This document shows, one piece after another, positions 1-64,000 of a stretch of 64,000 nt of DNA. The stretch is from NCBI GenBank assembly GCA_049521895.1, contig JBEKOJ010000001.1:418717-482716 (forward strand). The letters run 5' to 3'. Under the pieces are notes generated by a model. That model was not told where the DNA came from, did not search any database, and saw only the letters and a program-made list of their open reading frames with translations. Within the stretch, counting starts at the first letter, position 1. Each line of letters begins with the position of its first letter. This stretch comes from Candidatus Saccharimonadales bacterium (GTDB lineage: Bacteria > Patescibacteriota > Saccharimonadia > Saccharimonadales > UBA10212). The position numbers were made by a program, and so were the translations under genes.

Positions 1-100
1 CTTTTTTATAAGTTAGGGTGCGATTTCTATCTATCAAACAAGCATAAGGAAAGTCTGTGCCAGACCAAATGATGTCATCGTCCATACAAACTATTCTACC

Positions 101-715
101 TTAGGCTTTTCCGGCCCGCTTCTTGGCAGGTTTATAGTGCCGTACCAGTAGAGTACCAGTAATGGCGGCGTTCCCGATCAAAATATAGATTGGAAACACC
201 GCCGCAGTGTAGCTGAAGCTACCAAGAACAATAACGCCTACGGCTGCAACGAGGACACCTATCGCCCAGGCTAGTAAACTTTCGGTTTCCGGGTATCTCC
301 AGGCTTTGCGCAATGTATACCATGCAAAACAAGCATCACCTAACACGGCCAGGGAGGCATGAACGCTAACTGGGAAGAGATTCATAGCTCTAAGGATAAG
401 CAAAATGATACCGGCAATTAGAATAGGCAGGTCCGCCGGTTCAGGTTTGTCAGTTCCTTTGTGTCCGTATCCCGGAATCAGTGAAACTACAAAGACACTG
501 GCAGTGACAGCAACGAACGATGCAGCGATATAAAATCCGAGCCCAGCGCCTCCGCTGTAAGAGGCCCAAGCACCCACTGCGCCAATGGCCGTCCAACCTC
601 CCCAAGTAATTGGCTGTGGCCTAGTGCTACCCTTGAGGATTGTCCATAAATAATAGACGGCTCCAACAAGCTCTACGATAAGACCAACTGCTGTAAGCCA
701 GTCCTTCCAGACCAT
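101..715 (-). CDS. integral membrane protein, unknown function
   Basis: 204-aa ORF with hydrophobic helix-like segments throughout. It starts 2 nt after the pdaD stop on the same strand. Confidence 0.6.
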   Translation of the reverse strand: MVWKDWLTAVGLIVELVGAVYYLWTILKGSTRPQPITWGGWTAIGAVGAWASYSGGAGLGFYIAASFVAVTASVFVVSLIPGYGHKGTDKPEPADLPILIAGIILLILRAMNLFPVSVHASLAVLGDACFAWYTLRKAWRYPETESLLAWAIGVLVAAVGVIVLGSFSYTAAVFPIYILIGNAAITGTLLVRHYKPAKKRAGKA

Positions 716-717
716 AT

Positions 718-1230
718 CTATTTATGCAAGCCCCGTACTTTAGGTCTTATATCAGACTTCCAGCCAGAGGCTTGAAAAATAGCCATGACTACGGCACAGA
801 CCGGCTTTTGTATACAAGTTATACCAACGACCTTCATGTTAACCGGCCCAAAATTTAGATTGCGGGTAGTCTGTAAAGCCTCCAAGCTCGCCTGTATGTC
901 ACGACGCACAGTGCTTTTGTTGGCACCCTCGTGTTCTACAAACAATCCTTGGCCGGATTTTTTGTTTTGGACCCAGCCAATACCAGCCCAGGCTTCAACA
1001 TTGGGGGTGTCCACCCGCGTATCAGCCATAACAACATAGAGTCTGTCGCCCCAGTTACCTGGTTGGGTATCTATCGGCCGGCTGGAAACTTTGACTTTTG
1101 CCCCTAGAGGAATAACAGAGCTGAGTTTAATCAGATTATAATTGGAGACACCGGCCTCGCCTAAAGCGGAGTCAAAAGCGGATAGCTTTGTTGGACCGGT
1201 GCCTACCCCTGATACGATTTGTATATTCAT
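718..1230 (-). CDS. pdaD: pyruvoyl-dependent arginine decarboxylase
   Basis: 170 aa. The N-terminus VSGVGTGPTKLSAFDSAL and the NLIKLSSVIP segment (Ser-Ser self-processing site) are typical of the PvlArgDC family. Confidence 0.8.
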   Translation of the reverse strand: MNIQIVSGVGTGPTKLSAFDSALGEAGVSNYNLIKLSSVIPLGAKVKVSSRPIDTQPGNWGDRLYVVMADTRVDTPNVEAWAGIGWVQNKKSGQGLFVEHEGANKSTVRRDIQASLEALQTTRNLNFGPVNMKVVGITCIQKPVCAVVMAIFQASGWKSDIRPKVRGLHK

Positions 1231-1316
1231 ATGTTTGTTATTTAACCTACTTAAGATAGCATAACAAGAACAACATCTAGACTCCAGTTTTTTAGGAGTG
1301 TAGTATTATTACAGTT

Positions 1317-1682
1317 ATGGTAAAAATTGCGATTGTTGAGGATGATCTGGCAATAGCCCAGATGTACCGCTTAAAATTTGAGGCGGAAGGCTATAAGGTG
1401 GAAATTGCCGAGAACGGCAAGCTAGGCTTGGCCCTATGTGAAGAGATGAAACCTGATATCTTATTGCTGGATTTAATGATGCCGGAAATGAACGGTGACG
1501 AAATGCTGGCCAAGATGCGTAAAACCGACTGGGGTAAAAGTATCAAGGTTATAATTTTGACTAACGTCGGTGAGCAAGAAGCGCCAGAACACCTTAAAAA
1601 TCTAGATGTATCGGCGTTTATAGTTAAGGCTGATATGACGCCCAAGCAGGTGACTGAGCTAGTCAAATCCAAACTTGCCTGA
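1317..1682 (+). CDS. stand-alone response regulator receiver domain (CheY-like)
   Basis: 121 aa. Carries IVEDD acidic pocket, LLLDLMMPEMNG phospho-acceptor Asp context and a conserved K near FIVKA. No output domain. Confidence 0.85.
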   Translation: MVKIAIVEDDLAIAQMYRLKFEAEGYKVEIAENGKLGLALCEEMKPDILLLDLMMPEMNGDEMLAKMRKTDWGKSIKVIILTNVGEQEAPEHLKNLDVSAFIVKADMTPKQVTELVKSKLA

Positions 1683-1713
1683 TTTAGCTCCAAGTGTCAG
1701 GTAGAATGTAGTT

Positions 1714-3159
1714 ATGAAAATAGGGATTGTCGGTTGGGGCTTGGAGAGCCAGAGCGCATTCAGGTATTTTGGCCCTAGCCACGACTACCTGATAGTTAAC
1801 GAGTCAGCGCAGGATAATTTTCCGCCGGAGTCGAACAAGATCAAAGTCCGTTTCCTGGCCAATAAGGCTCCGATTGGAATTCCAGGACAAGTGCAGGATC
1901 TAAGCTATCTGAAGGGCATCGAAGAATGCGATAAGATCATTTATCAGCCCACGGCTTATTTTAACCTCCAGAAGGTTTTTGGCGACAACCCAGAATTTTG
2001 GAAGAAGGCCACTACTGTTTACGATATTTATTTTGAGAATACTCCAACCCAAAATATAATCGGCGTCACCGGCACCAAAGGCAAAGGCACCACATCTACG
2101 CTGATCGCCAAGATACTCGAGGCCAGCGGCAAAACCGTCCATCTTGGCGGCAATATCGGTACGCCCATCTTGGACTTGCTGCCCAGCATTAAAGCAAGTG
2201 ATTGGCTGGTATGGGAGCTGGCTAACTTCCAGCTAAAAGCTGCTTCTTATAGCCCGCATATTGCCGTCTGTTTAATGATTACTGAAGAACATCTGGACTG
2301 GCATCCGAGCATGGAGGATTACCTGGAGGCCAAAAGTAATCTCTTCCGACACCAAAAAGCCGAAGACGTTGCCATTTACTTTGCTAAAAATGAATACTCC
2401 AAAAAAATAGCCGGGTATTCACCCGGTAAAAAAATTCCTTACTACGAACCGCCAGGAGCATACATTCGCGAAGACGGTGTCATTGTGATTGACGAAACAG
2501 AGGTAATGAACAAGAATGAAGTTAAACTACTGGGCGAACATAATTTACAAAATATTTGTGCTGCCCTTACGGTTGTTTTTGAGGCGCAAGGGAGCGTTGA
2601 CCCCAGTAGAATAGTCCATGGCGGAATTCCACAGGGTCAATCCAGTGGAGCTTTAGCCCCGCTAAACGCCGTAGGCGGCTCCACGTGGATTGACAAAGCA
2701 AAAACAGTATTATCTAGCTTTAGCGGCTTAGAACATCGCTTGGAGTTCGTACGGGCCTTAGATGGCGTAAAATATTACAACGATTCTTTTGCCACCACCC
2801 CCGAGTCAGCAGTGGTCGCCCTAAAGACTTTTAGCGCACCAAAGGTTGTCATCTTGGGCGGATCAGACAAGGGTTTGTCCTTTGACCCGCTTGCCGATGA
2901 GGTTGCCAAAGGAAATGTTCGCAAAGCCGTAGCCATCGGGACTACAGCAGATAAAATAGTCAGTCTACTCAAAGAACACGGCTTCACGAATACCATAACT
3001 GGCTTGAATAAAATGACTGATATCGTGGCAGCTGCCCGCGAAGCTTCTCAGCCTGGCGACGTGGTATTACTAAGTACAGGCTGCGCCAGTTTTGGGCTGT
3101 TTAAGGATTATAAAGACCGCGGCGAACAGTTCAAGAAAGCTGTTCAAGCCCAGCAGTGA
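1714..3159 (+). CDS. murD: UDP-N-acetylmuramoylalanine--D-glutamate ligase
   Basis: 481 aa. Shows the Mur ligase P-loop GVTGTKGKGTT, GLEHRLEF and NDSFATTPES motifs in MurD order. Carries an extra ~31-aa segment (see 2597-2694). Confidence 0.9.
   Translation: MKIGIVGWGLESQSAFRYFGPSHDYLIVNESAQDNFPPESNKIKVRFLANKAPIGIPGQVQDLSYLKGIEECDKIIYQPTAYFNLQKVFGDNPEFWKKATTVYDIYFENTPTQNIIGVTGTKGKGTTSTLIAKILEASGKTVHLGGNIGTPILDLLPSIKASDWLVWELANFQLKAASYSPHIAVCLMITEEHLDWHPSMEDYLEAKSNLFRHQKAEDVAIYFAKNEYSKKIAGYSPGKKIPYYEPPGAYIREDGVIVIDETEVMNKNEVKLLGEHNLQNICAALTVVFEAQGSVDPSRIVHGGIPQGQSSGALAPLNAVGGSTWIDKAKTVLSSFSGLEHRLEFVRALDGVKYYNDSFATTPESAVVALKTFSAPKVVILGGSDKGLSFDPLADEVAKGNVRKAVAIGTTADKIVSLLKEHGFTNTITGLNKMTDIVAAAREASQPGDVVLLSTGCASFGLFKDYKDRGEQFKKAVQAQQ
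2597..2694 (+). other. in-frame 93-nt insertion inside murD containing a 16/17-nt inverted repeat, bracketed by TTGAC direct repeats
   Basis: TTGAC occurs at 2597-2601 and 2690-2694, exactly 93 nt apart. The arms are GTCAATCCAGTGGAGC (2636-2651) and GCTCCACGTGGATTGAC (2678-2694). The encoded ~31 aa lie where E. coli MurD, as I recall its sequence, has no residues. Confidence 0.5.
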
Positions 3160-3293
3160 GCTTTCGAGATTTATTCGACTCCTTCCTGAAACTCCAACTC
3201 GCCAACCATACTCTCAACAGCTGGCAGATTATCAACTAAGACAGACTTTCCGTCGAATAAAAACTCTCTTTAGGGGCGAGTCGACTCGAAAGT

Positions 3294-3989
3294 CTACTGC
3301 TGGGCAAGCACTCGTTTGAGCTGGGCGATAACCGGTTGTTCCGGCTGCATTACGGTTGCCCTATTGCCCGCGTAACCCCTCAAAAGTTGCTCTATCCAAC
3401 GGTAATGGGTACAGCCCAGGACGATTACATCGGCACCTGCTTCACAAACCTCGTTTACAGTTTTTGCGATTTTTTCGCGGTCTACGTTGTTATTCTCAAT
3501 CATTAACGCCCATTCGCTGCAGTCCGGTTCTAAAACTTTTACACCTTTGGCGTATTTATCTTTTAACCAACGGTAGCGCTCACTACTAAGTGTTCTAGGC
3601 GTGGCACAAACGGCAATTACTCCTGTTTTTGTGGCTTCGGCAGCCGGTTTGACCGCTGGCTCCATACCTACCATCGGTACAGAGAACTCCTGTCTTAGCT
3701 GGGCGATTAAATTAGTGGTAACGGTGTTACAGGCCACCACGATAACTTGGCAATTTTCTTGTATGAATTCTTGGAAGATGGGCTTTACGAAGCTGTGGAT
3801 TTCTTCTATGCTGCGCGATCCATAGGGCAAGTGAGCTTTATCATCCTTATAGATAATTTCTATGCCTGGCAATTCGCGCTCAATAGCTCTGATCACATGC
3901 AGGGCGCCTACGCCGCTATCAAACACACCGATCTTAACCTTGGGCACCCCGCTACCAAAATCTTGATGTTCCGAAATAGAGTTATTCAT
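3294..3989 (-). CDS. murI: glutamate racemase
   Basis: 231 aa. Carries VFDSGVGALHV, VVACNT and LGCTHY catalytic-Cys motifs. Confidence 0.9.
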   Translation of the reverse strand: MNNSISEHQDFGSGVPKVKIGVFDSGVGALHVIRAIERELPGIEIIYKDDKAHLPYGSRSIEEIHSFVKPIFQEFIQENCQVIVVACNTVTTNLIAQLRQEFSVPMVGMEPAVKPAAEATKTGVIAVCATPRTLSSERYRWLKDKYAKGVKVLEPDCSEWALMIENNNVDREKIAKTVNEVCEAGADVIVLGCTHYRWIEQLLRGYAGNRATVMQPEQPVIAQLKRVLAQQ

Positions 3990-4001
3990 TCTCTTCTTCT
4001 C

Positions 4002-5006
4002 TCAGGATTTGGTACGGGGCAAGTTGTCGGCTGCCCGGATGACGTTTTCGAACAAAGCGCAGACCGTCAGGGGGCCGACGCCGCCTTTTTCGGGAGTGAT
4101 TATTAGATCATCGCGTTGGTAAACTTCGGGGGCTAGATCACCGACGGTTTTGCCCGATTCGGAGGCCACGCCGGCATCGACCACCACGGCACCAGTTTTT
4201 ATCATGTCCGGATAAAGCACTGCCGGGCTACCAGTAGCTGTGATAATAACGTCGGCTTTCTTGGTATAGTCTGACAAATTTTTGACTTCGCGGCCGATAA
4301 CTTCAACCTCGTAGCCAGAGGCCTTAAGAATTTTTTCTAGCGGTGCGCCAACCAGCTTACCGCGGCCGACCAGTAAAATATGCTTGCCTGCCAGATCAAC
4401 CCCGTAGCCGGCTAGCAGCCACATAATCGCCATCGGCGTCGCCGGTTCAAACCAGGTTCCTCGCACCGTGACGTCCTGCCTTCTGGCGGAGCCAGAAGCA
4501 CCGTCGTCACTTAAGGTCCGCTGCGGCGTCAAAGACTGCGCTACTCCTTCACCGTATTTCATATACGACTCAGTCTGTTGCCCGTCTTTTCCTTGCACCG
4601 CACTCTTATGCGAGGCCCTGGATTTTGTCAAAGGTGGCCATGGTGCATCTGGGTCACCTAGGGCGTCCACGTCCTTTTGCGGTGCTACCAAATTAACTAT
4701 TTCATCTGTTTGGCTGGGATCTGTAAGCGGTAGTTGGACGATGATACTGTGTATGCTGTCGTCATTACTTAACTTGTTAAGTAATTTTGGCGCGTCTTTC
4801 TGTTGGAGCGTATGAATATCTACATCAATACCGACATCGGCGCCGTATTGCTTTTTAAGCCGGACGTAAGTATTGATAACCGGATCGTCTTTAACCTGTA
4901 CAATTGCCAGCTTGGGCCGTATGCCGCGCCCTCGCAGGCTGCGCACCTGTTTAGCGTGGCGCTCCTTGATAAAACCGGCCAGCTCTTGGCCATTAAGTAT
5001 TTTCAT
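4002..5006 (-). CDS. folD: bifunctional methylenetetrahydrofolate dehydrogenase/cyclohydrolase with a ~55-aa internal insertion
   Basis: 334 aa. Motifs IIVQLPL, KDVDA, PATP, GRGKLVGAPL and GGVGPLT are present. The spacer between KDVD and PxTP is ~72 aa versus ~17 in E. coli FolD as I recall it. Confidence 0.85.
   Translation of the reverse strand: MKILNGQELAGFIKERHAKQVRSLRGRGIRPKLAIVQVKDDPVINTYVRLKKQYGADVGIDVDIHTLQQKDAPKLLNKLSNDDSIHSIIVQLPLTDPSQTDEIVNLVAPQKDVDALGDPDAPWPPLTKSRASHKSAVQGKDGQQTESYMKYGEGVAQSLTPQRTLSDDGASGSARRQDVTVRGTWFEPATPMAIMWLLAGYGVDLAGKHILLVGRGKLVGAPLEKILKASGYEVEVIGREVKNLSDYTKKADVIITATGSPAVLYPDMIKTGAVVVDAGVASESGKTVGDLAPEVYQRDDLIITPEKGGVGPLTVCALFENVIRAADNLPRTKS
4764..4785. repeat. 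hairpin palindrome copy 1 (ATTACTTAAC-TT-GTTAAGTAAT), inside folD
   Basis: Read directly from the sequence: 10-2-10 dyad. It encodes LLNKLSN of FolD on the minus strand. Confidence 0.95.
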
Positions 5007-5014
5007 AGTTCATG

Positions 5015-5091
5015 TGGAGGGCCAGGAGGGACTCGAACCCTCGACATTCTGCTTAAGAGGCAGACGCTCTAACCAGCTGAGCTACTGGCCC
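5015..5091 (-). tRNA. tRNA-Lys (anticodon CTT)
   Basis: Cloverleaf folded by eye. Anticodon arm is TCTGC-CTCTTAA-GCAGA, T-loop is GGTTCGAGTCC, and CCA is encoded. Confidence 0.9.
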
Positions 5092-5156
5092 GCTTTTGGG
5101 CATCCGAATACTAGCACGCTCACCCCTGTTTTGTAAACCGATGATACAATTGCTTC

Positions 5157-5660
5157 ATGAGTAGGGACAAGACCAGCCTGAGGCAAAATTTGGTTTCAGC
5201 ACGGCTCAATATGTCGGCACAGGAAGTCCAAGCTAGGAGCCGCGCTATTGCCAATCAACTGATACGCAACGTGGATTGGGCAAACATCGGCAGGATGCAT
5301 ATTTATTCTTCGGTAACTAAATGGAACGAGGTGCAGACCGATCCGATCGCTGAATATGTACGGAGACAATGGCCAACAATTAAAGTTATACGCCCGCTGA
5401 TAAAAGCGGGCCAATTACTACCAAACCAGAAATTTGATCTGATAATCGTTCCGTGTCTGGGATTTGACGAAGAGTTGTACCGACTGGGCCTAGGTGGCGG
5501 GTTTTATGACCGTTTCCTGGTAAACCAGCCAAAAGCCTTAAAAATTGGACTGTGTTTTGCCAATGGATTTATAAAAGATGGCTTGCCCGACGAGCCACAC
5601 GATATTCCGCTAGATGTAATCGTCACTGAAGAGGATATAATTAAGGCCCATGATAGTTAA
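5157..5660 (+). CDS. 5-formyltetrahydrofolate cyclo-ligase
   Basis: 167 aa. The C-terminal motif LIIVPCLGFDEELYRLGLGGGFYDRFL is typical of the MTHFS family. It sits next to folD. Confidence 0.8.
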   Translation: MSRDKTSLRQNLVSARLNMSAQEVQARSRAIANQLIRNVDWANIGRMHIYSSVTKWNEVQTDPIAEYVRRQWPTIKVIRPLIKAGQLLPNQKFDLIIVPCLGFDEELYRLGLGGGFYDRFLVNQPKALKIGLCFANGFIKDGLPDEPHDIPLDVIVTEEDIIKAHDS

Positions 5661-6408
5661 GGCCATAAAAACCAGAAAAGTTACGGCTGGTTCAGGCACG
5701 CTCTTGGAACTGTTGGACGAATATCTTACTGAGCTTAAAGAGAACAGCGTCATTGCTATAACTTCTAAAGTAGCGGCCTTGTGTGAAGGTCGGATTGTAC
5801 CCAAAGACCAAGCGAACAAACAAGACTTAGTAGTTCGTGAGGCCGATTATTACTTGCCGAAAAACCTCAGTAAGTACGGTTTTAGTTTTACTATCATCCA
5901 TAACACGTTAGCGCCGGCAGCCGGAGTTGATGAATCTAACGGCAACGGTAACTATGTTTTGTGGCCCATCGACCCGCAAAAAACTGTTAATGAGGTACGG
6001 CATTACTTAAAGAAACGTTTTGGTCTAAGAGAGATCGGCGTAATTTTAACCGACAGTACTGCCCGCCCACTGCACTATGGTACTGAGGGGGTGGCCATCC
6101 GTTATAGTGGTTTCTCGCCCAGTAATAACTATATCGGTACACCGGACCTTTTTGGACGTACGCTGGAAGTCAGTATTTCGAATGTAGTTGATGCGTTGGC
6201 TTCGGCGGCTGTGGTAGTTATGGGTGAAGGCGCCGAACAGACTCCGATAGCCGTTATTTCTGACATCCCGTTCGTGGCTTTCCAAGACCATGATCCAACA
6301 CTAGAGGAGTTAAAGAAGTTTTACCTGGAGCATATGGAAGATGATTTATTTGAGCCTTTCCTACGCCAAATGGGTTGGCGTGAAGGCGGCCATCGCGGAA
6401 AAGGATAA
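5650..6408 (+). CDS. CofE-like gamma-glutamyl ligase family protein (putative folate/F420-type glutamate ligase)
   Basis: 252 aa. The call rests on family-like segments AITSKVAALCEGR, AGVDESN and VVVMGEGAEQTP, an 11-nt overlap with the upstream cyclo-ligase gene, and my recollection of the family. Confidence 0.6.
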   Translation: MIVKAIKTRKVTAGSGTLLELLDEYLTELKENSVIAITSKVAALCEGRIVPKDQANKQDLVVREADYYLPKNLSKYGFSFTIIHNTLAPAAGVDESNGNGNYVLWPIDPQKTVNEVRHYLKKRFGLREIGVILTDSTARPLHYGTEGVAIRYSGFSPSNNYIGTPDLFGRTLEVSISNVVDALASAAVVVMGEGAEQTPIAVISDIPFVAFQDHDPTLEELKKFYLEHMEDDLFEPFLRQMGWREGGHRGKG

Positions 6409-6485
6409 TGGTACCCCCGGCAAGACTTGAACTTGCGGCCTCTTGTTCCGAAGACAAGCGCTCTAATCCACTGAGCTACGGGGGC
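6409..6485 (-). tRNA. tRNA-Arg (anticodon TCG)
   Basis: Cloverleaf by eye. Anticodon arm is CTTGT-CTTCGGA-ACAAG. CCA is encoded. Confidence 0.9.
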
Positions 6486-6493
6486 CTAACACA

Positions 6494-6838
6494 CTACAGT
6501 ATAGAAGATAGTCCAGTGATTCGTTTATAAGTTCTGGTTCGATGACAATTTGCGCAGACCAATTCACAATTGGCGATTTCTTCTTCTAGCTTTTCAATGC
6601 TGCAATTTTCTATTAGATCGTTTATTGTCGCCGTTTTCTTACCTACGTGATCGAAGTCCATAACGTAGTAAGGATAATTTTTACCGCAGTCGAGGCATGG
6701 GATAACTTCTTTTATGAGATTGATCAGTTCTCTAATGTCTTTTTTTCTTTTTGCTGCCTTTTCAATATAATACTGCCGATTAGCATAGTAATGTCGACGG
6801 ATTGCGGCCCGGCTGTCTTCTATATCTTTGTAGGCCAC
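6494..6838 (-). CDS. HNH endonuclease-like protein
   Basis: 114 aa. The pattern CLDCG...DFDHV...CANCHR matches a Cys4/His-Me finger. Confidence 0.7.
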   Translation of the reverse strand: MAYKDIEDSRAAIRRHYYANRQYYIEKAAKRKKDIRELINLIKEVIPCLDCGKNYPYYVMDFDHVGKKTATINDLIENCSIEKLEEEIANCELVCANCHRTRTYKRITGLSSIL

Positions 6839-6937
6839 GATACCTAATATTTTATCATTTTTAAGGTGTTAATTGGCTATTTTAGCTAATTTTACAATGA
6901 TACAGCACGATTGACGAAGTTAGAACCGTCTTAGTTG

Positions 6938-7663
6938 CTAACTGCTACTTCTAAACCAGCCGTTTTTTGCAACCTTATTCCATATGAATTCGTATAAAAT
7001 CTGATTTCCCTCAGCGCTTAAGTGAAGGCGATCTTTACCGACATTTTGAAGGATCCTAGGCTCCTCGGTTGTATTTGCATAAACTGCACCAACTCTCTTA
7101 GCTGCATCTTGAAATATTTTTGCTACAACTTTTTCTCGTCTTTTTAGGATAGGTCTTAACCACCAGGGAAATATAGTGAGCGTTGACATGTCGCCGGGTC
7201 CCGCAATAACAATTTTAGGACTGTGTCTTTTCATTTTATCGACAAGCTCATAGCAGTGGTGCCGGAATTTAGTTGACGCAAAACCATGCAACACGTCATT
7301 CGACCCAACAATTAGCGCTATCAGGTCCCATCTGCCTTCAATTTGGTCGTTTTTAATATCCGTAATCCACTTACCAAAACCCGCTTCATTAAGATAGATA
7401 ACATGGTGGTTCTTGGCTAACTCATTGGCTATCTTGCTGCCTACTGCGTTGTCAAACTGCTTCATGCCGTGACCGGAGCCGGCACTGTCTCCTAGGACCA
7501 ACAGTTTAAATTTCGGATTTTTTGTATCGCCTAACTCAAAACGCCCTGCTTGATGCGTCTCGCTGTGGGCAAGCTCGTAAGTCCGGTTCAGTTTTGGATA
7601 GGCATAAACGACTGCCCACAAAAGTGCCAACAAAATAAGAACGAGGGCTATAAGAAGTATCAC
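6938..7663 (-). CDS. SGNH/GDSL-type hydrolase with N-terminal membrane anchor
   Basis: 241 aa. Has an N-terminal TM helix, block I LVLGDSAGSG, and GSNDV. Confidence 0.7.
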   Translation of the reverse strand: MILLIALVLILLALLWAVVYAYPKLNRTYELAHSETHQAGRFELGDTKNPKFKLLVLGDSAGSGHGMKQFDNAVGSKIANELAKNHHVIYLNEAGFGKWITDIKNDQIEGRWDLIALIVGSNDVLHGFASTKFRHHCYELVDKMKRHSPKIVIAGPGDMSTLTIFPWWLRPILKRREKVVAKIFQDAAKRVGAVYANTTEEPRILQNVGKDRLHLSAEGNQILYEFIWNKVAKNGWFRSSS

Positions 7664-7708
7664 CTGTTAATAATATCAAAATCTACACGCCTTATTATGG
7701 TTGTGCTT

Positions 7709-7785
7709 TGGTACGCGTGAAGGGATTCGAACCCCCGACCTTTGGTACCGGAAACCAACGCTCTATCCATCTGAGCTACACGCGC
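7709..7785 (-). tRNA. tRNA-Arg (anticodon CCG)
   Basis: Cloverleaf by eye. Anticodon arm is TTGGT-TTCCGGT-ACCAA. CCA is encoded. Confidence 0.9.
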
Positions 7786-7809
7786 TTAACAGAGGTTATT
7801 ATATCATTT

Positions 7810-8373
7810 TTAAGCGCTATTTTCAGGGGTGCCGGTGTCTGGTGCAATCAATTTCTTAGGCAGACCTGACGATTGTTTTTCGGTTTGGGACAGCGTGACT
7901 TGCAGAATTTGCAGCACGCTTTTAGCGTGCTCGCGGCTCATGCCAACCCGGGCAACGCTGGCAGGTTTGGCGTTGGGGCCGGTACTTTGCATAAAATTCA
8001 TTACCACGCCGTAGTTATTGACCATAATGTCCACGATGTCGGTAAACAAAATTCGTGGATCATGATTGCCGGCGGGCAGTTGGGACTGTGGTTTATCATT
8101 GACTACCCGCATAGAAGAGACCCGGCTTATACCATAGCCGGCCAGTCTCCAAAGCCTGACAGCTTCATCGTCACGAACGCCAAAATGGCTAATGAGTAGC
8201 AGCAAGACGTCTTCGGACGGCCGGTTATGGCCAAGCTCAAAACTAGCCAATTGTTTAACGTCAATCTCCACGGCACCAGAGGCCTCGGCCAAGCTTTCGC
8301 GGGCGCGCTCGCGCAACGCTTTAAGTGTCTTACCAAGTTGCTGCATGGAACCCTCTGGTTGTGTTTTGCTCAT
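7810..8373 (-). CDS. XRE-type helix-turn-helix protein with uncharacterised C-terminal domain
   Basis: 187 aa. The N-terminal segment LGKTLKALRERARESLAEASGAVEIDVKQLASFELG is HTH-like. The gene is divergent from murB. Confidence 0.65.
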   Translation of the reverse strand: MSKTQPEGSMQQLGKTLKALRERARESLAEASGAVEIDVKQLASFELGHNRPSEDVLLLLISHFGVRDDEAVRLWRLAGYGISRVSSMRVVNDKPQSQLPAGNHDPRILFTDIVDIMVNNYGVVMNFMQSTGPNAKPASVARVGMSREHAKSVLQILQVTLSQTEKQSSGLPKKLIAPDTGTPENSA

Positions 8374-8416
8374 TAGCGTTTATTGTATCACTACTTTTAG
8401 CCGTATAATTGACGTA

Positions 8417-9445
8417 GTGAACTTAAAGCAAAACGTCAGCTTGGCAAACTATAGCACCATGCGTTTGGGCGGCAACGCCCGTTATTTTGCCGAGGCTGCG
8501 TCTCTGCAGGATGTAGAGCAACTTGGCAAATGGGCTAAAGAGCAAGCTTTGCCGATAATTACCGTCGGCGGCGGCAGTAACATTGTCTGGCGGGACGAGG
8601 GTTTTGACGGCTTGGTGATAGCTGACTGCATCAAAGGTCGGGAGATAGTTAACAAAGACGGCAATGCAACGGTTAAGATTGGCGGCGGCGAAAACTGGGA
8701 CGAAGTTGTTGGCTGGAGCGTAGAACAGGGCCTAAGTGGTATTGAAGCGTTATCTTTGATCCCAGGTACGGCCGGCGCCACACCAGTACAAAATGTTGAA
8801 GCCTACGGCCAGCAAATTGCTGACTCATTGCAAAAAGTCCTGGTTTACGATTTTCGAGACAATACGTTTCGCGAGTTGACTCCTGACCAGTGTAGTTTAA
8901 GCTACCGCAACAGCCGTTTTAAGGATGTTGACCACGGCCGGTTTCTAATTTGCGCCATCTGGCTTAAGCTCAACCGCGGGCAGATGAGCCCGCCCTTCCA
9001 CCATGGCTTGCAAACGTACATTGACCAACGTGGTATTACCGATTTTTCGCCAGTTAGTATCCGCCGAGCAGTTATAGATATCCGCAGTGCTAAACTCCCC
9101 GACCCCGCCAAAATGGCTAACAATGGCTCCTTTTTTAAAAACCCGTTTGTCCCACAAGAGCAATTTGAGAAGTTATCTAGACAGTTTCCGGATATTCTCA
9201 ACTATCCAGCCAATGATGGCAGTATCAAACTTTCGGCTATGTGGCTAATAGAGCATGCCGGTTTTAAGGCCGGTTACCGCGACGAGCCTACCGGCATGGC
9301 TTTGTGGCCCAAGCACGCTTTGGTATTTATAAACGAGCACGCTAAATCCACTGCCGACCTGTTAGCTTTCAGGCAGAAGATTGTTGACAAAGTCCAAGAA
9401 AAATTCGGCATCACACTCGAGCAAGAACCCGAATTACTGCCCTGA
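8417..9445 (+). CDS. murB: UDP-N-acetylenolpyruvoylglucosamine reductase
   Basis: The FAD-binding N-terminus is LANYSTMRLGGNARYF...GGGSNIV, and the family C-terminus is present. I start it at the in-frame GTG 8417, downstream of a TATAAT at 8404-8409, because the 8192 ATG lies inside the divergent gene. Confidence 0.85.
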   Translation: MNLKQNVSLANYSTMRLGGNARYFAEAASLQDVEQLGKWAKEQALPIITVGGGSNIVWRDEGFDGLVIADCIKGREIVNKDGNATVKIGGGENWDEVVGWSVEQGLSGIEALSLIPGTAGATPVQNVEAYGQQIADSLQKVLVYDFRDNTFRELTPDQCSLSYRNSRFKDVDHGRFLICAIWLKLNRGQMSPPFHHGLQTYIDQRGITDFSPVSIRRAVIDIRSAKLPDPAKMANNGSFFKNPFVPQEQFEKLSRQFPDILNYPANDGSIKLSAMWLIEHAGFKAGYRDEPTGMALWPKHALVFINEHAKSTADLLAFRQKIVDKVQEKFGITLEQEPELLP

Positions 9446-10714
9446 ATTATCGCTGGGAAGCGGAAATTGTTTGCAAAATTCCCGTATTTGTCTTTTTAAG
9501 CCGGCCAGTTTTTTAGAATTCTGGGGGTTGGCGATAGCCTCATCAATCCATTGAGCTATTTGAACCATTTCTTTCTCTTTCATGCCGCGGGTAGTTAATG
9601 CCGGAGTACCCAGACGAATACCGGAGGGACTAAACGGCGAGCGTGGATCAAAAGGCACCGTATTTTTATTTACCGTAATCCCGGCTCGGCCCAAAGCTTT
9701 TTCAGCGTCAGCTCCAATGATTTTTTTATTCGTTAAGTCTATCAACAACAGATGATTGTCGGTACCGCCAGTGACCAGTTTATAGTCTTTTTTAAGAAGT
9801 TCTTCGGCTAAAGTCTTGGCATTTTTGACAATCTGCTGACCATATTTCTTAAAACTCGGTTGAGCTGCTTCATATAAAGCCACGGCAATGGCGGCTGTTT
9901 GATGGTTGTGCGGCCCACCCTGCAAGCCTGGAATGATTGCCCTATCAATTAAGGTTGGCAGGTTCTCGGGTTTACGCTCGACCGCCTTGAGAGGATTAGA
10001 AGGATTACCGTTGCATAAAATCATCGCCCCGCGCGGCCCGCGCAAAGTTTTGTGGGTTGTGGTGGTGATCACATCAGCGTATCCAACGGGCGAAGGGTGA
10101 GCACCGGCTACCACCAAACCAGCGATATGCGCAATATCAGCAACCAGCCAGGCTTTAGAAATATCGGCGATTTCTCTAAGCTTTGCCCAATCAAATATTC
10201 TCGGGTAGGCAGTTGCTCCTACAAAAATAAGCTTTGGTTTTTCAGTTTTAACCATTTTTGTCATTTCACCGTAGTCCAAATAGCCGTCTTTACCCGTATG
10301 GTACTGAACGGAGTTGTAAAGCGTGCCGGAAAAATTGACTTTTAGCCCATGCGTCATATGGCCGCCATAATAGAGATGCATACCCATAATGGTGTCTCCT
10401 GGGTCAACCAACGCGAAGTAAACAGCTTGGTTGGCCGGTGAACCAGAATATGGCTGAACGTTGGCGTGGCTAACACCAAACAGTTTTTTAGCCCTATCGC
10501 GGGCGAGATTTTCCACGGCGTCAACGCACTCACAGCCTCCGTAATATCGCATTCCGGGATAACCCTCAGAATATTTATCGGTCAGCCGCGAACCTAGAGC
10601 TTTTAGAACCTCGCCGGAGGTATGATTCTCGCTGGGAATCATTTCCAAGCCCTCGCTTTGACGCCTTTTTTCGGCGGCAATCAATTTTGCTACCTCTTTA
10701 TCTTTCATCGCCAA
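9434..10714 (-). CDS. glyA: serine hydroxymethyltransferase
   Basis: 426 aa. Contains the PLP-Lys motif TTTTHKTLRGPRG and SENHTS. Confidence 0.95.
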   Translation of the reverse strand: MAMKDKEVAKLIAAEKRRQSEGLEMIPSENHTSGEVLKALGSRLTDKYSEGYPGMRYYGGCECVDAVENLARDRAKKLFGVSHANVQPYSGSPANQAVYFALVDPGDTIMGMHLYYGGHMTHGLKVNFSGTLYNSVQYHTGKDGYLDYGEMTKMVKTEKPKLIFVGATAYPRIFDWAKLREIADISKAWLVADIAHIAGLVVAGAHPSPVGYADVITTTTHKTLRGPRGAMILCNGNPSNPLKAVERKPENLPTLIDRAIIPGLQGGPHNHQTAAIAVALYEAAQPSFKKYGQQIVKNAKTLAEELLKKDYKLVTGGTDNHLLLIDLTNKKIIGADAEKALGRAGITVNKNTVPFDPRSPFSPSGIRLGTPALTTRGMKEKEMVQIAQWIDEAIANPQNSKKLAGLKRQIREFCKQFPLPSDNSGQ

Positions 10715-10815
10715 ACTCCCTCTTTCTTTAACTTGGTAAAACTCTATAAGAGACGAGGATTGTTATATCATTGCTTAATTGTATCAGTGTGAACCTGAAA
10801 TGTAAGTTGTATTTT

Positions 10816-10836
10816 TGGTATAGACATTTTATACCA
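10816..10836. promoter_or_regulatory. candidate operator: dyad TGGTATA-N7-TATACCA just upstream of a TGtGATATGAT -10-like box of the HTH-murA gene
   Basis: 7-bp perfect inverted arms read directly from the sequence. The position relative to the ATG at 10861 fits an autoregulatory site. Confidence 0.4.
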
Positions 10837-10860
10837 TCTGTGATATGATTCGATGGTTTT

Positions 10861-12384
10861 ATGCAAGAAACAAACGAGAAAATCGGTCGTTTAATTTACC
10901 AGATCCGGCAAGAGCGCGGTTTAACGCAGTCGTCTTTTGCCAAAAAACTCGGTACCAGCCAGTCGGCTGTTAACCGGATTGAGCACGGCAGGCAAAATCT
11001 AAGCCTGGACACGCTAGGGCGCATCAGTGATGTACTTAATAAACAGATCATTAGCCTTGGCGAGGGTGGTATCAACCTGCGTGTAGAAGGCGGCCACGAG
11101 TTGCACGGCGAGATTACACTAAAAACCAGCAAGAACGCTGCTGTAGCTCTTTTATGCGCGAGCTTACTAAACCGAGGTATGACCCGCTTTAAATCTTTTC
11201 CACGCATTGAGGAAGTTTTTCGTATCATTGAAGTTCTGGAGAGCATCGGCGTACGGATCAGGTGGCTGAATGGCAATGATCTGGAAATCAAAGTGCCCGC
11301 CCAGCTCGACCTGGAAGCTATGAATAAAGAGTCGGCGCGTAAAACGCGTAGTGTACTAATGTTGCTGGGGCCGTTGATGCATCACCATTCCAGTTTTAAA
11401 ATCCCGTATGCCGGCGGCTGTAAGCTAGGCAGACGTACTGTGGCGCCACACCTATTTGCGCTGGAGCAATTTGGCGTTAACGTAATTGCCACAAGCGGGC
11501 ACTACAATGTGAGAGTTAAAAAGAAAGTTCCCCAGGAAAGAGTCGTGTTATATGAACAAGGTAATACCGTAACTAATAACGTCCTTATGGCCGCGGCGCT
11601 CACCAAAGGCACCACCGTTATTCAATCAGCCAGTGCCGATTACATGGTCCAGGACTTGTGCCACTTTCTAGCCAAACTTGGTGTTAAGATAGACGGCATC
11701 GGCTCACCGGTGCTGACAGTCGAAGGTGTCGGCTCCATAAAGAAAAATGTAACTTACACTCCAACCGAAGATCCGATTGAAGCAATGCTATTTATTGCCG
11801 CTGCCGTAACTACCAATTCGCAGCTGACTATCCGCAGGGTTCCACTCTACTGGATTGGCTTGGAACTTCTTAAGCTACACAAGATGGGGTTAAAGACAGA
11901 AATCAGCCCCACCTATAAAGCTGATAATGGTGTGGTTGATCTGGCTGACATAAAGGTCCATAAACACAATGGCGAACTAACTGCACTAGAAGAAAAATTG
12001 CACCCCAATCTTTGGCCCGGTATTAACCCTGATAATATTCCCTACTTTGTCCCGATTGCGGCTGTTTGCCGTGGTCGAACGGTTATCAACGACTGGATGT
12101 ACGAAAACCGGGCAATTTATTTTACGGAGATGACCAAAATCGGTATGAATATAGAGCTGGCTGACCCACACCGTCTGTATATAGAGGGGCCGACCAAGTT
12201 CAATAAAGCCGACGTAGTTTCACCACCAGCGCTCCGGCCGGCTAGTTTACTGTTGATTGGCATGCTAGCAGCCGATGGTGTCAGTATGCTTCGTAACGTT
12301 TACACCATCAACCGTGGCTATGAGGACTTGGCTGAGCGTCTCAATGGTTTGGGCGCCCATATCGAAGTCATCCACGAAGTCTAA
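10861..12384 (+). CDS. murA: UDP-N-acetylglucosamine 1-carboxyvinyltransferase fused to an N-terminal XRE-type HTH domain
   Basis: 507 aa. Residues 1-65 are HTH-like (GLTQSSFAKKLGTSQSAVNRIEHG). The remainder is an EPSP/MurA fold with the catalytic Cys context PYAGGCKLGRR. Confidence 0.85.
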   Translation: MQETNEKIGRLIYQIRQERGLTQSSFAKKLGTSQSAVNRIEHGRQNLSLDTLGRISDVLNKQIISLGEGGINLRVEGGHELHGEITLKTSKNAAVALLCASLLNRGMTRFKSFPRIEEVFRIIEVLESIGVRIRWLNGNDLEIKVPAQLDLEAMNKESARKTRSVLMLLGPLMHHHSSFKIPYAGGCKLGRRTVAPHLFALEQFGVNVIATSGHYNVRVKKKVPQERVVLYEQGNTVTNNVLMAAALTKGTTVIQSASADYMVQDLCHFLAKLGVKIDGIGSPVLTVEGVGSIKKNVTYTPTEDPIEAMLFIAAAVTTNSQLTIRRVPLYWIGLELLKLHKMGLKTEISPTYKADNGVVDLADIKVHKHNGELTALEEKLHPNLWPGINPDNIPYFVPIAAVCRGRTVINDWMYENRAIYFTEMTKIGMNIELADPHRLYIEGPTKFNKADVVSPPALRPASLLLIGMLAADGVSMLRNVYTINRGYEDLAERLNGLGAHIEVIHEV

Positions 12385-12406
12385 GATGTCGAGATAGTCC
12401 TAAATC

Positions 12407-12425
12407 TGATATAATCACCTCTGTT
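12407..12425 (+). promoter_or_regulatory. tRNA promoter: extended -10 TGATATAAT followed by conserved CACCTCTGTT
   Basis: TATAAT lies at 12410-12415. The same TGnTATAAT + ACCYCTGTT module recurs at 15150, 16641 and 44756 (minus strand). Confidence 0.6.
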
Positions 12426-12500
12426 GCGGGTGTGGTATAGCGGCTATTACTCCAGTTTTCCAAACTGGTTACGGGGGTTCAACTCCCCCCACCCGCACCA
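12426..12500 (+). tRNA. tRNA-Gly (anticodon TCC)
   Basis: Cloverleaf by eye. Anticodon arm is CCAGT-TTTCCAA-ACTGG. CCA is encoded. Confidence 0.9.
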
Positions 12501-12652
12501 ACTTTGACTAAAGTCAAAGCATTTAACAATTACACGTTTACCATTTACCAATTATTTTTCATCTAACATTTGTCGAGTCTGGAAAATGACAGTTGGTAAA
12601 TTAATGTAAATTGTGAATTGAAAAATGTAAAATGTCCGCCAGAGGCGGACTG

Positions 12653-12729
12653 TGCCCCGGTAGCTCAGCTGGATAGAGCAGGAGACTTCTAAGCTCAAGG
12701 CCGCAGGTTCGAATCCTGCCCGGGGTACC
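12653..12729 (+). tRNA. tRNA-Arg (anticodon TCT)
   Basis: Cloverleaf by eye. Loop is CTTCTAA and T-arm is GCAGG-TTCGAAT-CCTGC, with CCA encoded. The anticodon stem has only three Watson-Crick pairs (G27/A43 and A31/G39 are mismatched). Confidence 0.8.
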
Positions 12730-12734
12730 ACAAA

Positions 12735-12760
12735 AATGCCCAGCCTCGCGTTGGGCATTT
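12735..12760 (+). terminator. rho-independent terminator after tRNA-Arg(TCT)
   Basis: ATGCCCA-GCCTCGCGT-TGGGCAT stem-loop followed by TTTTT. Confidence 0.7.
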
Positions 12761-12813
12761 TTGTGGTTCTCTGGTAGATTCGGTTCTGCGGCTCGACAGC
12801 TTTAGCTGGCGAT

Positions 12814-12898
12814 AGCCGCAGGTTCGGTCATCCAGCTCGCCTGCAGGAGCTTGCTTCGAGAACGAGCGCAGATGTGCGCTCACCCTGCCCGGGGTACC
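12814..12898 (+). repeat. second, interrupted copy of the tRNA-Arg(TCT) 3' part (GCCGCAGGTTCG + 57-nt insert + CCTGCCCGGGGTACCA)
   Basis: The 12 nt before and the 16 nt after the insert are identical to tRNA positions 12703-12714 and 12718-12729... in order. The insert (12826-12882) replaces only the last three T-loop bases. Confidence 0.85.
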
Positions 12899-13003
12899 AA
12901 AGTTCCGTGCCTGCCAACCTTAAATACGCCTAGTTAGCATTAGAGATCGAGAAATCACAGACCGGTAGTGGGGTGATTTGGCCTCTTTTGTTAGTATGTA
13001 AGT

Positions 13004-13693
13004 ATGCCATCAGTTCAAGAAAAGCACTTTACGGCTTCCGCAACTGTCCGAGATGTTGTTATCGGCATGTCAGATGGCTTGACTGTACCTTTTGCTCTAG
13101 CTGCTGGTTTAACAGGTGCTATAGCTGCCTCCCATTTAATTATTACAGCCGGACTAGCAGAAATTGCCGCGGGCTCGATATCTATGGGTCTAGGCGGTTA
13201 TCTGGCTGCTAAAAGTGACGTTGAACATTATTGGAGAGAGCGCGGCCTCGAGGAACAGGAAGTTCAGGACACACCAAGGGTCGAAGCCCAAGAAGTGCAA
13301 GATATATTCAGACAATATGGCCTAAATAACCACCAGATTGAACCTATCATACGAGGCTTTCAGTCCAATCACAAAGCTTGGATTGATTTTATGATGGCTA
13401 ATGAGCTGGGGCTAGAGAAACCCAAACCCAAGCGTGTGCGTAATAGCGCTCTAACTATCGCCCTAGCCTATGTTACAGGCGGTATAGTACCGCTTTCGCC
13501 CTACTTTTTCATTAGTAATGCTAGACACGCTGTATTGCCTTCGATAGTCGTAACACTTATTGCTTTATTTTTGTTTGGTTTTTTCAAAGCTAAAGTTTCA
13601 GGCACAAAGGCTTGGCGAAGCGCCTGGCAGACAGTTCTGATCGGCGGAATTGCCGCAGCTGCGGCGTTCTTTATCGCTAGGGCTATATCTTAG
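13004..13693 (+). CDS. VIT1/CCC1-family iron/manganese transporter
   Basis: 229 aa. Has the N-terminal RDVVIGMSDGLTVPFALAAG motif and C-terminal TM helices typical of the VIT family. Confidence 0.75.
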   Translation: MPSVQEKHFTASATVRDVVIGMSDGLTVPFALAAGLTGAIAASHLIITAGLAEIAAGSISMGLGGYLAAKSDVEHYWRERGLEEQEVQDTPRVEAQEVQDIFRQYGLNNHQIEPIIRGFQSNHKAWIDFMMANELGLEKPKPKRVRNSALTIALAYVTGGIVPLSPYFFISNARHAVLPSIVVTLIALFLFGFFKAKVSGTKAWRSAWQTVLIGGIAAAAAFFIARAIS

Positions 13694-13704
13694 GCTGGTT
13701 ATAC

Positions 13705-14745
13705 CTAGCTTGTTAAGGTAAGAGCTATAAGGCCAAGAATGTATACGGCTAGAACTATTATCGAATCAACCCCCATACGAAAATAGATTCGCTTCGGTCG
13801 AACCACCAGACCAATTATGTAGATTCCCGTTAGTAGTACGCCTAGTGCTGCAAACCATATATCGCTAGTCGACGCATTCTTTAAGATAGAGTGGCCGGCA
13901 ATCAAATCACAGATTACAAACAGTGCCGGCATGAAGGCATTGCCACCGAAAATATCGCTCATAGCTAGTTTGTAGTCCCCCAGGTCTATGGAGCCGAACC
14001 CCGTACTTATGTTTGGCAAAGCACCAGCAAAAGCGATGAAAGTCGCGGCAAATAAACCTGTGCCAATTCCCCAGGCGTTCGCCAACTGCGTACCGCTAGA
14101 TTGCAATCCAACTCCGGCAACCAAAGTAGCTAGTGCAGCAACTCCAAAAATGAGGAAAATCTTCGAACTGGAGGCACTTTTCAAAGATGGATGGTTAATC
14201 ATAGCCCGTCTCTCATGGTGTTCTCGCCCGGGATGAGCATGAATTGCTTCGCTACGCCAGGGTAAACCCTTTCTGGCCCGAAATATTAACCATAGGCCAA
14301 AAATCCACAGTACAAAAATTAAAGCCGAGGACAGGCTTACTCGCGAATAAATAACCACTGGCGTTTTAATGGCAATAATCGAGGCAACAGCAACCAATAT
14401 GACAATTACTGCTTCCAGAACTAGGGTTAAAGAAGCGGCCGAGAACGTCAGCGGACTGTCAACTTTCATACGAGCATCAAGCAGGCTAATAACTACCGTC
14501 TGAATAGCAATTCCGCCCAGTAAAGTGCCAATGATTACATCGTAATGATGGGCCAGCGCCGCCGACACCACAATGGCGGTTTCTGGCAAACTGGTGGCTA
14601 TACCTAGAATTAACAGGCCGCCAAAAGCGCTCCCAAGCTTATATTTAGCATCTATGGCATCGGTAGTTCGTGTAAGCCATATTCCTGCCACCCAAATCAT
14701 TGCTGCAGAGATTAAAAACTCTAATATCAAACTCAGGTGCGGCAT
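13705..14745 (-). CDS. sodium/calcium exchanger (CaCA) family membrane protein
   Basis: 346 aa, polytopic. Contains the alpha-repeat motif GIATSLPE and a second repeat GALPN. Confidence 0.75.
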   Translation of the reverse strand: MPHLSLILEFLISAAMIWVAGIWLTRTTDAIDAKYKLGSAFGGLLILGIATSLPETAIVVSAALAHHYDVIIGTLLGGIAIQTVVISLLDARMKVDSPLTFSAASLTLVLEAVIVILVAVASIIAIKTPVVIYSRVSLSSALIFVLWIFGLWLIFRARKGLPWRSEAIHAHPGREHHERRAMINHPSLKSASSSKIFLIFGVAALATLVAGVGLQSSGTQLANAWGIGTGLFAATFIAFAGALPNISTGFGSIDLGDYKLAMSDIFGGNAFMPALFVICDLIAGHSILKNASTSDIWFAALGVLLTGIYIIGLVVRPKRIYFRMGVDSIIVLAVYILGLIALTLTS

Positions 14746-14852
14746 TCTGCAACCATCATATCATCAGCCGGATGGGTTCTAATATCGTTCAGCACCGATT
14801 GCCAACATTTACTGCAGACCCTAAACACAAATACTGTTAAACTTGTGTCAGA

Positions 14853-15152
14853 ATGTCCGTAGCTGAAGGGCTCAAGCCAAATTGGTGGGAAGTGCAAGCT
14901 TTGGGTATGGTGGAGCCAATCGAGATTGTGCTCGGTGCCATGGTATGTGATGGATGCAGGCAGGAGATAAGAGCACATAGGCTAAACCCCGAGTTTTTTG
15001 AGCTCGGACCGCCCTTGGAGTCTACGAGAATACTATGCGGCGCTAGCGAAAAAAAGGTTGCTCCGCTCCCGCATGGAACGAGTATTACCATTTATGATTT
15101 TTCAGTGCAACGTAAGCCCGACGAAGCTGTGGTGCCTCTAGGCGTACTCTGA
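14853..15152 (+). CDS. hypothetical protein
   Basis: 99-aa ORF in an otherwise empty interval with no recognisable motif. Its stop overlaps the tRNA-His promoter. Confidence 0.3.
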   Translation: MSVAEGLKPNWWEVQALGMVEPIEIVLGAMVCDGCRQEIRAHRLNPEFFELGPPLESTRILCGASEKKVAPLPHGTSITIYDFSVQRKPDEAVVPLGVL

Positions 15153-15170
15153 TATAATTACCTCTGTTCT
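15150..15170 (+). promoter_or_regulatory. tRNA promoter module TGATATAAT + TACCTCTGTT
   Basis: TATAAT lies at 15153-15158. It has the same architecture as the other tRNA promoters in the window. Confidence 0.6.
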
Positions 15171-15299
15171 TTCAGATTATTTTTCAAATTTTCAAAGCGG
15201 CGGTCTACTAACCGTTTGAAAAATTGAGAGGAGGAGCATAGCGCTAAGCCGAAGCTTTTGCGAAAAAGCAAAACGAGGCCGGCGCGCAAGCTCCGACGA
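15165..15299 (+). ncRNA. L-type structured leader, copy 1 (precedes tRNA-His)
   Basis: Contains an A/T-rich 12-bp hairpin (15185-15226), a purine block GAGAGGAGG and a closing helix GGAGC/GCTCC. It ends in CTCCGACGA directly at the tRNA 5' end. Homologous copies lie at 44612, 47933 and 55360. Confidence 0.55.
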
Positions 15300-15377
15300 G
15301 GCGAATGTAGCTCAGTTGGTTAGAGCGTCGGGTTGTGGTCCCGAAGGTCGTGGGTTCGAGACCCATCATTCGCCCCA
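15300..15377 (+). tRNA. tRNA-His (anticodon GTG) with encoded G-1
   Basis: Cloverleaf by eye. Loop is TTGTGGT, there is an extra 5' G opposite the discriminator C, and CCA is encoded. Confidence 0.9.
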
Positions 15378-15385
15378 AGTAAATT

Positions 15386-15922
15386 ATGGCAAGAGATATT
15401 GATCCTTTTTCGCAGCCAATCGGTTTAGGCGGCCAAAGGCCACGCAACCAAGAAGAATATAACCGCTTTGTCTTGCAAACGGTACAGCCAGGTCTGGCTG
15501 GATTGATGGACGGCTCGGTATCCACTTTGGCGCCGATTTTTGCCGTCGCCTTTGCTACCCACAAACCTCACTTCGCTTTTTTGACTGGAATCGCGGCGGC
15601 CGTAGGCGCCGGAATCAGTATGGCTTTCGCCGAGGCTTTAAGCGACACCGGTGAGTTAACTGGCCGCGGACGACCTTTACGCCGCGGTATTATAATCGGC
15701 ACCATGACTTTTTTGGGCGGCATTTTCCATACTCTGCCTTTCTTAAGCTCCAATTTCCATACCGCTCTGAGCTTGGCCTACTTAATAGTGGGCATGGAGT
15801 TGGTTGCAATCGCCTATATACGCTACCACTACTTTGATATGAGGTTTTGGCTGTCAGTTTTACAGGTGATTGTCGGTGGCGGGCTGGTATTTACGGCCGG
15901 TATTTTAATAGGTAGCGCCTAG
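15386..15922 (+). CDS. VIT-family (CCC1-like) membrane protein, short form
   Basis: 178 aa. The motif GLMDGSVSTLAPIFAVAFAT plus TM helices makes it a paralogue-like relative of 13004-13693. Confidence 0.65.
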   Translation: MARDIDPFSQPIGLGGQRPRNQEEYNRFVLQTVQPGLAGLMDGSVSTLAPIFAVAFATHKPHFAFLTGIAAAVGAGISMAFAEALSDTGELTGRGRPLRRGIIIGTMTFLGGIFHTLPFLSSNFHTALSLAYLIVGMELVAIAYIRYHYFDMRFWLSVLQVIVGGGLVFTAGILIGSA

Positions 15923-16581
15923 GTACTTTGGGCGACTTGCAGAGCTATTAGCACGGCTAGCGGCACAAAGATATTATCCAGCCCCAGGCCGGTGACATTT
16001 TCTACCATGGTTAGCACGGGCGGCAACAGCAACAAAACCCAGACATAGTGGCTGAAGTTTATGAAGCTAGAGGTGTACAGCAGGCCTGCCCCTAAGATAC
16101 ACAGCGATACGAACCAAAAGGCCATAGAGCCGACAACCGTTTTGAGCTGATGAAACACTTTATACTTCCAGCGACGACCATAGCCTTGGCCTACCACTGC
16201 GGCAAAACCGTCGGCCAGCGCCATGTTTAAAACAGCCAAGGCAAAGAAGATTTTGTTAGTAGTAAGTAGCGCACAGAGCAGGATAGCTAGCGCTAGCATT
16301 ACGTCACCGTAACTTTCACGGGTGTCTTTGGTAATGCCGCGCAGGTGCAGCCATTGATAGCGACGGTTAATAAGCACGACCACCGCCATAGCCAACGCAA
16401 TAAGTTGGATAGAACGCCAGCTTATTAGCCACGGCCAGAAAGCTGCGAATGTGCCAACCGAAATGTGGGTAAACTTACGCAAGTTTTCACCCTTTAGAAT
16501 TTTGTAGCGCCACAGGATTTCGGCGATAACCAATAGTCCGAATACGCTAATCAGGCAATAAATAACCGCGAGCATTATCAA
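15919..16581 (-). CDS. polyprenol/dolichol kinase - CdsA-like membrane protein
   Basis: 220 aa, polytopic. The segment MALADGFAAVVGQGYGRR resembles the CTP-dependent kinase/cytidylyltransferase family. Confidence 0.5.
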   Translation of the reverse strand: MIMLAVIYCLISVFGLLVIAEILWRYKILKGENLRKFTHISVGTFAAFWPWLISWRSIQLIALAMAVVVLINRRYQWLHLRGITKDTRESYGDVMLALAILLCALLTTNKIFFALAVLNMALADGFAAVVGQGYGRRWKYKVFHQLKTVVGSMAFWFVSLCILGAGLLYTSSFINFSHYVWVLLLLPPVLTMVENVTGLGLDNIFVPLAVLIALQVAQST

Positions 16582-16640
16582 TATTGTAGCTTATTTGAAA
16601 AGCGGTACACTCGGGGCGGGTAGTTCATCTATCTGTTTTC

Positions 16641-16660
16641 TGCTATAATTACCCCTGTTG
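16641..16660 (+). promoter_or_regulatory. tRNA promoter module TGCTATAAT + TACCCCTGTT
   Basis: TATAAT lies at 16644-16649. Confidence 0.6.
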
Positions 16661-16674
16661 CACTTTCTGTTTAA

Positions 16675-16762
16675 GGGGAAAGGTAGTAGCGCCGATTCGG
16701 CTTTAGCCGAAGACGGATTCATTCCGGCAGGCGCGTTGAAGGAAAACCGTAGGTTGTCTTTC
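16675..16762 (+). ncRNA. R-type structured element, copy 1 (leader of tRNA-Pro CGG)
   Basis: About 88 nt homologous to 41097-41186. The two copies share identical ends (GGAAAGGTAG... and ...GGAAAACCGTAGGTTGTCTT). Two internal hairpins keep their pairing through compensatory changes. Confidence 0.55.
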
Positions 16763-16773
16763 AAAAATGGTTA

Positions 16774-16849
16774 CGGGGTGTGGCGCAGTTGGTAGCGCGC
16801 AGCGTTCGGGACGCTGAGGTCGCCGGTTCAAGTCCGGCCACCCCGACCA
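16774..16849 (+). tRNA. tRNA-Pro (anticodon CGG)
   Basis: Cloverleaf by eye. Anticodon arm is CAGCG-TTCGGGA-CGCTG. CCA is encoded. Confidence 0.9.
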
Positions 16850-16866
16850 CGTCCTAGCTAATTCCA

Positions 16867-17019
16867 GCCCCGCTAGAAATTTTGGCAATCAAGTGGCCAA
16901 AATTTAGCGGGGCCTTGCATTGCTACTCCTTTCCCCACAAAATCGTTAGCACAATTTTGCGGGGACCCCAAAAAACCGGCTCAATTCTAACCCCATTGCA
17001 TCTGAGCCATGCAATGGGG
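16867..17019 (+). repeat. three tandem CCCC...GGGG hairpins
   Basis: H1 spans 16867-16913 (about 19 bp with 1 bulge). H2 spans 16933-16964 (10 of 11 bp). H3 spans 16991-17019 (11 bp perfect). Confidence 0.8.
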
Positions 17020-17073
17020 ATCCCCAGAGAGAAGCTGTTTTACAAGAAAGGCATAAGCTGATATAAACCAAGC

Positions 17074-17889
17074 ATGCCTGGCGCGCATTTTTTTAATTCG
17101 GTGGTTATCGCGATCAAGGGGGCACTGGAGGTTGTCCGGCAATCCCTAAAGGTCATAAAAAAACATCCGGAAATTTCGTCTTACCCTTTCACGGCCTTGC
17201 TGTTTGTCTCTGTTACCTATCCGCTGATTGGAGCTTCTATTTTTGCCCGGTGGTATAACCGGATATTCAATGATGCCGGCAGTATAGCCCCACACCACTT
17301 GCGCATAATTTTAGGCCTAGTCGGTTTTTCGGCATTCTACACGGCTCTAGTCACAGCCTATTTCAGCTGTATCGTTTCGGCTGGCGTATTGGCCAAATTA
17401 GAAGGCCGGCCCACGCCACCGTTATATGGCCTGCGCAAGGTTCTGCGGCATTTCTTCAGGGTCACGCGTTTTGCTATCTTATCTGTTTTTTTCTTCCCGG
17501 TCGGTATCTACGCGCAAAGAGGGAGGTTGCCTAAGGGTTGGCTGGGTGTCTTGGGCAGCTCAATCACGCTCCATATCGCCCAGGTGGCTCCAGCAATTCT
17601 AAGTACCAGAAAAAAATTTACTGCCACGATACGTGACGCGGTGGATATTCTTGGCAAAACCTGGAAGGTGGGATTAACGCTAAAAATTGCTATGTATGTA
17701 GTGATTTTTGTGGTTGTAGCGCTGCCAAAACTAATACAACACGGTTTGTTCAAAGGCCACGTGGCCAGTAATGTGAGCTGGTTAGTCAGTCTAGAGCTAG
17801 CTGCCTCAAGCTATGTGACGCTTAAGGTAATAAACAGTTTGTTCACGACCGTCCTCTATTACCAAGCGAAAACCCAGGGAAATAACTAG
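17074..17889 (+). CDS. polytopic membrane protein, unknown function
   Basis: 271-aa ORF with several hydrophobic helices. Confidence 0.55.
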   Translation: MPGAHFFNSVVIAIKGALEVVRQSLKVIKKHPEISSYPFTALLFVSVTYPLIGASIFARWYNRIFNDAGSIAPHHLRIILGLVGFSAFYTALVTAYFSCIVSAGVLAKLEGRPTPPLYGLRKVLRHFFRVTRFAILSVFFFPVGIYAQRGRLPKGWLGVLGSSITLHIAQVAPAILSTRKKFTATIRDAVDILGKTWKVGLTLKIAMYVVIFVVVALPKLIQHGLFKGHVASNVSWLVSLELAASSYVTLKVINSLFTTVLYYQAKTQGNN

Positions 17890-17933
17890 CTGGTTTCTAC
17901 CTCTGTTTTTTGCTATAATCCGAGCGCGATGAT

Positions 17934-18010
17934 CGGGGTGTGGCGCAGTTGGCTAGCGCGCCGCGTTTGGGACGCGGAGGTCGGAGGTTCAAGTCCTCTC
18001 ACCCCGACCA
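17934..18010 (+). tRNA. tRNA-Pro (anticodon TGG)
   Basis: Cloverleaf by eye. Anticodon arm is CCGCG-TTTGGGA-CGCGG, with CCA encoded. It is preceded by TGCTATAAT at 17920-17928. Confidence 0.9.
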
Positions 18011-18021
18011 TTTTTTAGATT

Positions 18022-19536
18022 CTATTTGGCGAATTCGATGGCGCGGGTTTCGCGGATGACGTTAACCTTGATAGTACCCGGGTACTGCATAGTGGATTCA
18101 ATCTTAGTAGCGATATCGCGTGCCAGCCTAATGGCCTGCAGGTCATCAATAGCTTTAGGCTTTACGAATACACGCACTTCGCGACCGGCGCTGATGGCAT
18201 AGGCTTTTTCTATACCGTCAAAGCCCAGTGCCGTGTTTTCTAAGTCCTTCATACGCTCGGCAAAGTTTTCGGCACTAATGTTACGGGCGCCAGGCCGGGC
18301 GGCGCTAATGGCGTCACAAACACGGATGATCATCGCCTCTACGCTGGTAGCTTCCATGTCATCATGGTGCTGCTCGGCTGCCAAAGCCACGGCTTCAGGA
18401 GCGCCATATTTACGCAACATCTCACCCGAAATATGGTGATGTTTGCCCTCCAGTTTATGACTAAGAGCTTTACCGATATCGTGCACCAGCCCAGCGTATT
18501 TGGCAATCTTCACATCTGCGCCAAGCTCATCAGCCAACACACCGGCCAGTTGGGCGATCTCGGTGGAGTGTTTCAGGACGTTTTGGCCGTAGCTGGTGCG
18601 GTATTTAAGCTCACCCAGTAGTTGCAAGATTTCTTTAGGAATACCAATTACGCCCACTTCACGGGCAGCGTCTTCGCCAGCGCGCATAACGTCTTTTTGA
18701 ACCTGTTTTTGAGCTTTTTCAACTACCTCTTCGATGCGGCCCGGGTGTACACGCCCGTCTTTAAGCAACATTTCCATGGCCTGGCGGGCAATCTCACGCC
18801 GCACTGGGTCGAAGCTGGAAAGAATAACCATACCGGGTGTCTCGTCTACTAAAATATCCACGCCAGTAGCCCGCTGCAGGGCTTGGATATTGCGGCCTTC
18901 TTTGCCGATGATACGGCCTTTCATCTCTTCATCTTCCAGCTTGACGGCTGTAACTGTGCGCTCAGATGTAACCTCATTAGCCATGCGTTCCATGGCAGTT
19001 GTCAGAATTACTGCTGCTTGTTCTTCGGCTTCGTCCTTAGCATCGTTCTGCAATTTGACGACCAAACCTAGCAGATCATTTTTAATGTCACGTTCGGTCA
19101 TTTGCATTAGTTTCTCACTGGCCTCGTCTTTACTTAGCTTGGCGATTTTTTCCAACTTCTCCTGTTGTTTACCACGGATGTCACGGATTTCATTTTTGAG
19201 TGCCTCTACTTCGTCTTCAGCTTTGCGCAAGTTCTCAGAGCGCTTATCTAGCTCATCTAGTTTTTTGTCGAGTGATTCTTGGCGCTCTAGCAAGCGTTGT
19301 TCTAAGTTCTTAATTTCATCGCGGCGTTTTTGCTCATCTTTACGGGCTTCTTCGACTCGTCTGTCGGCTTCCTCACGGGCCTTACTGATAGTCTCCTCAG
19401 CCTCTTTTTTGGCTTTAGCCAACTCTTTTTTGACTTTGTCGGTCTGGGTTTTATTAAGCCGTCGATTAAAAACTGTGGCTCCGCCACCGCCCACTAATAA
19501 GCCGGCTATTGCCAGCACAATAGTTACTACTATCAT
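18022..19536 (-). CDS. rny: ribonuclease Y
   Basis: 504 aa. Has an N-terminal TM helix, a long charged coiled coil, a KH domain (GRIIGKEGRNI) and an HD domain (HDIGKA). Confidence 0.95.
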   Translation of the reverse strand: MIVVTIVLAIAGLLVGGGGATVFNRRLNKTQTDKVKKELAKAKKEAEETISKAREEADRRVEEARKDEQKRRDEIKNLEQRLLERQESLDKKLDELDKRSENLRKAEDEVEALKNEIRDIRGKQQEKLEKIAKLSKDEASEKLMQMTERDIKNDLLGLVVKLQNDAKDEAEEQAAVILTTAMERMANEVTSERTVTAVKLEDEEMKGRIIGKEGRNIQALQRATGVDILVDETPGMVILSSFDPVRREIARQAMEMLLKDGRVHPGRIEEVVEKAQKQVQKDVMRAGEDAAREVGVIGIPKEILQLLGELKYRTSYGQNVLKHSTEIAQLAGVLADELGADVKIAKYAGLVHDIGKALSHKLEGKHHHISGEMLRKYGAPEAVALAAEQHHDDMEATSVEAMIIRVCDAISAARPGARNISAENFAERMKDLENTALGFDGIEKAYAISAGREVRVFVKPKAIDDLQAIRLARDIATKIESTMQYPGTIKVNVIRETRAIEFAK

Positions 19537-19713
19537 CTTTTACCCCTTTCTAAGGGCAGCCGGACCGGCGAGTTACTTATGCGTCACTATCACTTCTTTA
19601 GCTAGTTCCTCGGCCGGTCAGTATGCTATCAAATAATTTATGTGTCCGAATAAGGACTCTCCCAAAACAGAAAATCCTACCTAGATAATATCACAATTTT
19701 ACGTTTCGCTTAT

Positions 19714-20097
19714 TTATTTGCTCGGGGGTGGCGTAGCAGCTGGGGCACCGTATTTGGGCAGCGCGAGACGGTCACTCAGACCAGCGCTTAGGGCCTGAAG
19801 GCCTTTGTTAACCCAATCCTCGCCAGCAGTAGCAACAATTGGGATATCATAGCTGTACGCCAGAGCATTAGCGACTGTCAGGCCGATGCGCAGCCCGGTA
19901 AAACTGCCTGGGCCTTTAAAGCACACTATGCCCTCAAGCTGGTCTATGGAAATACTTAACTTGTTAAGTATTTCCTGAATCTTAATATGAATAGTCGCAG
20001 CCAGTTGGCGGTCGGCTGGCCATGCTATATATGCCAATTGCTGGTCGCCATCGTAAATTCCTAGCTCGGCCCCAGGACTATCGGTTTTTAGTGTCAA
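19714..20097 (-). CDS. tsaB: tRNA t6A biosynthesis protein TsaB (short form)
   Basis: 127 aa. Carries the GPGSFTGLRIG motif and sits directly downstream of tsaE. Confidence 0.75.
   Translation of the reverse strand: MTLKTDSPGAELGIYDGDQQLAYIAWPADRQLAATIHIKIQEILNKLSISIDQLEGIVCFKGPGSFTGLRIGLTVANALAYSYDIPIVATAGEDWVNKGLQALSAGLSDRLALPKYGAPAATPPPSK
19950..19973. repeat. hairpin palindrome copy 2 (AAATACTTAAC-TT-GTTAAGTATTT), inside tsaB
   Basis: 11-2-11 dyad read directly from the sequence. It encodes EILNKLSIS. Confidence 0.95.
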
Positions 20098-20102
20098 GAC
20101 TC

Positions 20103-20588
20103 TTATGGTTCAACTCCTTCGAAACGAGCTCGCAGCTGCTCAATCAAACCAGCCAACGATTGCGGGTAAGTTATCTCTACCGCTCTTTCATCGGGACTAT
20201 CTGGCACAGGCTTGAGTCCAACGACCATACGGCTATCCGGCAATACACCGCGCACGATATCACTCCATTCCACCACTGTAATTACCCGGCTTTTTTGCAG
20301 TGACTCTTTCAGCTGGTCAGACACCACGCCGGGCTGGCTCAAGCGGTAAAAATCAAAGTGGTGAATCTCCAGACTTTTAGCCTTGTAGATTTTGCTGAGC
20401 GTGAAAGTCGGGCTGGCAACTTTATCATCGCTGCCCAAACCCCGAGCCAGTCCGCGTACAAAGGTCGTTTTGCCGCCGCCCAGATCAGAGCGCAATTCTA
20501 GGAGTATTGGCGGACTCAGTAGTCTGCCCAGCTGCTCGCCTAGCCTCTCGGTATCGGCGGAAGTGGTAGAGCGCAGCTGCCAAATCAT
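20103..20588 (-). CDS. tsaE: tRNA t6A biosynthesis ATPase TsaE
   Basis: Contains the P-loop SDLGGGKTTFVRGLARGLG. I chose the start at the MIWQL Met; the ORF could begin at 20609. Confidence 0.8.
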   Translation of the reverse strand: MIWQLRSTTSADTERLGEQLGRLLSPPILLELRSDLGGGKTTFVRGLARGLGSDDKVASPTFTLSKIYKAKSLEIHHFDFYRLSQPGVVSDQLKESLQKSRVITVVEWSDIVRGVLPDSRMVVGLKPVPDSPDERAVEITYPQSLAGLIEQLRARFEGVEP

Positions 20589-21876
20589 GTCGGTACTCAT
20601 ATAATGCATATATTACGGCTAGGCCTCCCACGCCGGCAAGTATCGCCGGGTGCAAACTGCCGGATGTTGATGTACCAGCCGTGCTGGAATTCCCTCCTGA
20701 TGAGTTACCGGTACTTATGCCCAGAACAGTCGTACTGTTTGATTTGGTGCTGGAGTTTTTGGCAGCCGGCGGCGCACTGATGACATTTTTGGCGCCGGGG
20801 GTGGCAGCGGTTGTCCATTGCCACAGGCCATCGGCATAAACCCAGGCATAGCCGTCCTTGGCTTTAGTGTAAACATCTGATTGCTCGAGGGTATTGCCCG
20901 AAGGATCAAGAAGCATTACCTGACCACCATTGTTGCTGAGGCTTAACCCGGTTTCTGAAGAATAATATACCCCGAACTGTAGCGGCTGCAGCATAGTGCC
21001 GGCAGGAAAAGTGTATTTATGGGTGGTGCTGATACCGACTTGGATCATAAAACCACTGAGATCGAACGGATGGTTGTTGGAGTTATAAAGCTCAACAAAC
21101 TCATCGTCGGCATCAGTCTGCGGTGGCGCCGGATTGGGTAGGATTTCGGACAGTCGCGGCGCGGCTAGACCAACATCGTCGGCAGGCAGCCCGGCATCTG
21201 AAGAGTTGCCGGTAACGCCTACAACACTAGGCACAGCGCCGCCGGCCTGTTCCAAGCCGGTGGACACGCTGCCGCCGGTACTGACGTCAAGCTGGCAGGC
21301 GTTGTTGCTGTCCAAATCAGCCAGCTGCCACTTATAAATGCCGCCGTTGGCGTAACGATAGTACATGCCTTTGGGGTCCTTACTGCTGGAGGGTACATTT
21401 TGAATCTGGCCGTTAGTGGCAGAAGACCACGATAAGGCGTCAACCGGTGTTTGCGATACGCCCAAGCTGCCCAGGCCAGTTTGTACTATTTGCAAAAATC
21501 CGGCAGTGTCGCCCAAGTTAACAGACAGTTTGCCAGTTGCTACCGCGCCGCAAGTATTCATCCCAACCGAACTGAGCAGAATGGTTTGGCCAATTGCCAG
21601 CTTGACGGCCGGTAGTTGCTGCGAAGACTTACTGACTCCAATATCCAGTGGATTATAACTGTTAAATTCATCCAGCCAATAGCTGCTGAGGTCGGCGATG
21701 TCTTTATCGCTATTGTTTTGTAGAACTAGAAATTCATCACCGGTGATTTTAATTTCTGCAACAGCTAGGGTGGGTGGCACCGCCATCATAGATGGCCCAG
21801 CAGCTAATGTCAGCGGCTGGACAGCCATAATTAGCCAGGTAAGCATAAGAAATACTACTATAAAATATTTCTTCAT
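20485..21876 (-). CDS. secreted/anchored protein with two lamin-tail-like domains and a C-terminal TM helix
   Basis: 463 aa with a signal-like N-terminus. LSEILPNPAPPQTDADDEFVELYN and AEIKITGDEFLVLQN are LTD-type motifs. The 3' end overlaps tsaE by about 100 nt in another frame. Confidence 0.7.
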   Translation of the reverse strand: MKKYFIVVFLMLTWLIMAVQPLTLAAGPSMMAVPPTLAVAEIKITGDEFLVLQNNSDKDIADLSSYWLDEFNSYNPLDIGVSKSSQQLPAVKLAIGQTILLSSVGMNTCGAVATGKLSVNLGDTAGFLQIVQTGLGSLGVSQTPVDALSWSSATNGQIQNVPSSSKDPKGMYYRYANGGIYKWQLADLDSNNACQLDVSTGGSVSTGLEQAGGAVPSVVGVTGNSSDAGLPADDVGLAAPRLSEILPNPAPPQTDADDEFVELYNSNNHPFDLSGFMIQVGISTTHKYTFPAGTMLQPLQFGVYYSSETGLSLSNNGGQVMLLDPSGNTLEQSDVYTKAKDGYAWVYADGLWQWTTAATPGAKNVISAPPAAKNSSTKSNSTTVLGISTGNSSGGNSSTAGTSTSGSLHPAILAGVGGLAVIYALYEYRHDLAAALYHFRRYREARRAAGQTTESANTPRIAL

Positions 21877-21978
21877 ATGCTCAAATTAGGCACTTATACC
21901 CGCACTTACAGTAAACAGATTATACCTTATCTCCCCAAAGTCCTTGACGACTTAGGGTACTTGGTGTACCATGACTTT

Positions 21979-22359
21979 ATGATTAATGGGATGAATGAAA
22001 AGCAAGCGAGGGAAGCGCTTAAGCGCCTGTTTAACGGTGTGAACGGCAATCAGATAACCCGCAAACAAATACTGGATAAAATCAGCTATAAGACCCTGAC
22101 AAACTACAGCCCCGCTCTAGTAGGCTATGGGTTGTGGACTCCTAAGAGAAGTGGCCGCAAGTATACGTCTTGGGAATTGACCGATAAGGGTAAGGAGGTG
22201 CTAGTTCTAGGCGCCCCGACCATACCAGAACAACAGACGCTAGTCCCCCGAGTAACTTCTGACTCCGATATCTACGCTGAGGCTATCCGTATCACCAATG
22301 AGTTCAATGACCGCTACAAGGCCGGTAAACACGAATGGAGGTTAGTAGAGAAAGGATAA
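21979..22359 (+). CDS. hypothetical IS passenger protein (possible winged-helix DNA binding)
   Basis: The ORF-track start at 21877 lies outside the IS boundary, so I start at the first internal Met. The protein is basic and helix-rich with no firm motif. Confidence 0.45.
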   Translation: MINGMNEKQAREALKRLFNGVNGNQITRKQILDKISYKTLTNYSPALVGYGLWTPKRSGRKYTSWELTDKGKEVLVLGAPTIPEQQTLVPRVTSDSDIYAEAIRITNEFNDRYKAGKHEWRLVEKG

Positions 22360-22377
22360 GCTGTTAATGCTCATTGC

Positions 22378-22547
22378 CCTGAACAGGCCTAAACGGGGAG
22401 AATCACCTTGAGAAAGTGCCCCAAACCTGTTCAGGACAGTGCGCACTAGCGATAGCGTACAGGTGGGGTGATACGGGAGGTCTCCGTAAATCCACGTGGT
22501 GGTGACTAGGCTGGCCAAGCTGAAACCCCGTATCCGCCCATCTGTAC
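22378..22547. ncRNA. strongly structured non-coding segment inside the IS
   Basis: A perfect 10-bp stem joins CCTGAACAGG (22378-22387) and CCTGTTCAGG (22426-22435). A second 21-position stem (18 Watson-Crick pairs, 1 G-U and 2 mismatches) joins 22457-22477 and 22527-22547. No ORF is present. Confidence 0.45.
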
Positions 22548-22585
22548 ACTATCAAGCTTATTTTAACTTTTTAATTCCTAATTGT

Positions 22586-22624
22586 CAACAGCTATCTCTG
22601 TTGATTACGCTGTACTGCTATAAT
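22586..22624 (+). promoter_or_regulatory. internal promoter TGCTATAAT preceded by dyad CAACAG-N6-CTGTTG
   Basis: The dyad spans 22586-22603. TATAAT lies at 22619-22624, followed by AAGGAG and a GTG start. Confidence 0.45.
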
Positions 22625-22646
22625 AATAGCATAAGGAGCAAGCCTC

Positions 22647-22766
22647 GTGCCCAAAAAAGACAACCCAATCCCTTCTACAACCAAAAATGAGTTTTTTAGG
22701 GTATTAAAAAAGGTTAGTCGCAAGACAAAGCAGAAACCCAAAGAAGCATCACCGAAAGCGCATTAA
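22647..22766 (+). CDS. possible 39-aa lysine-rich micro-protein
   Basis: GTG start 8 nt after AAGGAG. The peptide is VPKKDNPIPSTTKNEFFRVLKKVSRKTKQKPKEASPKAH. It is not in the ORF track because it is below the size cutoff. Confidence 0.3.
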   Translation: MPKKDNPIPSTTKNEFFRVLKKVSRKTKQKPKEASPKAH

Positions 22767-23230
22767 TGAATCCGGCGGTCTATTAATATCTGTAGTGTTT
22801 TAATCACACCCTCTATAATTGCCAAGATAGCGCCGCCAACTACCGCACCTGTATAGAATCGTTGAGATCTACCGTACGCTTTCAAAGAATCATCTACTAA
22901 ACCAGCGGGGTATATAAAAAACTTCTTACCTATAAAGTGGCGGCCTTTAATAGAAGTTACATATAAAGTCCAGTTACTACTAAGCCAATCTATGTATCCG
23001 TGTTCCTTAGATGCAACTAATATTGCGGCAACAGTACTCTCGCTTGGTTTTCTGAGTTTCCGAGATTTTATGTAGTCTTGAGTGAGGGCGAGCAATGCCT
23101 CGTTTTGTGCCTTGAAGGTTTGGGTGTGAGAAAGTATCTCGTACCTATTAGAATCTATGTACCTTACTAACTTGTACATATCTTTCATCTCTGCCATACG
23201 CTGAATTATACCTCTTGTCTGCGCAATCAT
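22763..23230 (-). CDS. hypothetical IS passenger protein with C-terminal hydrophobic helix
   Basis: 155 aa. Its start overlaps the transposase stop by 4 nt (ATGA), implying co-translation with the transposase. Confidence 0.55.
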   Translation of the reverse strand: MIAQTRGIIQRMAEMKDMYKLVRYIDSNRYEILSHTQTFKAQNEALLALTQDYIKSRKLRKPSESTVAAILVASKEHGYIDWLSSNWTLYVTSIKGRHFIGKKFFIYPAGLVDDSLKAYGRSQRFYTGAVVGGAILAIIEGVIKTLQILIDRRIH

Positions 23231-24111
23231 GTCTTACTCCGTGCAGATATGCTTACCTTGTCCATCAAAGCCCAAAACATAGGCTGAAAATCGTTTCTAT
23301 GGCTCTGCCTAAATGCATATTCGTTCACGTAGTTTTGTAAATGCTGAGAGCTAACGTGTCTATATACGCCCCGCATTCCACGCTTCATGTTACCCCAAAA
23401 GTTCTCAATGTTTTGGGTGTGAGTATCACCATCAACGTAATGCCTTTTGCCATGCTGGATAGTCTCATGGTAATAGCCTTTTTTATAAAGGCGTTTGTAG
23501 GAGCGGTGCTCATCAGAATAGATGGTAGACTCTCGCTGGATGTTCTCTTCAACTTCCCGTAATAACACTAACTCACCAGCAGACTTAACGTGCTTGGCTC
23601 TGACTACTCCGCCACGCTCGGCCATACCAAAGACCACAGGATTATCCTTCCTTGACTTATGAGGCTTACGAATGGTAGAGCGCTTTAGCGGGTCGGCGTG
23701 CATATAAGTTTCATCAATCTCAATTTCACCGTATAATCGCTCGCCATCATCACTCATCATAGATCTAATCTGGTGAAACATCCGCCACGCGGTTTTGTAA
23801 GTTACCCCTGTTTCACGCTCTAACTGTTTGGCTGAGATTCCGGCTCTAGTAGCGGCCATAATGAATATAGCCTCAAACCATATAGTTAAAGGTGTACTAG
23901 ATTTGTGGAAGATGGTATTTGCAGTAGGAGATGTAGAACCACCACAGTATTCGCAAGCATAAACTTTCATACTCCTTCGTTTGTGGTGAGGAGTTATCTT
24001 CTCACACTTCTTGCAAGTTATGCCCTCTGGGTACAGATATTCTTTCAACCATTCCAGACAAGCATCCTCATTTGGGAAATCTATCTTTAACTGTTGTCGT
24101 GTATATTTCAT
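23227..24111 (-). CDS. IS1595-family (ISXO2-like) DDE transposase
   Basis: 294 aa. Has an N-terminal Cys-rich zinc ribbon (CKKCE...CEYCG), an HTH (GISAKQLERETGVTYKTAWRM), EIDETY and DEHRSY acidic motifs. Confidence 0.9.
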   Translation of the reverse strand: MKYTRQQLKIDFPNEDACLEWLKEYLYPEGITCKKCEKITPHHKRRSMKVYACEYCGGSTSPTANTIFHKSSTPLTIWFEAIFIMAATRAGISAKQLERETGVTYKTAWRMFHQIRSMMSDDGERLYGEIEIDETYMHADPLKRSTIRKPHKSRKDNPVVFGMAERGGVVRAKHVKSAGELVLLREVEENIQRESTIYSDEHRSYKRLYKKGYYHETIQHGKRHYVDGDTHTQNIENFWGNMKRGMRGVYRHVSSQHLQNYVNEYAFRQSHRNDFQPMFWALMDKVSISARSKT

Positions 24112-24342
24112 GACGATATTAAACCTCCTTTCAATGAGGTTAAACTGAACTTAATTGAATATTTTTAGGTTTTTCGTTAATTAACCCTTTTAATTAACCC
24201 TTACTGTAGGTCAGGGTATAAGTGCCTCAAATTATATCTCTCAGCTTACTCTCAGCAAGCGCTTGTGCTAATAATTATGTTGTGGATATTAACGCAAGTT
24301 CAGTAGTAGCGTGATAATTGCTAGACGGCTATACTGGAGGGT

Positions 24343-24870
24343 ATGTTAAGGTTAAGCGCTAGCCTTAGAAACCAGCCGGTACTGAGTTTAAGGTCCGGCG
24401 ACCAAATCACTACGGCCATCGAACCGATTATTAATCCGCATAACCTAAAAATAGTCGGCTGGTGGTGTAAAGCGCCCGCTGGCAAAGAACTGGTATTACT
24501 AGCAGACAACGTGCGCGAGATTATGCCAAATGGCCTGGCCGTGAACGACGATGCCGACCTTAGCGACCGGAAAGATTTAGTCCGTCACGATGATATTCTA
24601 AAAATCCGTTTCCAGCTGCTAGATAAACTGGTCAAAACCAAGCGTCAAAAGTTGGGTAAAGTCAGCGACTTTAGCTATAACGACGGCTTGTTCGTGCAAA
24701 AACTATACGTAGCGCGCAGTCTGGCCAAAGTTTTCTCCAAAGATGAAACTTTACTGATTGACCGAACGCAGATTTTGGAAGTTACTGATAATTATATTTT
24801 AGTACGCGATAGTGATGTAAAGGCAACCGAAGAAGAGCTGGCTGGTGCGCTGGGTACGGTTGCCGCTTAG
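24343..24870 (+). CDS. PRC-barrel-like domain protein
   Basis: 175 aa with two repeats of a PRC-barrel-like pattern (VLSLRSGDQI..., GKVSDFSYND...). The assignment is tentative. Confidence 0.5.
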   Translation: MLRLSASLRNQPVLSLRSGDQITTAIEPIINPHNLKIVGWWCKAPAGKELVLLADNVREIMPNGLAVNDDADLSDRKDLVRHDDILKIRFQLLDKLVKTKRQKLGKVSDFSYNDGLFVQKLYVARSLAKVFSKDETLLIDRTQILEVTDNYILVRDSDVKATEEELAGALGTVAA

Positions 24871-24897
24871 AAATACCCAGGCATGTTTACTCTGTTA

Positions 24898-24921
24898 AAT
24901 TACTTAACTTGTTAAGTAATT
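24898..24921. repeat. hairpin palindrome copy 3 (AATTACTTAAC-TT-GTTAAGTAATT), intergenic
   Basis: 11-2-11 dyad lying between the convergent stops of 24343-24870 and recX. Confidence 0.95.
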
Positions 24922-24925
24922 GGGG

Positions 24926-25525
24926 TTAGGTATTTTTTAGAGTTCGGTTAATCAATTCGTAATCGAACCCTTGTTGGGCTAAGTATTGTTTAAGCTTAAG
25001 AGGATCGTTTTGATAGCGTAATAGTTTGGTTTTCTTAGCGATTAAGCTTTCCAGGCGTTTTTTCTCATTATTCTCCGAGCCAGCTAGAACTTCATCTGCC
25101 ACTTTCCTATTGATCCCTTTCGTGAAAAGCCCACTGCGGATCGCGCGGTTACTTTTGCCCCGGCGAGTCTGCAAATCTACGAACCAGATAGCAAATTTGG
25201 CGTCATCAAGATATTTTTTTTGACTAAAATCATTGATTAAATTTCTTATCTGCTCGGGCGCGGCTTTTTTTCGGTAGAGATAATCCTTAAACTCACGCTC
25301 CGAGTGCGGCCGGTTAAGCAGCCACTCCAGCGCCCAGGCTTTTAGCTTGCCGTCCTCAGAAATTTTTTTGAATTTTTTAACCTCGGCTACGCTCAGCTCG
25401 TCGTTTTGTTTAACTTTATATCTAATCAGTTCGTCCAGGCTAAGCGAGAAGCTATACTTATTATCTACAAAGACGCTCACCCGCTGTGAATTTTTAACTT
25501 GCTGCTCAAGGGCGGTTATTTTCAT
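24926..25525 (-). CDS. recX: recombination regulator RecX
   Basis: 199 aa with three-helix repeat pattern. It lies in the recA gene cluster, two genes downstream. Confidence 0.8.
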   Translation of the reverse strand: MKITALEQQVKNSQRVSVFVDNKYSFSLSLDELIRYKVKQNDELSVAEVKKFKKISEDGKLKAWALEWLLNRPHSEREFKDYLYRKKAAPEQIRNLINDFSQKKYLDDAKFAIWFVDLQTRRGKSNRAIRSGLFTKGINRKVADEVLAGSENNEKKRLESLIAKKTKLLRYQNDPLKLKQYLAQQGFDYELINRTLKNT

Positions 25526-25534
25526 AAGCTAACC

Positions 25535-26590
25535 TTAAAGAGCCTGCAGAGAATGTGTTTCTATCTGAGAGCGCTCGGCGAGCAGGCCGTGTTTGCCGTT
25601 GGGGTAAACAAAATATTGATGCGGCATATTTAGTTGATTAAGGGCGCGGCTTAAATCGGCGGAGAATCTGGGTGGCACTATACGATCCTTGGCGCCTACA
25701 TATATTTGAATATAGGCATGTGTGTGAATTAAGAAATTAAGCGGCGAGGTATAGTCCCAAAATTTAGGGTTAGTGAGAGGCGTACCATATTTTTTGAGCA
25801 CCGATTTGTGTATAGAAAACGCCACCGGGTTAGCCACATCAGATTTGGGCATATAAGAACTAAACATATCTTGCACATTGCCCACCGGGCCGGATAGCAG
25901 GATAACATTTTTGATATCCGGCGAAAGTACCGCCGCCCGCAGCGCCAAGTAGGCACCCATACTGTGACCCCAAAGACTAATATTTTTAGCATTTAGTCCC
26001 GGGGTATCTTTAATTGAAGCTATCAAACTCAGGATGTCGGTGTTGTAGGCCATGGAATAGTAGGCGCCCTCCGGTTTACCCTGATGGATTGACACCCCCT
26101 GCCCCCGCAGGTCGGGCTTAACAACTGCAAAACCGTGCTGGCTGTAAAATTCCATATCAGGCAAATAAGCTTTTTTAGTAGAATAGGCCGCCGGCTGGAT
26201 GTAGCCATGCAGCAGAATAATCACCGGATAACCAGCTGGTGGTGGTGGAGTACTTGGAGTGGTCATCAATCCATATTCGGTCAATCCGTCTGCCGGTACC
26301 GAAAAATTTATGATCGCCCGCTGGACATTGTGGTCAGGGCCAAGCACTGAGACCTTTTTAAGTAGGTTGCCCCGATAAACAGCCTGGGCGGCAATCCGCA
26401 AATCAAGATTGGCATAAGGCTGGTTGGTGGATATTAGTTGGTTGGTGTTGAACGATTTGGTGGTAAAAGGTTCGCCGACTTCATTGCCAACGATATAAAT
26501 TAAAATCAGTACCGTTAGCAAACAGACAAAAATAAGTATAGATTTTAGTGAAAGGTGGCTGATTTTTGCACTTAGCTGACGGAGTTTCAT
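25535..26590 (-). CDS. alpha/beta hydrolase (S9/dienelactone-hydrolase-like) with N-terminal anchor
   Basis: 351 aa with an N-terminal TM helix and the nucleophile elbow GHSMGA. Confidence 0.75.
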   Translation of the reverse strand: MKLRQLSAKISHLSLKSILIFVCLLTVLILIYIVGNEVGEPFTTKSFNTNQLISTNQPYANLDLRIAAQAVYRGNLLKKVSVLGPDHNVQRAIINFSVPADGLTEYGLMTTPSTPPPPAGYPVIILLHGYIQPAAYSTKKAYLPDMEFYSQHGFAVVKPDLRGQGVSIHQGKPEGAYYSMAYNTDILSLIASIKDTPGLNAKNISLWGHSMGAYLALRAAVLSPDIKNVILLSGPVGNVQDMFSSYMPKSDVANPVAFSIHKSVLKKYGTPLTNPKFWDYTSPLNFLIHTHAYIQIYVGAKDRIVPPRFSADLSRALNQLNMPHQYFVYPNGKHGLLAERSQIETHSLQAL

Positions 26591-26593
26591 AGT

Positions 26594-27040
26594 TTAGCGG
26601 CCTATGACTAGTATAAAAGCTAGGGCTATAGCAAACCAGACCATTTCCACATAAAGTCCTCTTGGCAATTCGACGCGCTGGATCGTTTTATGATAGCGCC
26701 GCAATTGGCCTAATAATCCTGACTGATAAATTTTTGGCGGTTTGCCCTGCAAAATTTCTGGCAGCCACATAACATCCGGCGCCATACACAACAGACCGCA
26801 AGTTATCACCAGCCAGCCAGGGATTACTAACACAATGGCTAAAATTATAAGCAAGATGATACTTAAGGATAAATCGCTGCCCATAGCAATCTTGCGAGCC
26901 AGCCCAGTAAGCCCATAGTCCCAGTGGGGGATAGCATCAATGGCAAAGTGAGCAAGTAGCGCCAGCGGCAAAGCCAGCTCAGGCTGTTTGATAACAACAG
27001 CTACCAGTGCGCCGGTCGCGGCATGATTAAGCCCGGTCAT
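26594..27040 (-). CDS. small polytopic membrane protein
   Basis: 148 aa, hydrophobic, with His-rich HFAIDAIPHWDY. It sits immediately downstream of recA. Confidence 0.5.
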   Translation of the reverse strand: MTGLNHAATGALVAVVIKQPELALPLALLAHFAIDAIPHWDYGLTGLARKIAMGSDLSLSIILLIILAIVLVIPGWLVITCGLLCMAPDVMWLPEILQGKPPKIYQSGLLGQLRRYHKTIQRVELPRGLYVEMVWFAIALAFILVIGR

Positions 27041-27051
27041 CTGACCCTATT

Positions 27052-28083
27052 CTACTCAGCTTGGGCAGCAGCCATGGTCTCTTTGGCAATTTTTTCTAAA
27101 ACTTTTGGATTATCTTTCAGATATTGCTTGGCGGCTTCGCGGCCCTGGGCGATCTTCTGGCCCTGGTATTCGTACCAAGCGCCATTTTTATCCACCACTC
27201 CGTGAGCAGCGGCCAGGTCAATTACGTCACCCTCAATGCTAATCCCTTGGTTGTACATAATATCAAACTCGGCTTCACGGAACGGCGGCGCAACTTTGTT
27301 TTTGACAACCTTGACGCGGCAGTGGTTGCCTATGACGGTATCGCCAGACTTAATTTGACTGAGGCGACGGATATCCATGCGTACGGTAGCATAAAACTTC
27401 AGGGCATTGCCGCCGGTGGTGGTCTCGGGGTTACCAAACATCACGCCGATTTTCATCCTAAGCTGGTTCACAAAAATTACTGTGCATTTGGTACGGTTGA
27501 TGACGGCGGCGAGTTTGCGCAGTGCTTGGCTCATCAATCGGGCTTGCAAACCCATGTGGGCATCACCCATATCACCCTCGATTTCAGCCTGTGGTACCAG
27601 AGCGGCCACGGAATCCACCACAATAATATCGACAGCATTGCTGCGCACTAGTGCCTCAACGACTTCCAGAGCTTGCTCGCCGCTGTCCGGCTGGCTGATT
27701 AGCAGATTATCAATGTTGACCCCCAGACGTTTGGCATAAGCTGGGTCTAGGGCGTGTTCGGCATCTACGTAAGCCGCCGTGCCGCCGGTTTTTTGGACTT
27801 CGGCTACGGCGTGTAAGCAAACTGTGGTTTTTCCCGAAGATTCCGGCCCGTAGATTTCAATAACGCGGCCTTTGGGAATACCGCCGCCAAGCGCCAGATC
27901 GAGGCTTAGGCTACCAGATGGAATAGTCTCGACGTCAATTCTGTGGGCTTCGCCAAGACGCATAATGCTGCCTTTACCAAACTGTTTTTCAATCTGGTCG
28001 ACAGCTAGTTGCAGGGCTTGGGATTTGCCGCTGCCGGCGGCCGATGCGGCGCCATCTTTTTTAACTTTGGTTTTGTCAGCCAT
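27052..28083 (-). CDS. recA: recombinase RecA
   Basis: 343 aa with Walker [10 protein letters not shown] and the RecA signature [14 protein letters not shown]. Confidence 0.97.
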
Positions 28084-28232
28084 AAAGATTCTCCTTACCC
28101 GCCTTAAATCCGACGGATGTGCTTTCTAGTTTCAAGTATATCAGGCGGCACTGCTACAAAAAGTGCTGAAGCTTAAAAATAGCTGAGAAATAACATATCG
28201 TCCCTGTGGATGGTACTCAATTCTTAGCAGTT

Positions 28233-29822
28233 TTAGGGTTTAGTTAGCACTTCCCGCCAGGAAAGAATATTGAAACCGGTTGTCAGTGGATAGCTAGGCG
28301 GCGGCGAATAAAGCATGCTGTAGTCATACTGGGTAACGGTATGTTCTATGCCTGAGACGTAACCGTTGACTGGATCGTTGGCAGCATCACCACAAGCATC
28401 ACCAACTAGCCAGTTCCAAGTCCAAGTTTGGCGGGTGGCAACGGAGCCGTAAAATAATAGTTGCTGATTGGAGTTTATCCAGCCGTGAGTACAGCGATTA
28501 GCATTAGTGCGGTAGTAGACTGGATATTCTACGTTGCCAGATTCGGAGAGTATGGCGGCATCGATTTCGTAAGTAAAGCTACCGCTGGCTGGTGGTGCAT
28601 ACGGCGCAACCAAAATATCTCCCTCGGTCACTAAGCCAATGGAGTCACTGCCATTCTTGGTGGAGTAAAGCAAATCGTCAGCTATGACAATATCGGCGTT
28701 ATTATTGGTCGCCAGACGGCCAGCGGCAATAGTGACACGGCCGTGAAAAGTCGGATTACTCCTTACCCAAACATTATCCTCAGCAAAAATTACCCCAGAG
28801 GACGGCATAGCAATACCGGTAGCAACCGATTGTAGCGTGAGGGCGCTGGAATAGGTGGCAGCCTGGTCATTTTCGGCGTTGACGTTATACAGGTCATAGG
28901 TACCGTTGGTATTTAGCTGGATTAGGTAGCCTTTAGTCAGGCTAAAACTGCCATTGCTGCTGCGCTGCGGCAAATAAGCCGGAGTGCGAGTATTCGGGGT
29001 CTGTGAACAAGCGTTACTTTGGCTGGCCAGACTAGCGGTTGAGCTGTATGAGGCAAAGGCAGTCTTTTTCATAGAGCACAAACTGGTACTAACCTGGTTG
29101 AAGTCCACCGCCGGCTCCGGATATAACCAGTTGCTCTTGGAGCGGCTGTCGCAATTTACTGGAGATGTAACGCTGCTGCTACACCAGACACCCGGCTCAC
29201 TAGTATGGCCATCGCCGCCCAGAGCCACCGACGGCACATAAGTGGAGTTGGTACTGGAGACAGTATCCGTGTTGGGACCATCCATCCTGATTCCCTGGTT
29301 AGAAAAAATTGGCCCGTCAGCTGTTTCGTCGTTACCGAACCATAATGCCGAATCGCCGGCCACCCCGTAACTGGCAAAAGACGGCTCGCCGATTTGCGCC
29401 TGCACAGTGCGGTGAATATTGGTGTTTTTTACCTGTCCGGTAGAGCGTACGGTAGCCACGGTGGAACCGCTGCCCTGCGGATTGATCCAAATGGTAAAGG
29501 TGCCTTCATTGACGGCATTACTATCTACGTAGTTATGTACATAAGGCCCATAGCCCAGCGTCGGATTGGGCGTGGTTGGCGTAGACTGGCCATCTTTAAA
29601 GTCAGTAGGATTATGGCTGAGATGCCAAAGATAGTAATTGATACCTGCTTCGGCTATGTTGAAGGCCTGTTGGCTTTGCACGTTACCATTAACAACCGAC
29701 AAATTGGTATCAATCACTTCTACCAGAGCCGCGGAAATAATAATTGCCACCACTATGAAACTGAGGATAGTCGGTAGAATGAAGCCTTCGTCGCTGGGCG
29801 GAAAAACTTTAAGCCACTTCAT
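28233..29822 (-). CDS. pilus-associated protein with N-terminal hydrophobic anchor (PilX/tip-like)
   Basis: 529 aa. It is the last gene of the pilin-like operon and overlaps the upstream gene by 4 nt. It has an N-terminal TM segment and is Thr/Ser/Asn-rich. Confidence 0.55.
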   Translation of the reverse strand: MKWLKVFPPSDEGFILPTILSFIVVAIIISAALVEVIDTNLSVVNGNVQSQQAFNIAEAGINYYLWHLSHNPTDFKDGQSTPTTPNPTLGYGPYVHNYVDSNAVNEGTFTIWINPQGSGSTVATVRSTGQVKNTNIHRTVQAQIGEPSFASYGVAGDSALWFGNDETADGPIFSNQGIRMDGPNTDTVSSTNSTYVPSVALGGDGHTSEPGVWCSSSVTSPVNCDSRSKSNWLYPEPAVDFNQVSTSLCSMKKTAFASYSSTASLASQSNACSQTPNTRTPAYLPQRSSNGSFSLTKGYLIQLNTNGTYDLYNVNAENDQAATYSSALTLQSVATGIAMPSSGVIFAEDNVWVRSNPTFHGRVTIAAGRLATNNNADIVIADDLLYSTKNGSDSIGLVTEGDILVAPYAPPASGSFTYEIDAAILSESGNVEYPVYYRTNANRCTHGWINSNQQLLFYGSVATRQTWTWNWLVGDACGDAANDPVNGYVSGIEHTVTQYDYSMLYSPPPSYPLTTGFNILSWREVLTKP

Positions 29823-30430
29823 AAGTTGGTCTTTCTGTTGCGGAGGCTAACCTGCAATGATAATCGCTGCTTACCTGAAGCAGTTGGAAAGTTTGCCGGT
29901 ACAACCAGATTAATCTGGATCCCCTTTATGGAATTTTCGTCACTAATCGGCAAACTAAGTACGTTGCCAGAAGCGTCAAGATAGTTAAACAAGTTAACTC
30001 CATTTAGCTGATAGTAATTATCTATGACGCTGTAAGTGGCTTTTTGCGAGGTTATCGGCGTGCCTATGGGCGGATTGGCTGTCATCGGTGTGACATCGGC
30101 GTAGAGCGTGGTGGCGCTGGCATTAAGATAGTAGTGGATTTGTGATACGTAAGCGTCATTGGGTGAAAAATAGGCATAAATTGTCAGGTCATTACCAGAT
30201 TCAGAAACAATATTGGTCAATCCGCGTACGACATTAGCGATACGTTGCGATTCTATGGCCAGATTAGTAAACTCCGAGCCATCAGCCTGCAGCCCGAAAT
30301 ATTGATTAAGCAACGTGCTAAAGATACTATAGGCAGTCAGTGAAACCAGAAAAGCCACGACCATAGCGATCATCAACTCGACAATCGTAAAGCCTCGGGC
30401 TCCCCTGCCTTGTACGTTACGGCGTGACAC
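29819..30430 (-). CDS. minor pilin (prepilin-type N-terminal cleavage/methylation domain)
   Basis: The G|FTIVELMIAMVV class III signal motif is present. Confidence 0.75.
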   Translation of the reverse strand: MSRRNVQGRGARGFTIVELMIAMVVAFLVSLTAYSIFSTLLNQYFGLQADGSEFTNLAIESQRIANVVRGLTNIVSESGNDLTIYAYFSPNDAYVSQIHYYLNASATTLYADVTPMTANPPIGTPITSQKATYSVIDNYYQLNGVNLFNYLDASGNVLSLPISDENSIKGIQINLVVPANFPTASGKQRLSLQVSLRNRKTNL

Positions 30431-32021
30431 TCAAACCTCCCAACTGTGGACTTGCAGGTAAAGTTAGCGTATAGCCATTGGCTGATATCACCAGCTGCGC
30501 ATTGCCTACTGATATGCCAGACAGGTTCACCGTGCAGTTAATTTGGCTACCGCTGGTTCCGGTACACAATGAGACGTAAGTATTGCTGTTCTGGATAAAC
30601 TTGACGCTAGTTCCGCAGCTAGACGGCGAGTTGCTACACGGTAAGTTGGTCCCGTTAACCTGAAAACTAAAGCTGTTTAACGCACCGCCGGTTTGGCTAA
30701 CATCATAGGGCGAAAAACTGGTCACGCGCGGGAAGTTAGCGCTGGTTGTCAACAGCAAACGAACTTTCTGGTAATAGTTGCGGCCACCGTAGGGGAAAGT
30801 GACGGATGGTGGGTTGCCGGGATCATAAATTGGCACGCTAACAGGGTTAAGCGGATTGGTGCCACTGTAAGGCAGTGCAGCCGCCAAATAGTAGGTAGTA
30901 CTACCGACGCTGCAGCTGCTAGCGCCGCTGTCGCCGCAGAAGATGTACGGCCCTGGTACCAAATTGGATATGCCGACCAGACCGCTGCTATCGGTAATTG
31001 GCCGAGTGTCAGAAGGATTAAGGGTGTCGTAGTAATAAGACGTGTCGCTAGTGGAGGTGTATTTTTTATAACCGCCCTTTGTATAAACCTTAACGTTTGG
31101 CAGCGGGTTGCCATTGGTATCTGTGGTCTCCAGCAACAGGCTGTCCGGTCCCTGTAATTTGATAGTTAGTGTTACATAAGAAGATTGCTGGGCAAGGATC
31201 TTTTGGCTGGGGTAGTTAGGCTGCAGACTGCCGGATGGTATTATGGTCGCAAGCGTGGAATATCCAGAGTTAGAAGCAGTTACAGTGTAGTCGTAGTTTA
31301 AGGTGTCTGGCGGCAAGTCGTAAAAGATAGCAATGCCATTCTCGTCAGTGTTATCAGATACATTGACTGGCCCGACCTTAGTGTTTACAACGTTGACGGT
31401 AGCACCAGTTACGGGCGCACCGTTGCTATCTATCACGCTCACAAATAACGCACCGGTGGTACTGGCAGTCTCAGCTACTTTAGCTGATATCTGAGTGTCC
31501 ACCTCTGCCAGTTGTGTGCCGTCAGGGTTAAAGACGGTGACGTCAACGATTTTATAGTCTGCCGGGTTACTATCTACAGCCGGTGCGCCCGAAGGCGGCG
31601 GGTAGCTACGACAGTAAATCTGTTTTAGAGCTTGGGTAGGGTAGCTACCGCAGCCGTCATAAGCATCATCTATATAGCCGATGTTGGTCTTTACAGTGTA
31701 AGTAATACCGTTGAGTGTCTGGCTAGTGCTGGCCGGCAGTGGATTAGTGGTATAGATGCTGCCACCGGCAACTGCCAGACTGTCATAGGGTAAAGACTTC
31801 AAGTACTCCATTTGGTTGGTTGCCAAGGCCGAGGCCACGGCTTTTTCTTTGGCTATTACCGCACTATTAGCCAGGCTGGTAAAAAGCCCTGTCAAGCTGA
31901 AGGCGACTATAGACAGTACGGTCAGCGCAATAACAAGCTCTGCCAGCGTAAACCCACCTGAGTTATTGCAAGATCTTCGGTGGAGAAACTTACTTCTTCT
32001 GCAACTTCGGCCATAACGCAT
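30417..32021 (-). CDS. large pilin-like protein with prepilin N-terminus
   Basis: GGFTLAELVIALTVLSIV motif followed by a ~480-aa beta-rich, Thr/Ser/Asn-rich extension. Confidence 0.7.
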   Translation of the reverse strand: MRYGRSCRRSKFLHRRSCNNSGGFTLAELVIALTVLSIVAFSLTGLFTSLANSAVIAKEKAVASALATNQMEYLKSLPYDSLAVAGGSIYTTNPLPASTSQTLNGITYTVKTNIGYIDDAYDGCGSYPTQALKQIYCRSYPPPSGAPAVDSNPADYKIVDVTVFNPDGTQLAEVDTQISAKVAETASTTGALFVSVIDSNGAPVTGATVNVVNTKVGPVNVSDNTDENGIAIFYDLPPDTLNYDYTVTASNSGYSTLATIIPSGSLQPNYPSQKILAQQSSYVTLTIKLQGPDSLLLETTDTNGNPLPNVKVYTKGGYKKYTSTSDTSYYYDTLNPSDTRPITDSSGLVGISNLVPGPYIFCGDSGASSCSVGSTTYYLAAALPYSGTNPLNPVSVPIYDPGNPPSVTFPYGGRNYYQKVRLLLTTSANFPRVTSFSPYDVSQTGGALNSFSFQVNGTNLPCSNSPSSCGTSVKFIQNSNTYVSLCTGTSGSQINCTVNLSGISVGNAQLVISANGYTLTLPASPQLGGLSVTP

Positions 32022-32087
32022 ACGCTTATTGTACTAGAGTGGGCCAGCCTGCAGGTAGCGATAGATTCTGGGTTATACTTAAAGCAT

Positions 32088-33893
32088 ATGCGTATTAATG
32101 ACAACTTTGTCATTGAGCTGCTTAGGCATAGCCGGAAAATAACTGAGGAGCAGCTCAAGGCCCTCCTGGAGCAGCAGAAGACCGAGAAAAAACCGCTTCA
32201 AGAGCTGGCTCTAAAAGCTAATTTGGTATCGGAAAAAGAGCTGGCCTATCTTTACTCAGGGCTAATTGAGGTACCTTTTGTCGAACTTGCGCCACGCAAT
32301 ATCAATAAAGAGGTGCTAAAACTAATACCGGAACGCGTGGCTCGTCAATATAATGCTGTGGTTTTTGACGTCAAGCTTGATGGCAGCAAGCTGCTGGCCA
32401 TGGAAGACCCCGACGATGTACAAGCCCTAAACTTTTTGCAAAAACAGCTTGGTCCAGATGTGCAGGTTTATCTGGCAACGCGGTCCAACATCCTGGCAGC
32501 CCTTGATCAGTACCGTAGCAACATTACCAGTGAACTTACACAAGTAATCGCTAGTGAGAACAGCTCTCAAAAAAATGATGAAGAGGAAGAAGTTAAAGAA
32601 GAAGACGTGGCCGAGGATAGTCCGGTTGCCCAAACTGTTAACTTAATAATTGATTTTGCGATCAAACAGGGCGCCAGCGATATTCATATTGAGCCACGGG
32701 AGGATTATGTATCTATCCGATATCGCATTGACGGACAGTTGCGCGAAACCAATAAACTACCTAAAAAAATTCTGTTACCCCTCGTCAGCCGCATTAAAAT
32801 TTTATCTAACCTCAAGATTGACGAGCGCCGGGCGCCCCAAGACGGCCGCTTTAAAGTTGTAGTTGGTAGCGGTCAGTACGCGCTACGTGTTAGTACCTTG
32901 CCAATAGCCGACGGCGAGAAAGTGGCAATGCGTATTTTAAATGAGTCCAGCAAAGCTTCGTCGCTGCAAGAGCTGGGTTTCTGGGGAATAAGTCTGGAAC
33001 GTCTAGAACAAGCTCTAACCCGTCCACACGGCTTGGTATTATTTACCGGGCCAACAGGTTCAGGCAAAAGTACCAGCTTGTTTAGTATTTTGAGCCGCTT
33101 AAATCAGCCGGTGGTGAACATCAGCACCGTGGAGGACCCGATAGAATACAAAATCCCAGGTGTTAATCAGGTTCAGGTTAATCCGGTCGCCGGTATGACC
33201 TTTGCTAACGGACTGCGGGCACTGTTACGCCAAGACCCCAATATCATTATGGTCGGCGAGATTCGTGACAACGAGACCGCCAACTTGGCAGTGCAGGCCG
33301 CCCTGACTGGACATCTGGTTTTCAGTACCGTGCACACCAATAACGCTGCTACCTGCTTACCGCGCCTGCTAGACATGGGCATAGAACCTTTTCTGATTGC
33401 CAGCACTGTACGGGCTATCGTTGCCCAACGTCTGGTACGGCGATTAGTACCAGAGGTGATGGAAGCCTACAAGCCCGATGAGCCAACCATCAAGCGCATT
33501 CAAGCAGCATTTGGCGTCGATGGTGCTGAGGGTATAAAACGTGTGCACGAACTGGAAATGCAAGCTATTACTGGTAACATAGGCCAGTTTGGTCCTAGCG
33601 GCAAAACAGCCGAAGCCCTAGAGCCATCCACCACCGAACAGACTATAAGTCGCTTGTGGCGTATTAGTGGCATTGGTGGTACTAGTTCTTTTCGCGGCCG
33701 AATAGGTATTTACGAAGTTCTTACTTTAAGTTCAGAGGTTCAAAAAATGATTGTCAGTAACGATACCAGTGAGAACATCCAGAACCAAGCTATCAAAGAG
33801 GGTATGATTACCATGCAGACCGACGGCTTGATAAAGGCACTACGCGGTCAAACGACGCTTGAGGAAGTATTAAGGGTAACGAGTGAAACATAA
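32088..33893 (+). CDS. pilB: type IV pilus assembly ATPase PilB (GspE family)
   Basis: Walker A GPTGSGKST plus Asp and His boxes. I chose the start at ATG 32088 because the 31980 ATG lies inside the divergent pilin gene. Confidence 0.9.
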   Translation: MRINDNFVIELLRHSRKITEEQLKALLEQQKTEKKPLQELALKANLVSEKELAYLYSGLIEVPFVELAPRNINKEVLKLIPERVARQYNAVVFDVKLDGSKLLAMEDPDDVQALNFLQKQLGPDVQVYLATRSNILAALDQYRSNITSELTQVIASENSSQKNDEEEEVKEEDVAEDSPVAQTVNLIIDFAIKQGASDIHIEPREDYVSIRYRIDGQLRETNKLPKKILLPLVSRIKILSNLKIDERRAPQDGRFKVVVGSGQYALRVSTLPIADGEKVAMRILNESSKASSLQELGFWGISLERLEQALTRPHGLVLFTGPTGSGKSTSLFSILSRLNQPVVNISTVEDPIEYKIPGVNQVQVNPVAGMTFANGLRALLRQDPNIIMVGEIRDNETANLAVQAALTGHLVFSTVHTNNAATCLPRLLDMGIEPFLIASTVRAIVAQRLVRRLVPEVMEAYKPDEPTIKRIQAAFGVDGAEGIKRVHELEMQAITGNIGQFGPSGKTAEALEPSTTEQTISRLWRISGIGGTSSFRGRIGIYEVLTLSSEVQKMIVSNDTSENIQNQAIKEGMITMQTDGLIKALRGQTTLEEVLRVTSET

Positions 33894-35133
33894 AAATAAT
33901 CAAGATAAGGGCTCGGTTGAGTTCAGCTATATTACCCTGGCAGACGGCAAGAAAGTTAGCGGTACTATAGCTGCCCCTTTCCGTGAGGCAGCCATTGCTG
34001 CTCTGCGCCAGCAAAATATCAAACCGCTTAGCGTACGCGAGGTGAAGGCAAAAAAGAGCCTGCTTAATATATCCATCGGCAAAGCCAAGGTTAAAAAGCG
34101 TGATTTGGTAATCTTTACCCGTGAGCTTTCTACTATGGTTAGTGCCGGCGTACCACTGCCGCGGGCACTTGGGACACTGTCCGACCAGTCGGAGAATAAA
34201 TATTTCCAAGAGGTAATTATCGGTATAAATCACGAGGTCGAAGGTGGCGCCCCGTTAGCTGATGCTATGGCCAAATATCCTAATGTATTTAGCGATGTTT
34301 ACGTGAATATGGTTCGGGCCGGCGAAGCCGGCGGGATTTTAGATGATATTCTTAAACGCCTAGCTACCCAGGTAGAAAAAGACGAAACCATCCGTAAAAA
34401 AATCCACGCTGCTATGGCCTACCCGATAGTCATTCTGACCATTACCATCATTGCTTTCTTTGGCATCATGATATTCATTTTACCTAAGATCGCCAAGATT
34501 ATTAAAGACTTAGCTGGCCCCAACGCCCAGTTGCCAGTTTACACGCGGGTACTAATGAGTATCAGTAATTTTATGCAGCACAATTTCATTTTTATCTTCA
34601 TCATCTTGGCACTAGCCATTTGGGGTTTTCAGCACTATATAAGTACCCCTAAAGGACTTTATGCCTGGCACGGTTTTTTGCTACGTACGCCTATAATTGG
34701 ACCAGTAATAGCTAAAATCGTCGTGGCGCGCTTTTCGCGTACCTTTGCTTCGCTTATGGGCTCCGGCGTCAGCATACTCGAGGCTTTGGAGGTAACTGGC
34801 AAAGCAGTTGGCAACCGTGTTGTCCAAAAAGAGCTGGCTGACATTGCTATCAACGTTAAAAATGGCCAACCGCTGGGCAAGCAGCTAATGGAAGCTAAGT
34901 TCTTCCCGCCTATTGTCGGACAGATGATGGCCGTGGGCGAAGAAACTGGTAAAATCGATCAGGTGTTGGTCAAAGTAGCCGACTTCTATGAGGAAGAGGT
35001 AGATGCTGTAATTGATGGTCTGGCCGCCGTTATTGAACCCATCATGATAATCATCCTTGGTGCTATCGTAGGGGTTATTGCGGCATCGGTTATGGGACCA
35101 ATTGCCAATCTATCTAAACAAATCAATGGTTAG
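33883..35133 (+). CDS. pilC: type IV pilus platform protein PilC (GspF family)
   Basis: 416 aa with two GspF repeats and three TM segments. It overlaps the pilB stop. Confidence 0.9.
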   Translation: MKHKNNQDKGSVEFSYITLADGKKVSGTIAAPFREAAIAALRQQNIKPLSVREVKAKKSLLNISIGKAKVKKRDLVIFTRELSTMVSAGVPLPRALGTLSDQSENKYFQEVIIGINHEVEGGAPLADAMAKYPNVFSDVYVNMVRAGEAGGILDDILKRLATQVEKDETIRKKIHAAMAYPIVILTITIIAFFGIMIFILPKIAKIIKDLAGPNAQLPVYTRVLMSISNFMQHNFIFIFIILALAIWGFQHYISTPKGLYAWHGFLLRTPIIGPVIAKIVVARFSRTFASLMGSGVSILEALEVTGKAVGNRVVQKELADIAINVKNGQPLGKQLMEAKFFPPIVGQMMAVGEETGKIDQVLVKVADFYEEEVDAVIDGLAAVIEPIMIIILGAIVGVIAASVMGPIANLSKQING

Positions 35134-35258
35134 GTTTACCTCTATCCACATCTTTGCTTGACAAGCTTATGCTTATATTTATACAATCAAGCTCATGGAA
35201 CGGCTGCGTTCAGCGAATATACAAATTAGTTGATAAACCATATTAGAAGGGTGGGAAT

Positions 35259-35711
35259 ATGCTTTCATTAAAAAAATATAAGAACCAAGGTTTCACCATC
35301 GTTGAACTTTTGATAGTCATCGTGGTAATCGGTATCTTGGCCACATTAGTAATTACTACCTATAACGGTGTGCAGTCCAAGGCCCGCGATACTAAGCGCA
35401 AGACGGACATTAACGCTCTCCAGGGCCAGGTGGAAGCTTTTAATACCAACGCTGGCTACTACCCGACTTTAGCGAATATCAATAGTTCTACCTGGCGCAC
35501 GACCAATATGAAGGGCTTGGATCCATCAGCACTGCAGGATCCGCAGGGTAGCGCACAGACTCTGGTAGCTTCACCGGCGACTGGTTCCTACGCCTATGCG
35601 GCTGCGCCTAGCGGTTGTGATGATGTTACAACCAATTGTACTAGCTATACTCTGACTGCCACGCTCGAGAATCCGGCCGGTAGCACTTATGCTAAGACTG
35701 GTACTGACTGA
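35259..35711 (+). CDS. pilA: major type IV pilin
   Basis: 150 aa. Leader ends ...KNQG|FTIVELLIVIVVIGILA with Glu at +5. A strong terminator follows. Confidence 0.85.
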   Translation: MLSLKKYKNQGFTIVELLIVIVVIGILATLVITTYNGVQSKARDTKRKTDINALQGQVEAFNTNAGYYPTLANINSSTWRTTNMKGLDPSALQDPQGSAQTLVASPATGSYAYAAAPSGCDDVTTNCTSYTLTATLENPAGSTYAKTGTD

Positions 35712-35728
35712 TCCTAGCAATTAGGTAC

Positions 35729-35767
35729 AACAAACCCGGAAGGATGTAGCTTTCCGGGTTTGTTTAT
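35729..35767 (+). terminator. rho-independent terminator after pilA
   Basis: ACAAACCCGGAA / TTCCGGGTTTGT 12-bp stem followed by TTAT. Confidence 0.7.
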
Positions 35768-35849
35768 AGCTAGCCACAGACTGTTGTCTGACTCTTTTCA
35801 AACCCTTTAATGTTATACTCGTAGCTATAAGGATAACCAGTATTAACAG

Positions 35850-36923
35850 ATGAAGCCGGTGAACTTTTATCACGACCAGCCGTTGTTCGGTCTGGACATT
35901 GGGCACTCCAGCTTGAAAGTCATGCAAGTAGACACAACTGGTAAGGCCCCAAAGATACTGGGTTATGGAGTAGCTGATTATCCGCCCGAGGTTATCAAGA
36001 ATGGGGTCATTGTCGACCACAAAACACTATACGACTGTTTGTTCAAGCTTTTGAACAAAGGCTTACTGGGTTATATCGATACCGGCCGGGTAGTGTGTAC
36101 CATTCCAACAGCTTTTACCTTTAGCCGCTCGATGAAATTACCGCCCATGGACCGTTCGGACCTTACCGAGGCCGTCAATCTTGAGACCGAACAATATATC
36201 CCCGTACCGATTGCTAACTTATATATTGATTACGAGATTGCGCGCGAGGATAAAGATGGCATAGAGTTGCTGATGGTGGCTTCGCCAAAAAATATTGTTG
36301 ATAGCCGCGTACAATTTTTAGAGAAGGTCGGCTTAGAACCAATAGCGCTGGAGCCGACTATGAATGCTGCCGCTCGGTTGTTCGCCGTTGCGGACTCGTC
36401 GCATAACCAGCCGTCTATCTTGATCGACTTTGGCTCGGTCGCTATAGATGTGGCGGTTTTTGACCAGACGATGTTTGTCAACACTACTGTGATCGGTGGT
36501 AGTGATAACCTTACTGATCTTATTGCCAAGCAACTAGGAGTTTCTGCGACTAAAGCCTACGAGCTCAAGAATAGCCACGGTATTGCGCCTGGCCCCAGGC
36601 AGCACGAGATTAAAGAGGCAACTAAGCCAATGCTGGACAACTTGATCCGTGAAATCCAAAAGATTATTCGCTACTATGACGAACGACAAACACAACTCCA
36701 CCACAAACTCGTCCAGATTATTACTATTGGTGGTGGCGCCAATATGCCCGGACTTAGCGACTTTATATCCGCCGAGCTACATATGCCCACACGCAAACTT
36801 GACCCTTGGCAAACTATTGACTTTAACAGTTTGCCTACGCCCGATGATCTAGACCGCTCGATGTATATAACTGTCGCTGGCGCGGCCATTTTAAATCCAA
36901 AGGAGATTTTTTCGCGTGATTAA
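35850..36923 (+). CDS. pilM: type IV pilus assembly protein PilM (actin-like ATPase fold)
   Basis: 357 aa with LFGLDIGHSSLKV and IGGGANMPGL motifs. Confidence 0.85.
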   Translation: MKPVNFYHDQPLFGLDIGHSSLKVMQVDTTGKAPKILGYGVADYPPEVIKNGVIVDHKTLYDCLFKLLNKGLLGYIDTGRVVCTIPTAFTFSRSMKLPPMDRSDLTEAVNLETEQYIPVPIANLYIDYEIAREDKDGIELLMVASPKNIVDSRVQFLEKVGLEPIALEPTMNAAARLFAVADSSHNQPSILIDFGSVAIDVAVFDQTMFVNTTVIGGSDNLTDLIAKQLGVSATKAYELKNSHGIAPGPRQHEIKEATKPMLDNLIREIQKIIRYYDERQTQLHHKLVQIITIGGGANMPGLSDFISAELHMPTRKLDPWQTIDFNSLPTPDDLDRSMYITVAGAAILNPKEIFSRD

Positions 36924-37515
36924 TCTATTGCCACCAGAAAGGGCTATACGTATCCGTTACGGCCGTGGTAACAGTCTGCTTATTCAGTGGTTGATCTCTA
37001 TGGGCATAGCCATAGTTGGCTTAGTGCTGATAGTAGCTAGTGGCGTAGTTTATATTAATCAACAATCAGGTGATCTGAAAAAAAATATTGCTACTGATAA
37101 TGAACAGCTAACTACTGGAGATATCGGCCAGGTGGAAGCTAATGTTAAGGCCATAAGCAGCGATGTCAAACTCATCAACCAGGTCCTCAGCCGCGAAATC
37201 CGTTTTTCGGACCTGATGCAACAAATCGGCAAGGTCATGCCAGCTGGTACTGTTTTGAGTTCTTTGACCCTGACAAACATCAATGGCGCTATGGATATTA
37301 CTGCCAATACATTAGATAACCCTTCGGCGGCTCAGATTGCAATTAACCTAAGCGATCCTGGTAATAATCTGTTCACGCACGTTGATATTGTCAGTATTGC
37401 CTGCGCGAATGACCATCCTACTTCGCCTTATCCCTGTGTTGCTACTTACAGAGCCCTATTCAGTAAATCAGCCTCCAGCCGCTTTTTGAACGTAGCTAAA
37501 GGGCCAGACCAATGA
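36916..37515 (+). CDS. pilN: PilN-like pilus assembly protein
   Basis: Starts MINLLPPE (the INLLP motif) and has a single TM helix. It overlaps pilM. Confidence 0.7.
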   Translation: MINLLPPERAIRIRYGRGNSLLIQWLISMGIAIVGLVLIVASGVVYINQQSGDLKKNIATDNEQLTTGDIGQVEANVKAISSDVKLINQVLSREIRFSDLMQQIGKVMPAGTVLSSLTLTNINGAMDITANTLDNPSAAQIAINLSDPGNNLFTHVDIVSIACANDHPTSPYPCVATYRALFSKSASSRFLNVAKGPDQ

Positions 37516-38168
37516 AACCTTTTGACAGCAAACAGTTGCGCTGGATACTGCTAGGGGTTTTAGGGCTGACAGTTATATTATTCATCGGCATTGCTTATTT
37601 TGGGTTGTCCATGCTGGGCAGCAAAAGCCAAAAAATGGTCGACTTAAAACTGCAAAGCGCAGCCGCGGAAAATCAGCTTACCAGTCTTGACGTGGCAAAG
37701 AAAGAAATCAAGCAATACGGTTACTTTAAGACAGTTACTGGGGAAGTTATACCCAATGATAAAGACCAAGCGGCAGCAGTACTCCAGATAAACCAGTTTG
37801 CCGCCAGTGCCGGTTTTCGGCTTCAGGGTATATCTTTCCCAAGCAGCAACTTAGGTTTGACTACCAGTGGCGCCTCGGCCAACGCCCAGACCGCTTCACC
37901 ATCAGCTATAATCAGCCAAGCTACCCCTGTAAATGGTATACCGGGTCTATATAGTGTCCTGCTTACTATTACTCCGCAGACTGACCAGGATCTACCTGCC
38001 AACCAACAGGTTACATACGACAAGCTGCTGGCTTTTCTAAACAGCATAGAAAATAACCAACGTACGGCCCAAATCACCCAGGTAACAGTTACGCCAGTAT
38101 ATAATAGCGACGGCTCATTCCGCTGTCTGAATTTTACACTTTCTATTAATATATTCTTAAAGCCATGA
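37512..38168 (+). CDS. PilO-like pilus assembly protein
   Basis: 218 aa with a single N-terminal TM helix and a coiled segment. It is translationally coupled within the pilMN operon. Confidence 0.5.
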   Translation: MKPFDSKQLRWILLGVLGLTVILFIGIAYFGLSMLGSKSQKMVDLKLQSAAAENQLTSLDVAKKEIKQYGYFKTVTGEVIPNDKDQAAAVLQINQFAASAGFRLQGISFPSSNLGLTTSGASANAQTASPSAIISQATPVNGIPGLYSVLLTITPQTDQDLPANQQVTYDKLLAFLNSIENNQRTAQITQVTVTPVYNSDGSFRCLNFTLSINIFLKP

Positions 38169-38476
38169 AGAAAAATCTTAACTTTGATTTCAAGGCCGTC
38201 TTGCCGCGTCTTAAAAAACTGCAAAAACAATTAGCCGCGCACCGGGCCTTTATAACTATCCTGGCTGTGCTGCTGGCCTATGTCTTCATACTCTGGCAGA
38301 TCAACCGTCTCGCCACCGCTGAACCTTCACCGGACGCCCTGTCTGCCACTAACTCCACCAGCAGCGTTCCATCAATTGACAGTAATGCCATCAAACAGAT
38401 ACAAACCCTAGAACAAAATAGTCCTAGTGTGCATGTACTGCTGCAAGCGGCCCGCAATAACCCCTTCCAAGAGTAG
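38165..38476 (+). CDS. small membrane-anchored protein, last gene of the pilM operon
   Basis: 103 aa with a single TM helix and a 4-nt overlap with the upstream gene. Its stop codon lies inside the inverted repeat arm at 38470-38487. Confidence 0.45.
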   Translation: MKKNLNFDFKAVLPRLKKLQKQLAAHRAFITILAVLLAYVFILWQINRLATAEPSPDALSATNSTSSVPSIDSNAIKQIQTLEQNSPSVHVLLQAARNNPFQE

Positions 38477-38642
38477 ATCTTCGCACCGCCCGTCCTGTTG
38501 CCTGGCAAAGCCAGGCATGCCGGCGGACTTCTGGCGCATTACTACGTCAGCGTCTCCGTTGCTCGTTCGCCGTATGTTAGATACGACTTACTGCGCTACT
38601 CGTCGCTTCCTTGTACTGTATCCAGGTGCGAAGATCTACTCT
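38470..38642. repeat. 18-bp perfect inverted repeats enclosing 137 bp (MITE-like or long-stem RNA)
   Basis: AGAGTAGATCTTCGCACC (38470-38487) is the exact reverse complement of 38625-38642. An internal 7-bp hairpin GCCTGGC-AAA-GCCAGGC spans 38500-38516. Confidence 0.8.
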
Positions 38643-38696
38643 GCTCCGCAAGCTCAAATGCGTAAACCCTTCCTCTTGAAAGCAAGTTTCTGGAAT

Positions 38697-38718
38697 AATA
38701 CTTAACTTGTTAAGTATT
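38697..38718. repeat. hairpin palindrome copy 4 (AATACTTAAC-TT-GTTAAGTATT), intergenic
   Basis: 10-2-10 dyad lying between the pil operon end and the convergent stop of 38723-39379. Confidence 0.95.
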
Positions 38719-38722
38719 TATG

Positions 38723-39379
38723 CTACAGGCCCTCTTTGCCGGCTTCGCTTTCGGCATAACTTTGCCGGGCTTCCAAAATACGCTCGGCATAGATGTCTGG
38801 AGTTGGACACCAAGGAAAAACAAAATTATCCTCTTCGCCAGCGGTTTCTATAGTCAATGTCCCGTAACCAAAAATAGTAGCCAAAAAACCCTTGTGCTCG
38901 GCTGTTACGTCCTGCACATTAGACATGGAAAGCCTTGAGATCTTACGGATAAATAGACCTCTTTGGATAACTTGTATCAAACTCCTATTACTGACAACCA
39001 GCCGGCTCTGCCGGTAAATATAGGTTGCTACCAGCAGCACCAATGCCACTAGCGCCACTACTATGATTGCAATAGCTATCATCAGTGTGTAGGCCTGCCC
39101 GGAGAGGTTATCCAAAAAGCTCGGCGCTAAAACTTTTATCAAAACCACTACGGCGATTAAGCCGGCCAAGGCCTCGAGGTAAATCGCTATAATGCCAATC
39201 GGGTGGCGGTGCACAATGGTAACTATGCGCTCGCCAGGCTCCAACATATCGCTATTTGATTTGGATATCGGGGGAGACGATGGCTGTAGATTAACAGGTG
39301 GTGGAGATGGCACCGGTATTTGAGCAGGGGGTGGCGGAACTGGTACCGGAGGTGTTGGCATGGGAGTCTCAGGCTGCAT
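38723..39379 (-). CDS. membrane protein with bacterial PH (YdbT/bPH_2-like) domain and Pro-rich N-terminus
   Basis: 218 aa. The segment GERIVTIVHRHPIGII followed by two TM helices and a C-terminal beta-rich domain resembles the bPH_2 family. Confidence 0.6.
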   Translation of the reverse strand: MQPETPMPTPPVPVPPPPAQIPVPSPPPVNLQPSSPPISKSNSDMLEPGERIVTIVHRHPIGIIAIYLEALAGLIAVVVLIKVLAPSFLDNLSGQAYTLMIAIAIIVVALVALVLLVATYIYRQSRLVVSNRSLIQVIQRGLFIRKISRLSMSNVQDVTAEHKGFLATIFGYGTLTIETAGEEDNFVFPWCPTPDIYAERILEARQSYAESEAGKEGL

Positions 39380-39469
39380 GGCTCGATTATATAGCTTCGC
39401 GCCAGGAAAACTTTATTTTTAAGGATTGTTTTCTTGGGCTCGGCATATAATTCTCCTTAATCAGCTGAA

Positions 39470-40507
39470 TTATAACAGGCTAGGCTGGGATTTTGTGGCT
39501 TTTGGTTTCTTACCTAGGTGCTGCCAGGCTTTCGGTGTAACCTTACGACCGCGCGGTGTGCGTTCCAGTAACCCAATCTGCATCAGGTATGGCTCAATAA
39601 AATCCTCAATGGTGGTACGCTCTTCGGCGGTCAAAGCCGCCAGCGTTTCTACGCCCACCGGCCCGCCATTGTGGTGTTCAATGATCACGCCGAGTAAATG
39701 TCGGTCGGCGGGGTCCAATCCCAGATCATCAATTTCCAGCAGCGCCAGAGCTTCTGTAGCCAAAGCCTCATCAATTATGCCATCACCGTTAATATCGGCA
39801 TAATCACGCACTCGCTTTAGCAGACGGTTGGCAATGCGCGGGGTCAGGCGAGCGCGGCCAGATAATAAATCAGCCGCCTGCTTGTCAATTGGCACATCTA
39901 GTATTTTGGCCGAGCGGTTGATAATCCGACTTATCTCTTCCGGCGTATAAAATTCCAGTCGGTGGATCATACCAAAACGGTCACGCAACGGCGGCGCCAG
40001 CGCGCCGGCACGAGTAGTAGCGCCAATGATGGTAAATTTGGGCAAATCCAGCCGCAAACTGCGTGCGCTCGGGCCTTTGCCCAGCATTATATCTAGCTTG
40101 AAGTCTTCCATGGCCGCGTATAGCACTTCTTCTATCACGCGGTGCAAACGATGGATCTCGTCGATAAACAAGATGTCACCATCCTGTAGATTAGTCAGCA
40201 GGGACGCCAAATCACCGGCCCGTTCGATTGCCGGGCCGCTGGTTACGCGAATTTGCGCCCCCATTTCATTGGCTATCACACCGGCTAATGTAGTTTTGCC
40301 CAAGCCCGGTGGTCCATAAAGCAAGATATGGTCGATCGGCTCGCCGCGTTTTTTGGCGGCATCAATTGCCAGTTTAATGTTTTTTTTCAGACGTTCCTGG
40401 CCAACGTAATTTTTAAAATCACGCGGGCGCAGAGTTTGTTCCAACTCTAACTCTTCCGGCTCGTCCTTGCCGGCAGTATTGATAATCCTTTCAACCGCCA
40501 TACCCAC
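39470..40507 (-). CDS. ruvB: Holliday junction branch migration helicase RuvB
   Basis: 345 aa with Walker [10 protein letters not shown], Walker B FIDEIHR and the RuvB C-terminal winged helix. Confidence 0.95.
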
Positions 40508-40533
40508 ATTCTAACATTTGCTATGATGAACCC

Positions 40534-41109
40534 ATGAAAGAGTTCCTAGCCATAGACATAGCTTTGCTGCCACCTGACGAAGTTATGGACACAGTAATAG
40601 CTATAAACAAAAGCCATAAACCTGATTTTTTGTTAAATAAAACCTCTCGGTTGCCTCACATAACTCTTTGCCAAGCAACTATAAAAAACAGGGATATCCC
40701 AAAACTTGCATTACTACTAGAAGAAATTGCCTCACGGCACAATCCTCTTATTTTGAAAGCAAAACTTGTTAATACACCCTACAGGTATTTCAAAATAGAT
40801 AGGACCAAGGACATTGATAATCTACATGACCAAGTAATGGCTAGCTCTAAAAACCTTATATTATATGACATAAAACCAGAGTACTTCTACGATTCTCCTG
40901 TAAGAGAAAGCAGTGTTGAATATGTGCGTAATTTTCAGAAGAAAGCTGCTTATGAGAAATATGATCCTCATATAAGCCTAGGTATAGTCAAGCCCACTTC
41001 GCATGAACAGGCCATTAGTTTTGTTACTAAGCGTTTAACTATCTGTCACCTCGGTAACTACAACACCTGCCGTAAGATTCTTTTTGAAACGGTACTGAAG
41101 GAAAGGTAG
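40534..41109 (+). CDS. 2H phosphoesterase superfamily protein (LigT-like)
   Basis: 191 aa with two H-x-T/S-x motifs (PHITLCQ and PHISLGI). Confidence 0.65.
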   Translation: MKEFLAIDIALLPPDEVMDTVIAINKSHKPDFLLNKTSRLPHITLCQATIKNRDIPKLALLLEEIASRHNPLILKAKLVNTPYRYFKIDRTKDIDNLHDQVMASSKNLILYDIKPEYFYDSPVRESSVEYVRNFQKKAAYEKYDPHISLGIVKPTSHEQAISFVTKRLTICHLGNYNTCRKILFETVLKER

Positions 41110-41186
41110 CAGCGACCGGTTCCGCGTAGCGGAAACTGGATTCACTCCAGTAGGGAGCGCCGGAGGAAAACCGTAGGTTGTCTTCC
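41097..41186 (+). ncRNA. R-type structured element, copy 2 (orphan, between the 2H phosphoesterase gene and ftsH)
   Basis: Homologous to 16675-16762 with the same ends and covarying hairpins. No tRNA follows it. Confidence 0.5.
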
Positions 41187-41189
41187 GGA

Positions 41190-43061
41190 TTAATTCAAAA
41201 TGGCGGCTTTGGGGAGATGTGAGCCCTTAAGGATTGTTAGAACTTCTTTGGCTTCCACGGTTTCTTTTTCTAACAGAGCCTTTTTGAGGTCTTCCAATTT
41301 GTCCATGTTAGCCTTAAGCACTGCCCGGGCCCGGGTGGCAGCTTCGGTAATCAAAGCTTCTACTTCATCATCGATAACCTTAGCGGTTTCGTCCGAATAC
41401 TGGCGTTCGTGGACTAATCTTTCTAGCATCATGCCCTCGTCCACTTGGAAGACCTGATCGCGCAGTTTTTTGCCCATGCCTTGGTTTACAATCATGTCAC
41501 GGGCCAGTTCGGCCGCCTTTTGCAAATCAGAGCCCGCCCCAGTTGTTACCCTATCAATACCGTAGATTAACTCTTCGGCAACCCGTCCACCCAACATGCG
41601 CGCCAACACATCTTTATATTCAACAATGCTGTGGTAGCTTTTATCCTCGGGCGGGATGAACCAAGTTACACCGCCAGTTGCCCCGCGTGGGATAATGGTA
41701 ACTTTGTGGACCATGTCGCTATCTGGCAGCACGTGGCCGACTATGGCATGGCCAGCCTCGTGATAGGCTGTTAGTTCCTTTTCTTTATCGCTCATGATCT
41801 TACTTTTGCGCTCTGGGCCAATGGCAACTTTTTCAAAGGCTCCAACTACATCTTCGTCCTCAATAACTTTGCGGTTATGCCGGGCGGCCAAAATTGCCGC
41901 CTCGTTGGCTATGTTAGCCAGATCTGCGCCGCTGCTACCGGCACTTTTGGCTGCCAACGAATCCAAATCCACGTCTTTGCTGACCGGCTTTTCAGCAAAA
42001 TGCACTTTTAGTATGGCTTCGCGGTCTTTGCGGTCGGGTAAATCAATATTTACCCGCCGGTCAAAACGTCCGGGGCGCAGCAGTGCCGGGTCTAGCACAT
42101 CCGAGCGGTTTGTAGCCGCCAGAACTATTACGTTTTGTCCCTGCTCAAAGCCATCCATCTCTACCAATATTTGATTGAGTGTTTGTTCGCGCTCATCGTG
42201 TCCACCGCCCATGCCGGATCCGCGGCGGCGGCCAACGGCGTCAATTTCGTCTATAAAAATGATGCATGGGGCGTTTTTCTTGGCCTTGTTAAACAGATCG
42301 CGCACCCTACTGGCGCCCACGCCTACGAACATTTCTACGAACTCTGAGCCACTGATGCTAAAAAATGGTGCGTTGGCTTCACCAGCTACCGCCCGTGCAA
42401 GCATGGTTTTACCGGTACCCGGTGGCCCAATTAACAGAACTCCCTTGGGAATTTTGGCCCCTACGCCCTCAAATTTCTTGGGGTATTTAAGAAACTCCAC
42501 TACTTCTTGCAAATCTTGTTTAGCTTCGTCGCTACCAGCAACATCTTTAAAACTGATGCGGTTTTTCTCATTACCATAAAGCCTAGCCCGGCTTTTGCCA
42601 AAACTTAAGGCCTGGTTCCCTTGCCCTTGGGCGCTACGGAACATAAATATAATCAGTACAACTATAATCACTACCGGAAGTACCCCTGTGAGTAAGCCAA
42701 TCCAGATACTGTTGCTGCTGGAGGGCGGAGCATTGGTCAAGACGACTTTGCCTTGCTGCAACCCCTGTTGATAGATACTGGAGCCGTCTTCTTTATAGGA
42801 TTTTTCGGTAGCTTTGGCCTGGCCTTTAGGGGTGATGTCCAATTCATCGCCCTTAACGGTTATCTGCTGGGTTTTACCACTGTTAGCATCGCTAATTACC
42901 TGCGAGAATGGAACGGTTTTAAGTTGGCTTGGTTGATTAAAGGCCGCAAATATAATCAGCCCAAAAAGAATGATTAAAGCCAAGAAGCCAACGTTCTTAA
43001 AATTGTTACGCCGTCGGTCATCGCTCCCGCCTCCAAGGCGAAACTGGTTTCTACCATCCAT
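41190..43061 (-). CDS. ftsH: ATP-dependent zinc metalloprotease FtsH
   Basis: 623 aa with AAA+ Walker A GPPGTGKT, the SRH region and the HEAGH zinc motif. Confidence 0.97.
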
Positions 43062-43088
43062 ACTGCAGATATTATAGCAGGCAGATCA

Positions 43089-43994
43089 TCATCTGTTGCT
43101 AAAGTGTGCTTCTGTAGCACCAACTACCAAGCTTAAGTTCTTGCCGACATCAACCTTAGTGTTTGGTCTGGCAGTTTTTAGCGCAAGATTCAACCGCTCG
43201 ATAGTTTTTTCATCAAACTGATTGTTTCCATTGGCTTTTAACCAAAAAATAATCAGTTCGTTGGCAATTACCGTAGGCATAGTTGCAAATTTACTACGAT
43301 CAACATGATCATTACTAGTAATAGTATGCGATAAGGTCGCAATTATATTGTTTAGCTCTAGTCTATTTTTTGCGACTTTTTCTATATTTTTAACTAATTC
43401 TTGTTTCTGTGAAGCTTTTAGTCTAGGGATAATTTGCAGGCGGATATAGTTGCGCAGATACTTCGAATCCTTGTTGGTGCTATCTTCGTGCCAGCCAAGC
43501 TTGTGGTATTTAGCATACCTGACAATTTTAGTTTTAGGAGTATTAATTAACGGCCTGACAATCCCGGGATTGTCCATTATTGATGTTAGTCCCCGTCGCC
43601 CAGTACCGCGTAAGATGTTAATGAGAGCCGTTTCAATCAGATCATCCTGGTGGTGGGCGGTAATTATTGCTCTGGCTTTATGCCGCTTTCTCAGCGCGTT
43701 TAAAAATGCGTAGCGGGCATTTCTTGCCTTTTCCTCGCTAGCTGCAACGCCGAGTTCACCATGCCCGACCTCAAATTGCAGCCCGTATCTTTTGGCCGCT
43801 CGTTTAACAAGCTTCTCGTCCTTTGAGGCATCACTTCGTATACCGTGGTTGAAATGAGCTACAACTAGCTCAACATCTGGCTTTTTTGATAGCAAATCAA
43901 GCAGAGCCATAGAGTCTACGCCGCCACTGACACCAAGAACGTACTTGCCGGGTTCTATCTGAATATTCATAATCAAACCTCCTCTATTCGGCAT
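43089..43994 (-). CDS. tilS: tRNA(Ile)-lysidine synthase
   Basis: PP-loop LGVSGGVDSMAL. The start could alternatively be the Met at 43970. Confidence 0.85.
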   Translation of the reverse strand: MPNRGGLIMNIQIEPGKYVLGVSGGVDSMALLDLLSKKPDVELVVAHFNHGIRSDASKDEKLVKRAAKRYGLQFEVGHGELGVAASEEKARNARYAFLNALRKRHKARAIITAHHQDDLIETALINILRGTGRRGLTSIMDNPGIVRPLINTPKTKIVRYAKYHKLGWHEDSTNKDSKYLRNYIRLQIIPRLKASQKQELVKNIEKVAKNRLELNNIIATLSHTITSNDHVDRSKFATMPTVIANELIIFWLKANGNNQFDEKTIERLNLALKTARPNTKVDVGKNLSLVVGATEAHFSNR

Positions 43995-44490
43995 TTGTGG
44001 GTTGACGCCGGCAGCTATATTCTTTACCGGTCAGATAGATGATTATCAGATCAAAGATAGTTAGTGCTATTAAGCCAACAGAGAATTTATAGCTAATCCT
44101 ATAAACCTGGTAAACCACGAACAAGCTAGTTACTGTTATTAGCGCGACGTATGCCCAAAGGTGATTTCTTAGCACCTCAACCACTAAAACCAGCTTTACG
44201 ATGCCGTGGCTCAGTAGATAAGCAGCACCAAAGGTCAGTGAAGTACCGCTGAGGCCATGGGCGGTTTTTAGAATATGGTTAGCGATAAAGTCATGTGGAT
44301 CCTCTGACAGTTCGCCTTGGGTCAGTCTGGCTGCCCAGCGGTTAATCTCATCGGGTGTGATGAGTAACAGCAAAATTCCACCAAGCGCCTCTAGTAGGCC
44401 ATCTAGTCCCTTAAGATAAAGGCCGATCCTAAAAGCTTTGTCGGTGGCGGTTTTAGGGTGTTCGACCGGATTATAGTCGAGTTTATTCAT
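43984..44490 (-). CDS. small polytopic membrane protein (DUF2127-like)
   Basis: 168 aa with four hydrophobic helices. Confidence 0.55.
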   Translation of the reverse strand: MNKLDYNPVEHPKTATDKAFRIGLYLKGLDGLLEALGGILLLLITPDEINRWAARLTQGELSEDPHDFIANHILKTAHGLSGTSLTFGAAYLLSHGIVKLVLVVEVLRNHLWAYVALITVTSLFVVYQVYRISYKFSVGLIALTIFDLIIIYLTGKEYSCRRQPTNAE

Positions 44491-44534
44491 AGGTTAACGG
44501 GTTAAAGAACCCAGACTATGAGTTCCAGCACTTT

Positions 44535-44611
44535 TGGTAGCAGCGACAGGAATCGAACCTGTGACCTCGGGCTTATGAGTCCCACGCTCTAACCAACTGA
44601 GCTACGCTGCC
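44535..44611 (-). tRNA. tRNA with anticodon CAT (elongator Met or Ile2/lysidine substrate)
   Basis: Cloverleaf by eye with loop CTCATAA and CCA encoded. There is an A31/G39 mismatch at the base of the anticodon stem. tilS lies about 0.5 kb away. Confidence 0.8.
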
Positions 44612-44741
44612 TCGTCAGAGTCGACGTGCCGGCCTCCGTACTTTTACTATTTAGAAAAAGTACTTGCGGCCTCAGGTCGTCTCTCCCTCTTCAATTTCAC
44701 AAGCAAGACAACTACTTGTCTTGTGAAATTGCTAAAGAACA
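44612..44741 (-). ncRNA. L-type structured leader, copy 3 (precedes the CAT tRNA)
   Basis: On the minus strand it runs: promoter TGCTATAAT (TATAAT 44753-44748) + ACCCCTGTT, a 12-bp A/T hairpin (44692-44731), the purine block AAGAGGGAGAG, then CTCTGACGA abutting the tRNA. Confidence 0.55.
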
Positions 44742-45107
44742 GGGGTTATTATAGCACAAAACAGATTAGCCCGGGGCTATTCTTCGTTTATCACTTCGTC
44801 TATCGCCAGAAGTTGCGGGTCTTCTGTCGGCAGCAGCACGTATGTTAGCGCGTCAGCCATTTTTTACCTCGTTTTTGTATTTTTTTGATCTGCTATTTAT
44901 TATCATAAGGCTTTTGTTTTGCCTGTCAACAACTTTTAAGCTTGTTTTTATGCTAACTTCGTGGTTAACTATCGCCGTTAGGATCTTATCTGTTCTTGGT
45001 CAAGAGAGAACTAGTGAACGGCCGCAAGGAGATTGTCCGAGTTCAACCGTAGCCAGACGAGTAAGGGGTCGTTCCTAAGTTAGTTAAAGAAATCAAGGAT
45101 ACACTCA

Positions 45108-45362
45108 ATGTACAAATTATTTGTAGGCGGTTTGCCTTTTTCTACTACCGATGATGAGCTCAAAGAACTTTTTGCTGCTCACGGTACCGTAGCTTCAGCT
45201 ACCGTTGTCCGCGACCGCGATAGCGGCCGCAGCAAAGGCTTTGGCTTCGTCGAGTTCGAAAACGACGAAGAAGGTAAAGCTGCCGAGGCTGCCCTTAACG
45301 GCACCGAGGTTGGTGGACGCAACATTTCTGTTGCCCAAGCCCGCCCCAAAGAAGAGCGCTAA
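45108..45362 (+). CDS. RRM-type RNA-binding protein
   Basis: 84 aa with RNP2 LFVGGL and RNP1 KGFGFVEF. Confidence 0.9.
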   Translation: MYKLFVGGLPFSTTDDELKELFAAHGTVASATVVRDRDSGRSKGFGFVEFENDEEGKAAEAALNGTEVGGRNISVAQARPKEER

Positions 45363-45383
45363 GTTTACTTCGACGCTTAAACA

Positions 45384-45412
45384 AAACTCCCTCGATCTGG
45401 GGGAGTTTTTTT
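45384..45412 (+). terminator. rho-independent terminator after the RRM gene
   Basis: ACTCCC-loop-GGGAGT stem followed by a T7 run. Confidence 0.75.
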
Positions 45413-45455
45413 GATAACTAGACAGACTTGACGCATCGCATAGGGAGGAATCTGG

Positions 45456-46844
45456 TTATTTGATAGTTGCGTATTGTTCGACCTTATCGGTCGTGGTGTT
45501 GTATATAGCGATGTACTCGTGGTTCGTAGAGGTAGCGGTATCTAGAATCTGAAGGATAATTTTATCATCGCCAGCCCAGCCCTTGGGGATTATCTGGCTA
45601 ATCTGAGTTATACCATCCGGTACGGGGTTAAAAGAGCTGGTGTCCTTGGTGTTAGTATCAATTACTGTATACCCGTTACTTTTAAACAAAACCGGGAAGA
45701 GATAAAGCTTGTCGCCCTTGGGAGACAGGCTGGTAAAACTATCGGTGGTTACGGCTAGCACTTCAGGTTTATTATCGAGCGACTGTTCGGAGAACTGGTT
45801 TACAGCCGCGCCAACCGTAACTTCATTAGTAAAAATTAAGCCGCCATCTTCTCTGGTGTAGATATCGTAAATGCCACTGCCATCGGTAGTCAATTGGCTA
45901 CTTTTACCAGTAGTTAAATCAAGCTGGAATAAATCGCTGCTGACTGCTGGCTTGGTGGTTGCGCCGCCGGCCTCGACATATTTGGTGGCTGGTTTATCGG
46001 CATAAATAACGGTGTTATTATCTGCCCAAGCCGGGCTGGCATAGCTCATTTCTACCGCATAATCATTGGCGGCGGTCCGACTAAAGCCCTCGCCTATCGG
46101 GTTTAGTGTGGCTGGATAGTCTTTCGTTGTGTTGCTGCGTATATCCCACACTGTTATTTTGTTTTTCTGTGGCAGCGCGAGCTTGTAGCCGTCGGGCGAA
46201 ACGCTACAACAGATTGTGTCAGATACTTCTTCAGGGGTCGCCGAAAAAACTATCTTGTTCTCGCCGGTGTTCAAATCAAGCAGCCTCGCGCCGAGCTTTT
46301 TGTCAACGCCACTGCCTTCGTCAAAACCATACACTACAAAATGGTCACTCATAATATGCGGGGTTCCGCCTCCAGACGTAAGCTTATAGGCTTTATTGGT
46401 CTTCAAATCGTAAAGATAAAGACCGCTATCTCCATAACTGACCACGTTCGCGGAGACTATGACAGTATTGACGTCCGGGTTCGCGCTTTTTACCGTTGGT
46501 AGACCGATAGTCGAGAGTTCTTTGAACTTGCCGGCGTCATAAGTCAGATAGCCTGCTACCGAATCGCCAAACGAAAATTGAGGTTTGGCGCTGGCAAGAG
46601 TAGTGTTGGATGTTTGGTTTGGCGATGAGTTTTTGGAAGTGCTGTGGTACTTAACGAAATAAACAGCTGTTCCGACGGCCAGTATTAGAATTCCGATAAT
46701 AATTATCCAAAGCTTGCTTCTTTTTTGTGGCAAATTCCCAAGGGGAGGCGGCGGAACCGGTTGTTGGCTAACAGGTGGTGTCTCGACCAATTGGGGCTGG
46801 GGTGCAGGCGTTATGGACGGTGGAGCAGTAGAATCATCGTTCAT
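45456..46844 (-). CDS. membrane-anchored protein with beta-propeller-like (TolB/WD40-like) ectodomain
   Basis: 462 aa with a Pro-rich N-terminus, one TM helix and a repetitive beta-strand pattern. Confidence 0.55.
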   Translation of the reverse strand: MNDDSTAPPSITPAPQPQLVETPPVSQQPVPPPPLGNLPQKRSKLWIIIIGILILAVGTAVYFVKYHSTSKNSSPNQTSNTTLASAKPQFSFGDSVAGYLTYDAGKFKELSTIGLPTVKSANPDVNTVIVSANVVSYGDSGLYLYDLKTNKAYKLTSGGGTPHIMSDHFVVYGFDEGSGVDKKLGARLLDLNTGENKIVFSATPEEVSDTICCSVSPDGYKLALPQKNKITVWDIRSNTTKDYPATLNPIGEGFSRTAANDYAVEMSYASPAWADNNTVIYADKPATKYVEAGGATTKPAVSSDLFQLDLTTGKSSQLTTDGSGIYDIYTREDGGLIFTNEVTVGAAVNQFSEQSLDNKPEVLAVTTDSFTSLSPKGDKLYLFPVLFKSNGYTVIDTNTKDTSSFNPVPDGITQISQIIPKGWAGDDKIILQILDTATSTNHEYIAIYNTTTDKVEQYATIK

Positions 46845-47018
46845 TAAACTTAAGTATTACAGAACAGTTGATGAAATACAAAAAGGCGCTAAAGCGCCTT
46901 CTGAATCTAACTTGGTAGCCCGAGTTCATTCGAATTGGAACAACCTCAGGGCAGAATTGGCCAGATGGAAAGCTTTATCTAGGAGCGGTAATCTGTTTGC
47001 TAGCTCTACCGCTCAGTA

Positions 47019-47543
47019 CTAGAACAGGCCGAATGTTGGCAACGATTGGCTACAGGAAATGCTTTGGTAATAAGTTAGAGCCCCGTTATGCGCTGGGTCT
47101 GCCGAATTAAAGCTGATTACGACCGAACAGTAGTTACTGGCTAGAAGCTTATGGACATTGACGCCCATGCTTCTATAAATGTATCGGTTGCCGTTGTTGT
47201 CAGAGCCGTATATGTATGCACCCCAACCATTACTTTTAAGTGAGGCTGTGGCTGTTTGAATATAGTTTTTCAGGTAAGAAGCGGGCTTTCCGTTTGCTCC
47301 AAAAGTGAGCTTGGACTGACACACGGTCTCAAATTCCGAGGGAGCACACTTTACTTCTGTCGGCGTTAAATTATTGGTGACTTGAGATGCTTGCGACAAA
47401 CTAATCGCACTTTTTATGGAACTATTAACATTACGCGGTGCTATATAGTATCGAATTACTAAAACAGCGAAGACCGTAATTAGGATGATTGCCACAAGCA
47501 CAATTAATAAGTTTTTTAGCGGGAGTTTTAAATACCGTTTCAT
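47019..47543 (-). CDS. hypothetical anchored/secreted protein
   Basis: 174 aa with an N-terminal TM helix and no recognisable motif. Confidence 0.5.
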   Translation of the reverse strand: MKRYLKLPLKNLLIVLVAIILITVFAVLVIRYYIAPRNVNSSIKSAISLSQASQVTNNLTPTEVKCAPSEFETVCQSKLTFGANGKPASYLKNYIQTATASLKSNGWGAYIYGSDNNGNRYIYRSMGVNVHKLLASNYCSVVISFNSADPAHNGALTYYQSISCSQSLPTFGLF

Positions 47544-47581
47544 TGACTAGAATATAACCTATTTTTTGAATTTAGGATAAT

Positions 47582-47594
47582 AGGACTCGAACCT
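47582..47594 (-). repeat. third, isolated copy of the tRNA-fMet T-arm (AGGTTCGAGTCCT)
   Basis: 13 nt identical to the tRNA T-arm, preceded on the minus strand by ACCCCTGTT (the promoter-module motif). Confidence 0.6.
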
Positions 47595-47670
47595 AATTAA
47601 CAGGGGTGAGTTTTGATGTAAATCAAAAAGAGACTGGTTTTGGAACCAATCTCTATCTGTAATTATCACT

Positions 47671-47774
47671 TGGTAGCGGGGAGAGGACGGCGTCAGGGCT
47701 AACACGCCTGACTATATCCGCTCCTGCGTTACTCGGAATAAATTCCTGCGTGACTTAGTCGCTACACGAACCTC
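47671..47774 (-). repeat. second, interrupted copy of the tRNA-fMet 3' part (GAGGTTCG + 80-nt insert + CCTCTCCCCGCTACCA)
   Basis: The 16-nt 3' end is identical to the tRNA. The T-stem 5' strand is repeated at 47767-47774. The insert spans 47687-47766. Confidence 0.8.
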
Positions 47775-47823
47775 CCGCTCACTACGTTCGCTCAACGAGG
47801 TTCTCGCCCTTCTCCGAACCATG

Positions 47824-47850
47824 AAAAAAGACCCATCAGAAGATGAGTCA
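47824..47850 (-). terminator. rho-independent terminator after tRNA-fMet
   Basis: On the minus strand: GACTCATC-TTCT-GATGGGTC followed by TTTTTT. Confidence 0.7.
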
Positions 47851-47857
47851 TTTTTCA

Positions 47858-47932
47858 TGGTAGCGGGGAGAGGACTCGAACCTCTGACCTCGTGGTTATG
47901 AGCCACGCGAGCTGCCACTGCTCCACCCCGCG
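47858..47932 (-). tRNA. initiator tRNA-fMet (anticodon CAT)
   Basis: 5' CGCGGGGTGGAGCAG as in bacterial initiators. Position 1:72 is a C/U mismatch. CCA is encoded. Confidence 0.85.
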
Positions 47933-48085
47933 TCGTTGGAGCAAGCCACCAGCTTGCAACGACGAACAGCTAAACTTACGTTTATTGTTCGTGTCTTCAG
48001 CTTTATGCTGCTCCTCCTCTCAAATTTTCAAACCGTGATCAGACCCCCGCTTTGAAAATTTGTGGAAGACCAAGTACATATTCTA
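47933..48085 (-). ncRNA. L-type structured leader, copy 2 (precedes tRNA-fMet)
   Basis: On the minus strand it has a perfect 12-bp A/T hairpin (48021-48062), the purine block GAGAGGAGGAGCA and a closing helix GGAGCA/TGCTCC. It ends in CTCCAACGA at the tRNA 5' end. A -10-like TATAAC lies at 48095-48090. Confidence 0.55.
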
Positions 48086-48104
48086 ATCTGTTATAAGGTG
48101 TTTG

Positions 48105-48569
48105 TCAATCGCTGAAGAGTTTGCGTCCGAGCAAAAAATCCCGCCAATCCTCTAAGTTTTTGGCTACTCCTGTCGGGCCATTTGTTGTGTTGGCATTATT
48201 CGCCGTAGTGGGGGAGACGGCCAAAGATGGATCAATATATTTCATAGCCACACTCTTTGGAATCAGCAAGACCGTTTCGCCGGGGGCGGCTAAGCCAAAA
48301 TTCTGCCGGGCGGCCAGTTCCAGATACTGGTTAGTCTGCAGATATTCATTCTGTAAGGACATATTGGCATTCTGCAAGCCAAGTACACTGTTCTGCTGCC
48401 TCAGGGTAGAGATTTGCTTTTGCAACTCGTAGTTATTCTGAACAGTTTTTACACCGCTCCAGGTAATAGCCAACACGATGACGGCAAAAATATAAAGGCC
48501 GACGTTACGAATATCGGTTAGCTGCCTAATGCGAGCACTGTTCCACTTGGTTTTATTTTTTTTAAACAT
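48105..48569 (-). CDS. septum formation initiator (FtsB/DivIC-like)
   Basis: 154 aa with an N-terminal TM helix followed by a Leu/Gln-rich coiled coil. Confidence 0.6.
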   Translation of the reverse strand: MFKKNKTKWNSARIRQLTDIRNVGLYIFAVIVLAITWSGVKTVQNNYELQKQISTLRQQNSVLGLQNANMSLQNEYLQTNQYLELAARQNFGLAAPGETVLLIPKSVAMKYIDPSLAVSPTTANNANTTNGPTGVAKNLEDWRDFLLGRKLFSD

Positions 48570-48576
48570 CTTAAGC

Positions 48577-48652
48577 TGGTGGGGATGCCTGGACTTGAAC
48601 CAGGGACCAATCGGTTATGAGCCGACTGCTCTAACCACTGAGCTACATCCCC
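48577..48652 (-). tRNA. tRNA with anticodon CAT (elongator Met or Ile2)
   Basis: Cloverleaf by eye. Anticodon arm is GTCGG-CTCATAA-CCGAT. CCA is encoded. Confidence 0.85.
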
Positions 48653-48687
48653 GTATACCAAGTATAACAGATAGGGAAGGTCTGGTT

Positions 48688-49629
48688 TTAGTCTAAATAA
48701 CTTAAGAGTTCTTGTAAGCTTCTAGCTGCCATTAGCTTTTCGCGTAGTTCTTTGGCATCGTCAAAGCCGTTTATATAGATCTTGCAGAATTTATTAAGAG
48801 TTTCTACCCTCCGCTCACCATTTTTCCAAGTTCTCGCAAATAGCCTGACGTGTTTGCGATATAGCTCTATCTTCTGCTCTTTACCAAAGCTTGCCCACGG
48901 GCTGGTTCTGGCAAATACGAACGGATCATTGAATACTCCGCGACCGATCATTACACCGTCCAGCTCATATTTTTTGGCCAGCTTCTCGGCTTGCTGGCGG
49001 CTCATAACATTGCCGTTACCAACAATCAGCGTAGAAGGGCAGAGGGCATCGCGCGTTTCCCGGGCTTGGCCGACTAAATCCCAATTAGCCGGAACTTTAG
49101 AGAGTTGCTTAGCTGTCCGGCCATGAATACTTAACATGTTAAGTTTTTTCGTCAGCAGGAACTCGATCCAGCCCATATCTACTGTTGTAAATCCTACGCG
49201 CGTTTTGATGCTAACAGGGAAGTCCTTGCCCACCCCCTCTCTTGTTGCATCAATAATTTCCGCCGCTAGCTCTCTGTTGTTCATCAGTGCTGCGCAAGCG
49301 CCATTTTTGATAACTGTTTTGACTGGGCACCCCATGTTAAGGTCTATCCCATCAAACCCCATGGCTTTTATTTCGGTTGCGGTTTTTTTAAAATTTTCGG
49401 GTTTTAGCCCCCACAACTGGGCAAAAATCGGCCGCTCTTTATCTGTAAAACGCAATTTTGGCAGCAGCTTTTCCCGCCCTGGGCTCTGTAGGCCATCAAC
49501 GTTTACAAATTCAGTGATAAACAGATCCGGCTTGGCACAATCGGCTACGATCTGGCGGAAAACTGTGTCCGTAACATCGTCCATTGGCGCCAACACCAAA
49601 AACGGCCTCGGTAATTGATTAACATTCAT
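48688..49629 (-). CDS. dus: tRNA-dihydrouridine synthase
   Basis: 313 aa with LAPMDDVTD, DLNMGCP (catalytic Cys) and HGRT motifs. Confidence 0.85.
   Translation of the reverse strand: MNVNQLPRPFLVLAPMDDVTDTVFRQIVADCAKPDLFITEFVNVDGLQSPGREKLLPKLRFTDKERPIFAQLWGLKPENFKKTATEIKAMGFDGIDLNMGCPVKTVIKNGACAALMNNRELAAEIIDATREGVGKDFPVSIKTRVGFTTVDMGWIEFLLTKKLNMLSIHGRTAKQLSKVPANWDLVGQARETRDALCPSTLIVGNGNVMSRQQAEKLAKKYELDGVMIGRGVFNDPFVFARTSPWASFGKEQKIELYRKHVRLFARTWKNGERRVETLNKFCKIYINGFDDAKELREKLMAARSLQELLSYLD
49129..49144. repeat. variant of the hairpin palindrome (ACTTAACATGTTAAGT, perfect 16-mer), inside dus
   Basis: It has the same arms as the main motif with a CATG centre. It encodes KLNMLS. Confidence 0.8.
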
Positions 49630-49643
49630 AATATTTAGAAAAA

Positions 49644-50069
49644 CTAGTAAGTTTTTCGGGCATCCTCCACGTTTGGAGGCGGCCCGTCTGCGTTTATTAG
49701 TTGTCTAGATCCTAAACCCCTTCTGGTTTTTTTCCTCTTTGCCTTAGGCCTGCTAGCCAGCACTCTCCTAGCAGCACGCCCTATCAAGATATCCTCGTCT
49801 TCCGGTGTCAAAGTTTTAGATCTTTCGCGAGTACCAAATGCGGTAGTTTGACCCTGTTGATCCACAATACCACGTCTAAAATCTATGTCTTTCTGTATGT
49901 CATCTACGACTGGTCTTATTTTACTAGGTGGCAAGTGGGGCTTTGGCGGCAGCGGCTCGACTGGTATTGATGGTTCAAGCTCCGGTATGGGTATTGCAGA
50001 TTTTATAGGTAGCCGGCCTTGGCCATCATCGGGCTGTGCTGCATAGTCACTCTCTGGATCCTTTAACAT
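49644..50069 (-). CDS. hypothetical Pro/Arg-rich protein
   Basis: 141-aa ORF of low complexity, positioned between ruvA and dus. Confidence 0.4.
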   Translation of the reverse strand: MLKDPESDYAAQPDDGQGRLPIKSAIPIPELEPSIPVEPLPPKPHLPPSKIRPVVDDIQKDIDFRRGIVDQQGQTTAFGTRERSKTLTPEDEDILIGRAARRVLASRPKAKRKKTRRGLGSRQLINADGPPPNVEDARKTY

Positions 50070-50086
50070 ATTTATATCCTAACATA

Positions 50087-50659
50087 CTAGGTTTTGAGGG
50101 CGGCTTTTATGCGGTCTTCAGGCGAGAGTTTGGAATCAACTTTACTGAGGGCTTGGGCGGCATCTTGGACAGAGTAACCTAAAGCTACTAATCCCTGCAG
50201 AGCTTCGTCGTTGGGATTGGCACTGGCAGTTAGAAAATCTGTAGCATCTTGGCTGGCGGTCAGGCCAACTTTGTCCTTCAGATCCACCACAACCCGTTCG
50301 GCCACCCTTTTGCCCACGCCGTTAGCTTGAGTAATAAACTTGGTGTCGCCGGCAGCAATTGCCTGGCGTACATGCGACAAACTCGCAATACTCATAATGG
50401 CCAACGCCATCTTGGGGCCTACTCCGTTAACGCTCAGCAACTGTTCAAAAAGCAGCTTAGCTGGGACTTCACGAAAGCCAAATAAATCATGGGCGTTATC
50501 CCGGATATGTTCATAAATATAAAGTTTGGCTGGCTTACCAGTTTCTAGCGCGCCAAAATCTTCAAAACTGACGTTCAGGCCATAGCCAACGCCGGCACAC
50601 TCCAAAATTACAGTATCGCCAAGTTTTTCGGTTACCTTACCTTCCAAAACTGCAATCAT
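50087..50659 (-). CDS. ruvA: Holliday junction DNA helicase subunit RuvA
   Basis: 190 aa with an OB N-terminus and HhH motifs (LLSVNGVGPKMA, ANGVGKRVAERV). Confidence 0.9.
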   Translation of the reverse strand: MIAVLEGKVTEKLGDTVILECAGVGYGLNVSFEDFGALETGKPAKLYIYEHIRDNAHDLFGFREVPAKLLFEQLLSVNGVGPKMALAIMSIASLSHVRQAIAAGDTKFITQANGVGKRVAERVVVDLKDKVGLTASQDATDFLTASANPNDEALQGLVALGYSVQDAAQALSKVDSKLSPEDRIKAALKT

Positions 50660-50663
50660 GGTC

Positions 50664-51143
50664 TTATTCTACACGAGATGTCATAGCATGGGTTATAGCG
50701 GCGGCTAAGGCGTCGGCGCAATCGTCCGGTTTTGGTACTTCTTTCAGACCCAATATTACCCGCACCATTTCTTGCATTTGTTTTTTATCGGCACGACCGT
50801 ACCCGGTAAGCGATTGCTTGATTTGCAGCGGCGTGTACTCGGCAATCTCTAAACCAGCTAGCTTACCTGCTAGCATAGCCACGCCGCGAGCGTGGCTGAC
50901 ACTAATTGCCGTAGTAATATTTTGGGCGAAAAAAAGCTTTTCTATCACCATCACGGTCGGTTTAGTGTGTGCTATTTCGCTAGCTAAGTGGCGATAAATC
51001 TCAATCAACCTCTCGTCCAGGGGCTGGTGGACATTTGTGCGGATCACCCCTCCGTCAATTAATTTAGCTTTGCCGCCCGCAGAGGTTTCTATAACCCCGA
51101 ACCCTAAAATCCCCGTCCCTGGATCAATTCCGATGATCCTCAT
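50664..51143 (-). CDS. ruvC: crossover junction endodeoxyribonuclease RuvC
   Basis: Starts MRIIGIDPGTG (catalytic Asp). The ATG overlaps the upstream stop (ATGA), so the longer ORF-track start at 51236 is rejected. Confidence 0.9.
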   Translation of the reverse strand: MRIIGIDPGTGILGFGVIETSAGGKAKLIDGGVIRTNVHQPLDERLIEIYRHLASEIAHTKPTVMVIEKLFFAQNITTAISVSHARGVAMLAGKLAGLEIAEYTPLQIKQSLTGYGRADKKQMQEMVRVILGLKEVPKPDDCADALAAAITHAMTSRVE

Positions 51144-51958
51144 CTGTATTCTTCGGTTATTGGCTGGATGATGTCCAAAATCTCTTTGTGCATATCCGGC
51201 GCAGCAACCAAAACGCCGTTTATATCCTCGTCCCATCTCGGGACCTCTTCACCAAAAATATCTGTGACTTTTGCCCCGCTCTCCTGGGCAATCAAACAAC
51301 CGGCGGCTAAATCCCATGGGTTAATCACACTAGTGATACAGGCATCAAAATATCCAGCTCCAACCATTGGCAAGATGTAGGCAATCGGGTGGTCAAAGAT
51401 GGTGAACCCACCCTTTTTACCAAATGCCGCTGCCAGTTTGCCATCGATGTCGTTACTCTTAAAAACTGCTTGGTTGACGCCGCCAACTACCCAAGCTGAT
51501 ATTACCTTTTTCCCTCGATGAACGTGGTTGCTTAAATCCAATTTGTTGCCATTCTCGTAAGCACCACCCCCTTCTACAGCCCAAAAAATCCGCTCGGTAT
51601 TGGGGTCGGACACTACTCCAAGTTTTGGTTGACCGTCTTCCACGAAGGCAACGCTAAACGCAAAAACCGGCACACCACGACCAAAATTCGGTGTGCCATC
51701 CAGCGGATCAACTATCCACAGCTGCTCGCTGTTTAGCATATAGCTTTCTTCTTCACCTAAGACCCCGTGATCGGGAAACTTTCGCTTGACCCTGGAGATT
51801 ACCATTGAGTTGATCTCAGTGTCCGCTAATGTGACGGGTGTGAGATCTTCCTTGATGTCCATCTGGAGGGATTTTGTAAGAAAATGCTTGAGCATAATCT
51901 TTCCGGCTTCTTCGGCTAACTCTTTTGCAAATTCTAAATAGTTCTTCGGGTCATTCAT
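51140..51958 (-). CDS. inositol monophosphatase family protein
   Basis: 272 aa with WIVDPLDGTPNF and the GEE metal-site motif. Confidence 0.85.
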   Translation of the reverse strand: MNDPKNYLEFAKELAEEAGKIMLKHFLTKSLQMDIKEDLTPVTLADTEINSMVISRVKRKFPDHGVLGEEESYMLNSEQLWIVDPLDGTPNFGRGVPVFAFSVAFVEDGQPKLGVVSDPNTERIFWAVEGGGAYENGNKLDLSNHVHRGKKVISAWVVGGVNQAVFKSNDIDGKLAAAFGKKGGFTIFDHPIAYILPMVGAGYFDACITSVINPWDLAAGCLIAQESGAKVTDIFGEEVPRWDEDINGVLVAAPDMHKEILDIIQPITEEYR

Positions 51959-52602
51959 TTTAAAAATTCTTCTCTAGTTCCGTCTATTAATATAACCTGT
52001 CCATCCTCCAGTGGCTTGTATGAAATCTTGTGCTTTTTAAAATACTGGATTGATTTATCGGCCTCTGCACCAAACCAATCAGACTTGCAGTGTGGAACAA
52101 TCATAAAATCGACCAGACCTAATCCATCCCAGATAATTTCTTTGTTAGGATAATTATCTGGAACCGCATCCGGCTGTGGTCTATCGCCGTATTCAATACC
52201 GCGCAGTGACGGGGCGGTAATACAGGCTCCGGCACTCCAACCACCGTAAAGAATTTTATCTTCTTTTAGCAATTTTTTAAGGATCATATCGAGGCTGCTG
52301 GCTCTCATAGCTCTGCGCAAAATGAAAGTATTTCCGCCTGATGACCAGAGTGAGCCAAAATTACTTAACTTGTTAAGTAATTTCTCCGATTCACCGAAAT
52401 AATCGCGCAGGTCTATTTCTTCAAATTCAAATCCGGCGGCTTCAAACATCTTTTTCTTTTCTGGGGTACTCCAATTTCTCTCCTCTGGAGACAAATCATC
52501 TTGGGCATTCTTTAAATAGGCAGCTTTTTTGTTCTTGCCCGCCAGTTTTGCGGCGACTTCAGGGTAATTTCCAAGGTCTTGTGATGACAAAAATAGGCGC
52601 AT
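51955..52602 (-). CDS. peptidase E-like (S51 family) protein
   Basis: 215 aa with SSGGNTF and GWSAGA (nucleophile Ser) motifs. Confidence 0.7.
   Translation of the reverse strand: MRLFLSSQDLGNYPEVAAKLAGKNKKAAYLKNAQDDLSPEERNWSTPEKKKMFEAAGFEFEEIDLRDYFGESEKLLNKLSNFGSLWSSGGNTFILRRAMRASSLDMILKKLLKEDKILYGGWSAGACITAPSLRGIEYGDRPQPDAVPDNYPNKEIIWDGLGLVDFMIVPHCKSDWFGAEADKSIQYFKKHKISYKPLEDGQVILIDGTREEFLK
52358..52383. repeat. hairpin palindrome copy 5 (AAATTACTTAAC-TT-GTTAAGTAATTT), inside the S51 peptidase gene
   Basis: 12-2-12 dyad. It encodes EKLLNKLSNF. Confidence 0.95.
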
Positions 52603-53018
52603 TATTTTCTCTGCTCAGCTTTACGAATGCTATCTACGGCCCACTCATCCCTGATTTTACCGTCTTTGAGCATTTTCTCTATTGCTTGCAGGCTAAACCA
52701 TTTTGCATCTAATATTTCCTCTGGCTGGGGTGTGATCTCCCCATCCTCAATCTTGGCTTCAAAGGAGTAAAGTGCCCTACCCGACCTATCGCTGTCTTTT
52801 ATATAGAGCGGTTCTGGATCTATAATCTTGACTACTAATCCCACTTCCTCTAAGGCTTCACGCGTCGCAGTTTCTGGTAAGGTTTCTCCCTTGTCTTGAA
52901 TGCCTGCTGGCAGGTTCCACAACCCTCGCACTTTTTCCCATTTTTCTTGCACAAGTAGATACTCACCGCTTTCATTCCTCAAAACTACGCCTGCGGCTGG
53001 GACATTTTCATCGCTCAT
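52602..53018 (-). CDS. NUDIX hydrolase
   Basis: 138 aa with the Nudix box GIQDKGETLPETATREALEEVG. Confidence 0.85.
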   Translation of the reverse strand: MSDENVPAAGVVLRNESGEYLLVQEKWEKVRGLWNLPAGIQDKGETLPETATREALEEVGLVVKIIDPEPLYIKDSDRSGRALYSFEAKIEDGEITPQPEEILDAKWFSLQAIEKMLKDGKIRDEWAVDSIRKAEQRK

Positions 53019-53746
53019 ACGTTAACTCCTTCGGGGATATCAAAATTGGTGTGGGTGGCTATAACATCATCTAAATCATCAAGGGCGTTCATGAGATTAA
53101 TTACTTTGCGGGCAGTTTCCGGATCGCTGATTTCTACGGTATTGTTGGGCACGTAGGTAAGCTCGGCGTCAACCACTTCCAGCCCGGTGTCTTTTAGCCG
53201 ATCCCGGACTTTAGCCAAATCGTGCTGAGCAGTATAAATAACGGTTTCGCCTGTTTCCTTTTCTTCTACCACATCCTCGGCACCAGCTTCAATTGCCTGT
53301 AATTGAATGTCTTCGCCAATACCTTTTACCCGAATTACCCCTTTGTGGCTAAATTGGAAGGCCACGCTTCCTTGCTCGGCCATGTTACCGCCGGACTTAC
53401 TGAAAGCCGTGCGGACCTCGGGCAGTGTACGGTTCTTATTATCCGTTGCCACGTCCACCAAAACGGCTATGCCGCCTGGCCCGTAGCCTTCGTACATTGC
53501 TTGCTCGAGCTGAGTAGTAGATTTGTCGGACGCCCGCTGAATGGACCGCTCTATGTTGGTATTAGGCATGCTGGCTTTCTTGGCTTTTTCAACAACCATA
53601 GCTAGCGCCGAGTTAGTGGCTGGGTCGGTGCCGCCACGGGCAGCTATGGCAATCTGGTTACCAAGTTTGGTAAACAGGGCGCCGCGCTTAGCATCGTTGG
53701 CGCCCTTTTGGCGTTTGATAGTCGCCCATTTGGAATGTCCACTCAT
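53015..53746 (-). CDS. yebC: YebC/PmpR family DNA-binding regulator
   Basis: 243 aa starting MSGHSKWATIKRQKG. Confidence 0.95.
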   Translation of the reverse strand: MSGHSKWATIKRQKGANDAKRGALFTKLGNQIAIAARGGTDPATNSALAMVVEKAKKASMPNTNIERSIQRASDKSTTQLEQAMYEGYGPGGIAVLVDVATDNKNRTLPEVRTAFSKSGGNMAEQGSVAFQFSHKGVIRVKGIGEDIQLQAIEAGAEDVVEEKETGETVIYTAQHDLAKVRDRLKDTGLEVVDAELTYVPNNTVEISDPETARKVINLMNALDDLDDVIATHTNFDIPEGVNV

Positions 53747-53829
53747 ACAATAATTATCTCATTGATTAAAGTTTCTGTTAATCTGCCTGCCCCTTACCAA
53801 AACCTGAGCGAAGAAGAGGCTGGATAAGC

Positions 53830-55272
53830 CTATTCCGCAGAATCAAGTTTTTGGTGAGGGGTTATTATAGCATTTTTTAGGTGGACGTGCCTTTGAGCCG
53901 CTAAAACCGCCAACAGCACCAGACCATAGCAGGCAACCATTAGGGCTGGGGCAATGGTCAGATGCAAAAATTCGGAGGGAATACTTGCTAATATATGCAC
54001 AACATCAAGCATATATGTCAGTAGCAACCGGGCCGGCAACGCAAACCAGCCGGCGACCGGCGCGGCCAAGCTGCCGGCCGCAGCAGCAATAGCTGATAGT
54101 AACATTGCTACTGATACCAGAGGCACAATCAAGAGATTAGCAATTAAGGCGACCAGTGAAAGTTGGCCAAAAGTCATCATAATCAACGGCTGGGTCATGA
54201 TTTGGGCCGAAAAAGTTTCAATCAGAACCGAAGTCAATATCTTTGGTGGCCGGCTAAATAGGCGGGCGGAAATTATTGGCGCTATCACCAAGACGCCAAA
54301 AAAGGCCAGGAACGACAGGTACCACCCCAAATCGCCCCAAACGTAAAATGGGCTAATCATCCCTGTTAAAGCTGCTGTGAAGCCGATAAGAACCAGGGGC
54401 TTGATTCGCCGGCCATAAAACCAGGCCCACAAAGTCAACAGCGAGACGATTGCCGCCCGCACAATAGACGCGCTAAAACCAGTTATAAGCACAAAGCCGG
54501 CGATAAAGGTGAGCGACAGCATCAGCTGCTGGTATTTGGAGGGCAATCTCAACCGCGCTATAGCCCGGGCAATAATCGTTACATTGTAGCCAGATACCGC
54601 CACGATGTGCACCAGGCCCACCATCGTTAAAGCAGCCAGAACGTCTTGCGGTAGGGTAACCCGTTGGCCAACCAGTAACCCCATGGCAAATGAGGCTACC
54701 GGCTCGGGCAAAGCGTTCTGCATGCCAGCGGCAAAACGCCGGCCAACACTGATAAGCCAGCTATGGCCGATGCCGATGCGGGTTAGCTGCGCATAAGCTA
54801 TGGTCGCCTGGTTGGCGCCACGAGTAGGATAAAGTTTGCCGGTTACTTGCACCCTATCACCCCTGTAAATCATGTGCTCGCCAAAACCACTGAGTTTAAA
54901 CGAACCAGCTAGCGGCTGGTTCTTGGGGGCTATAAGCTGGACATTATTTGCCGTGAATTGGATTTGCGATTTCGTAGAATAGACAGAGTCGCTAGTAGCT
55001 GTAGCCTGAATAGTCACTTTTTGCAGGCTGTAGTCCTGCAGGACATGCAGCCGCTGCATATAAATTCCGCCACGCCACATGCCTAAGCCTAAACCCAGCA
55101 AACAAATTACAATCAGGCTGGTGAAATTTTTTGATTTCAAAAGTAAAAACAGAGGAGTAAATATTAACCACCAAATCTGCGGCGTAATCTGTAATTTACG
55201 CGATAAACCCAGCCCCGCCAGAACCGCAGTGCAACCAGCGGTAATCAGAGTAGTTCGCCTAAACTTTCTCAC
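53830..55272 (-). CDS. comEC: DNA internalisation channel ComEC/Rec2 (competence domain, no beta-lactamase domain)
   Basis: 480 aa, polytopic. The N-terminal OB-like region plus competence-domain pattern (HIVAVSGYNV) is present. The apparent start is GTG. Confidence 0.8.
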   Translation of the reverse strand: MRKFRRTTLITAGCTAVLAGLGLSRKLQITPQIWWLIFTPLFLLLKSKNFTSLIVICLLGLGLGMWRGGIYMQRLHVLQDYSLQKVTIQATATSDSVYSTKSQIQFTANNVQLIAPKNQPLAGSFKLSGFGEHMIYRGDRVQVTGKLYPTRGANQATIAYAQLTRIGIGHSWLISVGRRFAAGMQNALPEPVASFAMGLLVGQRVTLPQDVLAALTMVGLVHIVAVSGYNVTIIARAIARLRLPSKYQQLMLSLTFIAGFVLITGFSASIVRAAIVSLLTLWAWFYGRRIKPLVLIGFTAALTGMISPFYVWGDLGWYLSFLAFFGVLVIAPIISARLFSRPPKILTSVLIETFSAQIMTQPLIMMTFGQLSLVALIANLLIVPLVSVAMLLSAIAAAAGSLAAPVAGWFALPARLLLTYMLDVVHILASIPSEFLHLTIAPALMVACYGLVLLAVLAAQRHVHLKNAIITPHQKLDSAE

Positions 55273-55359
55273 TATTCTGCCATCATGGCAGATATTTGTT
55301 CATAAATTAATTGCTTAAGGTTGATTTTTGGCCTAATAAAACAGATAATGTAAGGTGTT

Positions 55360-55478
55360 TCGTCGGAATCGAGGCACCGGCTTCCGTGAGCTTGTAGACC
55401 GTGCTCACTTTCAGCCTCGGCTCGCTTCCTCCTCTCAATTTCGCAAACGGTCGCTAGCGCCCCGATTCGCAAAATTGC
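55360..55478 (-). ncRNA. L-type structured element, copy 4 (orphan; lies in the comEC upstream region, same strand)
   Basis: On the minus strand it has an 11-bp hairpin with two G-U pairs (55437-55476), GAGAGGAGGAAGC and a closing helix. It ends in ATTCCGACGA, but no tRNA follows. The comEC start is 88 nt downstream. Confidence 0.5.
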
Positions 55479-55664
55479 AAGAGAAATTTTGGACGCCCAA
55501 ACTCACACACTTGGATGCAGTGCAAGACGCCGCCGAGGAACGCCCGCAGGTGTATTACAATACATTGAGGACGTACCGCCGGCGAGCAACGTAGCAGTGC
55601 GCCAAAAAGCCAGCAGGGTTTACGGCTTTGCCGGGAAGCAGTGTTGGCTGGTGTGTGAATTTGG

Positions 55665-55740
55665 GGGCCCATAGCTCAGTTGGTAGAGCAGAGGCCTTTT
55701 AAGCCTCGTGTCGCGGGTTCGAGACCCGCTGGGCCCTCCA
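55665..55740 (+). tRNA. tRNA-Lys (anticodon TTT)
   Basis: Cloverleaf by eye. Anticodon arm is GAGGC-CTTTTAA-GCCTC. CCA is encoded. Confidence 0.9.
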
Positions 55741-55748
55741 ATGAAAGT

Positions 55749-55775
55749 GCCCGGCCTTGCGCCGGGTATTTTCAT
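55749..55775 (+). terminator. rho-independent terminator after tRNA-Lys(TTT)
   Basis: CCCGGC-CTTGC-GCCGGG stem-loop followed by TATTTT. Confidence 0.65.
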
Positions 55776-55827
55776 TGGTTGTCTTAGTCGGTTTCGGTTC
55801 CGCGACCAAGACGCAAAGCGGATTGTA

Positions 55828-55916
55828 GTCGCGGGTTCGGTCATCCAGGTCGCGCGCAGTCCGCCTGAAGCGGACGAGCACGGCTGCAGATGTGCGCTGT
55901 CCCGCTGGGCCCTCCA
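55828..55916 (+). repeat. second, interrupted copy of the tRNA-Lys(TTT) 3' part (GTCGCGGGTTCG + 61-nt insert + CCCGCTGGGCCCTCCA)
   Basis: The flanks are identical to the tRNA. The insert (55840-55900) shares GTCATCCAGSTCGC and GCAGATGTGCGCT blocks with the insert at 12826-12882. Confidence 0.85.
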
Positions 55917-56021
55917 ACCATAAGCATTTTGACCTCTATAATTAACAGGCTACAATCTTATATAATTGCACACAACAAGCTAATTATTGACAACAGTTTA
56001 TAATTATGCTTATATGTGTGT

Positions 56022-56261
56022 ATGTCTCGGGAAAGAAATTCCACTTACTACAGGGATTATGCTGATATGGCACAAGAAATGATTAATGGCTTAAGCGATG
56101 GTGATATGCCACACGTAGGAACACTGCAATATATGTACGGCATTAGTGAAGCGGGTCGTGTGCAAGCAGAACTTGTTATGGACCATATTTTGGCTGACCC
56201 TCAACTAACAGAACAGTTTGACGCTACTGTTACTGCGTTTCAAGCAGAACAAGCGGCTTAA
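56022..56261 (+). CDS. hypothetical small acidic protein (island cassette 1)
   Basis: ORF in the A+T-rich cassette. TTGACA-N17-TTATAT (55987-56015) ends 6 nt before this ATG, so the mRNA may be leaderless. The ORF-track start is 56016. Confidence 0.4.
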   Translation: MSRERNSTYYRDYADMAQEMINGLSDGDMPHVGTLQYMYGISEAGRVQAELVMDHILADPQLTEQFDATVTAFQAEQAA

Positions 56262-56271
56262 TCTTGATAAT

Positions 56272-56499
56272 ATGGAAAGCAGGATTGGTTGGCTACATAA
56301 TACTTCAGGGGATGAAATACCTGTAGATCCGACATTAATTACAGATACATCTGGTGAATTAGTGGACGTAACGCCACAACAACTAGAGCAAATACTTGCC
56401 AATGACCCTGACTCTATTTTGCAGTTAATGGCTTGGGGTAGTTTTCAGAGCAGACAAGAAGCTGAGGCATTTCTTGCTGAGAGCGAGCAAGCCTCTTAA
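56272..56499 (+). CDS. hypothetical small acidic protein (island cassette 1)
   Basis: 75-aa ORF starting at MESRIG, 8 nt after the previous stop. No recognisable motif. Confidence 0.4.
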   Translation: MESRIGWLHNTSGDEIPVDPTLITDTSGELVDVTPQQLEQILANDPDSILQLMAWGSFQSRQEAEAFLAESEQAS

Positions 56500-56506
56500 T
56501 TTCGGC

Positions 56507-56534
56507 TGCTACAGCCTTCACGGTGGCCCTCCAC
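56507..56534 (+). repeat. 28-nt cassette-boundary repeat TGCTACAGCCTTCACGGTGGCCCTCCAC, copy 1
   Basis: Identical to 57660-57687. Its 3' half resembles the tRNA-Lys acceptor end (TGGGCCCTCCA). Confidence 0.9.
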
Positions 56535-56647
56535 AGATAAGACCTAGTGCATCTTCCAAACAGATACTCCCGCCCAGTAATTAATTGACAATCTAGGCAA
56601 GTGATAGTATTCTTAACTTTTTAAAGAGTCGAGGTAGTATTGTTACC

Positions 56648-57613
56648 ATGACAGAACGCAATCCGCAGTTATCGCAGAAGGTTATTGATCTCGCTTGGGA
56701 AGCTGCACAGGCCAGTGACCGAGCATTCGATGAGCGTGATCTAGCCAACTTTAAAATACTAAGTGATATGGCTGCAACTGTTATGCTATTGCCCACTACC
56801 GCGTTTAATTTTCAACGTGCTGAAATTCCATCTGCCCAAGTACCGGAAATTGACGTTGAAACAACTGAACGGCTGGAGGTTCTACCCACTGATTACCGTA
56901 AATTAGTACTAAACCGCTATACCGAAAAAAATGAAGTAGTAGGTACCCAAATTAATGCCAACACCCTGCCTGAACACTATCGGCTGCCGGGGTTAAGTGA
57001 ATTTATAGAAGAGGTCATAGCTTTAGCTCCGGTCTATGAAGCATTTATCAAAAATAGCTGGGAGCCAGAAGTAGTTTTTGTGCCCAACAACCTAAGCCTC
57101 GAGCAGTGGGACAGCCTGCTCATGGGCCATACATTGCCAAATGGCCGTAAGTCCAAGGGCCTATCACGTGCCTGGAGAGTTAATGAAGTTTATGACCAAG
57201 GAACCGACGCTAACCCATGGTATTTAGCTATTGTATGTAGTACTGAAAGACCCCCGCTTACTAATGTAAGTCCTGACGGTGAACACGGCTCTCGAGCCAA
57301 TAAAACCATTAGAATATTGTCAGAACTGCCAAACATAGCTGACGTCTCATCTCCAGAAGCCATTATTAATCAAGCTAGTCCATCAGAAGAAATGTATTGT
57401 GCTTTTCAGCTTGCTCGCTTAGAGCGTGGTGAGCAACCCGTAGACACCGAGACCTGGACCATTGGCAAAGAAAATATTAGCCTGGGATCTCTGTTCTTTA
57501 GCTTTCCTATATACAAGCGGCAGGTTTTCTCTTTCTTTAGCGATCGTGCTCACCGCCTTGAAGGTAGCGGTGTCCGCCCCTCAGCTAACGGTAAAGATCT
57601 AGTTCTCGGCTAG
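56648..57613 (+). CDS. hypothetical protein (island cassette 2)
   Basis: 321-aa ORF with no motif I recognise. It is preceded by TAATTAATTGACAA, a promoter-like sequence homologous to that of cassette 1. Confidence 0.55.
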   Translation: MTERNPQLSQKVIDLAWEAAQASDRAFDERDLANFKILSDMAATVMLLPTTAFNFQRAEIPSAQVPEIDVETTERLEVLPTDYRKLVLNRYTEKNEVVGTQINANTLPEHYRLPGLSEFIEEVIALAPVYEAFIKNSWEPEVVFVPNNLSLEQWDSLLMGHTLPNGRKSKGLSRAWRVNEVYDQGTDANPWYLAIVCSTERPPLTNVSPDGEHGSRANKTIRILSELPNIADVSSPEAIINQASPSEEMYCAFQLARLERGEQPVDTETWTIGKENISLGSLFFSFPIYKRQVFSFFSDRAHRLEGSGVRPSANGKDLVLG

Positions 57614-57659
57614 GGACATAATTACTAATATGTAGGTGTTGGCTACCCTGAATTGTAGT

Positions 57660-57687
57660 TGCTACAGCCTTCACGGTGGCCCTCCAC
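57660..57687 (+). repeat. 28-nt cassette-boundary repeat, copy 2
   Basis: Identical to 56507-56534. It is followed by the terminator hairpin at 57692-57716. Confidence 0.9.
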
Positions 57688-57691
57688 GGAA

Positions 57692-57716
57692 AGCTCATCA
57701 TTTGGATGAGTTTTTA
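57692..57716. terminator. terminator hairpin between the island and the convergent membrane-protein gene
   Basis: CTCATC-ATTTG-GATGAG stem-loop followed by TTTTT. Confidence 0.65.
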
Positions 57717-58193
57717 TTTGTGTCTCTTAATATAATGACTTCTACTGAACCAGACCAGCAATAGGCTTACTAGAGTACCAATACCAATAATTATTGCTTC
57801 TTGCTTTTCTAGCTGGTTCCAAATGCTAAGGTTGCTAAAATTAATGTTCGCCCAGTTGCTCAGTAGCGGACCGACCGTTAGGGCCAGCAAACCGCCGCTA
57901 GCCAGAGCTGGTACGATTTGTAAGTAAAAACGTGAATGTGTGGCGTGTTTTCTAGTCAGTAAAAGCGTTATCGCCAGCGGCACGGCAATCATTATTAGAT
58001 TGATGGCGTTGCCGCTTAGCAGCTGGCCTGATGACACCAAGTGGCTCAACCAATGCTGCGTGCTACCGCTAGCATAGGTGGCAGCTGTAAAGCCGGTGCA
58101 GAGCGCCAAAAATCCCAGGGCCGCATCGGCCCGTAACAAAAAAGTTAACACCAGAGGCGCAGCAAGCAGAGCAATCAGTACCAATTCGGCCAT
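57714..58193 (-). CDS. polytopic membrane protein, unknown function
   Basis: 159 aa with four to five hydrophobic helices. Confidence 0.55.
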   Translation of the reverse strand: MAELVLIALLAAPLVLTFLLRADAALGFLALCTGFTAATYASGSTQHWLSHLVSSGQLLSGNAINLIMIAVPLAITLLLTRKHATHSRFYLQIVPALASGGLLALTVGPLLSNWANINFSNLSIWNQLEKQEAIIIGIGTLVSLLLVWFSRSHYIKRHK

Positions 58194-58296
58194 ACACTGT
58201 TATTTTAGCACTAGCGCTTAGAAAAGTACGGCTGTTCCAAGGTCAATATTTAAAATTTTTGAATACGGCTACTAATTGCGAACTCTTTATTTAGGC

Positions 58297-59214
58297 TTAT
58301 GCGCCAACACGGTCTTTACGGTGCCTAGCTTTGGCATTAACTTCTACGTACTCAATAATTTTTTCGGCGACGTTGCGACTCGTAACCAGCTCTATGCCAA
58401 ACCCAGGACTGGAGTTAACCTCAAGCACAAGCGGTCCTCTATTACTCCTCATAAGATCCACGCCACAGATAGATAGACCCATAGCCCTAGCGGCCTTGAT
58501 GGCCACGTGTTTTTCTTCATCTGTTAGCTTTACCGTACTCCCCTCTCCGCCTTGGTGAAGGTTAGAACGGAATTCCTCCTCAACATTAATGCTTTGGCGT
58601 TTCATACTGGCCACTACTTGACCACCCACCACGAAAGCCCTGATGTCGGTTCCGGCTGACTCCTCTATATACTCTTGTAGCAAGATGTTAGTGCCATCGT
58701 CGTCCATCATATAAAAAGATTGGATAACTGACTTTGCAGCCTTTCTGGTTTCTGCCAGCACTACACCCCGGCCATGGGTGCCACGAGCCAGTTTGATGAT
58801 AATTGGCGGGCCGTCCAGTTTTTCCATTACTTGGTCAACGTCGGTGGCGCCGCGGGAGAAAATGGTTTTTGGAATACCAATACCAGCCCGCGCTAACAGT
58901 TGCACAGAGCGGAGTTTATCACGGGAACGCACAATGGCAATTGAGCTGGCAGTAGTAAAGACACCTTGCATCTCAAACTGCCGCACAATAGCCGTACCGT
59001 AGCGGGTATAGCTAGCCGCAATACGCGGGATAATGGCATCAAAGCCAGTCAGAATCTCGCCTTCGCAGGTAACGATTGGGTTGCTTTTTTCTATCTTGGC
59101 CTCGCATAGCACATAGTTAATAATGCGCACTTCGTGTCCGCGCTTGATGGCTTCTTCTTTCAGCCGTTTGGTTGAGTAATTGCCTGGCCCCTTGGATAAG
59201 ATTGCTATTTTCAT
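58297..59214 (-). CDS. rimK: RimK-family ATP-grasp alpha-L-glutamate ligase
   Basis: 305 aa with ATP-grasp motifs (IIKLARGTHGRGV, LQEYIEES, EVNSSPG). Confidence 0.9.
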   Translation of the reverse strand: MKIAILSKGPGNYSTKRLKEEAIKRGHEVRIINYVLCEAKIEKSNPIVTCEGEILTGFDAIIPRIAASYTRYGTAIVRQFEMQGVFTTASSIAIVRSRDKLRSVQLLARAGIGIPKTIFSRGATDVDQVMEKLDGPPIIIKLARGTHGRGVVLAETRKAAKSVIQSFYMMDDDGTNILLQEYIEESAGTDIRAFVVGGQVVASMKRQSINVEEEFRSNLHQGGEGSTVKLTDEEKHVAIKAARAMGLSICGVDLMRSNRGPLVLEVNSSPGFGIELVTSRNVAEKIIEYVEVNAKARHRKDRVGA

Positions 59215-59221
59215 ATTGCTA

Positions 59222-59641
59222 TCATTTTACATGGCCACGATACTTGGTTCCCTTAGTAGCGTCAACCAAGAACCCATGGTCCCTTAAAAACTGTCGACCG
59301 ATTAAGACACCCTTTTTCATAAGTGTACGGTCGGCCAGAGTTACGGATATCGGATACTGCACACCCCGGATAGTAACTGTGGTTGGGATGCAATAGCGTA
59401 GAGAGACAGCTCCGTTGCTGCTACGCACCTCCTTAAGGGTAAACCCGGTTGCTGTTACTGCCTTGTCTAGACCAAAGGGCAAAAATTGTACCGCCTTTTC
59501 GCCCGTGGATAGCAAAACCTCTTTTATGCGGGTAGCATGTACGGATCCGCTAGTGGCACCGGTATCCACTTTGGCAACCACGTCAAAAAGCCCGAAATCC
59601 GGGAGGCTGACTTTTTCAAATGCACCGATTACTTTTTGCAT
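59222..59641 (-). CDS. RimK-associated retropepsin-like protease domain protein
   Basis: 139 aa. AKVDTGATSGSVHA is an aspartic-protease-like motif. It occupies the conserved position upstream of rimK. Confidence 0.7.
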   Translation of the reverse strand: MQKVIGAFEKVSLPDFGLFDVVAKVDTGATSGSVHATRIKEVLLSTGEKAVQFLPFGLDKAVTATGFTLKEVRSSNGAVSLRYCIPTTVTIRGVQYPISVTLADRTLMKKGVLIGRQFLRDHGFLVDATKGTKYRGHVK

Positions 59642-59709
59642 CTGTTAATAATAACATATTCGCGTTAATTAAGCAACGTTTGGCCCGTTGTGTGCGTTCT
59701 CCTATACTT

Positions 59710-60309
59710 ATGGACGTGAGCGATTCAAATTCTACTCATAATTATCTTAGAGCTTTTAGTGAACACGGGGAAAGTCCTAAATCTTTAAAATGGATTAGCT
59801 ATAAATCTGTGGCAAAAAGATACAGACAACTGGTGCGCGACCTAAATTTTGAGAATAAAACTATTCTCGATGCTGGCTGTGGGATGGGAGATCTTTTACC
59901 ATTTATCTATGCTAAAAGCTCAAATTTCGACTATTTGGGTGTAGACATTATTCCCGAGTTTATCGATATTGCTAAAAAACGCTACGAAGGCAATGCATTC
60001 AAAGTAGCAGATGTATTTGGCAAAGACTTTAACCAAAAGTTCGACGTGATCGTATCCTCAGGAATTATGAATCATAATATCTCTGATTGGCTGGAAGTAA
60101 GAAAAAAAATGATAGTCAAGCTCTTTGATTTAGCAAATGAGGTACTGGCTTTTAATATGGCCGGGGCACTAAATCCTATACCTTCAGACCAAAAAATCGC
60201 CTACGCCAATGCTAAAGAAATTTTAGACTTTTGCGCTACCCTTACACCAAAGTTAATCCTTAAAACCCATTATCACCCCAAAGACTTCACGGTAGTGATG
60301 TTCAAGTAA
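59710..60309 (+). CDS. class I SAM-dependent methyltransferase
   Basis: Motif I ILDAGCGMGDL. I chose the start at ATG 59710 to avoid overlap with the divergent gene. Confidence 0.7.
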   Translation: MDVSDSNSTHNYLRAFSEHGESPKSLKWISYKSVAKRYRQLVRDLNFENKTILDAGCGMGDLLPFIYAKSSNFDYLGVDIIPEFIDIAKKRYEGNAFKVADVFGKDFNQKFDVIVSSGIMNHNISDWLEVRKKMIVKLFDLANEVLAFNMAGALNPIPSDQKIAYANAKEILDFCATLTPKLILKTHYHPKDFTVVMFK

Positions 60310-60531
60310 AACTGATTGTCATTAGTTGTTCTAGGCAAAGGGTGCCGCCTTTTTCGAGGTAGGATCGGAGAGATTTATTTCTACCCCTGGGCTTTATGAA
60401 CCCTTACGTAAACAATTACAATGGCCACCGCCAGAATTAGCAGCAACAGTATTAACATAGGGATAAAACCTTTTTGGTTTTTATGCATCCTAATTTTATT
60501 TTAGTACTGCTGAAAATAAACACAACCTTCT

Positions 60532-61179
60532 TTGACAATACCGAGCACATGTTATAGTGATATCGTGAACGATTTAGAACGTGTCCGAGCCGATTCTGGC
60601 TTTGATAAGATGACTAGCTTGCCAGACCGGGTAGCTTTCTTGACTCAACTGGAAACCCTGGCAAGTGAAAGGCCTGGCGATTTCGGCGTCCTCATTGCGG
60701 ATCTTGATAGGTTAAAGGTAATTAATGACGCGGGGGGGCATGCAGCTGGAAATTTTATGATAATAAGTGCGGGTAATATTATATCATCGAGTATCCGTGT
60801 TGAGTCTGAAGGTACAGGAGTAGACCCAGAGAGAAGAGCAAAAATCAGCGGGCCCGACGCAGTAGCAGCTAGGATTCATGGTGATGAGTTTGGCATCATA
60901 CTGCCCGGGGTAAATAGTCCGGACATCTTGGAAGTCATCCGACAGCGCGTGGAACAAGATTTAGAAAGAGGAGGAATAGATGCCTCTATCGACGGCCGAG
61001 TACATATGCAGGGAGAAGCTGTTGATACGCTAGTCCATGAGGCAGACCTGCTAATGTTAAAAAGGAAAAACGAAAGAAAAAAAGCAGTCTTTGAAGCACT
61101 TCCTAAGCATAAGCGTGTCGCTGCCAGATTGGGTTTATTAATGCTGCATTATGCGGGAATGAATCCGCCTCGCCAATAA
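60532..61179 (+). CDS. GGDEF-domain protein with altered active-site motif (HGDEF)
   Basis: Carries DLDRLKVINDAGGHAAGN and RIHGDEFGIILPG. It has no sensor domain and an apparent TTG start. Confidence 0.6.
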   Translation: MTIPSTCYSDIVNDLERVRADSGFDKMTSLPDRVAFLTQLETLASERPGDFGVLIADLDRLKVINDAGGHAAGNFMIISAGNIISSSIRVESEGTGVDPERRAKISGPDAVAARIHGDEFGIILPGVNSPDILEVIRQRVEQDLERGGIDASIDGRVHMQGEAVDTLVHEADLLMLKRKNERKKAVFEALPKHKRVAARLGLLMLHYAGMNPPRQ

Positions 61180-61181
61180 GT

Positions 61182-62294
61182 CTAGCCGAATAGGCCTTTT
61201 TTGCCCTCGGTTTTGCGCAGCTGCTCTAGCAGCTGTTTTTGTTTGGAGCTAAGTTTAGTTGGCGTGTCTACTAGTATGGTTACGATGTGGGCACCGCGCA
61301 GGCCGTCGCTTAGCCGCGGTACGCCGTGGCCGGAAAGTTTGAAGTCTGTACCGCTCTGGGTGCCGATAGGCACGCGCATACGTACCGGGCCATCTACTGT
61401 ATCTACCTCTATTTCAGTACCCAGCGCGGCATCTATCATGGTGACGTGTTCGCTGGAAAGAATTAAATCACCTTCGCGGGTGAATTTTTTATGCGGTTTC
61501 ACTCTTACGTTAACGTATAAGTCGCCCTTGGGGCCGTTGGCGATAGCCTCGCCGTGCTCACGAAGGCGAATAGTAGCACCGTCGTCTATGCCGGCTGGCA
61601 CTTTAAGATTAATGGTTTGATGACGGCCTTTAGTCCCCTTGCCGCCGCAAACACTGCAGACTTTTTCGGGAATTCGTCCACGACCATGGCATTTGGTGCA
61701 AGTGGTAGCCTGTTGGATATTGCCAAAAATAGTGCGTGTAACCCGTTTGATCTGGCCAGAGCCGTCGCACTCGTCGCATTTTTTGAGCTCGTAGCCGGGC
61801 TCTACGGTGGTGCCGTTACAGTGCTCGCAGGTGTCTTCCATGTTGAGGCGCAGTTCCACCTCGGTGCCAAAAACAGCTTGCTCGAAAGTAATTTCAACAG
61901 AGGTTTCGACGTCGCGGCCACGGTTTTGGCGCCGGCGGCCCGCACCACCTAAATCGCCAGTAAAGAAGCTGCCCAAGATGTCGCCGAGACCCAGGTCGCC
62001 AAAGTCAAAGTTGACATTCTCTGTTCCGGTGCCAAAACCGCCAAAGCCAGCGAATGGGCTACCATCAGAGGCGGCACTGCTACCCACGCCGGCGTGGCCG
62101 AACTGGTCATAGCGTTTACGCTTAGAGTCGTCCTTTAGAACTTCGTAGGCTTCGTTAACTTCCTTGAACTGCTCTTCACTGCCGCCACGATCCGGGTGGT
62201 GCTCTACCGCCAGCCGGCGGTAAGCTTTTTTGATCTCATCAGCACTGGCGCTCTTGGATACACCGAGCACCTCATAGTAGTCTCTTTTAGCCAT
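61182..62294 (-). CDS. dnaJ: molecular chaperone DnaJ
   Basis: J domain DYYEVLGV...HPD, a G/F region and four CxxCxGxG zinc motifs. I chose the start at MAKRDYY. Confidence 0.95.
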
Positions 62295-62520
62295 GGTCAG
62301 GCGTTCCTGTTTGGCGTTCAATCCGTTTTTCGATTATCCAACCGTATACGTCTCTTGTTGAAAGACCGTGGACACGCGCCAAACGTGCCAGCTCTAAAAC
62401 GTGCCTTGTTGACACGGGTAAATCGATCGGAGCCTCATCTAAGATTCTTAAAACTTCCGGGTCAGTTTCTATCCTTTTCATTCTTTCCTCGACTGTAAGC
62501 GGTCGCTCAAACTCAGTCAT
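62287..62520 (-). CDS. hypothetical small protein
   Basis: 77-aa ORF coupled to the flanking genes by 8-nt overlaps. Confidence 0.4.
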
Positions 62521-62836
62521 TTTTGAGCTCCCTATTCAGCCATTCTTGGGCGCTTTTAGAAATTCGTGAAACTGGTACGGCTTCCAAAACAAAGGTTTCG
62601 TAGCTATGGAGTTTAGTAACTTCGGCTTCGATTTTATCGAATAAATCCAGTTTACTTAACATGCCAAGGAAAACTTCGTCGGCCTGCTCTACTTTACCGT
62701 GCCACCAGAACTCTCCAGCATAAGAGGAAAGTTGCCCGTAGCAAGCAATCAGTTTTTTTTGCAGCAAAGTTGAACCGATTTTATCTGCTTCTTTTTTATT
62801 AGCGCATGTCAGCCACAACTGGCAAAAATCAGCCAT
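62513..62836 (-). CDS. cutA: divalent-cation tolerance protein CutA
   Basis: 107 aa with CutA-like pattern (ACANKKEADKI..., YWWHGKVE, HSYETF). Confidence 0.75.
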   Translation of the reverse strand: MADFCQLWLTCANKKEADKIGSTLLQKKLIACYGQLSSYAGEFWWHGKVEQADEVFLGMLSKLDLFDKIEAEVTKLHSYETFVLEAVPVSRISKSAQEWLNRELKND

Positions 62837-63193
62837 TTATAAAGCGCCTATCTCCTCTTGAACATCTTTTAACTGCTCCAGCCAGTAGGGAAATAGCTCT
62901 TTGGCAGTAGCAATAGTAAAACCTGTAAATGGCTGCTCGCGCTTTTGGTTAACGATGGCACTAAGGACACTATGGGTCTCCCTGAGAGGCGAGTAAAGAG
63001 AGCTGCGCTCATCATCAAATACGTGGTTCGGCATAGCGTTTATTTCGGCGTCCCAGCGGTTTACTATAGACCTCATATGTTCAAGCGGTGTTATATCGTG
63101 TTCTGCAAGCATTGGATCAAGCCTCGCCCAGAAAGTCTCAGGATCAATTCCGACAGTTCTTTTACCATCTGCTAAAGCTTCGGGTCCTATCAT
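62837..63193 (-). CDS. hypothetical protein
   Basis: 118-aa ORF abutting the cutA start. No recognisable motif. Confidence 0.45.
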   Translation of the reverse strand: MIGPEALADGKRTVGIDPETFWARLDPMLAEHDITPLEHMRSIVNRWDAEINAMPNHVFDDERSSLYSPLRETHSVLSAIVNQKREQPFTGFTIATAKELFPYWLEQLKDVQEEIGAL

Positions 63194-63345
63194 TGTTTCT
63201 TCTCCTTATCTATTACTTCACCATTGATGAATTTGCGGTCTTTGCTGACGTAGGTTTCCTGGGCGTATTTGATGCCCAGCTTAACTCCTGCGCTTAGTGC
63301 CAATATTGGCAGCAGGACATAGTGCAAGAAGTTAGCTAGTTTCAC
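63190..63345 (-). CDS. possible 51-aa single-TM micro-protein
   Basis: The GTG starts immediately after the dnaK stop, and the TGA overlaps the next ATG (ATGA). It has a hydrophobic N-terminal helix. It is below the ORF-track size cutoff. Confidence 0.3.
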   Translation of the reverse strand: MKLANFLHYVLLPILALSAGVKLGIKYAQETYVSKDRKFINGEVIDKEKKQ

Positions 63346-64000
63346 CTATTCTTCTTTCTTGCCGTCAGGTCCTGAGCCTGTCGAAGGATCGTCGATGACT
63401 TCGCCTTCAACCGGTTCGTCTTTGTCCTTCTTGTCGGATTTCTTGCCGCTGGTCTTATCTTCACCGGTTTCTTGTTCCTTGTTCCCTGTTTCTGAATCGG
63501 CTTGGGCCGATTCGTATATCTTGGCGCCGATAGGCATGATCTTGTCGCTTAGGTCTTTGGCTGCCTTTTCCAGCTCTTCCTTATCGGTGGCTTCAAGATG
63601 GGTTTTGGCTTCGTCTATTGCCCCTTGGATGGTCTTAGTATCTTCCTCGGATAGTTTATCTTTGTAGTCGGTCTTCATTTTTTCGGCCTGGTAGACAGCG
63701 TTGTCCAAATGGTTTTTAACTTCGATGGCTTCGCGCTTTTTCTTGTCTTCTTCGGCATGGACTTCGGCCTCTTTTGCGGCCTTTTCTACTTCTTCTTTGT
63801 CAAGATTGCCGCTGCCCTGGATAGTAATGCTCTGCTCTTTACTGGTGCCTTTATCTTTGGCAGTAACATTCAAAATACCGTTGGCATCAATGTTGAAAGT
63901 AACCTCAATTTGCGGCACGCCGCGCGGCGCCGGCGGAATACCGTCCAACACAAAACGTCCTAAGCTTTTGTTGTCGGCCGACATTTCGCGTTCGCCTTGC
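63346..64000 (-). CDS. dnaK: molecular chaperone DnaK, C-terminal part (gene continues beyond the window)
   Basis: Substrate-binding and lid region ([34 protein letters not shown]) with an acidic tail. The reading frame is open to the window edge. Confidence 0.95.

Follow-up and report, generated by a model that had tools for sequence, protein, structure and literature searches.

A conserved tRNA-Lys-type element closes tandem gene cassettes in Saccharibacteria and suggests an integron-like capture site

The window, i.e., the whole stretch of 64 kb (∼60 genes) analyzed here, covers part of a contig of an uncultured Saccharibacterium and carries two tRNA-Lys genes (Table 1). The last nine nucleotides of tRNA-Lys(UUU), GGCCCTCCA, form the core common to all repeats described below; they occur in both tRNA-Lys genes and at 55908, 56525, and 57678, and nowhere else in the 64 kb. 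Downstream of tRNA-Lys(UUU) lie a terminator-like hairpin, a structured module, and two cassettes, the second of which is followed by another terminator-like hairpin. At the other tRNA-Lys gene, folD begins 8 nt past the CCA, and the end of this gene matches TGGCCCTCCA, a part of the 28-mer repeat described below, at 10 of 10 positions. Rfam 15 covariance models run on the window and on seven of the array loci introduced below, E-value thresholds included, returned matches to tRNA and to nothing else. Both small acidic ORFs and the 321-aa ORF of the first-pass annotation are present. Because the junction falls right after the CCA, the unit limits given there (55917-56534 and 56535-57687) were corrected to those in Table 1.

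Table 1. Features of the window that are discussed in the text (positions refer to the 64-kb stretch).
Feature	Position	Strand	Description
tRNA-Lys(CUU)	5015-5091	-	ARAGORN; second potential target, empty here
Transposase gene	23227-24111		IS1595-family DDE transposase
tRNA-Lys(UUU)	55665-55740	+	ARAGORN; Rfam tRNA 70.3 bits; CCA encoded
Terminator-like hairpin	55738-55778	+	Immediately 3' of tRNA-Lys(UUU)
Type A module ('unit 0')	55741-55917	+	176 nt; repeat analysis, alignment, covariance model
Module stem H1	55795-55806 with 55828-55839		
Module insert	55840-55900		61 nt, conserved
Module tRNA-end copy	55901-55917		17 nt, exact copy of the tRNA-Lys 3' end
Cassette 1	55917-56533	+	617 nt; two acidic orphan ORFs
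Promoter-like site, cassette 1	55929-55956		
Cassette 1 ORF a	56022-56261	+	79 aa (81 aa from GTG at 56016), pI 4.2
Cassette 1 ORF b	56272-56499	+	75 aa, pI 4.05
Short-form element	56497-56533	+	∼37 nt, TAATTTCGGCTGCTACAGCCTTCACGGTGGCCCTCCA; holds 28-mer copy 1; model R1 just 24.3 bits
28-mer copy 1	56507-56534		Exact
Cassette 2	56534-57686	+	1153 nt; one ORF
Promoter-like site, cassette 2	56585-56613		
Cassette 2 ORF	56648-57613	+	321 aa; family of unknown function, homologs exist
Full-length element	57625-57686	+	∼62-65 nt, CTAATATGTAGGTGTTGGCTACCCTGAATTGTAGTTGCTACAGCCTTCACGGTGGCCCTCCA; holds 28-mer copy 2
28-mer copy 2	57660-57687		Exact
Terminator-like hairpin	57689-57715	+	Right behind the last element
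Membrane protein gene	57714-58193	-	159 aa; convergent, faced by hairpin 57689-57715

The module consists of a terminator, stem H1, the conserved insert, and the exact copy of the tRNA-Lys 3' end that closes it. An exact 12-nt copy of the T arm (55828-55839) stands 61 nt before this 17-nt piece, and the interrupted tRNA copy recorded in the first-pass annotation is therefore real but larger than described. The module alignment folded with RNAalifold into 44 pairs, 13 of them with compensatory changes, and covariance model R2 scores the module at 171 bits; comparable modules sit behind tRNA-Arg and tRNA-Met. Identification of the interrupted copy as a permuted tmRNA or an odd tRNA was rejected, as ARAGORN and Rfam returned nothing for it and its acceptor sequence is that of tRNA-Lys. 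The CCA of the module lies at 55914-55916, and cassette 1 starts directly after it. The earlier proposal of serial accretion at a tRNA attB holds to the extent that the cassettes are bounded by a tRNA-end repeat; the insertion point in the window, however, is the copy of the tRNA 3' end that closes the module and not the tRNA itself.

Cassette 1 opens with (A)CCATAAGCATTTTGACC at 55918-55934, and cassette 2 with CAGATAAGACC, a start that also follows an element in another contig (L034). Among 5.8 billion proteins, the sole matches to both acidic cassette 1 proteins were their own species' copies. The structure prediction and homology searches that had been suggested for the cassette proteins yielded little: none of the three matched Pfam, PHROG, or PADLOC, a PDB profile search using the 321-aa family found nothing, and AlphaFold2 modelled the 321-aa protein with a pLDDT of just 49. 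The element is absent from contigs with homologs of the 321-aa protein elsewhere and thus flanks none of them, and two of the homologs occupy ordinary chromosomal glycan-metabolism neighbourhoods. Homologous promoter-like stretches had been said to open both units; the TTGACA stretches in question exist (55981-55994 and 56578-56592) but are located 64 and 44 nt into the units, and a promoter scan found 5 sites against 3.9 expected, i.e., no enrichment over shuffles. The cassettes have GC contents of 0.415 and 0.452 (window mean 0.474), which ranks them in the 5th and 19th percentile among stretches of equal size. Their A+T shift is weak, and the contrast with the flanks that was reported earlier is owed mostly to the adjoining GC-rich tRNA and module.

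The 28-mer TGCTACAGCCTTCACGGTGGCCCTCCAC occurs in two exact copies, as first described, and has no further match in the window at ≤3 mismatches; none was expected in 100 shuffles. Its resemblance to the tRNA-Lys end was borne out by the shared nine nucleotides of the core. Both copies are intergenic, and the similarity between them reaches 43 nt at 86%. The 28-mer is, however, just the 3' core of a longer conserved element (∼65 nt), for which covariance model R1 gives 89.7 bits in cassette 2 (57617-57690); the copy in cassette 1 is truncated, and the same short form recurs in L041 (6501-6566). Model R1 finds two copies in the 64 kb, both at the tRNA-Lys(UUU) locus, and the scatter over intergenic regions seen with REP- or MITE-type repeats was not encountered within the window. 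With two copies in 64 kb, a genome-wide uptake sequence or REP-type repeat was dropped from consideration. A chance origin of the 28-mer, or its derivation from an ordinary gene whose end was duplicated, has a practically negligible probability, since no copy is expected by chance, both copies are intergenic, and unrelated cassettes in 16 other contigs end in this sequence.

The element is conserved in sequence, with 29 invariant columns in its alignment (A3). The 17 nt at its 3' end show almost no variation, including in copies outside the selection by the search pattern, and the housekeeping genes of element-bearing contigs share a DNA identity of 64–77% only. The predicted fold has a 7-bp stem (GGCUACC/GGUGGCC), inner stems, and a single-stranded CUCCA tail, with an energy of −22 kcal/mol (z of about −2 to −2.6) and 92.7% of cells paired. 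Covariation did not exceed that of shuffles (56 of 500), and changes on both sides were found in just 2 pairs. The motif TGnTAATAT within the element was rejected as an independent promoter because there is no conserved −35 and the TG is missing from the window copy.

Searching for the 28-mer elsewhere, as had been recommended, was productive. A 20-mer scan of metagenome contigs gave 18 genuine loci with 17 distinct sequences (16 contigs and the window), and in these model R1 identifies 30 copies of the element. The contigs stem from peat and groundwater metagenomes. The integron-like layout noted for the window is repeated, with tandem short cassettes at a single platform site, in nine loci with arrays of two to four elements: four in L026; three each in L029, L030, and L040; and two each in L044, L041, L038, L036/L046, and the window. 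Successive CCA ends are 378–1491 nt apart, corresponding to cassettes of 0.4–1.5 kb, whose cargo is small and unrelated (glyoxalase, ABM, YCII, MazG-like, nucleotidyltransferase, racemase, methyltransferase, DUF805, and pilin-like proteins, and orphans). A same-strand tRNA-Lys lies upstream in the window and L045 (UUU) and in L037 and L040 (CUU). As most contigs are short, the link to tRNA-Lys is directly visible in no more than these four loci, and about five more are connected by synteny; L038, L041, and L046 were placed at a ComEC/RimK locus, and L027 precedes folD.

Empty and filled sites, breakpoints at the CCA, and shared cassettes with different neighbours were all observed. The tRNA-Lys(CUU)-folD junction, empty in the window, holds a methyltransferase cassette and an element in L037. 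In L031 and L035, the sequence is identical up to and including the element, and divergence sets in directly after its CCA; L029 and L044 have an element-cassette-element stretch in common with differing next neighbours. In relatives without the element, the gene set downstream of tRNA-Lys differs in every genome. The last elements of arrays precede the terminator, or terminator and module, that normally trails the tRNA (a trailer of the 55738-55778 hairpin type), as expected for a trailer displaced by insertion at the tRNA end. The left-most junction retains the tRNA-type CCCGCTGGGCCCTCCA, and later junctions retain the element type, which places the exchange inside G(G)CCCTCCA.

On the strength of these sequence comparisons, we consider it somewhat better than an even chance that the units are recombinase-less cassettes that were inserted site-specifically at the GGCCCTCCA core by an unlinked recombinase, in an integron-like or CIME-like manner. 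Each cassette would bear at its 3' end the ∼65-nt element as an attachment site, the last 9 nt of which equal the tRNA-Lys 3' end. A circular or otherwise free cassette would recombine through this core with the 3' end of tRNA-Lys, or with its copy in the module, under the action of a recombinase, most likely of the tyrosine type, whose gene lies elsewhere. After insertion, the tRNA-type end would remain on the left, and the right side would carry the element brought by the cassette with the old trailer behind it; the target would thus be regenerated, and later cassettes would stack in tandem with the newest closest to the tRNA-type end. That recombination is at work, which type of enzyme drives it and from where, and in which order the cassettes were inserted are inferred. 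Because a single element recurs at the ends of different tandem cassettes in many related contigs, the cassettes appear to belong to a widespread family in Saccharibacteria, and the locus looks like an undescribed integron-like gene-capture site. Two observations count against this reading: an ABM-like cargo gene has opposite orientations with respect to the elements of L026 and L045, which a single fixed attachment site does not predict, and the element has some ORFs lying antisense to it.

Domain searches of the flanking genes and tested ORFs of the window found no tyrosine or serine recombinase, in agreement with the first-pass annotation, and no cassette contained an integrase gene, either in the window or among 20 cargo ORFs of other arrays. 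The only nearby integrase is a tyrosine integrase in L046 (contig Ga0187892_10003540), encoded 5.3 kb upstream of the first element there, where it shares a region of >7 kb just upstream of the element with a restriction-modification system; with regard to its possible linkage to the array, the left boundary and the tRNA fall beyond the sequence examined. This integrase had no tblastn match in the window and no relatives among viral contigs, and its matches in phages were distant generic tyrosine recombinases alone (24–30% identity). The suggestion that the cassettes might occur on extrachromosomal DNA found no backing: a blastn search with the entire locus had no hits in phage or plasmid collections, and the element patterns, where they matched viral contigs at all, picked up GC-rich coding sequence of no relation to the element. 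Neither an excised circle nor an attP-type junction turned up. A proposed comparison of strains likewise gave no gain or loss of cassettes: over 2151 nt, six contigs of this species agree completely (100% identity) and a seventh matches at 99.9%, and the gene order is the same in all 23–24 contigs per protein. Strain-level gain or loss within the species was thus dropped; there is no sign of current mobility, and accretion is deduced from comparison between species.

The L046 region, the truncated element of cassette 1 (24 bits), and the fixation of the locus in the species would also suit a history in which two larger integrase-bearing elements of one family integrated in turn at the tRNA-Lys-type site and then lost the integrase and most genes. 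Tandem accretion followed by decay is a documented origin of integrase-less elements at tRNA genes (PMC5704250). The units would then be immobile scars with attR-type ends and few genes, i.e., strict CIME-type relics. We regard this history, and the relic status that goes with it, as unlikely. The ∼25 cassettes in 17 distinct sequences are uniformly 0.4–1.5 kb long and contain no recombinase gene or similar ORF, and just ∼50 nt separate a junction from the next promoter-like site or ORF, so that precise deletions would have been needed repeatedly. Moreover, the 3' half of the element is nearly invariant across genomes with 25–35% divergence in core genes, which argues against neutral scars, as these should vary more.

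A missing recombinase would also be accounted for if the element were mainly a transcript end, with a tRNA-like stem and CCA tail serving in processing, stabilization, or termination, and if arrays arose by RecA-dependent homologous exchange, for which the conserved 65-nt repeats and the tRNA would supply the homology, without a dedicated recombinase. The element is foldable in the manner given above and is mostly co-oriented with the upstream ORF, and the sequence past the CCA often resembles a tRNA trailer or terminator; one such motif, AGCATAAGCATTTTGACCTCT, also stands directly behind tRNA-Gly in L050. Genes for RecA, ComEC, and a type IV pilus are present in the window, and natural competence of Saccharibacteria has been described in a preprint (PMC10187176). 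However, the covariation within the range of shuffles is not what a functional transcript end would lead one to expect, and the short form (window cassette 1 and L041) has lost the 5' strand of the main stem and kept the 3' core. In addition, the confinement of the element to the tRNA-Lys locus among ∼60 genes, the absence of a match to any Rfam family, and the exact first junction at the CCA of two tRNA-Lys isoacceptors, which homologous exchange leaves unexplained, all weigh against a transcript end, and we judge it rather improbable.

Junctions that always fall exactly after the CCA, with no target duplication outside the shared core, could in principle reflect a single-stranded or RNA-templated route, either by an HUH transposase (IS200/IS605- or RAYT-like) that acts in trans on the end capable of hairpin formation or by template switching of a reverse transcriptase at the 3' CCA ends of RNA. 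A hairpin-forming end 17 nt from the boundary, GTAG/CTAC motifs within the element, and the occurrence of a cassette-start motif behind the CCA of a tRNA-Gly would be compatible with such a route. Nevertheless, it is very unlikely: neither the window nor the tested cargo ORFs yielded an HUH transposase, TnpB, or reverse transcriptase, the left and right cassette ends have no hairpin sequence in common, unlike those of IS200/IS605, and promoter-like sequence precedes the cassette ORFs, which an RNA copy would be without. A broader form of this idea, which we likewise find doubtful, is a capture platform peculiar to Saccharibacteria that requires no classical linked integrase and uses tRNA 3' ends in a folded single-strand or RNA-templated reaction, which might be tied to the natural uptake of DNA or to template switching by a reverse transcriptase at the CCA end. 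On such a platform, the modules behind tRNA-Lys, tRNA-Arg, and tRNA-Met, each of which repeats the 3' end of its own tRNA, would be purpose-built landing pads.

Among described systems, integrons, with their sedentary chromosomal forms and CALIN arrays, resemble the arrays in having tandem short, mostly single-gene cassettes at one chromosomal platform, an insertion site that is regenerated, a hairpin-capable recombination-type element closing each cassette, and cargo of small enzymes and unknown proteins. They differ in several respects. No intI was found beside the array by domain searches of the flanks and window ORFs or by tblastn with the L046 integrase, and attI is replaced as the platform by a tRNA gene or a copy of the tRNA end. 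Whereas attC is an imperfect palindrome with R''/L''...L'/R' boxes that is conserved in structure, the element is conserved in sequence, ends like tRNA-Lys, and lacks the attC core boxes; read from the sequence, its junction follows ...CCCTCCA, and the GTTRRRY core is absent. Integron cassettes are promoterless and depend on one platform promoter (Pc); the cassettes here may bring their own promoters (promoter-like sites lie in both window cassettes, with the scan not enriched), and some of their ORFs are antisense.

Saccharibacteria and other CPR bacteria have tiny genomes in which, to our knowledge, few mobile elements have been described, and how they acquire accessory genes is poorly understood; our literature searches turned up no integrons in this phylum. 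If insertion of recombinase-less cassettes by an unlinked recombinase is correct, a conserved and widespread cassette system anchored at tRNA-Lys would be a functional counterpart of integrons in this phylum, and the locus would mark where strain-specific genes lie, including those for pilin-like surface proteins that may affect attachment to host bacteria. The 65-nt element could then serve as a tag for mining cassettes in metagenomes, and the locus as a potential natural insertion site for genetic tools in these newly tractable bacteria.

CIMEs, which retain attL and attR and lack genes for integration and transfer (PMC5704250), are similar in their flanking direct repeats of a tRNA 3' end, the lack of their own integrase, and tandem stacking into a regenerated att site, as in those related to ICESt1 (PMC5704250). 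The units described here are likewise bracketed by tRNA-end-type repeats with recombinase absent, and, as in tRNA-associated islands, a direct repeat of the tRNA 3' end marks the distal boundary, though such islands carry an integrase gene inside. However, CIMEs derive from ICEs or IMEs by decay, measure several kb to tens of kb, and have a known related autonomous element, whereas our units are 0.4–1.5 kb long, numerous, and uniform, have a dedicated conserved 65-nt end, and could be traced to no parental autonomous element. Xer-dependent elements (IMEX such as CTX phage, and the pdif modules of Acinetobacter plasmids) are also small recombinase-less modules with short conserved sites of ∼28 bp and tandem arrays at one chromosomal site and are moved by a recombinase encoded by the host, but their target is the replication terminus and not a tRNA end. 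A dif-like site, in which two inverted 11-bp arms flank a 6-bp centre, was considered for the 28-mer and rejected: the left arm TGCTACAGCCT has no similarity to the reverse complement of the right arm, GTGGAGGGCCA, and the 11-nt ends are not inverted repeats. The ssrA-specific islands of Dehalococcoides, reportedly large and described with their own recombinase genes, resemble the arrays in their tandem arrangement at one small-RNA gene of a reduced genome and in their 3'-end repeats.

We confirmed two exact copies of the 28-mer TGCTACAGCCTTCACGGTGGCCCTCCAC, at 56507-56534 and 57660-57687, whose likeness reaches further left (43 nt at 86%); no third copy was present in the window at up to three mismatches (0 expected from shuffles). 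The mimicry of the tRNA-Lys end proposed in the first-pass annotation also stood, as the repeats and the tRNA have the 9-mer GGCCCTCCA in common. Apart from the two tRNA-Lys genes themselves, the 9-mer is confined to positions 55908, 56525, and 57678 of the window, where the core forms repeats of the tRNA-Lys 3' end, and TGGCCCTCCA of the 28-mer matches the tRNA-Lys(CUU) end at 10 of 10 positions. The two units delimited by the repeats were retained, but because comparison with other loci places the boundary right behind CCA, their ends were corrected to 55917-56533 (cassette 1) and 56534-57686 (cassette 2). Their ORFs are present as described: 79/81 aa (pI 4.2), 75 aa (pI 4.05), and 321 aa. 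Both units are indeed richer in A+T than the window mean (GC 0.415 and 0.452 vs. 0.474), but only at the 5th and 19th percentiles, respectively, and their apparent contrast is mainly due to the adjacent GC-rich tRNA region. The case for a homologous promoter opening each unit is weak: the TTGACA stretches are found 44-64 nt into the units, and a promoter scan gave no enrichment.

Scanning metagenomes with the final 20 nt of the repeat gave 21 loci, of which three were dropped as GC-rich chance matches. The remaining 18 (17 distinct sequences, with L036 and L046 representing one stretch of DNA) share a cassette-end element of ∼65 nt, with the consensus CTGCTAATATGTAgCTGtTGGCTACCCTGAATtGCgGTTGCTACAGCCTTCACGGTGGCCCTCCA and the 28-mer as its 3' core. 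A covariance model built from 19 copies found 30 copies across these loci: four in L026, three each in L029, L030, and L040, and two each in L044, L041, L038, L036/L046, and the window; it found none in L007-L013, the relatives retrieved via ComEC. The 3' 17 nt of the element, TTCACGGTGGCCCTCCA, are almost invariant, even in copies outside the search-pattern selection, while housekeeping genes of the same contigs share only 64-77% DNA identity, which points either to strong sequence constraint on the element or to its recent spread. A long hairpin ending in a single-stranded CUCCA tail is predicted for the element, which may be a transcript end, with exchange occurring by homologous recombination in these competent bacteria. 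However, covariation is no higher than in shuffles, and half of the main stem is missing from the short form, which makes a DNA recognition site more likely than an RNA structure.

Where their context is visible, the arrays bounded by this element, most of them on short contigs, sit at tRNA-Lys loci. On the same strand, tRNA-Lys(UUU) lies upstream of the arrays in the window and L045, and tRNA-Lys(CUU) upstream of those in L037 and L040. The arrays of L038, L041, and L046 occupy the ComEC/160-aa membrane protein/RimK locus, which is the tRNA-Lys(UUU) site in relatives (ComEC, YebC, and RimK flank the window locus), and that of L027 lies directly ahead of folD, the tRNA-Lys(CUU) locus. The window's own tRNA-Lys(CUU)-folD gap is 8 nt with no cassette; at the same junction, L037 carries a cassette encoding a 217-aa methyltransferase, an element, and, shifted toward folD, a degenerate end that bears the original trailer. 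Behind their terminal element, arrays typically have a terminator hairpin of the tRNA-Lys trailer type; in L030 and L041 this hairpin is joined by the entire post-tRNA module. Such a displaced trailer would be expected if cassettes inserted at the tRNA CCA and pushed the old trailer outward.

This module was first seen as an interrupted copy of the tRNA end; the copy is real and belongs to a larger 176-nt structure between tRNA-Lys(UUU) and cassette 1. It comprises a terminator hairpin, an 11-bp stem in which an upstream segment pairs with a copy of the tRNA T-stem 5' strand, a conserved 61-nt insert forming a three-stem rod, and a 17-nt stretch identical to the tRNA 3' end. Homologous modules, each with the T-stem and 3' end of its own tRNA, lie behind tRNA-Lys in L013, behind an element in L030, and behind the window's tRNA-Arg. 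RNAalifold on these four copies gave 44 pairs, 13 with compensatory changes, and a model built from them also found weaker type-B modules in L045, L041, and L040 and behind the window's tRNA-Met. With no match to an Rfam family, the modules are a candidate new tRNA-linked structured element. One module stem covaries with tRNA identity; the tRNA-Arg and tRNA-Met modules combine a terminator hairpin and a structured region with an exact 16-17 nt copy of their own tRNA 3' end, and the conserved insert GTCATCCAG...GCAGATGTGCGCT recurs in the tRNA-Arg module. Insertion at a tRNA attB was partly borne out: the end is of tRNA type, but the target in the window would be the module's tRNA-end copy rather than the tRNA itself.

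Coordinates of features in the window and in related loci
Feature	Locus	Position	Strand	Remark
tRNA-Lys(UUU)	window	55665-55740	+	ARAGORN and Rfam
tRNA-Lys(CUU), second tRNA-Lys	window	5015-5091	-	
Module, 176 nt	window	55741-55917		
Homologous module	window	12731-12900	+	behind tRNA-Arg(UCU) 12654-12730
Type-B module	window	47667-47857	-	behind tRNA-Met 47858-47932
Shortened element, first copy, ∼37 nt	window	56497-56533		short form also in L041
Full-length element, second copy	window	57625-57686		
tRNA-Lys and variable segment	L007	6575-10001		inverted vs. window
IS1595-family DDE transposase gene	window	23227-24111	-	precomputed Pfam DDE_Tnp_IS1595
Tyrosine recombinase, 326 aa	L046	1061-2041	-	only linked candidate; PF00589, 6e-20
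MvaI/BcnI-type restriction-modification pair	L046	3527-5151	+	just upstream of elements beside ComEC
Pilin-like cargo ORF	L026	57-794	-	weak N_methyl match
Pilin-like cargo ORF	L040	1569-2828	-	
Pilin-like cargo ORF	L028	1-333	-	
Pilin-like cargo ORF	L034	424-1239	+	
Cassette-start motif AGCATAAGCATTTTGACCTCT	L050	210-260		immediately behind CCA of tRNA-Gly(GCC) 144-220
GC-rich repeat	window	4450-4598		in-frame inside folD (4002-5006, minus)
GC-rich repeat	window	55508-55616		300-nt leader between ComEC and tRNA-Lys
GC-rich repeat, weaker copies	window	15182-15235, 38545-38616		
GC-rich repeat	L027	897-1065		
GC-rich repeat	L046	8319-8428, 10072-10168		

Boundaries between cassettes are sharp: L031 and L035 are identical over 79 nt through the element and diverge from the first base past CCA. 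L029 and L044 have an element-cassette-element block in common (75% identity), followed by a further cassette in one and a terminator in the other. The start of cassette 2, CAGATAAGACC, is common to L034 and the window, although the upstream cassettes differ, and a related start motif, (A)GCATAAGCAnTTTGAC, opens ∼12 of 29 cassettes, including cassette 1. A shared 9-nt core, a left-most junction of tRNA type, later junctions of element type, a displaced trailer, and a regenerated target are together what would be expected if a cassette-borne site recombined site-specifically with a target of tRNA-end type. An ABM-like gene is an exception not predicted by this simple model: relative to the elements, it points one way in L026 and the other way in L045. 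We infer mobility of the cassettes solely from comparison between genomes; within the window's species we found no gain or loss, with the same gene order in all 23-24 contigs per protein and a 2151-nt locus 100% identical in six contigs and 99.9% identical in a seventh.

In line with the first-pass annotation, which had noted no recombinase, we found no tyrosine or serine recombinase in the window; the IS1595-family gene is the only one of transposase/recombinase type found there. The search for a cognate integrase yielded one linked candidate, in L046, but no homolog of it in the window. It precedes the first element by 5.3 kb and adjoins the restriction-modification system, and the L046 island, whose left end is beyond the sequence at hand, may represent the same integration system at full size, with its own integrase. 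The system lacks the defining marks of an integron (no intI and no attC), of a classical tRNA island (no internal integrase), of a dif-type module, and of a dispersed repeat. The nearest known processes are integron cassette insertion and the tandem accretion of integrase-less elements, CIMEs (PMC5704250); the units here fit the formal description of CIMEs but are far smaller and more uniform, with a dedicated conserved end. In the literature on cassettes, integrons, tRNA-Lys, and genomic islands in Saccharibacteria/Patescibacteria, for which journal coverage was partial, we found no description of such a system.

Elements are spaced 378-1491 nt apart. In family searches, array cargo matched glyoxalase, YCII, ABM, MazG-like, nucleotidyltransferase, Asp/Glu racemase, SAM methyltransferase, and DUF805 families, along with one protein bearing a pilin-type N-terminus; many other cargo proteins had no family match. 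Several ORFs in or beside arrays have N-termini resembling those of type IV pilins, with GF(T/S) ahead of a hydrophobic helix, and genes for variable surface or pilus proteins may be frequent in the arrays. In a set of 5.8 billion proteins, the two small proteins of the window had no matches beyond their own species and are classed as orphans. The 321-aa protein falls into a family of unknown function with ∼200 cluster representatives; in some distant members (P0109, P0123, and P0128), the C-terminal region of the family is joined to trypsin-like or caspase protease domains. An AlphaFold2 model was too low in quality for use. Closer homologs (∼40% identity) are flanked by glycosyltransferase and GH130 genes on two long metagenome contigs (L015 and L016). 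On another contig, L050, a homolog (P0003) lies 650 nt downstream of a cassette-start motif behind tRNA-Gly(GCC), with ...GACGCACCA and a terminator after its stop codon; tRNA ends other than that of tRNA-Lys may serve related cassettes.

The window comes from an uncultured Saccharibacterium (TM7/CPR), and its nearest genome-collection relatives are all Candidatus Saccharibacteria MAGs. In relatives free of the element, the segment downstream of tRNA-Lys(UUU) is different in each genome, which makes this site a general hot spot: L010 has a 302-aa ORF (dehydrogenase-like by eye from sequence), a partial tRNA-end repeat, and then other genes; L011 a single 295-aa gene; L012 ORFs of 216, 218, and 98 aa; and L013 a single 217-aa ORF like the window's peptidase-S51 gene. 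In L007, the closest genome-collection relative (ComEC 60% identical), the inversion leaves the variable genes on the ComEC side of the tRNA instead of its RimK side.

A GC-rich repeat of ∼110-150 nt is scattered in these genomes and recalls palindromic elements inserted within coding sequences. The copy in folD adds ∼60 residues as compared to folD of L037, and in L046 the repeat occurs at the ComEC 5' end.
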